Source: a virus
Lineage: Duplodnaviria > Caudoviricetes
Length of the DNA stretch: 34,104 nt
Reading direction: 5' to 3' (one strand)
Virus record (IMG/VR): IMGVR_UViG_3300032303_000311
Location: 1 to 34,104 of that record
Part shown: in pieces, positions 1 through 34,104 of the stretch
Layout: every line of letters begins with the position of its first letter
How positions within the stretch are numbered: the first letter of the stretch is position 1
Notes under the pieces: model-generated
What the model saw: the letters and a program-made list of their open reading frames with translations, nothing else
Database searches by the model: none
Told to the model about the DNA's origin: nothing
Translations under genes and position numbers: made by a program

Positions 1-120
1 AAGAAATTGGGGTTTGAGGAACAAGCACGATTACTTGATGTTTTTCCTACTGGAGATTTGTTGTTTTTTGTAATGTCAAAAGACAAATGTAAGTTTTTAG
101 GAGAAAGATATGGGAAAGTC
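1..120. repeat. Terminal direct repeat, copy 1 (assembly circularisation overlap)
   Basis: 1-120 is identical to 33985-34104, and the GNAT ORF reads through the junction in frame. Confidence 0.97.
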
Positions 121-1135
121 GGCTTCTGCACCGCCACCACCTGATTATTCAGGTGCGGCACAAGCAACCGCACAAGGTAATTTAGAAGCGGCACGGGCTA
201 ATATTGCGGCTAATCGTGTCAACCAAGTAACGCCTTACGGCAGTTTAAATTACAACATAAGTGGTCAAGACCCTTATGGCAATCCTACTTGGACAGCCAC
301 ACAATCCCTTGCTCCCGATCAACAAAAACTATTAGATATTCAAAATCAATTAAGTATTGGTACTGGTCAGTTAGGTCAAAAAGGTCTTGGTTATGTAGAA
401 AACATGATTAATCAGCCTTTTGATACTAGCAAATTGGTTTCTACAGGCTTTAATCCTAGCCAATCATATCAAGATGCTTATATGCAACGCCTTAAACCAC
501 AGATTGAACAAGGTCGTGAAGCATTAGCAACTCAATTGGCTAATTCGGGTATTCCCGTAGGTTCTGAAGCCTATAACCGAGCAATGATGACACAAGGTCA
601 AAAAGAAAATGACCTGTTGGCGGCCGCAACTACACAAGGTTTTGGTGTTGGTCAACAAGCCCGTCAACAAGGATTTAACGAATTGGCTTACCAACGCAAT
701 GAACCTATCAATACGCTTAATGCGGTGCGTTCAGGTGCTCAAGTGCAAAGCCCTACTTTTGTAAACCCTGCTTTGCAAGCGAATACTGCTGGTGCTGATA
801 TTTTAGGTGCAACGCAGATGGGTTATAACGCTCAATTAGGAGCATCTAACGCTCAAAATGCCGCTAATAATCAAATGACACAAGGTTTATTTAGTCTTGG
901 CGGTGCGGCTTTAATGTCTGATATTCGCACTAAAGAAAACATTGAAATTATTGGTGTAGCTGATAACGGATTGACTGTTTACAAGTACGAATACAAACCT
1001 GAGTTTAAAGATCATGAATTAGCTGGTCGTGGCGTTCATTATGGCTATATGGCTCAAGAAGTAGAACAAGTCTATCCTTATGCAGTTAAAACTCTAGATG
1101 ACGGCTATAAAGTCGTAGATTACGGATTGCTATGA
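110..1135 (+). CDS. Putative DNA-ejection/pilot protein with C-terminal peptidase S74-like (intramolecular chaperone) domain
   Basis: Gln/Gly/Ala/Asn-rich body; follows the GNAT as P22 gp7 does; C-terminus SDIRTKENI...YKY...GYMAQEVEQVYPYAV...VDY is the S74 pattern; AGGAGA RBS. Confidence 0.75.
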   Translation: MGKSASAPPPPDYSGAAQATAQGNLEAARANIAANRVNQVTPYGSLNYNISGQDPYGNPTWTATQSLAPDQQKLLDIQNQLSIGTGQLGQKGLGYVENMINQPFDTSKLVSTGFNPSQSYQDAYMQRLKPQIEQGREALATQLANSGIPVGSEAYNRAMMTQGQKENDLLAAATTQGFGVGQQARQQGFNELAYQRNEPINTLNAVRSGAQVQSPTFVNPALQANTAGADILGATQMGYNAQLGASNAQNAANNQMTQGLFSLGGAALMSDIRTKENIEIIGVADNGLTVYKYEYKPEFKDHELAGRGVHYGYMAQEVEQVYPYAVKTLDDGYKVVDYGLL

Positions 1136-1422
1136 ACCCATATATTCTTCAAGGTCAACCAATGCAAGATGTTAGCGGACTGCAACCTGTATTTCAAAAC
1201 TTTGGTCAACAGCAAGCTAATCAACAGGCGGCACTTGCACAACAGGCTCAATTAGCAGGTCAAGCTGGACAATCTCAAAGCGGTGGCATAAGCCCATTGG
1301 CTTTAGCCCAAGCGTTGCGTAGCAAGGATCGCACTAAACCTGCCCCTATTTATGATAAGAGCCAAATGTTGCCTGATACCCCACAGTATGCAGACCCAGC
1401 GTATATGCAAGCAGGATATTAA
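1132..1422 (+). CDS. Small Gln-rich protein in ejection-protein cluster
   Basis: ATGA coupling with upstream gene; low-complexity Q/A composition. Confidence 0.6.
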   Translation: MNPYILQGQPMQDVSGLQPVFQNFGQQQANQQAALAQQAQLAGQAGQSQSGGISPLALAQALRSKDRTKPAPIYDKSQMLPDTPQYADPAYMQAGY

Positions 1423-1424
1423 TC

Positions 1425-2498
1425 ATGGCTGATATTGGAACTTTAACTCCCGAACAGATGTTGCAACAGCAACAGATTTTACGCCAGCAAAAGATGGCTG
1501 AAATGTTGTTGCAAAAAGGTATGGAGCAACCACAAGGCCAAACAATTAGTGGTCATTATGTTAGACCTAGCATATTTCAAAATCTAGCTGGATTGGCTAA
1601 TACTTATGTTGGTCAAAAAGGAATTGAAAAAGCGGATCAAGCACAAGTAGAATTAGCTAAAGCTATAAGAGCACAAAATACTGACGAACTTAATCAATTT
1701 AATCAGTTATTGTCTAAAAATCCTATGGAAGCATATAGTTTTGCGGCTCAAGCCTACAATCCTAAATTGCAAGAAGTAGGCATGAAAAAGATGATTCCAC
1801 AAGAATTTGATTTGTCTGAAGGCCAAAAACGCTATATGACAATGCCCGATGGTACTGTTAAAGAAGTTGCCGCAGGTGGTGAAAAAGTACATCCTGTAAA
1901 AGGCAATTTAGTTACTTCTAGCGGAAAAGTTCTTTATTCTGCTCCACTTACAGGTGAAGAAAAAGTAAACCCTGCTGAAGCCCCATTGCGTACTTCATTT
2001 TTGGGTCAAGCAACACCACATATTCAGATTAGCCAAGCATATCGTAAGATTGAATCTGCTCCTGATACTGCCGCTGGTGATATGTCTAAAATATTTGGTT
2101 TTATGAAGATTCTTGATCCAAGTTCTACAGTTCGTGAAGGTGAATATGCTTCTGCTGAAAATGCAAGGGGCGTTCCTGATACTGTCAAAGCTCAATACAA
2201 CAAAGTCATTAGTGGTCAAAGGCTTACCCCAGCACAAAGAACGCAATTTACACAAGCGGCTGGTGATTTGGTTGGAAGTCAAAAACAACAATTTGAAGGT
2301 CAAAAGAAGTTTTTTGAAAACATTGCTGTTAAAAATAGAATTGCACCTGAAAGCGTTATTTATGACCCTTATGAAGGTTTAAATTTACAGACTACACCGC
2401 CAAAAGCACCAAAACAACCTGTTAATGTTGGTCAACAATTAGGCGTTCCACAAGTCAATAGTGGATGGAACATTATTAGCGTGACACCTACAAAATAA
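1425..2498 (+). CDS. Putative internal virion/ejection protein
   Basis: 357 aa, helical Q-rich N-terminus, position in podovirus ejection cluster. Confidence 0.6.
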   Translation: MADIGTLTPEQMLQQQQILRQQKMAEMLLQKGMEQPQGQTISGHYVRPSIFQNLAGLANTYVGQKGIEKADQAQVELAKAIRAQNTDELNQFNQLLSKNPMEAYSFAAQAYNPKLQEVGMKKMIPQEFDLSEGQKRYMTMPDGTVKEVAAGGEKVHPVKGNLVTSSGKVLYSAPLTGEEKVNPAEAPLRTSFLGQATPHIQISQAYRKIESAPDTAAGDMSKIFGFMKILDPSSTVREGEYASAENARGVPDTVKAQYNKVISGQRLTPAQRTQFTQAAGDLVGSQKQQFEGQKKFFENIAVKNRIAPESVIYDPYEGLNLQTTPPKAPKQPVNVGQQLGVPQVNSGWNIISVTPTK

Positions 2499-2501
2499 AC
2501 T

Positions 2502-4403
2502 ATGGCTCAATACACCGTACAAGCCCCTGATGGACAAACAATTACGCTAGAAGGCCCTAATGGTGCTTCTCAAGCAGATGTTATTGCTCAAGCCCAAAAG
2601 TTGTATCAGCCACAAGGGTCTGTTCAGGTTATGTCACCTGATGGAGCACCCTTAACTACTGAATTTGGACAAACTGGTGGCGGTGCGGCTGTTGGTAGAC
2701 CACAGGGTATTAATCGTACAAATATATTAGAACAACCACGCCCATTAGAATCTGCAATGGCTGGTGCTACTAAATCTGTTATTGACCCTGCTATTGCTGG
2801 TGCTCAAGTTCTTACTGGTGGCCGTCTTGGAACTAGCGAACTTGCTAAAAAACTAGGCGAAGAAGCCCAAGTTTATTCTGATGAAAATCCTGTATGGTAC
2901 GGAACAGGTCGTGTAGCTGGTGCTGTTGCTCCTGCAATGGGTATGGCTAAAGGAATTGGTGTACTTCCAAGTCTTGCTAAATTAAATCCTTACGCACAAG
3001 CGGCTGGAATTGGTGCGGTGCAAGGTATATTAACTCCTGAAGAAACTGGCAAAAAAGATTTAGCCCTATTTAAACAACAGATGTTTAATGCTGGCACAGG
3101 GGCGGCTATTGGTGCTCCTACGCCATTATTAGGAAAAATTGCTAATACTGCCTACGGTGCTGGTAAAGCCGCTTTAGAGCCGTTTAATGAATCAGGTAGA
3201 AACCTTATTATTGGTCGTGCTTTACGCCAGTTTTCAGGCAACGATGCAGAAAAAGCTATTGCTAATCTTAGAAACCCACAACAATTAGTTGCAGGTGTTC
3301 AACCTACAGTTGGTGAAGTTGCTGGTGTTCCTAGTTTAGCGGCAGTACAAAGGGCTGTAGGTGGAAACCCTATAACCACCAATGCATTTGCCGAAAGAAA
3401 AGCACTTAACGATATTGCTAGAACAGAAGCATTGCAAAATATTGCATCGCCCACAAGACTTGCTAAATACCAAGATTTGCGTGGTCGTGTAGCAGAAGAT
3501 TTGTATTCTGATGCTTTAAAGCCATTAAATTTAGGCAAACTTACTCCTGAAATGACTGATGAAATTACTGGTTTAGTTAAAACACCAGCCATTAAAAGAG
3601 CAATGGATCAAGCTAAAGAAAATGCGGCAAATAGAGGTATTGAAATAAACAATCCCGAAGGATCAATGCGTGGATTGCATGAAACCAAAATGGCTTTAGA
3701 TGATCAAATTGCTAGAGTTAAAGCATTGGCTGAAAAAAATGGTGGTTCTGCAAGTGCTGAATTAAACAGCTTGCAAACAGCAAAATCTAGGCTTTTAAAT
3801 TTTATGGAAGATGTTAGCCCTGAATATAAAACAGCCCGTATTAATTATGCTCGCTTATCTAAACCAGTAGAACAATTAGAATCTATTGCCAAATTAGCTG
3901 AAAAGTCTTTAAGCCCTAAAGATTATTCTGTTTATTTAGGTAACTTTTCTAGAGAATTAGAAAAAGTTAAAAAAGAAGGTCATCTTTCTGCTCAACAAGT
4001 TAAGCGATTAGAAAATATTAAAGAAGATTTAATGCGTACCGATTTTGCCAATAATGCTGGTCGTGGCGTTGGTTCTAATACTATGCAAAACCTTGCCTAT
4101 AACAATATGTTGCAAGAAGTTAATTTGCCAAACTTGCTAAGAAGAAGGGGTATGGCTGAAACCGCAGGTAACATTGCGGCAAGAGTTAAGGATGTTGCTT
4201 ATGGAAGTGCTAATAAACAATTAACGAGTGAAATGGCTGAAGCATTGCTTGATCCAAGAAAAGCGGCCGCTTTAATGAAATTGGCTGGCAAAAGACCATT
4301 AGAAGCACAAGTACCAACCGAACAATCAAACCTAGCTAAATTATTATTTACGCAAGGTGGTGTTAATGCAGTAAACGCTATAAGAGGACAATCAAATGAG
4401 TAG
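2502..4403 (+). CDS. Putative large internal virion/DNA transfer protein
   Basis: 633 aa; N-terminal YTVQAPDGQTITLEGP motif, Gly/Ala-rich hydrophobic segments then helical region; last of ejection cluster. Confidence 0.65.
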   Translation: MAQYTVQAPDGQTITLEGPNGASQADVIAQAQKLYQPQGSVQVMSPDGAPLTTEFGQTGGGAAVGRPQGINRTNILEQPRPLESAMAGATKSVIDPAIAGAQVLTGGRLGTSELAKKLGEEAQVYSDENPVWYGTGRVAGAVAPAMGMAKGIGVLPSLAKLNPYAQAAGIGAVQGILTPEETGKKDLALFKQQMFNAGTGAAIGAPTPLLGKIANTAYGAGKAALEPFNESGRNLIIGRALRQFSGNDAEKAIANLRNPQQLVAGVQPTVGEVAGVPSLAAVQRAVGGNPITTNAFAERKALNDIARTEALQNIASPTRLAKYQDLRGRVAEDLYSDALKPLNLGKLTPEMTDEITGLVKTPAIKRAMDQAKENAANRGIEINNPEGSMRGLHETKMALDDQIARVKALAEKNGGSASAELNSLQTAKSRLLNFMEDVSPEYKTARINYARLSKPVEQLESIAKLAEKSLSPKDYSVYLGNFSRELEKVKKEGHLSAQQVKRLENIKEDLMRTDFANNAGRGVGSNTMQNLAYNNMLQEVNLPNLLRRRGMAETAGNIAARVKDVAYGSANKQLTSEMAEALLDPRKAAALMKLAGKRPLEAQVPTEQSNLAKLLFTQGGVNAVNAIRGQSNE

Positions 4404-5391
4404 AAACGGATCAGGTACATATACCTTACCTGCTGGTAATCCAGTAGTAACTGGCACAACTATTAGTTCTACATGGGCTAATAACACCCTTACAGATATT
4501 GCTACTGCCTTAACTGGTTCATTAGCGGCAGACGGACAAACTACCGCTACTGGTGCTTTAAAAATGGGTGCTAATCGCATTACAGGATTGGCTGATGGAT
4601 TAGCTTCTACCGATGCCGCAACAGTTAATCAAATTCCAAGCGGTGCTACTTTTTTATTAAAAGCATCAAACCTTTCAGATGTTGCTGATGCTACAACTTC
4701 TAGGGGTAATTTGGTTGCCGCCAAATCAGGTGCTAATAGCGATATAACTTCTTTAACTGGTTTAACTACACCTTTAACCGTAGCACAAGGTGGTACAGGT
4801 GCGGCTACATTAACTTCAAATAATGTTTTGCTTGGTAATGGCACTTCTGCACCACAAACAGTAGCACCAAGCACATCAGGAAATGTATTAACTTCTAATG
4901 GAACTACTTGGGTTTCTTCTGTTCCTGCTTCATATCCATTAACTAGCGGTACTGCCGTAGCATCTACAAGCGGAACAACTATTGACTTTACTAGCATCCC
5001 TAGTTGGGTTAAGCGTGTAACTGTAATGTTTAATGGCGTTTCTACAAGTGGTTCTAGTAATTTTCTTTTTCAATTAGGCGATTCAGGCGGTGTTGAAACT
5101 ACTGGTTATCAATCGGTAGGCAGTAATTATGTTGCTGCAACAACATCAACAATAGGTTTTACATCACACAACACAAGTGCAGGGTCTAATACTGAAGGTT
5201 TTATTGAGTTTTCTACTCTTGGGTCAAATATTTGGGTTGGAAGCGGAAATTTTGCAAGCGTTACTTCCGCACAAGTTATATCTATTGCAGGCTCTAAAAC
5301 TCTTTCTGCTACCTTAGATAGAGTACGCATTACTACAACTAACGGCACAGATACATTTGATGCTGGCTCAATTAACATTCTTTACGAGTAA
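4396..5391 (+). CDS. Tail fibre/spike-like virion protein
   Basis: N-terminal MSRNGSGTYTLP tail-anchor-type motif; KMGANRITGLADG..TDAATVNQ and VAQGGTGA fibre motifs; Ser/Thr/Gly-rich with beta-rich C-terminus. Confidence 0.75.
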   Translation: MSRNGSGTYTLPAGNPVVTGTTISSTWANNTLTDIATALTGSLAADGQTTATGALKMGANRITGLADGLASTDAATVNQIPSGATFLLKASNLSDVADATTSRGNLVAAKSGANSDITSLTGLTTPLTVAQGGTGAATLTSNNVLLGNGTSAPQTVAPSTSGNVLTSNGTTWVSSVPASYPLTSGTAVASTSGTTIDFTSIPSWVKRVTVMFNGVSTSGSSNFLFQLGDSGGVETTGYQSVGSNYVAATTSTIGFTSHNTSAGSNTEGFIEFSTLGSNIWVGSGNFASVTSAQVISIAGSKTLSATLDRVRITTTNGTDTFDAGSINILYE

Positions 5392-5394
5392 ATT

Positions 5395-5565
5395 ATGAAC
5401 AGAATAGAAATTGATGTAATTACTGGTGAACAACAAGTTATTGAATTAACTGCCGAAGAAGTAACACAAGCACAAGCAAATTACGCAGAATGGTTAGCCG
5501 CACAGCCAACTAAAGAAGAACAAATTGCTAGATTACAAGAACAAATTAACGCATTAAACAACTAA
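5395..5565 (+). CDS. Small protein (56 aa), probable fibre assembly chaperone
   Basis: Not in ORF track; MNRIEIDVITGEQQVIELTAEE...INALNN directly follows the fibre gene. Confidence 0.6.
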   Translation: MNRIEIDVITGEQQVIELTAEEVTQAQANYAEWLAAQPTKEEQIARLQEQINALNN

Positions 5566-5566
5566 T

Positions 5567-5734
5567 ATGTCTACCATTGATAAAAATGAAGCGGCATTAT
5601 CCGCACACGAACAAGTCTGTGCTTTTCGCTATGAAACAATTAATGCTCGCTTAAAAAGACTTGAGCAAATATTAATTGGTTCTGCTGGTTTTATTATTGC
5701 CGCACTTGTTTCTATAGCCTTTAAATTAAATTAA
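5567..5734 (+). CDS. Small membrane protein (55 aa), coiled coil plus C-terminal TM, lysis region
   Basis: Not in ORF track; MSTIDKNEAALSAHEQVCAFRYETINARLKRLEQILIGSAGFIIAALVSIAFKLN. Confidence 0.65.
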   Translation: MSTIDKNEAALSAHEQVCAFRYETINARLKRLEQILIGSAGFIIAALVSIAFKLN

Positions 5735-5740
5735 TGAGTA

Positions 5741-6187
5741 ATGTCCGATCCTTTTGGAATTACAAATGGTGTCAAACAAGTCACCAGTTCAATTAATGAA
5801 TCGGTAAAAGCTAGTCAAGAACTTAGCAAAGCAATAGAAGGCGTATTAGAAGTAGCAGATAAAGCGGCAAAAGATAGAGCAATTTCAAGAAAAAAAGCAA
5901 GACAGGTTAATCCTGATACCACTACGATTATTGATGCGGTAGATGAGTGGCAAAGACTTTTAATAGCACGGCAGTCAGAATCAAGAATACAAGAGCAAAT
6001 AACCAAGAAATACGGAAGTAAGGCTTGGGATGAAATACAAGGTATTAAAGCAAGAAAACAATGGGAAGAACGGCAAGATAAGTACTTAGAACAGCATGAC
6101 CGTAGGGTAATGAAAAGCGTTATGTTGCTATGTTATATATTTTCCGCTTGGATTGCTTATGAATTGACTTGGGGTATGTGGAGATAA
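5741..6187 (+). CDS. Hypothetical protein with C-terminal TM helix
   Basis: Helical body and terminal hydrophobic segment VMLLCYIFSAWIAY. Confidence 0.6.
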   Translation: MSDPFGITNGVKQVTSSINESVKASQELSKAIEGVLEVADKAAKDRAISRKKARQVNPDTTTIIDAVDEWQRLLIARQSESRIQEQITKKYGSKAWDEIQGIKARKQWEERQDKYLEQHDRRVMKSVMLLCYIFSAWIAYELTWGMWR

Positions 6188-6188
6188 T

Positions 6189-6683
6189 ATGGATTGGTTG
6201 ACTAAATTAGTACCGACTATTGCTACTTGCTTGGGTGGCCCTTTGGCTGGTCTTGCCGTTACTGCGGTGTCTAAGGCTTTGGGTGTAGATGAAGATAAAG
6301 TCCAAGATGTCATTGATAGCGGTAAATTAAACGCTGATCAAATTGCCAGTTTAAAACAAGCTGAATTAGAGTTAAAAAAGCAAGAACAAGAATTAGGTCT
6401 TAATTTTGAACAATTAGCCGTGCAAGACCGTGCTTCTGCCCGTGATTTACAAAAAGAAACTAAGTCTATTATTCCCCCTGTATTGTCTATTCTTGTAACT
6501 ATTGGATTTTTTGGTATTTTGGGCGGATTAATGTCAGGCAAGATTATGACTTCTGACGCTTTGATGCTAATGTTAGGTTCTTTAGGAACTGCATGGACAG
6601 GTATTATTGCGTTTTATTTTGGTTCTTCAGCCAGTAGCCAAGCTAAAGACACTATGATTCATAACTCTACCCCATTAAAATGA
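6189..6683 (+). CDS. Holin (3TM GTA-holin-like)
   Basis: PTIATCLGGPLAG N-terminus, DRASAR motif, two C-terminal TMs ending FYFGSS; directly upstream of endolysin. Confidence 0.75.
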   Translation: MDWLTKLVPTIATCLGGPLAGLAVTAVSKALGVDEDKVQDVIDSGKLNADQIASLKQAELELKKQEQELGLNFEQLAVQDRASARDLQKETKSIIPPVLSILVTIGFFGILGGLMSGKIMTSDALMLMLGSLGTAWTGIIAFYFGSSASSQAKDTMIHNSTPLK

Positions 6684-7099
6684 TAAACAGTCGATCTCTT
6701 GATGACCTGATAGCCCCTGCAAAAGAGCGTGTAGAACGTTTTATAGAGTTATGCAAGGCTGAGGGTATAGATTTGCTTGTGACCTCTACATACCGTGATA
6801 ATGAATCACAACAGGCTTTATACGAACAAGGCAGGACTACAGCAGGAAAGGTGGTAACTAATGCTAAAGCAGGTGATTCTTGGCATAACTGGCGTTGTGC
6901 TGTTGATGTCGTACCTATGGTCAATGGAAAGCCTGATTGGGATGGTTCTCACCCTGTATGGGCTAAAGTCGGGGAATTAGGAAAGCAAGCTGGTTTGGAA
7001 TGGGCTGGAGAATGGCGTACATTCAAAGAATTAGCCCATTTTCAATACACGGGTGGTCTTACCCTTACCGACCTTAAAAACGGCCGTCAAATCGCTTAA
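6680..7099 (+). CDS. Endolysin, M15-family (L-Ala-D-Glu-type) peptidase
   Basis: TYRDNESQQALYEQGRT, SWHNWRCAVD, EWAGEW..ELAHFQ zinc peptidase motifs. Confidence 0.9.
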   Translation: MINSRSLDDLIAPAKERVERFIELCKAEGIDLLVTSTYRDNESQQALYEQGRTTAGKVVTNAKAGDSWHNWRCAVDVVPMVNGKPDWDGSHPVWAKVGELGKQAGLEWAGEWRTFKELAHFQYTGGLTLTDLKNGRQIA

Positions 7100-7551
7100 A
7101 ACATTTGTAGGTCAGATTGCGGTATAAAAAAAGCTGAACGGTCACGGCCTTTTACTTCCCGTTTTTGCCAATATTTTTGCTGTTTACCGTTCTTGCCTAA
7201 AATAAAACCCCGTATTTTGTAATGCCCATTTTTACCCGTTAAAAGCCAGTAATTCTTATTGTCTTTATCACGGTGGTGCAGTATTAAATGCCCGTCATCG
7301 TACTCTGTAGCCCTTACATCTTCTTTCCCTACATCGTCAGCGTCAGGATATCCAACACCTTCCCAATGGACACCCAAATGCTTTGCTAAAGCGTATTCTG
7401 ATAAAGCACCCTCTATTTGAAGTTTCCAATCAGTATTAACATCAAGCCCGTACATTGGCCTAGCGTTACGCTTTAAAAATTGCAGATGCCGCAATACGCC
7501 AACTTGAGCGGCCATCATTATTTGGGTGTTGGATAAAACTACTTCAATCAT
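7096..7551 (-). CDS. Hypothetical protein, possible restriction-endonuclease-like fold
   Basis: GALSEYALAKHL...ADDVGKEDVRAT loosely resembles a PD-(D/E)XK arrangement. Confidence 0.5.
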   Translation of the reverse strand: MIEVVLSNTQIMMAAQVGVLRHLQFLKRNARPMYGLDVNTDWKLQIEGALSEYALAKHLGVHWEGVGYPDADDVGKEDVRATEYDDGHLILHHRDKDNKNYWLLTGKNGHYKIRGFILGKNGKQQKYWQKREVKGRDRSAFFIPQSDLQMF

Positions 7552-7640
7552 ATTGCATTACCGTGCATTAAATAATTAGTGCCAAAAATAATGACGCAAA
7601 TAAAGATGGCCATTAAACCGCCTAAAATGAAATCTCTCAT
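7548..7640 (-). CDS. Small membrane peptide (30 aa)
   Basis: MRDFILGGLMAIFICVIIFGTNYLMHGNAI; GGAG RBS; ATGA coupling to next gene. Confidence 0.55.
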   Translation of the reverse strand: MRDFILGGLMAIFICVIIFGTNYLMHGNAI

Positions 7641-7649
7641 GTCAATCTC

Positions 7650-7901
7650 CTAGTGAAAAATCTTGTAGCGTGGGTTGCAAGTAACTTCTACAGGTACATC
7701 TGTGGTAACACCGTTAATCTTACGCTTTGCCGTAATCACAATAGGGCGTGTGCCAGCATCTTCACACTCATTGATGCCAAGGATAACTTGAGCACGGGTC
7801 ATGTGAAACGCTTGTTTATCTGTTTCTAGCGTGACATTGGGTGGTTCAAAAGAACTGCAACCAACTAAGGCTAGTGGTGCTAATAGGTATAAATATTTCA
7901 T
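7650..7901 (-). CDS. Small lipoprotein
   Basis: Start reassigned to MKYLYLLAPLALVG-C (lipobox); ATGA coupling with upstream ORF. Confidence 0.75.
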   Translation of the reverse strand: MKYLYLLAPLALVGCSSFEPPNVTLETDKQAFHMTRAQVILGINECEDAGTRPIVITAKRKINGVTTDVPVEVTCNPRYKIFH

Positions 7902-8071
7902 GCTAATTCCTTTGTTTTGTTTTCGATTATTTCCCAAAGGTCTAGTTCATAAACCATTTCGGTAATGTCGTTGTCACCAATGTAGGCGTAAGAGATTTCG
8001 TTGTTGTAACCACGCAATTCGATTTGAGTATTGCCGTAAGTTACTGAATCTATGTAATGACCGTCTTTCAT
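7898..8071 (-). CDS. Hypothetical early protein (57 aa)
   Basis: MKDGHYIDSVTYGNTQIELRG...KELA; GGAG RBS, ATGA overlaps at both ends. Confidence 0.6.
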   Translation of the reverse strand: MKDGHYIDSVTYGNTQIELRGYNNEISYAYIGDNDITEMVYELDLWEIIENKTKELA

Positions 8072-8247
8072 TTATTTCTCCAACGCATTGGTTTGTCGTT
8101 TTTTGTTAACGCAGAAAAATGGCTAATTCTTATTTCTGTGGTTGACTTCCATTTAACCAAACCATCGGAATCTTGGTTTTTAATTACATGACCATGATTG
8201 CCTTCTTTGTGGATTACTCTGTCACCTTCTTTAAACTGATATTCCAT
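8068..8247 (-). CDS. Hypothetical early protein (59 aa)
   Basis: MEYQFKEGDRVIHKEG...; AAGGAG RBS; first gene after leftward promoter. Confidence 0.65.
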   Translation of the reverse strand: MEYQFKEGDRVIHKEGNHGHVIKNQDSDGLVKWKSTTEIRISHFSALTKNDKPMRWRNK

Positions 8248-8289
8248 TTGTTGCTCCTTTTTCTATCTCACTCGGTATTGAGTAACATC

Positions 8290-8318
8290 AGTTTAGTTAA
8301 GCTACCTTAACAATGCAA
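8290..8318 (-). promoter_or_regulatory. Sigma70 promoter with operator in spacer
   Basis: Minus strand TTGCAT-17nt-TAAACT; palindrome TTAAG-CTAC-CTTAA at 8297-8310. Confidence 0.75.
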
Positions 8319-8350
8319 GCATTATTTTATAGGGATATACCCTTAGTGGT

Positions 8351-8486
8351 AAAAAAGCGACAGGCTGTATTTGGCAGTTACTAGCTGTTAGGTGGAAAGC
8401 CGCAAAAACCCTAACTTACTGCATCCTACATTGGCGGCTTAACGCCCTAATAAGGTGGGGTACTCGCTCCGTGATGCTTTCCCCCA
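8351..8486 (-). ncRNA. Candidate structured RNA (loop-E-type hairpin plus pseudoknotted multi-stem)
   Basis: Nested complementary pairs 8366-69/8427-30, 8374-78/8418-22, 8387-92/8410-15; crossing 7-bp pair 8397-8403/8434-8440; followed by U-tract. Confidence 0.55.
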
Positions 8487-8489
8487 TGA

Positions 8490-9254
8490 TTACAAGTTGT
8501 TTTTTACTTGGTAAAACCTTAATAAATGCTGAAAGCACTCCCAGCCCTTTTGAAGTTGGGGTTCTTCCACTTCTACTAATTTTACTTGGTTAGTCATGCC
8601 GTTGACAAACACGATGGCACACCTAGCGTTGGGCAAGTTTAGTCCTTCACGATATGCCGCTAACTGTAGTTCATGCTCGAACCATACATCAATTTTATCA
8701 AGATCGGTGGTCTTAGTCTTAAAATCTACTATAAAACCTTGACCCTGACCGTTGATGGGTTTAGCCATTAAATCGCATTTGCCACCAAACCCTAGCGGAT
8801 GCCCAAAAGACTTCTCTGCAAGCCACGGTTGCTCTCCAAAGGCATCTTTAAGTACCTTGTCAATCTCATCAAGATAAGCTGGTTTTTCAGGCATATACAC
8901 CTGCTCAAAATAGCTTTCAATGATGTTATGAATAGCCGTACCACGCTCTGCCGCTTCCCTGCCTGTGGCTTTGCTATCTTTCATTACCCTAGATAGCCAA
9001 ACCCCTTCTTCTTCCCCTTCTAGGCGAGGTAGTGTAAGTGCGGCAAGGATAGCTTGTTCTGCAAGCCATCGCTGTAGCCCTTCACCTTTGTTTGCAACAT
9101 TGATGATGGTGGTAACTGAGGGCAATAAACCAAGTTTTTTGGCATCCCTGAGTGTTGTCGGTCTTTCGCCAGTTTTGCCGATGGTTGTATAGGCTGGAGT
9201 GCCTTGGAGAGTGTACCAATGACCATTATTTTCTACCTTATCTTTAACTATCAT
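8490..9254 (-). CDS. PD-(D/E)XK exonuclease (recombination nuclease)
   Basis: PSVTTI, RGTAIH, E...GGKCDL...IVDFKT, QLAAY motifs. Confidence 0.85.
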   Translation of the reverse strand: MIVKDKVENNGHWYTLQGTPAYTTIGKTGERPTTLRDAKKLGLLPSVTTIINVANKGEGLQRWLAEQAILAALTLPRLEGEEEGVWLSRVMKDSKATGREAAERGTAIHNIIESYFEQVYMPEKPAYLDEIDKVLKDAFGEQPWLAEKSFGHPLGFGGKCDLMAKPINGQGQGFIVDFKTKTTDLDKIDVWFEHELQLAAYREGLNLPNARCAIVFVNGMTNQVKLVEVEEPQLQKGWECFQHLLRFYQVKNNL

Positions 9255-9507
9255 GTTTTCTCGCTTCTAACATTGCGTCAGCAAAAATATAGCAATATTC
9301 AGCTACAACCGCTATTCCTGATGACATATCGCCATCTCTTTCAGGATCACCAATTTCAAAGATTCCCCCATCGTTTTCTATTGAATCTTTAGCAAATTTA
9401 AAAGCCATTGGCATTGCCTTAGACGCAAAATAATCACGCAAATCCATGCCGTCAGACTTTAAATCCATCATTCCAGCTACAAGATGTTTCGTTGGAAATG
9501 CTTTCAT
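9244..9507 (-). CDS. Conserved phage hypothetical protein
   Basis: AFP...GMDLRDYFASKAM...ADAMLEAR pattern typical of small phage early proteins. Confidence 0.65.
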   Translation of the reverse strand: MKAFPTKHLVAGMMDLKSDGMDLRDYFASKAMPMAFKFAKDSIENDGGIFEIGDPERDGDMSSGIAVVAEYCYIFADAMLEARKHDS

Positions 9508-9516
9508 ATTGCCCCC

Positions 9517-10131
9517 TTAAAATGGAATATCGTTTAGGTTGTCATCTTCAATCTTTGGTGCGTTCTTTTCACGCTCTTGCTGACCACGCCACTCAGATGA
9601 TTCGGCAATTTTTTCTTTGTAATACTTTGGCAACGCATCGTATTTAGCTTGGTCAAATTCTGCTAACCAAAAATGAACTGGTGCGTTAATACCGTCAGGC
9701 TGGGCATTACGCAACGCTGTTGGCACAGGGCTAATACCGCTGATGTTAGCGTAGCGGCCATCTTCTGAATGGGTAATATTGACCATACAGAATTTCCCTA
9801 ACAGGTTCTTAAGGTCAAAGTTTTTCCTATCTTCTGCGGTCATCTTTTTGTTAGACCACGCTTCTAAGTCTTGACGCAACCGTGCCTGATCTCCAAGGCT
9901 GACGGTATAACGCTTAGACACAATTAACGGCTTACCATCGTCTGTCTTTAATGGAGCACCGCTATCGTCATTGCCATGCAGTTCCCAAGTCAATACGACT
10001 TTGTGCATAATTTTGGTTTCGCCAGCCCATTCGGTAGCCTGATGCCCTAAGTCAATGACCGAATACAAACGAGCCATGTGGTTGCCAGCAGGGGCTATTT
10101 TAAATTCTTTACTGTTATCTGAAATAATCAT
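9517..10131 (-). CDS. Putative ssDNA-binding/recombination protein
   Basis: PAGNHMAR...DLG N-terminus, beta-rich body, acidic DDNLNDIPF tail; near exonuclease. Confidence 0.7.
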   Translation of the reverse strand: MIISDNSKEFKIAPAGNHMARLYSVIDLGHQATEWAGETKIMHKVVLTWELHGNDDSGAPLKTDDGKPLIVSKRYTVSLGDQARLRQDLEAWSNKKMTAEDRKNFDLKNLLGKFCMVNITHSEDGRYANISGISPVPTALRNAQPDGINAPVHFWLAEFDQAKYDALPKYYKEKIAESSEWRGQQEREKNAPKIEDDNLNDIPF

Positions 10132-10340
10132 TTTCCGTTCCTAAAAATATTTGAAAAGTCGTTAATAACATCACGCAATACAGGGTTTACTTGAGTGTTG
10201 CGTACAGGCGATGGCAATCCACACGCATAGCGTAAGTCACCAATTTCATCTGCGGTTAAGAAAACCCCATCATCGAGGTCTTTAAAGATGCGTTCCAAAT
10301 GTTGTTGGAAGCTGTGAAAGTCTTGATCTTGCTCACTCAT
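10128..10340 (-). CDS. Hypothetical protein
   Basis: Start reassigned to MSEQDQDF with AGGAGA RBS. Confidence 0.6.
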   Translation of the reverse strand: MSEQDQDFHSFQQHLERIFKDLDDGVFLTADEIGDLRYACGLPSPVRNTQVNPVLRDVINDFSNIFRNGK

Positions 10341-10380
10341 ACGAGTTCTCCTAAATTTACACGGCACATACCGTATTTAG

Positions 10381-10409
10381 ATATTAAGCTAACTTAAATA
10401 AGATTGCAA
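10381..10409 (-). promoter_or_regulatory. Leftward sigma70 promoter with operator
   Basis: Minus strand TTGCAA-17nt-TAATAT; TTAAG-CTAA-CTTAA at 10384-10397. Confidence 0.75.
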
Positions 10410-10417
10410 CACTTTAT

Positions 10418-10453
10418 TTGTAAAAATGTTGTTTATTTGTTAAGATAGCTGAA
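10418..10453 (+). promoter_or_regulatory. Rightward sigma70 promoter (extended -10) with near-consensus operator; likely leaderless transcript
   Basis: TTGTAA-17nt-TAAGAT preceded by TGn; TTAAG-ATAG-CTGAA at 10440-10453; ATG begins 7 nt after the -10. Confidence 0.7.
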
Positions 10454-10683
10454 TGGATAAAACTTCAACAAGAGCAATGATCGCCCTTTTGGGTGGGCCT
10501 ACAAAAGTAGCAAACCTAGTAGGAGTAAGCGTTCCAGCCGTGTCTATGTGGCAAAACGGCATTATTCCCTATGACAAGCTGGTAATCCTAGCCGCTACGC
10601 TAGAAAAGCAAAGCCACGGTTTATGGTCTAGAAAACAGCTTTTTCCGCTGTCTTATAAGATGATATGGCCTGAGATTGAATAA
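10453..10683 (+). CDS. Cro-like HTH transcriptional regulator
   Basis: LGGPTKVANLVGVSVPAVSMW..IP helix-turn-helix; located at the divergence point. Confidence 0.85.
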   Translation: MDKTSTRAMIALLGGPTKVANLVGVSVPAVSMWQNGIIPYDKLVILAATLEKQSHGLWSRKQLFPLSYKMIWPEIE

Positions 10684-11449
10684 GCCACATATTGTTGCTT
10701 TTGGTGGTGGAGTAGACAGCACGGCTATGATTTTGGGGCTTTATGAAGCAAGCCGACCAATAGATTTAATACTTTTTGCCGATACTGGCGGTGAACGCCC
10801 TGAAACATACGCTCATATAGTGAGCTTCAGTAATTGGCTTGTAAATAAAGGTTTGCCAAGTATTACGGTGGTCAAGCGTACACGCAAAGATGGTAGTTTA
10901 GAAACGCTTGAACAAGAATGTCACAGACGCAACAATTTGCCATCTATTGCTTATGGGTTTAAATCATGCTCACAGAAGCACAAAATAGCCCCACAAGACA
11001 AATATTTAAACTCTTGGCAGTCAGCTATAGATTGGTGGAAAACAGGCTCAAAATGCGTTAAATACATTGGCTATGACGCTGGTGAATCACATAGGGCTGA
11101 CAATGCCGCAAAGCGTGATGACCCTAAATATGACTATGAATATCCATTAATAGAATGGCAATGGGATAGGCAAGATTGCTTAGACATTATTGCAAAACAT
11201 GGGATTACCAATGTTGGTAAGTCAGCTTGCTTTTTTTGCCCATCTTCTCGCCCAAAAGAAATTGTTGATCTTTATGAGAAACACCCTGATTTATTGCAAA
11301 GGGCATTAGACATTGAAAAACAAGCAGAACTTACCAGCATCAAAGGTTTAGGTAGAAATTACGCTTGGTCGGAAGTAATTTTGATGCACAAATCCCAAAT
11401 GACGCTTCCATTTGTAGGGTTTGATGTTCCATGTGAATGTACTGAATGA
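10676..11449 (+). CDS. PAPS reductase-family / PP-loop protein
   Basis: VAFGGGVDSTAM PP-loop, LFADTGGE, CSQKHKI, SACFFCP, terminal CEC. Confidence 0.8.
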   Translation: MNKPHIVAFGGGVDSTAMILGLYEASRPIDLILFADTGGERPETYAHIVSFSNWLVNKGLPSITVVKRTRKDGSLETLEQECHRRNNLPSIAYGFKSCSQKHKIAPQDKYLNSWQSAIDWWKTGSKCVKYIGYDAGESHRADNAAKRDDPKYDYEYPLIEWQWDRQDCLDIIAKHGITNVGKSACFFCPSSRPKEIVDLYEKHPDLLQRALDIEKQAELTSIKGLGRNYAWSEVILMHKSQMTLPFVGFDVPCECTE

Positions 11450-12000
11450 ATAACATTACCCTTTGTTGTATTGATTCGGCACAGCCTGACAAAGCCATAA
11501 AAGCAATGGACAGGTGCAAGGAATACTTTAATTTTGGCGGTGAAATCTTTATAAATGACCCCAAAATTAATAGCCGCCAAGCATATAGCAAATTTATTCT
11601 TCAGGAACTGTATAAACAGGTCTATACGGACTTTGTTTTAATAGTCCAATGGGATGGGTTTATTATCAATCCTGACGCTTGGAATGACCAATTTTTAAAT
11701 TATGACTACATTGGGGCGGTATGGCCGTGGCATGAAGAAGGTAGAAAGGTAGGCAATGGTGGCTTTAGCCTACGCTCAAGGGTGCTTTGTGAACTAACCG
11801 CCAGCCCTGAGTTTGTCTATACAAATGAAAACGAAGATGACCAAATTTGCCATGTAAACAGGGATTTCTTGGAAAATCAGGGTATGAAGTTTGCCCCTGA
11901 AGAACTGGCTAGATATTTTAGCTTTGAGCGTGAATTGTCAGACATTAAAACTTTTGGCTTTCACGGGGATTTTAATTTTGAAAGACTTGGGTTATACTGA
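11446..12000 (+). CDS. DUF5672-like putative glycosyltransferase (GT-A-like)
   Basis: LIVQWDG, YDYIGAVW, VGNGGFSLRS, NED, FSFE, FGFH motifs. Confidence 0.7.
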   Translation: MNNITLCCIDSAQPDKAIKAMDRCKEYFNFGGEIFINDPKINSRQAYSKFILQELYKQVYTDFVLIVQWDGFIINPDAWNDQFLNYDYIGAVWPWHEEGRKVGNGGFSLRSRVLCELTASPEFVYTNENEDDQICHVNRDFLENQGMKFAPEELARYFSFERELSDIKTFGFHGDFNFERLGLY

Positions 12001-12149
12001 CGGGGCAGAGTGATGTCTGTTTAGTAAGTCCCCTTTATAAGACCCCTTCGGTCTGATCTGAGTGTTTAGTAAATGAATATAAGGGCATTTATTAAGCAAC
12101 ATCACCTTAGATCAGTCCCAAGGGGTTTTTCTATTTCTGCCTAGCCCGT
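12000..12149 (+). ncRNA. Candidate C4/CI-like antisense or attenuator RNA
   Basis: Long bulged hairpin 12040-12128 with plus-strand G-U pairs; bulge ACATCAC (12099-12105) complementary to upstream GTGATGT (12010-12016). Confidence 0.55.
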
Positions 12150-12434
12150 TCTCAAACGTGTTGCAACGGTAAAGGCTGTAAGTACCCCTAGAAACTACTA
12201 GGTGCTAATGCACCCTTCCCTATCCGTTATTGCTTGGATAGTCAGAAGAACCGTCCTGTATGGATAGACCGATGATGTGATAACGACAGACCTAGGCACG
12301 ACAAAGACATCGAAGCAATAATTTGAGCCAAGAACTCAGCAAGACTGACAAGCTATTCCTCATAGTAGGGATAGCTATGTCCTGAATCTTGCAATCCTGA
12401 CAAAAAAACAACAGTTATAAATAATTTGTTATTA

Positions 12435-12456
12435 TTAAGCCTACTTAACATATACT
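12435..12456 (+). promoter_or_regulatory. Operator plus -10 box
   Basis: TTAAG-CCTA-CTTAA at 12435-12448 followed by TATACT at 12451-12456; -35 is poor. Confidence 0.65.
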
Positions 12457-12463
12457 TTCTTAC

Positions 12464-12562
12464 ATGGAAAACTTAATGTTAATTTTCTCTGTTGGAATCT
12501 TTGCCATACTTGGTGCGGTATTGCTTCTTTTGTTTATCATTCTTTATTGGGTAAAAACATGA
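12464..12562 (+). CDS. Small membrane peptide (32 aa), probably leaderless
   Basis: MENLMLIFSVGIFAILGAVLLLLFIILYWVKT; ATGA coupling to next ORF. Confidence 0.55.
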   Translation: MENLMLIFSVGIFAILGAVLLLLFIILYWVKT

Positions 12563-12795
12563 CTTGGAACTTACGATTAGTAAATATGAGTAACCCCTAT
12601 GAGGATTACTTTGAAATCCGTGAAGTGTATTACGACAACATGGGTAAACCGATTGCACACAGTCAAGCATCTATTGGTGGGGAAGATAGACTAGAAGTTG
12701 ATAGATACATTGAACTGGCTAAACTGGCACTTGATAAACCTATTATAAAGTTTGCTGATGCAGAAAAAAGCGAAATTAGTAAAGACGAAGAATGA
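12559..12795 (+). CDS. Conserved phage hypothetical protein
   Basis: MTWNLRLV...IREVYYD..GKP...ALDKPII; start reassigned to the ATGA overlap. Confidence 0.65.
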   Translation: MTWNLRLVNMSNPYEDYFEIREVYYDNMGKPIAHSQASIGGEDRLEVDRYIELAKLALDKPIIKFADAEKSEISKDEE

Positions 12796-12947
12796 TTGAA
12801 ACCTTAATTAAACCCCAGCCGCTAGATAACGACATTGCTGTAATGAAGATATTGCAATTGATGGGTCAGCTATCTTTAAACGACATTGAATACATTACCA
12901 AAATAACTTCACAAGTAAGCAATTTGATAAGCGAGAAATCACAATGA
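12792..12947 (+). CDS. Hypothetical protein (51 aa)
   Basis: MIETLIKPQPLDND...SEKSQ; ATGA overlaps on both sides. Confidence 0.55.
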   Translation: MIETLIKPQPLDNDIAVMKILQLMGQLSLNDIEYITKITSQVSNLISEKSQ

Positions 12948-13315
12948 CCTTTGCTGTTTTCTATGGTTTATATCCCCGTAAAATGGCTCGTAAAGACGCT
13001 GAAAAGGCTTGGAAGTCTATGACTGCCGATGAGCAAGAAAAAGCCATAGAAGCCCTGCCACAGCATCTTAAATACTGGAAGATAAAAGAAACCGCTAAAG
13101 ACTACATACCATATCCTGCCAGCTGGTTACGGGCTGGGCGGTATGACGATGAATTTGACATCGAGCCTTTAAAGAAACCTGAGTTACCGTGGTATTCAAG
13201 CAAAGAATTAACGGCTAAAAAAGCCCAAGAAGTCAATTGCCCTGCTTATGCTGGTGAAGCATGGGCGGCATGGCGGTCTAGGATTGCTCAGAAAATAAAG
13301 CAAATTGAAGCCTGA
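12944..13315 (+). CDS. Protein resembling the C-terminal domain of phage replication initiators
   Basis: F..FY..YPRK..RKDAEKAW...YIPYPASWL..GRYDDE; no N-terminal HTH region. Confidence 0.6.
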   Translation: MTFAVFYGLYPRKMARKDAEKAWKSMTADEQEKAIEALPQHLKYWKIKETAKDYIPYPASWLRAGRYDDEFDIEPLKKPELPWYSSKELTAKKAQEVNCPAYAGEAWAAWRSRIAQKIKQIEA

Positions 13316-13502
13316 CCCATTTAAGGGAATGATTTACGGGATCATACAAAGACCCAAAGCAGTAAAACAGATGTATCTTGTAGATTGGTACATTGGTGTA
13401 GCAAAGAAGCGTGGCTGGGATGCGGTGGTTAAGTTAATACAACAAAACCCCGACACCGAAGCGGAAATAAAAATGTTAATTAAAAAGAGATTAGGAAAAT
13501 GA
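13305..13502 (+). CDS. Hypothetical protein
   Basis: Fills operon, overlaps neighbours. Confidence 0.5.
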   Translation: MKPDPFKGMIYGIIQRPKAVKQMYLVDWYIGVAKKRGWDAVVKLIQQNPDTEAEIKMLIKKRLGK

Positions 13503-13828
13503 GAGAGATAGACCCCAATAAATGTATAGACTTTATCCTTGAAAACGCAGGTAAGTACGCACAAGCTAAAGGCGAATTAGCCCAACTAGAAACTTTTAAG
13601 AGTTCACTCAAATCCATTATGATGAAGAAGTCAGGTGAACAAACCATCGGAGCACAGGAGCGTGAAGCCTACGCCAGCCAAGAATACCAAGACTTATGCA
13701 ATTCTATTGGCACGGCTACAGAAAACGCAGAAAAACTCAAGTGGGAACTAGAAGCCGCAAGGCTCAGACATTCCACATGGCAAACCCTAGAAGTATCTAA
13801 CCGCAATCAAGATCGGATATTGAAATAA
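13499..13828 (+). CDS. Helical conserved phage protein (possibly UvsY-like)
   Basis: YAQAK...QEREAYAS.EY...W.T..S.R coiled-coil pattern. Confidence 0.55.
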   Translation: MREIDPNKCIDFILENAGKYAQAKGELAQLETFKSSLKSIMMKKSGEQTIGAQEREAYASQEYQDLCNSIGTATENAEKLKWELEAARLRHSTWQTLEVSNRNQDRILK

Positions 13829-13995
13829 TGTTAAAACTCACCGAAGAATTTTTAATCCTCAAACTACTTTGCAAGATGTATGACGATGCCCTAAACCGCA
13901 AAGACTATACCCAAATGCTTGAAATCAGCGTAGATATTGCAGAATCTAGCGATAAGCTAGAACAAATGACCGTAGACCATATCAATGGCCACTAA
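13828..13995 (+). CDS. Hypothetical protein (55 aa)
   Basis: MLKLTEEFLILKLLCKMYDD...INGH; TAATG coupling. Confidence 0.55.
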   Translation: MLKLTEEFLILKLLCKMYDDALNRKDYTQMLEISVDIAESSDKLEQMTVDHINGH

Positions 13996-14257
13996 GCATG
14001 AGAAAGAAAAATACAGAAAAATTGCTGAACTGGGATGCTCATTATGTAGGCATCAAGGCAATGAAGGAACGCCAGCAGAATTGCATCACATTAGACGAAG
14101 TGGCGTTAGAAGCCGCTCGCCAGTTATTCCGCTCTGTACCTACCACCATCGAGGATCAAATACCAGTATTCACGGAATGGGTCGTAAACGCTTCGAGCAA
14201 GAATACGGAATCACGGAAGAACAGTTGCTGGAGAAAACGGAAAGTCTTATTGCATGA
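13985..14257 (+). CDS. Zn-binding HNH-like nuclease (Ref/DUF968-like)
   Basis: CSLC...AELHHIR...VIPLCTYHHRG...IHG. Confidence 0.75.
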   Translation: MATKHEKEKYRKIAELGCSLCRHQGNEGTPAELHHIRRSGVRSRSPVIPLCTYHHRGSNTSIHGMGRKRFEQEYGITEEQLLEKTESLIA

Positions 14258-14397
14258 GTAGTTGGTTAATCATTGTTACAGGGGCTATATACGCCTATAT
14301 AGGGATTGAACAGGTTGTAAAAGGCAACCTACCTATGGGAATAACCTATATGTCCTACGCAACCGCCAATATTGGTCTTTACTTCATGGCTAAATGA
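14254..14397 (+). CDS. Small two-TM membrane protein (47 aa)
   Basis: MSSWLIIVTGAIYAYIGIEQVVKGNLPMGITYMSYATANIGLYFMAK; ATGA coupling. Confidence 0.6.
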   Translation: MSSWLIIVTGAIYAYIGIEQVVKGNLPMGITYMSYATANIGLYFMAK

Positions 14398-14516
14398 GTT
14401 TTACTATTTATCAAGCCGATGAAATGAAAGTAATTCAATGGTTTAGCACAATTGATGATTTATTAAAATCCATGTTGGCTAATCCAAATGACGCTTATCA
14501 CCGAAATCCTATATAA
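14394..14516 (+). CDS. Hypothetical protein (40 aa)
   Basis: MSFTIYQADEMKVIQWF...RNPI; ATGA coupling. Confidence 0.5.
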   Translation: MSFTIYQADEMKVIQWFSTIDDLLKSMLANPNDAYHRNPI

Positions 14517-14530
14517 TTATTGCACCGCAA
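14512..14530 (+). promoter_or_regulatory. -10 box followed by TTGC-N3-GCAA palindrome (PhaR-box-like)
   Basis: TATAAT at 14512-14517; TTGCACCGCAA at 14520-14530 covering the expected start site. Confidence 0.5.
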
Positions 14531-14549
14531 CATTTAATAGGAGATTGCT

Positions 14550-14675
14550 ATGTACACATTCGATGAGCAGATTAAAAAGTATGAAGAAGTCTTAGACCGC
14601 ACCCAGCAGATGTATGAATTTTGGTACAACTGCGTGTTGTCTACAATGAAAGACTTTTATAAGTTTGGTAAATAA
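14550..14675 (+). CDS. Small amphipathic helical protein (41 aa)
   Basis: AGGAGA RBS; MYTFDEQIKKYEEVLDRTQQMYEFWYNCVLSTMKDFYKFGK. Confidence 0.6.
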   Translation: MYTFDEQIKKYEEVLDRTQQMYEFWYNCVLSTMKDFYKFGK

Positions 14676-14715
14676 AGGTTACCTTTTGCAACCTTGAGCC
14701 GTATTTATTTACGGT

Positions 14716-15069
14716 TCAAAGTTCCAATCCGTCAAAACCCATCTCAAAAGCTACAATCTTGCACCGCCTACGAAATTCTGCGGAATGATGTAGCCATTTG
14801 TCACCTTTTAAACGGTGAAAACTCATGTGAACCATCTCATGTGCCAAAGTTGTAAGCATAGTGTAATAATGCCCACAGCGAGCAGAAGAAATCGTAATAG
14901 AGTGTTCATAAAAATCGCCTGTATCGTATGTATAAGTTCCCATTGCATCTTTGTCAGGAACAATTAAAAACTCTACTTCTTCAGGTAAGGGCATTTTCCA
15001 TTTAGTAAACGGGTAAAGACAGCTTAGGCTGGCATACGCATTACGGATAACTTCAGGATTGAGCTTCAT
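14716..15069 (-). CDS. SprT-like zinc metalloprotease
   Basis: TLAHEMVH (HExxH) with downstream H..EF. Confidence 0.75.
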   Translation of the reverse strand: MKLNPEVIRNAYASLSCLYPFTKWKMPLPEEVEFLIVPDKDAMGTYTYDTGDFYEHSITISSARCGHYYTMLTTLAHEMVHMSFHRLKGDKWLHHSAEFRRRCKIVAFEMGFDGLEL

Positions 15070-16025
15070 ACACCGTGTATTTTCCCACGAAACTCGACTT
15101 CATCCTCTCCCCAAACCCTAATCATTTCAGGCTGTAAAAGGCGGCTACGCTCAAAAGATAACATTACAAACCCTGAATTCCAGTCCTTTGGAGTATCTTC
15201 TGTATAGGCGAATTGCTGACCATTAATATCGGCTAAAGTTCCTGTTTGAACCCCCCAGCGTGTACCGTTATAGTCCCCAACTGGCATACAAGATAAATGG
15301 TGGGTATGCCCTGTAATCATATTCACCCCTGAATTTAAGGAATTGGCACGCCCAGCACTAAAACCACCTTTCCAACGGTGTTTAATACAAGTATCTTCAT
15401 TGACCCAAAATGACCAGCAAGGAAGCCACGCAGGGAAGTATTCTTTAAGAGTTGTACCCCTCATACCCTCAAAGGCTGGAAGGTTCTCTATGATCCGCAT
15501 TTCAAGCCTAGCGTCATGATTACCTAGCGGCCAATACAACTTAGCCCCTTTAGCTACAGCTTCAATTTCGCCTAAAAAGTATTGACAGGCTTCAAGTTCT
15601 TCTTTGACAGTTGGTATTTTGTCCCAATCACCTCTAGGAAAACGACTAATTGAAGCCCCATCTAATGCGTCACCGTTACAAACAATGGCATTAGGCTTGT
15701 ATTCCTTAATCATTTCTAACAACGCTTTGAACGCTGTAGTGGTTTGGTCAGGCCAAAAGTGAGCGTCAGAAAATACAATAATGCGACCTTTTTCTAAATC
15801 CATACCCCTACGGGTATTCCCTACTGTTTGCTCTGTTTTCTTGTAATCGTTTACTCGTTGATCCTTAAAGCTAGGAAGGGGTATTTGTAATCTTGTTTCT
15901 ATTGACCGTCTGCGGTTATATACTGCTCTTTCAGACATTGCATGGATTTTGGCAAAAGATAATGGAGAGCCTATTTTGTTCCATTCATCTATAAACTGTT
16001 CATCCGTTAAATAATAGCCGCCCAT
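15066..16025 (-). CDS. Calcineurin-like metallophosphoesterase
   Basis: SDAH, NGDALD, GNHD, KH, GHTH motifs. Confidence 0.88.
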   Translation of the reverse strand: MGGYYLTDEQFIDEWNKIGSPLSFAKIHAMSERAVYNRRRSIETRLQIPLPSFKDQRVNDYKKTEQTVGNTRRGMDLEKGRIIVFSDAHFWPDQTTTAFKALLEMIKEYKPNAIVCNGDALDGASISRFPRGDWDKIPTVKEELEACQYFLGEIEAVAKGAKLYWPLGNHDARLEMRIIENLPAFEGMRGTTLKEYFPAWLPCWSFWVNEDTCIKHRWKGGFSAGRANSLNSGVNMITGHTHHLSCMPVGDYNGTRWGVQTGTLADINGQQFAYTEDTPKDWNSGFVMLSFERSRLLQPEMIRVWGEDEVEFRGKIHGV

Positions 16026-16082
16026 TTATAGCCTTTATAATGATAAAGTTAGCCAATACTAATCTATTTTAATGGAAAATCA

Positions 16083-16367
16083 ATGACATACGCACGAATT
16101 GATAGTAACCACAAAGAAATAGTGGCGGCATTAAGACAAGTTGGTGCTACTGTGGTGTCACTTGCCGCTATGAAACATGGATGCCCTGACCTACTTGTTG
16201 GCTATGCTGGCGAAACATTACTCATGGAAATTAAAAAAGATTCAAAAGCCAAGTTCACTCCTAACCAAATAGACTTTATGGGCAAGTGGAAAGGCGGTGC
16301 AGTCAGTCGTGTAGATAGTGTTGATGCCGCATTAAGAGCACTAGGAGTAATCAAAAAAGTGTTATAA
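16083..16367 (+). CDS. VRR-NUC-like nuclease / Holliday junction resolvase
   Basis: RIDSNHKEIV..LR..G, GCPDLLVG, LMEIK, TPNQ..F..W. Confidence 0.75.
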   Translation: MTYARIDSNHKEIVAALRQVGATVVSLAAMKHGCPDLLVGYAGETLLMEIKKDSKAKFTPNQIDFMGKWKGGAVSRVDSVDAALRALGVIKKVL

Positions 16368-16389
16368 AATACATTAAAAGGAGCGTTTC

Positions 16390-16749
16390 ATGGAAAAGTC
16401 GATGGCATTATTTTTAGCAACATTGCTACATTCGGGTACAAACACCCACTTTTTCCATTGGGCTACAAAGTCTTACGCTCAACACAAGACGCTCGGCAAG
16501 TTTTATGAAAACATTATTGATCTGACCGATCATCTTGCCGAAGCGTATTTTGGTGTTTATGGACAAATTACCCAATTTCCTAGCACATACCACCAGCCTA
16601 AAGAACCGCTGGCATATCTACAATCCCTACAATCTTTTGTAAAAGATGCCCGTCAAGACTTGCCACAAGATTCAGAAATTGTGCAATTGATTGACAATAT
16701 CGCCCAAGAGATTGACACAACCATCTACCTACTTAAATTCAAAGGTTAA
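16390..16749 (+). CDS. Ferritin/Dps-like four-helix bundle protein (DUF5856-like)
   Basis: HFFHW.TKSYAQHKTLGKFYE...D.LAEAYFG.YG...TIYLL. Confidence 0.75.
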   Translation: MEKSMALFLATLLHSGTNTHFFHWATKSYAQHKTLGKFYENIIDLTDHLAEAYFGVYGQITQFPSTYHQPKEPLAYLQSLQSFVKDARQDLPQDSEIVQLIDNIAQEIDTTIYLLKFKG

Positions 16750-16750
16750 T

Positions 16751-16936
16751 ATGCCACTCGACAAATCAGGATCAGCCGCATCAGTTGGAAAAAACATTAA
16801 AGCCGAGGTCAAATCGGGTCGTTCTAAGCGTCAATCAGTCGCTATTGCCCTTAATGTTGAGCGTGAAAACGCCAAAGGTGCAAGAAAAGCTAAGTTAGAA
16901 GATGCTTACGCTAAATATGTAGAAGAAAAAGCGTGA
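16751..16936 (+). CDS. Small basic late protein
   Basis: Start reassigned to MPLDKSGS; NIKAEVKSGR..RQSVAIAL. Confidence 0.65.
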   Translation: MPLDKSGSAASVGKNIKAEVKSGRSKRQSVAIALNVERENAKGARKAKLEDAYAKYVEEKA

Positions 16937-17112
16937 AAAACGGTCTTTACGCCAATATTCATGCCAAGCAGGAACGCATTAAACACGGTTCAGGCGAAAA
17001 AATGAATAAGGTTGGTAGCAAAAACGCCCCAACCGCCCAAGATTTTAAAGAATCTGCCAAGACTGCAAAGCCACGCAGACAAATGATTTCTGACGCAATG
17101 AAGGATATGTAA
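16933..17112 (+). CDS. Small basic late protein (59 aa)
   Basis: GTG start; MKNGLYANIHAKQERIKHGSGEKM...PRRQMISDAMKDM; GTGA and TAATG coupling. Confidence 0.65.
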   Translation: MKNGLYANIHAKQERIKHGSGEKMNKVGSKNAPTAQDFKESAKTAKPRRQMISDAMKDM

Positions 17113-17261
17113 TGCAACACATGAACCATAAATACCCTAAAGGTAACGCTTTATTGCGTGAACATAAACAATCTACGCTAGAAAAGAACCAGCAACAGCG
17201 TCTAGACCGTAGAAAGCTAATCGCCAATAAACTTAAAGACTTGGATAAAGAAGTTAAGTAA
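17112..17261 (+). CDS. Small basic late protein (49 aa)
   Basis: MQHMNHKYPKGNALLREHKQSTLEKNQQQRLDRRKLIANKLKDLDKEVK; TAATG coupling both sides. Confidence 0.6.
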   Translation: MQHMNHKYPKGNALLREHKQSTLEKNQQQRLDRRKLIANKLKDLDKEVK

Positions 17262-18244
17262 TGGCTTTAACGCTTGCTGACGCATTAAGGCAAACTGGAT
17301 ACGCTAAAGACGGTCAGTTACAAGCCCCTGCCCCAACGCAACCAAATCTGTCGACAATGGCGGCTGATTACCTCAGACAATTGCCTAAAAAAACAGCACA
17401 AAACGCAATAAACACCAATAAAATGGTTCAAGGTGTTTTTCCAACCGACCCATTTGGCAAGCCAAATCCTGATTATTACCCTGAAGCAATGAGTGAGTTT
17501 GCCAATTTTGTACCTAATTTAATGGGTGCTACTGCATTTCACGGCACACCACACAAGATTAAAGGTTTGTTTGATATAAGCAAAGTAGGAACTGGCGAAG
17601 GTGCTCAGGCTTATGGTCATGGTATGTACTTTGCTGAAAACCCTGCTGTAGCAAAAGAATATGCTTTAACAGTACCTAAAACTGTTGATAGTCAAGCGTA
17701 TAGTGCAGAAAATATTGCAAAACGCTTATTCCAAGGTGGTTTTGATATTGAATACATTACTAAAAGACTTAAATTATTTTATCCACAAGCTAAAGAAGAA
17801 GTTATTACAAACGCTTTAAATAGTGCAAAAACAGGAAAAGTCGGTGGAAATGTATACAAAGTAGATATACCTGACGAACACATCCCTATGATGTTGGATT
17901 ACGACAAACCAATCAAAGATCAACCTGAATTGTATGAATTGGTGCGTAGTAACATTAAAGACCCTGATATATTAAAAACATTTGAACACAATGCAGAAAA
18001 AGGTATTACAGGGGCTAATGTATATAAAAATTACATTGGTGGCAAAACCGATGCCGATAGATCTGCAAATGCTTTAAATATTGGAATTAAGGGAATACGA
18101 TACAAGGATGCTATGTCTAGAGGTGCTGATGAAGGCACAAGCAACTTTGTAGTATTTGACCCATCTAAAGTAAAGATATTAGAAGAAAACGGCATACCTA
18201 CCCGTAAAGAGTTAATACAACAACAAATCGACAAAATAGAGTAG
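17261..18244 (+). CDS. ADP-ribosyltransferase-like protein (ART-PolyVal-like domain)
   Basis: AFHGTPH..FD..KVGTGEGAQAYGHGMYFAENP.VAKEYA, GNVYKVDI, GIKGIRY.D, NFVVFDP. Confidence 0.65.
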   Translation: MALTLADALRQTGYAKDGQLQAPAPTQPNLSTMAADYLRQLPKKTAQNAINTNKMVQGVFPTDPFGKPNPDYYPEAMSEFANFVPNLMGATAFHGTPHKIKGLFDISKVGTGEGAQAYGHGMYFAENPAVAKEYALTVPKTVDSQAYSAENIAKRLFQGGFDIEYITKRLKLFYPQAKEEVITNALNSAKTGKVGGNVYKVDIPDEHIPMMLDYDKPIKDQPELYELVRSNIKDPDILKTFEHNAEKGITGANVYKNYIGGKTDADRSANALNIGIKGIRYKDAMSRGADEGTSNFVVFDPSKVKILEENGIPTRKELIQQQIDKIE

Positions 18245-18279
18245 AATTAACCTATCTTAATCAACCACTTGGTAAAGGT

Positions 18280-18576
18280 ATGGAATCTAAAATAGAAAAA
18301 ACTAGAAATAAGACAGGCGGTCGTACTGTAGGTACTCCTAATAAGTCCACAGCACTCGCTAGAGAAGCGATCGCTAAGTTCGTGGATGGTAACGCAGACA
18401 AACTACAACAATGGCTTGACGAGATCGCTATGAACGAAAAGTTAGGGCCAAAGGTAGCGTTTGATTGCTTTATGCAAGTCGCTGAATACCATGTGCCTAA
18501 GTTAGCTAGGACAGAACATACTAGCCCTGAAGAACAGCCAGTTAAGATAATCCACGAACATAAGTTCCTAGATTGA
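18280..18576 (+). CDS. terS: Terminase small subunit (putative)
   Basis: KTGGRTVGTPNK motif, EY..PKL.R.E; overlaps terL. Confidence 0.7.
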   Translation: MESKIEKTRNKTGGRTVGTPNKSTALAREAIAKFVDGNADKLQQWLDEIAMNEKLGPKVAFDCFMQVAEYHVPKLARTEHTSPEEQPVKIIHEHKFLD

Positions 18577-19922
18577 AAGAATTAGTAAAGAAGTACGAAT
18601 ATCCCTATAAAGCTAGGGATGCGTTCTTAGACTTCCATAGACGGGATCAACGCTGGGCTGTGTTGGTTTGTCACAGGCGTGCAGGGAAAACGGTGGCTAC
18701 AATCGCAGATACTATCCGTAGGGCTATCATGGAAAAGAAAGAAAACGCCCGATATGCCTACATTGCCCCATTCTATGCACAGGCTAAGAATATTGCGTGG
18801 GATTATCTTTTAAAGTTTGCAGAACCAGCTATTGTTAAGGCTAATCAATCAGAATTGTGGGTAGAACTTGTCAACGGAGCAAAAATTAGACTGTTTGGTG
18901 CTGATAACCCTGACGCTTTGCGTGGTCTTTATCTTGATGGCGTGGTTCTAGACGAATACGCAGATATGAAACCCCGACTGTGGGGTGAGATTGTGCGGCC
19001 ATTACTTACAGATAGACAAGGCTGGGCTACCTTTATTGGCACTCCTAAAGGACATAATGCGTTCTATGACATCTATAACGAAGCTAATAAAAACCCTAAT
19101 TGGTATGTTAAAACGCTTAGAGCCGATGTTTCAGGATTATTGCCTGAAGCTGAATTACGGGATGCCCAAGCTACCATGTCTGATAACCAGTATGAACAAG
19201 AGTTCTTATGCTCATTTGAAGCGGCTATATTAGGAGCGTTTTATGGACAAGAAATGCGTAGGATCACGGATATGGAACGGATTACTACTGTTGACTATGA
19301 CCCAATGTTCCCTTGCCATACTGCTTGGGATTTGGGCTTTAATGATTCCACTTCAATATGGTGGTTTCAGGTGGTTTATGGGGAGATACGGGTTCTAGAC
19401 CATCATTCTAGCAATGGTCAAGCTGTGCCATATTACACAGGTTTATTGGCACAAAAAGAAGATGAGTTCGGATACAAATATGGCTATCATTACCTGCCCC
19501 ATGACGCTAGAGCAAAAACTATGGCATCGGGCGGTAAGAGCATAATTGAACAATTTTCTGCAAAAATCGACATAAAACATCTAAAAATTGTTCCAAATCT
19601 GTCATTACAAGACGGAATTCAAGCAACACGACTTGCATTAACTCGCTGTTGGTTTGATAATAGATGCGAAGAAGGCATTGAGTGTTTACGACAATATCAA
19701 CGAGAGTGGGATGATGATAAAAAAGTATTTAGGGATCGCCCAAAGCACGATTGGACAAGCCACTCAGCGGATGCGTTCCGCTATCTCTCAATTGTATGGA
19801 AAGATGAGGACAGCCCTATCCTCAAAGATACAAGGATTAAAGGACTTCATGTCGGGCAAACTGATGTAAGTCTTGATGAATTATGGAAGCAAACCCCCAA
19901 ATCAACTGTTAAAAGGATTTAA
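18573..19922 (+). CDS. terL: Terminase large subunit
   Basis: HRRAGKT Walker A, VVLDE Walker B, GTPKG, AWDLG and SHSADA nuclease motifs. Confidence 0.95.
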   Translation: MKELVKKYEYPYKARDAFLDFHRRDQRWAVLVCHRRAGKTVATIADTIRRAIMEKKENARYAYIAPFYAQAKNIAWDYLLKFAEPAIVKANQSELWVELVNGAKIRLFGADNPDALRGLYLDGVVLDEYADMKPRLWGEIVRPLLTDRQGWATFIGTPKGHNAFYDIYNEANKNPNWYVKTLRADVSGLLPEAELRDAQATMSDNQYEQEFLCSFEAAILGAFYGQEMRRITDMERITTVDYDPMFPCHTAWDLGFNDSTSIWWFQVVYGEIRVLDHHSSNGQAVPYYTGLLAQKEDEFGYKYGYHYLPHDARAKTMASGGKSIIEQFSAKIDIKHLKIVPNLSLQDGIQATRLALTRCWFDNRCEEGIECLRQYQREWDDDKKVFRDRPKHDWTSHSADAFRYLSIVWKDEDSPILKDTRIKGLHVGQTDVSLDELWKQTPKSTVKRI

Positions 19923-19924
19923 TT

Positions 19925-20227
19925 ATGTCAGGCGTTAATCAACCATTTGGAACATTCTACGAAACCGTAGCCGCATCACAAACTGCTCAAGTTTTAGGCG
20001 TTACTGGAGCGGCTGGTGATACTTTAATGCGTTTAATCATTACTGTAAGCACAGCGGCATCTTCTACTGTAGCCCTATTAGACAATGCAACTTCCTACCC
20101 AATCATGGCGGCAAATACCCCAATTGGCGTATATGACATTGAAATTGGTGCTGTATCCGTAAGCGGTGCATGGAAGATTACTACTGGTGCTGGTGCATCT
20201 GTATTGGCTGTAGGTAACTTTACTTAA
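19925..20227 (+). CDS. Small beta-rich virion-type protein
   Basis: Thr/Ala/Gly-rich, between terL and portal. Confidence 0.55.
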   Translation: MSGVNQPFGTFYETVAASQTAQVLGVTGAAGDTLMRLIITVSTAASSTVALLDNATSYPIMAANTPIGVYDIEIGAVSVSGAWKITTGAGASVLAVGNFT

Positions 20228-20235
20228 GGATTTAT

Positions 20236-22536
20236 ATGGATCACACATACCAAGATTGGTATAACTGCATTGCCCAGTACGAGCGTACATTCAAGGAATG
20301 GGAAGGTAGAGCCGACAAGATTGTCAAACGGTATCGTGATGACCAACGCAGTCGCAACAATCCTAACGCTAAGTTCAATATCCTTTGGTCTAATGTACAG
20401 ACCATAACCCCTGCGGTATTTGCTCGCTTACCTAGACCTGACATTTCACGCAGGTTCAGAGATAACGATCCTATTGGCAGAGTAGCGTCTATGATGCTTG
20501 AAAGAGCATTAGAGTACGAAATTGAGCATTATGGTGACTACGCTAGTGCTATGAAACAAACTGTCCAAGACCGTCTTTTAGGTGGTCGTGGCACGGCTTG
20601 GGTTCGTTATGAACCACACATTGTCGGTGAAATGGCTGATGAAGCTGAAGGTGCTCCCGATGATGGCTATCAAATTACAGAAGATATTGATGAAGCCGAA
20701 ACAGAAGGTGGCATCCATCGTGAGAATCAAGAGCGTATTGAATACGAATGTGCTCCAGTAGATTATGTCCATTGGCGTGACTTTGGTTTGACTGTAGCCC
20801 GTACATGGGAAGAAGTCACAGCAGTATGGCGTAAAGTCTATATGGGTAGACCTGCCCTTGTTGAACGCTTTGGTGAAGATTTAGGCGGCAAGATTCCACT
20901 TGATACCAAACCTGAGAGTTCTAAAACCTTTGCTGAAAAGATGGGCGAAGGTTCACACGAAGCCGTTATCTATGAGATTTGGGATAAAACTAGCGGTCAA
21001 GTCCTATGGTTATCTAAATCAATGGGCAAAATCCTTGATGTCCGTGATGATCCGCTACAACTGGAAAACTTTTGGCCATGCCCTAAGCCAATGTTCTCCA
21101 CACTTACAACAGACAGCCTAGTTCCTGTTCCTGACTTTGTTCTATATCAAGACCAAGCAAGACAGTTAGACACGCTGGCAGACCGCATTGATGGATTCAT
21201 TCAAGCACTCAAGGTTCGGGGCGTATATGACGCTTCTGAGCCATCCCTTGCCCGTTTATTCTCTGAAGGCGAAAACAACGCATTGCTACCAGTTAAGAAC
21301 TATGGTGCATTTAGCGAAAAAGGTGGACTTGTAGGGGCTATTAACCTTGTAGACATCAAGCCGATTGCCGAAGGTTTAAACATGGCTTATCAGGCTATGG
21401 AACAAGTCAAGGGTCAAATCTACGAAATCATGGGTATCGCTGATATTCAGCGTGGACAGACAGACCCTAACGAAACTCTTGGTGCTCAGATTATCAAGTC
21501 AAACAACGCTTCAGGGCGTTTAAAGACTATGCAACACGATGTAGTGAACTTTGCTACAGCCCTATTGCAGATCAAAGCACAGATTATTTGCCAGCACTTT
21601 ACTGACGATACTATCGTTAAGATTAGCGGTGCAATGCAGTTATCACCGCAAGATCAGATGCTTATCCCACAAGCATTGCAACTTCTGAAAGATGAACCTG
21701 CTAAGAACTTCCGTATCGAAGTAACTACAGATTCCATGATTTATCAAGATGAGCAACAAGAAAAGCAAAATAGGATGGAATTCTTACAGGCTATGGGTGG
21801 ATTCTTAAGCCAAGCTATTCCTGCCGCACAAGCTACGCCTGAACTTACCCCAATGCTAGTAGAGATGCTTAAATTTGGCGTAACAGCGTTTAAAGCTGGT
21901 AAAGGATTAGAAGGATTGATTGACGAAACAGCAGATAAGTTCCGTCAGCAAGCCAAGCAGATGGAAGGTCAACCCAAGCCGCCAAGTCCTGAACAACAGA
22001 AACTACAGGCAGAAATGCAATTAGAGCAAGCCAAGATGCAAGCTACACAAGCATCAGAGCAAGCTAAAGCCCAAGCAGAAGCCCAAAAACTTCAGATGCA
22101 AGGACAGCTTGAGCAACAGAAGATGCAGATGAATATTGAACTTGAAAAAGCCAAGCAGGAATATCAAGCCCAAGAAAATCAATTGAAGTTCCAATTAGAA
22201 GCTGAACGCAATGCCGCTGACAGAGAGATGGAAGCCAAGCTAATGCAGATGAAGATGAATATGGAACGCAATACTGCCCTAATGCTTGCTTATGTCAATA
22301 ATGGTGCAAAAATAGAGCAAGCCCGTATATCTTCAGGCTATGACGATGGTGAACAGGCCTATGAGGATAATCAAGATATGGCTAGTGCTTTAGAACACCC
22401 ATTAAAACCTGTTGCCGATGCTATTACTCAAAGTCAAAGTCAAATGGCATTAATGCTTGCACAAATGATGGAACAGCAAAACAGACCTAAAACTATTATT
22501 CGGGATGCTAACGGCAAAATTCAGGGAGTTCAATAA
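20236..22536 (+). CDS. Portal protein (P22-like, long C-terminal coiled coil)
   Basis: 766 aa after terL; FNILWSNVQT..PA, IMGIADIQRG...ETLGAQ, Q/E/M-rich barrel. Confidence 0.88.
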   Translation: MDHTYQDWYNCIAQYERTFKEWEGRADKIVKRYRDDQRSRNNPNAKFNILWSNVQTITPAVFARLPRPDISRRFRDNDPIGRVASMMLERALEYEIEHYGDYASAMKQTVQDRLLGGRGTAWVRYEPHIVGEMADEAEGAPDDGYQITEDIDEAETEGGIHRENQERIEYECAPVDYVHWRDFGLTVARTWEEVTAVWRKVYMGRPALVERFGEDLGGKIPLDTKPESSKTFAEKMGEGSHEAVIYEIWDKTSGQVLWLSKSMGKILDVRDDPLQLENFWPCPKPMFSTLTTDSLVPVPDFVLYQDQARQLDTLADRIDGFIQALKVRGVYDASEPSLARLFSEGENNALLPVKNYGAFSEKGGLVGAINLVDIKPIAEGLNMAYQAMEQVKGQIYEIMGIADIQRGQTDPNETLGAQIIKSNNASGRLKTMQHDVVNFATALLQIKAQIICQHFTDDTIVKISGAMQLSPQDQMLIPQALQLLKDEPAKNFRIEVTTDSMIYQDEQQEKQNRMEFLQAMGGFLSQAIPAAQATPELTPMLVEMLKFGVTAFKAGKGLEGLIDETADKFRQQAKQMEGQPKPPSPEQQKLQAEMQLEQAKMQATQASEQAKAQAEAQKLQMQGQLEQQKMQMNIELEKAKQEYQAQENQLKFQLEAERNAADREMEAKLMQMKMNMERNTALMLAYVNNGAKIEQARISSGYDDGEQAYEDNQDMASALEHPLKPVADAITQSQSQMALMLAQMMEQQNRPKTIIRDANGKIQGVQ

Positions 22537-25298
22537 TGGCGTTAGTCGTAAAGGATAGGGTACTAGAAACCTCTAATACCAATGGTACAGGCACATTTAC
22601 ACTTGCTGGTGCTGTCAATGGATTTCAAGCATTTTCTGTTATTGGCATAGGAAATACGACTTATTACGCTATTACAGAAGAAACCAATAACCAATGGGAA
22701 GTAGGCATTGGAACAGTCGGATCAGGAACATTGACCCGTGATACCGTTCTATCTTCAAGTAATGGTGGTTCTAAGGTTGATTTTGCCGATGGTTTAAAAC
22801 AAGTATTCTGCGACTATCCTGCCAACAAAAGCGTTTATTTAGACGCTAATGGTAATGTAAGTTCTTTAGGCACAATTACTTCAGGCGTTTGGAATGGCTC
22901 AACTATTCCTGTAGCCAATGGTGGTACTGGCGTTACAACTTCAAGTGGTGCAAATAGCGTAGTTTTGCGTGATGCCAATGTAAACATAAATGCTAATGCT
23001 TTTAATGATGGATATACCAATACTGCCGCTTCAGGAACACCAATAGTATTAACTGTTTCATCTGTACGCAGATTTACCATTACTGGTTCAGGCGGTCAAA
23101 CCATTAAATTGCCCGATGCAACCACATTAGTAAATGGCGAAATATTTGAATTTGATAACAACCAAAGTAGCGGTGCAATTACTGTTAATAACAACTCTAA
23201 TACTTTAGTTGTTTCCGTACCTAGCGGTGGTCTTGTTAGGGTTAATTTGTTATCTAATTCTATTGCGGCTGGTTCTTGGGATAGGCATGATTACGCTCCT
23301 GCTAATGTAAGCTGGTCAACCAATACTTTTGATTATGCTGGTTCTATTACATCAGCTACTTGGAATGGTACTGCTGTTGCAATTAATCGAGGTGGTACAG
23401 GTGCTTCAACTGCAAGCACAGCATTTAACAATTTAAGCCCATTAACTACCGCTGGCGATACTTTATATGGCGGTACTAGCGGTGCTGGCACAAGATTATC
23501 CATTGGTACAGCAGGGCAAGTATTAACAGTAAATGGTGGTGCAACTGCTCCACAATGGTCTACACCAGCTACAGGCACAGTAACTAGCGTTGGTGGCACA
23601 GGCACAGTTTCAGGTATATCGCTAAGTGGTACAGTTACTTCTAGTGGAAACCTTACTCTTGGCGGCACTTTAGATTTATCTAGCCCCCCAACAATCGGCA
23701 ATACAGCACCAAATACAGGTAAGTTCACAACTCTAGAATCAACTGGCACAGGGTCATTTGGCACTACTTCAGCACAATATATCCAAGCTGTAGGAAATGC
23801 TACATACCCTCAAATCAAAGCGGCTGGTTCAGGAACGGATATTCCATTAGTTTTACAGCCTAAAGGCACAGGTGCTTTACAAGCCCAATTAACAGATTCT
23901 ACTGCTACAGGCGGTAATGCTAGGGGTGCTAATGCTGTTGATTGGCAGACTACAAGAAGTGCGGCAAGTCAGGTAGCAAATGGAACTGGAGCAACTATTG
24001 GTGGCGGCTATGCAAATCTTGCTTCAGGTAGTTATTCTGTTATTAGTGGCGGATATGCAAATACAGTAAATGCACCTTATTCTTCTGCTGTTGGTGGAGA
24101 TACTAATACTGCATCAGGTACTAGGGCTGTTGCTGTTGGTGGTGTGTTAAATACAGCAAGTGGAGTAATTTCGTTTATTGGTGGTGGTTATTCCAATACT
24201 GCCACAGGGTATTATTCTACTATTGTTGGTGGTTATGCAAATAGTGGAACGGCAAATGCCGCAGTAACTACGCAATCAGGAACAATGAATGGCACAACAG
24301 CCGTAACGCTATCAGGTTCAAACGCTAATATTAAAGTAGGTCAGTTAATAACTGGAACAAGCATTAATACTTTTCCAAACACCTATGTAGCCGCCATATC
24401 AGGAACAAGTCTTACCCTTTCCCAAAACGCATCAGGTTCATCTACAAGCACTCTATCTTTCTATACTCCTCATGGAGTAGTAGTAGGCGGTGGTAATAAC
24501 CAAGCTACAGGTAGTTATTCATTTATCGGTGGTGGTGGCGATGCTGGGACAAGTAGTAATAGAAATGTGGCTAGTGGTGATTGGAGTGTTGTTGGTGGGG
24601 GCAAAAGCAATATTGCTAGTGGTGCTGGTGCATTTATTGGTGGTGGTGGAGTTTATGCTGGTTTATCTGCCGCATCTAATTTGGGAAATACGGCATCAGG
24701 AGATGGTTCATTTATTGGGGGCGGTTTTGCAAATCAAGCACAATCATTTGGTTCTTCTATTTTGGGTGGTTATTCAAATATAGCAAACGCTTCTTATTCT
24801 GTTGTTCTTGGCTCTACTTATGGAACTACAAGATTAATTCAAGGAAATACTGTAATTCCAGCATCTATTAGTCCAGTAGCATCATCAAATGGTTCTTCTC
24901 AAGCCGCAATATTAATTCTTGGTGCGGCAACAACTGATGCAACAGCTACAGTATTGCGTTCAAACACTTCTGCCGCAGGAACAACAAACCAAGTAATACT
25001 ACCTAACAACTCTGCTTATTACTTTAAAGGTGCTGTTATTGCTGGTGTTACTGGTGCTGGCGATACTAAAGGTTGGAGTATTGAAGGTGTAATTAAACGA
25101 GGTGCTGGAGTAGGCACTACAGCCTTGGTCGGTACTCCTACAGTTACTTCCATGTACGCTGATTTAGGTGCGGCAACTTGGGCAGTAACAGCTACAGCAG
25201 ATACAACCAATGGTGGATTAAAAATTACTGTAACAGGGCAAGCATCAACCACTATTCGCTGGGTATGCGAATTAGACACAACTGAAATGACTTACTAA
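22536..25298 (+). CDS. Long fibre/adhesin-like protein
   Basis: DRVLETS..GTG.FTL.GA N-terminal anchor, GGTG knots, repeated GGG..N.ASG..S.I/V beta-roll units. Confidence 0.8.
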   Translation: MALVVKDRVLETSNTNGTGTFTLAGAVNGFQAFSVIGIGNTTYYAITEETNNQWEVGIGTVGSGTLTRDTVLSSSNGGSKVDFADGLKQVFCDYPANKSVYLDANGNVSSLGTITSGVWNGSTIPVANGGTGVTTSSGANSVVLRDANVNINANAFNDGYTNTAASGTPIVLTVSSVRRFTITGSGGQTIKLPDATTLVNGEIFEFDNNQSSGAITVNNNSNTLVVSVPSGGLVRVNLLSNSIAAGSWDRHDYAPANVSWSTNTFDYAGSITSATWNGTAVAINRGGTGASTASTAFNNLSPLTTAGDTLYGGTSGAGTRLSIGTAGQVLTVNGGATAPQWSTPATGTVTSVGGTGTVSGISLSGTVTSSGNLTLGGTLDLSSPPTIGNTAPNTGKFTTLESTGTGSFGTTSAQYIQAVGNATYPQIKAAGSGTDIPLVLQPKGTGALQAQLTDSTATGGNARGANAVDWQTTRSAASQVANGTGATIGGGYANLASGSYSVISGGYANTVNAPYSSAVGGDTNTASGTRAVAVGGVLNTASGVISFIGGGYSNTATGYYSTIVGGYANSGTANAAVTTQSGTMNGTTAVTLSGSNANIKVGQLITGTSINTFPNTYVAAISGTSLTLSQNASGSSTSTLSFYTPHGVVVGGGNNQATGSYSFIGGGGDAGTSSNRNVASGDWSVVGGGKSNIASGAGAFIGGGGVYAGLSAASNLGNTASGDGSFIGGGFANQAQSFGSSILGGYSNIANASYSVVLGSTYGTTRLIQGNTVIPASISPVASSNGSSQAAILILGAATTDATATVLRSNTSAAGTTNQVILPNNSAYYFKGAVIAGVTGAGDTKGWSIEGVIKRGAGVGTTALVGTPTVTSMYADLGAATWAVTATADTTNGGLKITVTGQASTTIRWVCELDTTEMTY

Positions 25299-25307
25299 GG
25301 AGCAATC

Positions 25308-25577
25308 ATGGCACTACAACTTAACCTTTCAACAACGCAATTTGGTGTACCAGCACCACAAGCCTACGCTAGAATTACTAACTTTTTTGGCACAAAAGAC
25401 CAAATCCAAGTCCAAGTAGCTATTTACTATAACGAAGATGCAAGACATGGCAACATGGCTACAGTTAAAGAAAACGCACATTACATTGCTATTGAGGACT
25501 TAAAAGGCGATTTAATCCCTGCAATCTATGAAGTTCTCAAGACTTTTAGCGATTACGAAGGTGCAGTAGACGCCTAA
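25308..25577 (+). CDS. Probable fibre assembly chaperone
   Basis: AAGGAG RBS; follows fibre; ends IYEVLKT..DYEGAVDA. Confidence 0.55.
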   Translation: MALQLNLSTTQFGVPAPQAYARITNFFGTKDQIQVQVAIYYNEDARHGNMATVKENAHYIAIEDLKGDLIPAIYEVLKTFSDYEGAVDA

Positions 25578-26053
25578 TGTTTGGCTTTTCTAGTTTTTCT
25601 AGGTTTGCTTATTCGACTATTTCAGTAGTCATTAGCCCTACACCGCCTGTAGAAGATAGGCATGGCGGTGGCTGGACTAAAGAAGAATTAAAGCGAATCA
25701 AGTTATTAGAAAAGAAACTGCGTAGAGCAGAAGAAGTCAAGATTGAAGCTGTCAAGGCAGATGCACAAAAGCGTAAACAAACTTTCCGTGATCTTGTCGA
25801 TCCACAGCCAATAGTTGCAAAAGTTAAGCAAAATGAAGTAGAATCAAAGCCAAAGGTTAGTGTTGATATACCGTCAATAGATTTAACCAAATATGACAAA
25901 GACATCGCTAACCTTGAACGCAAGATTCAAGACCTGTATAAAGCTAATGCCCTACGGCAAGCCCAAGTCGCTATTGAAGCGGAATTGGCAGTCCTAGAAG
26001 CAAAACGCCTAGCAGAATTAGACGATGAGGAAGCCATATTACTACTACTGTAA
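25577..26053 (+). CDS. Hypothetical coiled-coil protein
   Basis: MFGFSSFS N-terminus, D.HGGG, ends DDEEAILLLL. Confidence 0.6.
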   Translation: MFGFSSFSRFAYSTISVVISPTPPVEDRHGGGWTKEELKRIKLLEKKLRRAEEVKIEAVKADAQKRKQTFRDLVDPQPIVAKVKQNEVESKPKVSVDIPSIDLTKYDKDIANLERKIQDLYKANALRQAQVAIEAELAVLEAKRLAELDDEEAILLLL

Positions 26054-26940
26054 GTGCAGACGCACAATATAAATTAGCATACGAACACCTACACGCTGGC
26101 CGATACGAAGCTGGCTTTAGAGGATTTGAATATCGCTGGCATCCTGACATTGTTGCCAAACAAGCCGTTCCCTACGCACCTGCATTAAAGATGCCTGTAT
26201 GGAGAGGTGAACCCTTATTAGGGAAAACCATTACTGTGCAAATGGAACAAGGATTTGGGGACATTCTCATGTTTGCTCGATTCCTACCAGCTTTAAAGGC
26301 TCTAGGAGCAAAGCAGGTCGTTGTATTGCAAGAAGGTACACTTCACCACCTTTTAGGGCAAATACACGCTGTAGATGTGTTTAGCAACGGTTTAGAGGGG
26401 GTTGCCAATGAATCCGACTATTGGATTGGCTCTATGTCCCTGCCGTACTATATTTCCCTGTCCCATCCTATTGTAAAAGCGATGTTTCCTGTAACACGCA
26501 ACAAAATTGTGGGTTCAGAAGGCTATTTACACGCTATTCCTAGCAATATTCCACCCAAGATCGGGGTAAATTGGGAAGCATCCAAGCAAACCTTGTATTA
26601 CATCAAGTCAATTGCCCATGAACATATGGCAGAACTGGTCGGAGATGACGCTTACAGCCTAAATCCTAACTCTGATGGTCTTTTTCATCCACTTCCTAAC
26701 GATGGTTGGAAAAAAGACTGGGTAAAAACCGCATCCCATATGAAAGCCATGAAAGGCGTGGTAACTGTAGACACGGGAACTGCCCATTTAGCAGGTGCTT
26801 TGGGCGTGAAATGCGTAGTTTTGCTACCTAAAGAGGAATTTGTTTGCTGGCGGTGGAAAAATGCCCGTTGGTACGACAGTATTTGTCTACTTAGACCAAG
26901 TGAATATGACCAACTACCTGAAATCATAAGGAGAATGTAA
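26038..26940 (+). CDS. GT-B (GT9-like) glycosyltransferase with N-terminal TPR-like helix; true start uncertain
   Basis: W.GE.L.GKTI.V..EQGFGDILMFARF, VVTVDTGTAHLAGALG, WRW..WYDS; frame is open and family-like from 26029, about 50 codons before the annotated ATG at 26191. Confidence 0.75.
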   Translation: MTTTVSADAQYKLAYEHLHAGRYEAGFRGFEYRWHPDIVAKQAVPYAPALKMPVWRGEPLLGKTITVQMEQGFGDILMFARFLPALKALGAKQVVVLQEGTLHHLLGQIHAVDVFSNGLEGVANESDYWIGSMSLPYYISLSHPIVKAMFPVTRNKIVGSEGYLHAIPSNIPPKIGVNWEASKQTLYYIKSIAHEHMAELVGDDAYSLNPNSDGLFHPLPNDGWKKDWVKTASHMKAMKGVVTVDTGTAHLAGALGVKCVVLLPKEEFVCWRWKNARWYDSICLLRPSEYDQLPEIIRRM

Positions 26941-27317
26941 TGCTCTGCCCGAAATGCGGATATTCCGAAGGAAACCACATAGAAACCAAGAAAACTGATG
27001 AAGAATTCTTTTTAGAATGGTGGACACCGACTATTGGTGAGGAAGCCGCCAAAGCATCTTGGCAAGATAAAGTCGCTATGAAGTCTAGGGTAGCCCCAAT
27101 GGTAATGTCTGACATTGAAGGGCATATATCTATGGCTGATGGCACTTGGGTATCTTCCCGTTCTAAACATAGGGAAAACCTTAAGCGTAATAATTGCGTT
27201 GAATTGGGTAATGATGTGCCAACCCAACAAAAAGTGCATGAATTTTCAAGAAAAGAGCAACAAGAACGCAAGCGGCAAATTGCTGAGATTGCATATTCCA
27301 AACTTAACTACAGATAG
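26940..27317 (+). CDS. Conserved phage protein with N-terminal CxxC
   Basis: MLCPKCG; SMADGTWVSSRSKHRENLKRNNC.E.GND; precedes scaffold. Confidence 0.6.
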   Translation: MLCPKCGYSEGNHIETKKTDEEFFLEWWTPTIGEEAAKASWQDKVAMKSRVAPMVMSDIEGHISMADGTWVSSRSKHRENLKRNNCVELGNDVPTQQKVHEFSRKEQQERKRQIAEIAYSKLNYR

Positions 27318-27325
27318 GATTAATC

Positions 27326-28423
27326 ATGGCAGAAGAATTAGACCGCAGAGAATTGCTAGAAGCCGCATTAGAACAAGCCGAAGAAGGCACTTTAGAACCC
27401 CCTGTTGAAAAGGAGATTGAAGTAAATGACGATCCAATCCAAGCCGAAGAAGAAGCCAGCCCTGAAGAAAGCAACGACCGTGACGAAAAAGGTCGTTTCA
27501 AAAGCAATGCCGAAGAAACCAGTAGCCAAGACGATACCGATCAAGAACCTGAACTGGCTAATGAAGCTAGTGATGCTGATGAAGAAACAGAAATAAAACG
27601 CCCTACTACTTGGAAAAAAGAGTATAGAGATGTATGGGACAAGATGCAGGAAGGCAAGCCGTTAGATAAGGCTGAGTTTGTTAAGTTTGCTGAATACGCT
27701 AACCAGCGTGAAGCAGAATACAAAAAAGGCGTATCTACCTATAAAGCAGAAGCTGACAATGCACGGCAATTAACCGATGCAATAGGGCCTTTTATTCCTG
27801 AACTTCAAAAACACGGTATTCATCCCGTAGCTTGGATTCAGTCTTTGGGTAGAGCACATTACACTTTAGCCAATGGAACTTACGATCAAAAGATACAAGC
27901 CTTTAATAGACTTGCACAAGATTATGGAATACAATTAAATTCAGATAGCTTACAAATGCCTGAACAGGCGTATGTAGACCCGTACCAACAACAGTTAATG
28001 CAACAACTTCAAGCTACCCAGCAACAAGTTCAGCAACTGTCGGCAATACGGGAGCAAGAGGAAAATGCTCGATTGACCCAAGAAATCAGTCGAGTAAGTA
28101 GTGACAAAGAGCGGTTTCCGCACTTTGAAATGGTACGGGAAGATATGGCTCAATTACTTGAGCGAGGTTTAGCCCCAAACCTAGAAACGGCTTATGCAAA
28201 AGCTGTGCGTATGAACGATGAAGCGTACAAGCTAGAACAGGACAAACTCCTGAGATCAGCTAATACCCAAGCATCTAAGGCACAACAAGTAGCAAAAGCT
28301 AAAGCAACTGCTGTTAGTCCGAAGTCCGTTACTCCTAGCGGTCAGGTGTCTAAGGGAGATGCAAAGGATAGACGATCCTTATTATTGGCTTCTTTAGCCG
28401 ATGTAGAGGGTGGTCGGGTTTAA
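27326..28423 (+). CDS. Capsid scaffolding protein
   Basis: Acidic disordered N-terminus with RDEKGRF, helical Q-rich body, directly upstream of capsid gene. Confidence 0.8.
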   Translation: MAEELDRRELLEAALEQAEEGTLEPPVEKEIEVNDDPIQAEEEASPEESNDRDEKGRFKSNAEETSSQDDTDQEPELANEASDADEETEIKRPTTWKKEYRDVWDKMQEGKPLDKAEFVKFAEYANQREAEYKKGVSTYKAEADNARQLTDAIGPFIPELQKHGIHPVAWIQSLGRAHYTLANGTYDQKIQAFNRLAQDYGIQLNSDSLQMPEQAYVDPYQQQLMQQLQATQQQVQQLSAIREQEENARLTQEISRVSSDKERFPHFEMVREDMAQLLERGLAPNLETAYAKAVRMNDEAYKLEQDKLLRSANTQASKAQQVAKAKATAVSPKSVTPSGQVSKGDAKDRRSLLLASLADVEGGRV

Positions 28424-28446
28424 CTTAATTTTATAAAGGAAATATC

Positions 28447-29941
28447 ATGGCATTTGCTAACTCAGCAATAACCGATATTATCGCTACTACCATTCAAAGC
28501 CGTAGCGGTGTATTGGCAGACAACTTGACACAAAACAATGCAATTTTGCAACGTTTGAACGCTAAAAATAACGTACAGCCTTTTAGCGGGGGAAATGTAA
28601 TCCTTAATGATGGGGTCACTCTGAATTAAAACTCAGATGTGAGAATTCTCTCTGATTGACTTGGAACTCCCGAAGGGGACAACAAGGGGCAAGTTTAAAT
28701 ACAGCCTGAACGACTAAGCGAGAGAACACCTGAAAAGGTGAAGCGATAGTCTGCACTTGGATATAACTTGATGTAATTTAAGTCCAAGAGTTAGGCAGAA
28801 ATGACCTAACATGGTTAAGTTAGTAACCATTAACAAATAGGCCAAGAAATTATGTACAATGATCCAAATACTAACAATGCAAACAGTTATAGTGGGTTGA
28901 CTTCTAGCCCCTTCATTAATTTGCAGTAAGCAAGTTTTTGTAGCAAATGGGATGAATTCGGTGGAAACCTTTAAATTTAGGTGAGTTTAAAGATAATACC
29001 GAGCCAAGCTGTGTATGTAATCCGAAAGGGCTAGGGACACAGAAGGTGTAACGACTAGGGATCGAGCGAAAGCGGTAATATCCCCACGAGCTTCCCACCC
29101 GAAAGGGATGATATAGTCTGAACAGTATGGTGACATACTGAAGTAGAGGATAAAGAGCCACTACGATAACAAAATTGATGAAGTATTGAACATCACCCCT
29201 GATAGCCCTATCTCTGCGGCTCAGTTCAGCATTACGCAGTACGCTGATTCTGTGACAATGAGTGGTCTAGAAATGTTGCAAAACAGTTCCAAGGAACAGA
29301 TCATCGACCTGTTAGACGGCCGTATGCAAGTTTCTGAAGCCCGTTTGTTGAACCGTATTTCTACTGACATCTATGGTGACGGTACAGGTAACGGTGGGAA
29401 AAACATTACGGGATTGGCGGCCGCTATTAGCACTTCTCCGACCTCAGGAACCTACGGTGGCATAAATCGTGCCAACTGGACGTTTTGGCAGAATCAAGCG
29501 ACAACTGGTGTAACTGGTTACGCAAACATTCAAGCTAAGATGACTGATGCCGCTATCAAGTCCGTTCGTGGAACTGATAAGGTTGACACAATCGTTGCTG
29601 GTAACACTTTCTACTCATACTATGTTCAGTCTTTACAGGCTATTCAGCGTATTGCAGGTGTAGAAGAAGGTGCGGCTGGTTTTGCTTCCCTCAAGTTCTA
29701 CGGTGGCGGTATGTCTGCTGACGTTATCTTGGGTGGCGGTTACGGTGCTCAAGAGAACGCAACATATATGTATTTGCTAAACACAAACTACATTTTCCTA
29801 CGCCCACACAAAGAGCGTAATTTCGTTCCTATCGGTGGCGAGCGTCAATCAATCAACCAAGATGCTATTGTTAAGTTGTATGGTTGGGCTGGTAATTTAA
29901 CTTGCTCAAACAGCTTCTTACAAGGCGTTTTGACAACTTAA
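28447..29941 (+). CDS. Major capsid protein, spliced: join(28447-28604, 28842-28897, 29178-29941), 325 aa
   Basis: Joining at U|...G| boundaries gives a continuous frame ...FSGGNVIL-QEIMYNDPNTNNANSYSG-YEVLNITPDSPISAAQF...; AAGGA RBS; position after scaffold. Confidence 0.9.
28605..28841 (+). ncRNA. Group I intron 1 (237 nt, no ORF)
   Basis: Exon ends in U, intron ends in G; P3 TTCTCTC 28646-52/GAGAGAA 28720-26; P7 GACTA 28712-16/TAGTC 28747-51; P8 CACC/GGTG; P9-region hairpins CTTGGA/TCCAAG, GTTAGG/CCTAAC, ATGGTT/AACCAT. Confidence 0.9.
28898..29177 (+). ncRNA. Group I intron 2 (280 nt, no ORF)
   Basis: P1 exon GGGU with GCCC 28907-10; P7 GACTA 29053-57/TAGTC 29114-18; extra GGGAT/ATCCC stem between P7 and P3 (IA-like); P8 CCCGAAAGGG; P9 CAGTATG/CATACTG; terminal G 29177. 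Confidence 0.92.
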
Positions 29942-29968
29942 TCCATTGATTCGAAAGGAAAATATATC

Positions 29969-30262
29969 ATGGCATATACCATTACCCCTTTAGCTGGCAT
30001 CGATTTAGCCAACGTAGCTAATACAAACCCTAACTCTGCTGGTACAGCAATCCCTACATTTGGCCCTACTGGTGCTGAAGTGTTCGGTTCTGACGGCTTT
30101 CGTTATGTGTTTGCACAAGCCGCTGTAGCAATTGGAACATCAACAGCTACTTGTGTAATCAACGCATCTACATTCCAAGCAACTTTGGGTGCAGGTACAT
30201 ACTTGTCAGGTGCTTCTATGGCATCAGGCGATTATGGCTGGTTTAGCAAGGCTTCTGTTTGA
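29969..30262 (+). CDS. Putative capsid decoration/cement protein
   Basis: Small Ala/Gly/Thr-rich protein after capsid; GSDGFRYVFAQA, GDYGWF; AAGGA RBS. Confidence 0.6.
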   Translation: MAYTITPLAGIDLANVANTNPNSAGTAIPTFGPTGAEVFGSDGFRYVFAQAAVAIGTSTATCVINASTFQATLGAGTYLSGASMASGDYGWFSKASV

Positions 30263-30294
30263 TTAGCTTAAAACGCTAAAATGTAGTAAAAACG

Positions 30295-30330
30295 AGGGGT
30301 TATCTCAAAAGGATAGCCCCTTTTTCTTTT
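30295..30330 (+). terminator. Rho-independent terminator
   Basis: AGGGGTTATC/GATAGCCCCT hairpin followed by a T-tract. Confidence 0.85.
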
Positions 30331-30362
30331 AACTTTTACCTAACTACTTAGGAGATTTAAAA

Positions 30363-31013
30363 ATGGCATTACCTTCAGATGAGCAAAATGCAGATTCCCG
30401 ATTACAAGTTCGTTTCTACAAGCGACCAGTAAAACAGGATGATGCTTCCGCAGAAGCTGGCAGACCAATATACAAAGAGTTTGATTTTGTACATATTTGC
30501 GTTGCTGGCGATACTTTGACCGAAATTGATACATTTGCCTTAGAAAGCCATAAACAGCGTTTTCCCCTACATTGGGCGGCATATCAAAACAAACTTGGTG
30601 CTGACGATCAAGGATACGAGGGAACTCCATTGACAGAATGGCCTTTAGTATCTAAATCACAGGCAGAAGAACTCCGTGCTATGAAGTTTCACACGGTAGA
30701 AGCGGTAGCAAACGCATCAGATCAGCAATTACAGCGTATTGGTATGGCGGCAGGAATGTCACCCTATGCGTTCCGTGATAAGGCAAAGGCATTTTTAAAT
30801 CTAGCTACAGCTTCAGCAGAAACTGACAAGAGAGAGCAAGAAATTAACAATTTAAAAGAAGAACTTGCCAAAAAAGATGAAGAAACTGCTAAAATAAAGG
30901 CTGAAACAGATGCGAAGCTGGCTCAGATGCAAGATCAAATGACCGCTATACTTGCCGCTGTTGGTGAAAAGAAACCCCGTAAGCGTAAAGCGGAAGCCAC
31001 AGAGGAAGCCTAA
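30363..31013 (+). CDS. Conserved phage protein of head-completion region
   Basis: AGGAGA RBS; GTPLTEWP..SKSQAEEL...TVEAVANASD HhH-like segment; C-terminal coiled coil. Confidence 0.6.
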   Translation: MALPSDEQNADSRLQVRFYKRPVKQDDASAEAGRPIYKEFDFVHICVAGDTLTEIDTFALESHKQRFPLHWAAYQNKLGADDQGYEGTPLTEWPLVSKSQAEELRAMKFHTVEAVANASDQQLQRIGMAAGMSPYAFRDKAKAFLNLATASAETDKREQEINNLKEELAKKDEETAKIKAETDAKLAQMQDQMTAILAAVGEKKPRKRKAEATEEA

Positions 31014-31015
31014 AA

Positions 31016-31921
31016 ATGTCATATACCATGCTCGAATTAGTACAGCAAGTCACCGCTGAACTAAACTTAGCCGTTCCAACTTATGTAGCAGGAAACACCA
31101 GCCAAGATGTGCAACAGATTCTTGCCTTGATGAATCGTGCTGGATATGATTTGGTTAAGGAGCATGATTGGCAAGCATTAGAACTTGAGTATCGTTTCTA
31201 TACAACTGCAATAACCACGACCTGTAATACTACGAATGGTTCTTATCTATTAGATAACATTCCTAGTACTACAGGGCTGGACAACACTTATTCAATCGTG
31301 GGAACATCAATTCCCCAAGATACTTATGTTGATGAGGTTTTAACTTCAACTAGTCTGAATACTAGTCAGTTGGCTTCAGCAACATCTACAGGCGGTTCTG
31401 TAACTTTCAGTAAGACCATTTACGACTTGCCACCTGACTACGAAACCATTACCGATAACACCCATTGGGACAAGACTAAGCATTGGCAGATGCTTGGCCC
31501 TGTTGATGCACAGCAATGGCAATGGCTTAAATCAGGCTATATCTCAACAGGCCCACGGGTTCGTTGGAGAATCTTAGGCAATACATTTCAGATATGGCCA
31601 CCCTACAACACCCAAGAATATCTAGGATTTGAATATCGTTCTAGGGGTTGGGCTAGAAGTGCCGCTAATGCTGTTAAGAACAGCTTTACTGCCGATACCG
31701 ATACAACTGTATTAGATAACACCGTAATGGTGTTGTTGACTAAACTTAAATACTTCCAAATCAAATCATTTGATACTACTGCGTTGCAACAAGACTATAA
31801 CCGTTATCTAAGCGTTGCTAAGGCTAATGACAAAGGATCAGCTACTTTATCTTTTGCTCCTGCTCCAAGTGCTGTATTGATTGGCTGGGCAAACATTCCT
31901 GATACTGGCTATGGGTCTTAA
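31016..31921 (+). CDS. Head-to-tail adaptor (P22 gp4-like) with inserted beta domain
   Basis: Helical N-terminus (LELVQQV..EL, ILALMNRAG..L...DW..L), YDLP.DY; position before nozzle. Confidence 0.7.
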   Translation: MSYTMLELVQQVTAELNLAVPTYVAGNTSQDVQQILALMNRAGYDLVKEHDWQALELEYRFYTTAITTTCNTTNGSYLLDNIPSTTGLDNTYSIVGTSIPQDTYVDEVLTSTSLNTSQLASATSTGGSVTFSKTIYDLPPDYETITDNTHWDKTKHWQMLGPVDAQQWQWLKSGYISTGPRVRWRILGNTFQIWPPYNTQEYLGFEYRSRGWARSAANAVKNSFTADTDTTVLDNTVMVLLTKLKYFQIKSFDTTALQQDYNRYLSVAKANDKGSATLSFAPAPSAVLIGWANIPDTGYGS

Positions 31922-31923
31922 TT

Positions 31924-33696
31924 ATGGCGGTTGCTAAACGCTTTACCGCTAAGACTACTTCTCTAGCTTCCCCAATTGGGGGTTGGAACGCTAGGGATTC
32001 TTTGGCTGAAATGCAACCCTTAGATGCGGTGCAATTAGTCAATTTCTTTCCTACGCCTACTGATGTAACCCTTAGAAAAGGCTATTCACAAGCATCTACA
32101 GGGATTACTGGCGAAGTTCAAACTTTAATGAATTACGCCAATAAAGATGGCACAAATACGCTTTTTGCTATTGCTGGTGGGGTAATCTATAACGCATCTA
32201 CCTCTGTTGCCACATCTGTTTTTACAGGGCTAGGAAACAGTAAATTTCAGCATTGCATGATTACTACCGCTGGTGGACAGTTTTTAATTGCCGTAAACGG
32301 GGTAGATGCCGCTATTTTGTATGACGGCACACGCTGGTACAAGATGGCTACTACAGCCACAGCCGTGTCAATTAGCACGATTACTAGGGGTGGAGCAGGA
32401 AACCTAACGGCTACCGTTACAACGGCTACGGCTCACGGTCTTGCCACAGGAAATCGGGTCAGCATTAGCGGTGCTACAGAATCTAATTACAACGGCACTT
32501 ACTACATTACCGTTACTGGAACAACTACTTTTACTTACACAATGGCTACTGCACCAGCGGCAAATGCTACTGTGGTGGGTATTTATACCGTTATTGGTAT
32601 AGCAGGGGTAAATAGCAATACCCTAGTAAATATTAATATGTGCCAAAACAGACTGTTTTTTGTGCAAAAAGACAGCATGACATTTTGGTATTTGCCTGTG
32701 CAATCTATCGGTGGTACGGCACTAGACTTTAATTTAGGTGCTATTGCCCGTTCAGGCGGTTATCTGCAAGCAATGGGTACATGGACTTTAGATGCTGGTT
32801 ATGGCGTAGATGACCTATCCGCTTTTGTAACTAGTATGGGTGAAGTCATGGTTTACAAGGGTACAAACCCTAGCGATTCTAATGCTTGGAGTGAAGTCGG
32901 TGTATGGCAAATGGGTCAAACCTTTGCTAGACGCTGTTTCTTTAAATTTGCTGGTGACTTGCTATTGCTAACCCAAGACGGATTAGTGCCAATGTCTGCC
33001 GCCTTGCAATCATCCCGTTTAGACCCCCGAATCAACTTAACTGACAAGATTTATTACGCTGTAAGCCAAGCGGCAACTACTTTTTATGCTGAATTTGGCT
33101 GGCAGATTAACTACTTTGCTAGTGAAAATATGCTCATTTTAAACATTCCTACTGGCACAGGATTTGAGCAATATGTCATGCACACGATTACAAAGTCATG
33201 GGCTAGATTTACTGGAGTAAATGCCCTTTGCTGGGAAGTTTCAGGAAGTAACAAGATTTACTTTGGGGCTAATGGTTATGTTGGTCAGTTTTATAGTCAG
33301 CCTTCTGATAATGGTTCTAACATTACTGCAACTGCACAGCAAGCCTACAGCTATTTTGACAGCCGTGGACAGCTTAAACGCTTTACGCTAGTACGCCCTA
33401 TCCTACAAACAGATAACGGCTTACCGACTGTTTTATGCGGTATTAGCACCGATTTTGATACCCAGCCATTAGTCAATCAAGTTGCCTTTAATCCATCCAC
33501 ATTAGATGTGGGTGTTTGGGACACATCCTTGTGGGATGATGTTAATTGGGGTGGCACTTTGACTACGACTAAATTTTGGCAAGGTGTCACGGGAACAGGA
33601 TTTGCAGGGTCAATTAATATCAATGTGGCATCGCAAGGTATTGAATTGCATTGGGCATCAACCGATTATGTAATGGAAGCCGGTGGTGTCTTATAA
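31924..33696 (+). CDS. Tail nozzle / P22 gp10-like stabilisation protein
   Basis: PIGGWNARDS, LVNFFP...LRKG, propeller-like repeats, WDTSLWD..WG. Confidence 0.75.
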   Translation: MAVAKRFTAKTTSLASPIGGWNARDSLAEMQPLDAVQLVNFFPTPTDVTLRKGYSQASTGITGEVQTLMNYANKDGTNTLFAIAGGVIYNASTSVATSVFTGLGNSKFQHCMITTAGGQFLIAVNGVDAAILYDGTRWYKMATTATAVSISTITRGGAGNLTATVTTATAHGLATGNRVSISGATESNYNGTYYITVTGTTTFTYTMATAPAANATVVGIYTVIGIAGVNSNTLVNINMCQNRLFFVQKDSMTFWYLPVQSIGGTALDFNLGAIARSGGYLQAMGTWTLDAGYGVDDLSAFVTSMGEVMVYKGTNPSDSNAWSEVGVWQMGQTFARRCFFKFAGDLLLLTQDGLVPMSAALQSSRLDPRINLTDKIYYAVSQAATTFYAEFGWQINYFASENMLILNIPTGTGFEQYVMHTITKSWARFTGVNALCWEVSGSNKIYFGANGYVGQFYSQPSDNGSNITATAQQAYSYFDSRGQLKRFTLVRPILQTDNGLPTVLCGISTDFDTQPLVNQVAFNPSTLDVGVWDTSLWDDVNWGGTLTTTKFWQGVTGTGFAGSININVASQGIELHWASTDYVMEAGGVL

Positions 33697-34104
33697 ATGC
33701 TATGTTTTGATAAAGACTTATTAGGGCCATTTATCGCCCAAAAGTTAAACATGGTATGGACACCTGAAAATTCCACCACAATCGGATGGGTAACAGATGA
33801 AATAGAAGCAGTAGTTTGGTATGAGGATTTCAACAAAAAGTCGGTAACTTGCCATATTTATCTTGAAAAAGGATTAAATAGGCAATATTTAGCTACCATT
33901 TTTGACTATCCTTTTATACAATTAGGGGTAGATAAAATTGTTGCCCCTGTGGTAAGTAGTAACGACAAGTCGGTAGAGTTTGTCAAGAAATTGGGGTTTG
34001 AGGAACAAGCACGATTACTTGATGTTTTTCCTACTGGAGATTTGTTGTTTTTTGTAATGTCAAAAGACAAATGTAAGTTTTTAGGAGAAAGATATGGGAA
34101 AGTC
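33697..34104 (+). CDS. GNAT-family acetyltransferase (143 aa), continues across the origin to stop at 142-144
   Basis: Not in ORF track; IFDYPFIQLGVDKI...SNDKSVEFVKKLGFEEQARL; in frame with position 1. Confidence 0.8.
   Translation, partial: MLCFDKDLLGPFIAQKLNMVWTPENSTTIGWVTDEIEAVVWYEDFNKKSVTCHIYLEKGLNRQYLATIFDYPFIQLGVDKIVAPVVSSNDKSVEFVKKLGFEEQARLLDVFPTGDLLFFVMSKDKCKFLGERYGKV
33985..34104. repeat. Terminal direct repeat, copy 2
   Basis: Identical to 1-120. Confidence 0.97.

Follow-up and report, generated by a model that had tools for sequence, protein, structure and literature searches.

Two unrelated group I introns without open reading frames divide the major capsid gene of a tailed phage

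The locus raises a simple question: how can a major capsid gene whose reading frame stops after 60 codons supply a complete capsid protein? The window, which is the whole stretch of DNA that was analysed, is the complete 34,104 bp record of the phage; it has direct terminal repeats and, in a profile search, encodes terminase, portal, head and tail genes, with a single capsid gene in the genome. The frame that opens at 28447 indeed ends after 60 codons, as the earlier note had read it. Excision of 28605-28841 and 28898-29177 joins exons of 158, 56 and 764 nt into one frame of 978 nt, in which the only stop is the terminal one and which encodes 325 residues (Table 1). The codons restored at the two junctions are those first read, giving Leu-Gln and Tyr-Glu, and both inserts (237 and 280 nt) are preceded by a U and terminate in a G. 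An independent check comes from the profile of the capsid family, phrog_9953, whose matches to exons 1 and 3 leave a gap of 19 residues that corresponds to exon 2, while intron-less alleles fix the same exon-intron boundaries. The alignment to homologues that had been suggested as a check shows the spliced product to be colinear with two intron-less alleles (L001 and L002), with no gap and two differences. The observation that two inserts split the capsid gene is confirmed.

Table 1. Coordinates of features at the capsid locus (window positions)
Feature	Position	Strand	Basis and remarks
AAGGA, putative ribosome-binding site	28436..28440	+	6 nt 5' of the start codon; sequence, predicted function
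Major capsid exon 1, codons 1-53, last base U	28447..28604	+	phrog_9953 positions 4-52; boundary fixed by intron-less alleles
Group I intron 1 (site A), 237 nt, ORF-less, without P7.1 and P5abc	28605..28841	+	RF00028 19.7 bits; covariation
Intron 1 internal guide	28612..28616	+	Pairs with exon 28600-28604; wobble U28604-G28612; UG in 19/19
In-frame stop in intron 1 P2 loop	28627..28629	+	Read-through ends VTLN; VTLH in distant alleles
Intron 1 P7	28712-28716 with 28747-28751	+	Encloses P3 3' strand and P8; invariant in 19/19
Exon 2, 56 nt, last base U	28842..28897	+	Fills gap in phrog_9953 profile; RNA contig has 56/56 identical, with exon 3 directly following
Group I intron 2 (site B), 280 nt, ORF-less, IA-like with P7.1	28898..29177	+	RF00028 44 bits; covariation
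Intron 2 internal guide	28907..28910	+	Pairs with exon 28894-28897; wobble U28897-G28907
In-frame stop in intron 2 P2 loop	28927..28929	+	Read-through ends INLQ; H in 9/14 alleles
P7.1 stem between P7 and P3, intron 2 only	29058..29084	+	Compensatory changes
Major capsid exon 3	29178..29941	+	phrog_9953 positions 72-328, E 1e-73
Terminator-like hairpin	30294..30322	+	3' of next gene (29969-30262); consensus match only, count not above shuffles

Retention of intron 1 leads to a stop after residue 60 and retention of intron 2 to a stop after residue 81. Skipping of exon 2 breaks the frame, as had been predicted, with a stop at codon 54, after residue 53, so that both splicing events are needed. 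Neither intron of the window encodes an endonuclease, since no sense-strand open frame inside either insert exceeds 31 aa; the longest antisense frame is 86 aa.

The capsid protein shares 48-53% identity with the major head proteins of Myxococcus phage Mx8 and Bradyrhizobium ppBjS10J-1 (48% with that of Mx8 for the exon 3 product), and a search by sequence found no solved structure matching exon 3. The sequencing runs that best match the phage are labelled freshwater or unspecified metagenomes, runs X17-X20 being excluded as habitat evidence for their small word shares. The nearest genome match is a contig in a MAG of Ca. Methylopumilus (88% aa identity), which was considered as host and rejected; since the remaining matches are scattered over unrelated MAGs, no host is claimed. 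A tRNA search of the genome found none, and promoter matches showed no excess over shuffles. The window also contains a phosphoadenosine phosphosulfate reductase-like gene (10676-11449, phrog_424), a match to the starvation-inducible regulator family phrog_858 (16390-16749), a DUF5672 gene (11446-12000) and, within the head module, a weak glycosyltransferase-9-like gene (26191-26940); the last two could possibly serve glycosylation of virion or DNA.

Both inserts have the features of group I introns. An exonic U faces a G of the guide in P1, the last base is G, and the core contains a P3-P7 pseudoknot with a G-C guanosine-binding pair, P4-P6 and P8. The P7 strands GACTA/TAGTC, which had been noticed in both, lie at 28712/28747 in intron 1 and at 29053/29114 in intron 2. 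The fold z-scores of the two inserts are -3.1 and -3.0. In the covariance-model check that had been proposed, the Rfam model RF00028 matches both, intron 2 with 44 bits (E 1e-9) and intron 1 with 19.7 bits (E 0.019), but neither reaches the gathering score of 50; since both scores are under this value, a standard Rfam scan at the gathering threshold returns no match for either intron. The model has been described as incomplete for phage introns (PMC11878797). A whole-window scan by E-value and a search of the genome against itself for further introns returned intron 2 only, so that no additional intron was detected elsewhere, though the scan is a weak one because it also missed intron 1.

Intron 1 has a P1 of 5 bp, P2, P3, a P4 of 4 bp, short P5 and P6 helices, P7, P8, P9, P9.1 and P9.2, and its P7 runs directly into P3. 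Intron 2 has a P4 of 6 bp and long P5 and P6 helices. The covariation counts favour the model, because the structures were derived from the window's copies and the aligned sequences are kin: in intron 1 (19 sequences, sites A and C) 93.5% of the cells of 72 pairs are paired and 33 pairs are compensatory, against 34-41% paired in slid controls, and in intron 2 (16 sequences) 92.9% are paired over 78 pairs, 25 of them compensatory, against 33-44%. Within the intron 1 family, P3, P6 and P8 show compensatory changes, P9.0 is paired in only 8 of the 19 sequences, and P10 is not evident from sequence. An alternative P1 register was considered for this intron and not adopted, and the P3 adopted is backed by compensatory changes in relatives over a shifted register. 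The U-G at the 5' splice site of intron 2 is kept in 11 of 11 site-B rows; rows from sites E and F show gaps or misalignment at this pair, the site-E rows being partly misaligned in the alignment and the site-F 3' boundary having been placed with a one-base shift.

Subgroup IA is marked by an extra P7.1 element between P7 and P3. This stem is present in intron 2, which also resembles the Twort introns, and absent from intron 1, in keeping with the earlier note, which had placed an extra P7-P3 stem in intron 2 only. The independent acquisitions that had been proposed from this difference are supported: nothing longer than about 40 nt can be aligned between the two introns, and some alleles have only one of them, others both or neither. 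In intron A of three relatives (L095, L096 and L099), G is replaced by A jointly at the first J3/4 position and at the second J7/3 position (G/G to A/A), which suggests a non-canonical contact.

Splicing was sought among the assembled contigs of seven runs (five RNA and two DNA, the DNA not being known to come from the same samples). In RNA run X16, a 60-nt contig with a depth of 14.6 joins 28604 to 28842, with 30 nt on each side against the 31 required by the bridging rule and one mismatch in the upstream 30 nt; the nearest of 131 alleles without a site-A intron has five mismatches in these 30. In RNA run X19, which also contains unspliced intron contigs, a 190-nt contig with a depth of 3.3 carries exon 2 with 56 of 56 positions identical, joined to exon 3 through AC, a known intron-bearing variant, and a further 10 letters that are not alignable to intron 1. 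The nearest of 143 alleles without a site-B intron differs from this exon 2 at 8 of 56 positions; the intron-bearing allele L007 differs at none. DNA runs X11 and X14 contain the unspliced two-intron allele, and the exact joints are absent from them. Since X14 also contains an intron-less DNA contig with the site-A first-base mark, this mark alone is not diagnostic. The junction search that the note had called for thus yielded one contig with intron-bearing flanks for each junction, but at low depth or with short sides. The exact joint of 28604 to 29178 expected of exon skipping is absent from the seven runs; apparent skips of exon 2 have 55 other letters in between and are intron-less alleles, and intron-less relatives also account for the remaining RNA joints, in which letters are replaced. 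DNA can be present in an RNA library, so the joints could also come from an undetected intron-less allele that shares these flanks. The RNA contigs give good but indirect support for splicing of both introns.

The introns are distributed sporadically among relatives. In the portion present, introns are missing from 66 of the 80 nearest viral loci and from 67 of the 80 nearest metagenome loci and occur in 14 and 13, respectively; the two sets overlap, and their ranking by exon 3 disfavours late sites. Besides alleles without any intron, the combinations encountered include A, B, AB, C, D, AD, ABD, E and AE. Introns that lack an ORF and measure 231-282 nt occur at CDS positions 158, 184, 214, 248, about 435 and 903, and one more near codon 272 (L143), identical to intron 1 at 150 of 168 positions; altogether, the capsid gene family has at least nine sites. 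In a close relative (L094, L104), one capsid gene carries three ORF-less introns (A, B and D). The L143 intron (1-168, minus strand; the contig ends inside it) is of the site-A type and follows an exon that also ends in CCT, which makes it a candidate for guide-directed transposition. Pattern matches in L086 and L098, which were read, and in L103, judged alike, arose by chance and are not introns. In L323, a second partial capsid match (3495-3626, residues 197-240, 75%) lies just 3' of an intact capsid gene and has no intron motif.

Several features point to exchange between phages. Intron A of L119 is identical to that of the window at 236 of 237 positions, with a CDS identical at 779 of 972 (80%), and intron B is 93-98% identical (260-275 of 280) across CDS that are 80-92% identical in the nine alleles compared. 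The exon flank fits the guide in 23/23 intron-bearing versus 5/133 intron-less alleles at site A and in 13/13 versus 6/147 at site B, counts that are partly circular, as the search patterns include exon bases; guide-matching exon marks are also carried by eight site-A and four site-B loci that were found via protein alone. In intron-bearing alleles, third-position identity is higher in the 12 nt or so next to each site and, at site B, stays raised for about 60 nt downstream. Four loci that end inside an intron (L087, L091, L113 and L436) were left out of these flank and third-position comparisons. This rise fits guide pairing and short co-transfer of flanks, and kinship would also contribute.

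Introns with nucleases occur in the same gene family. In the capsid gene of a distant phage (L383), an 868-nt homologue of intron 2 interrupts the same Gly|Tyr pair; it carries an HNH ORF on the antisense strand, and its core is identical at 174 of 228 positions. This gene has two nuclease-bearing introns, the homologue at 1271-2138 and another at 2419-3165. GIY-YIG introns are found at CDS positions near 80 and 71 (three ORFs scanned, three matches). Those near capsid codon 27, of about 700-800 nt, lead to an immediate stop (L468:1720-2423; similar in L354, L382, L399, L404 and L385). Neither a nuclease-bearing site-A intron nor a conserved neighbouring nuclease was found among the capsid loci, and a nuclease that could move the ORF-less copies was not found in the genome of the window either; the way in which these copies move is therefore inferred.

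The explanation that we regard as highly probable is that the two unrelated ORF-less introns splice themselves out of the late mRNA to give a normal 325-residue capsid protein and are selfish passengers, not regulators. They are likely remnants of endonuclease-bearing ancestors, and comparison of the alleles indicates that they likely moved between related phages. The earlier note had proposed instead that capsid output might be tied to guanosine or Mg2+ status. That the introns are domesticated switches, which couple capsid production to guanosine, Mg2+ or the state of growth, would be in accord with the established guanosine requirement of splicing, with the essential role of the capsid gene and with the sharper response that two serial splicing events could give, and a 'molecular on-switch' role is in print for introns of phage enzymes (PMC11878797). 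The proposal is nevertheless unsupported and improbable, because the intron-less alleles, which prevail among close relatives, make an almost identical protein, the many sites are occupied only here and there, and the introns show signatures of lateral spread; no ligand-sensing element is seen in the helix map, nor a riboswitch or aptamer in the Rfam scans. It is still less credible that the introns are dead or poorly spliced and the capsid gene a pseudogene or dependent on a helper phage. Sub-threshold Rfam scores, the short P4 of intron 1 and the loss of the His tail (discussed below) from both window copies could be read in that way, but the cores are intact and invariant, the exons differ from intact alleles at two residues, the complete genome has no other capsid gene, the same two-intron allele recurs in other contigs and in DNA runs, and RNA contigs of the spliced form exist.

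The means of spread is a separate matter. Collaborative homing, in which a free-standing endonuclease beside the capsid gene spreads ORF-less copies, is a known mechanism (PMC3984707) and would account for recent lateral spread without an internal nuclease as well as for the raised third-position identity around the sites. We consider it rather unlikely: no nuclease adjoins the capsid gene in the window, and none is conserved among 123 clusters of neighbouring ORFs from 133 loci, of which 10 clusters, picked by eye, were scanned. Four of these 10 are single-locus HNH or NUMOD3 ORFs 2-3.8 kb away, two beside intron-less and two beside intron-bearing alleles. A partner endonuclease encoded by another phage is possible.

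On the preferred reading of self-splicing passengers, group I chemistry suggests that each guide would pair with the exon end through a U-G wobble, that free guanosine bound at P7 would attack the 5' site, and that the 3'-OH of the exon would then attack after the terminal G. After the loss of their nucleases, the introns would go on moving through recombination or repair when phages infect the same cell, and would take along short stretches of exon that fit the guides. The in-frame stop 22-29 nt into each intron would keep their cost low. The pattern of presence and absence at five sites in this common group of lake phages offers a way to test how introns without a nuclease spread.

Both intron families extend beyond this gene. 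The intron 1 core motif occurs in an estimated 600 or so IMG/VR stretches and the intron 2 motif in about 570 (125 and 121 fetched). By the flanking frames of the first 80 loci, hosts of the intron 1 motif are mostly major head families (phrog 9953, 283, 1357 and 267), with four tape-measure loci and one ribonucleotide reductase; among 58 of 115 candidate frames scanned, hosts of the intron 2 motif are capsid, tape-measure, terminase and polymerase genes. The 3' part of intron 2 matches 102 phage records, including Twort orf142 and JCL1032, and intron 1 matches two, one of which is a split coat gene in MW202674. In that record (MW202674.1, L454, 2191-3706) a P22-type coat gene is annotated as two CDS and a spurious small ORF, and the gap holds a relative of intron 1 with a read-through tail LLAA. 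Phage group I introns are described as usually preferring DNA-metabolism genes (PMC12350094); the hosts identified here are mostly structural genes, contrary to this published preference (PMC12350094, PMC11878797). Standard annotation misses such genes: at the Rfam cut-off neither intron is found, and the capsid gene is called as fragments, as in GenBank MW202674.

The peptides added by read-through into unspliced introns have a pattern of their own. In relatives, they end in a hydrophobic residue, His and a stop at seven sites of the capsid family. Among distinct intron sequences, the frame reads through to His in 3/18 at site A, 3/3 at C, 9/14 at B, 4/4 at E, 1/1 at F and 16/16 at D, and so it does in L143 and in 8/8 site-D rows of a further set, at least two of them being contigs already counted. 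The His codon was no part of the search patterns; it is written both CAT and CAC, in two unrelated intron families and three phases, and the His-stop lies in the P1 loop (D), in the P2 loop (A, B and C) or in the P2 3' strand or just after it (E and F). The tails of the window, TLN and NLQ, do not end in His, each being one base off a His codon. Other ends also occur among relatives: three distant tails end in EYL, VTT and SGW, the distant site-B alleles L362 and L444 in SVA and SAA, and nuclease-sized introns give an immediate stop with tails DNV, DSV and GLSV. In other hosts whose upstream frame matches a PHROG, 15 of 24 distinct structural-gene tails (25 of 34 rows) end in AA, VA or H, as does none of five enzyme-gene tails. 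In L174, L177, L193 and L149 the exon frame crosses the conserved P3-P4 and reaches its stop in P5, after LAA, or in P6, after AVA. Among cultured phages, the tape-measure tails of Lactobacillus phage JCL1032 (LEMAA) and of phiCP13O end in MAA and LVA and the tail in MW202674 in LAA; Twort intron 1 (RSFT) and the P7571 terminase have no such tag. The LAA and LVA tails of other hosts, such as ANDEKFALVA, GALAA and ELLAA, resemble the ssrA tag of tmRNA. The tails VTLH, PTLH, PTIH, GLLH, NLH and SLVH of the capsid family resemble the C-terminal His degron of Lon, x-L/I-L/I/V-H, for which VTLH and FTVH are among the degrons listed (PMC11986505). Unlike that degron, the candidate tags sit inside an intron and would be exposed only when splicing fails.

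One reading of these tails, for which we see an even chance, is that group I introns of structural genes repeatedly evolved a quality-control tag, in which the unspliced read-through product ends in a degron, so that a host protease removes truncated subunits of the capsid or tape measure before these can poison the assembly process. The tag would have two interchangeable codes, a Lon-type hydrophobic-His end in the freshwater capsid family and an ssrA-like LAA or LVA end elsewhere, and at the orthologous site B a distant capsid gene would have switched its tail to VA or AA. It appears to be kept best at the longest stub (site D, 301 aa, 16/16) and lost at the earliest sites, including those of the window. 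The other reading, somewhat less probable though a serious contender, is that RNA structure and common descent produce the His and LAA tails incidentally, and that selection acts only on an early stop that spares the folding ribozyme from ribosomes. In-frame stops near the 5' end are familiar from group I introns (PMC3984707), the alleles at one site are related so that the counts are not independent, His is absent from 15 of 18 site-A alleles and from both window copies, and the C-to-A change at site A is compensated in P2. Against this, the His-stop occupies differing structural places in unrelated families, phases and codons, a terminal His has P(H)=0.023 in the shuffle null and ends 0 of 40 genes in the window, and ribosome exclusion gives no account of frames in other hosts that cross P3-P4 into P5 or P6 before LAA or AVA. 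A Fisher comparison of the tails (25/36 vs 2/72) is not to be read as a probability, because of the kinship between alleles and because one off-frame mostly stops at once.

If the tails act as a quality-control tag, the device is absent or weakened in the window, since its tails end in Asn and Gln, which are poor Lon ends (half-lives of 401 min for N, 402 min for Q and 152 min for H in the Lon assay; PMC11986505). In most relatives the stub would additionally end in the predicted protease tag; the window copies have the stop, not the tag, probably because stubs as short as theirs (60 and 81 aa) cause little damage. A tag of this kind would explain the build-up of ORF-less introns in the most highly expressed late gene. 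In the accessible part of PMC8565351, degradation tags appear as engineered additions only, and a literature search, mainly of openly accessible papers, returned no report of natural intron-encoded degrons or of introns in this phage group. If the tails are degrons, they would constitute an intron-encoded device of protein quality control that is apparently new to print and can be tested with reporters.

The arrangement is less unusual than first thought, because introns in capsid genes and a late gene with three introns have already been published. The tail tube gene orf142 of Staphylococcus phage Twort has three group I introns and undergoes exon skipping (Landthaler and Shub 1999, via PMC11878797). 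Like the window gene, orf142 (AF132670) is a late structural gene with several compact group I introns, and it matches the 3' part of intron 2 at 77.8% over about 70 nt. The window gene differs in encoding a capsid and not a tail tube protein, in its small podovirus-like genome, in having two mutually unrelated introns, and in that exon skipping gives an immediate stop. The introns of mycobacteriophage LittleE and lactococcal phage Tuc2009, which are also in the major capsid gene, and the tail intron of mycobacteriophages BAKA and Optimus share with the window introns the U before the 5' site, the terminal G and a patchy occurrence among relatives (PMC3706429). The BAKA intron is likewise ORF-less, and LittleE has one intron of 819 bp with a putative nuclease (PMC3706429), whereas the window has two ORF-less introns around a 56-nt exon and relatives of its capsid gene carry up to three. 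Early in-frame stops, collaborative homing and reverse splicing of group I introns have been reviewed (PMC3984707). The Bastillevirinae introns are similar in their multi-intron genes, IA-linked cores and poor Rfam scores, but lie in nucleotide-metabolism, polymerase and terminase genes in the main account of PMC11878797, whose supplementary intron list may include more capsid cases, while the families represented in the window are found mostly in capsid and tape-measure genes.
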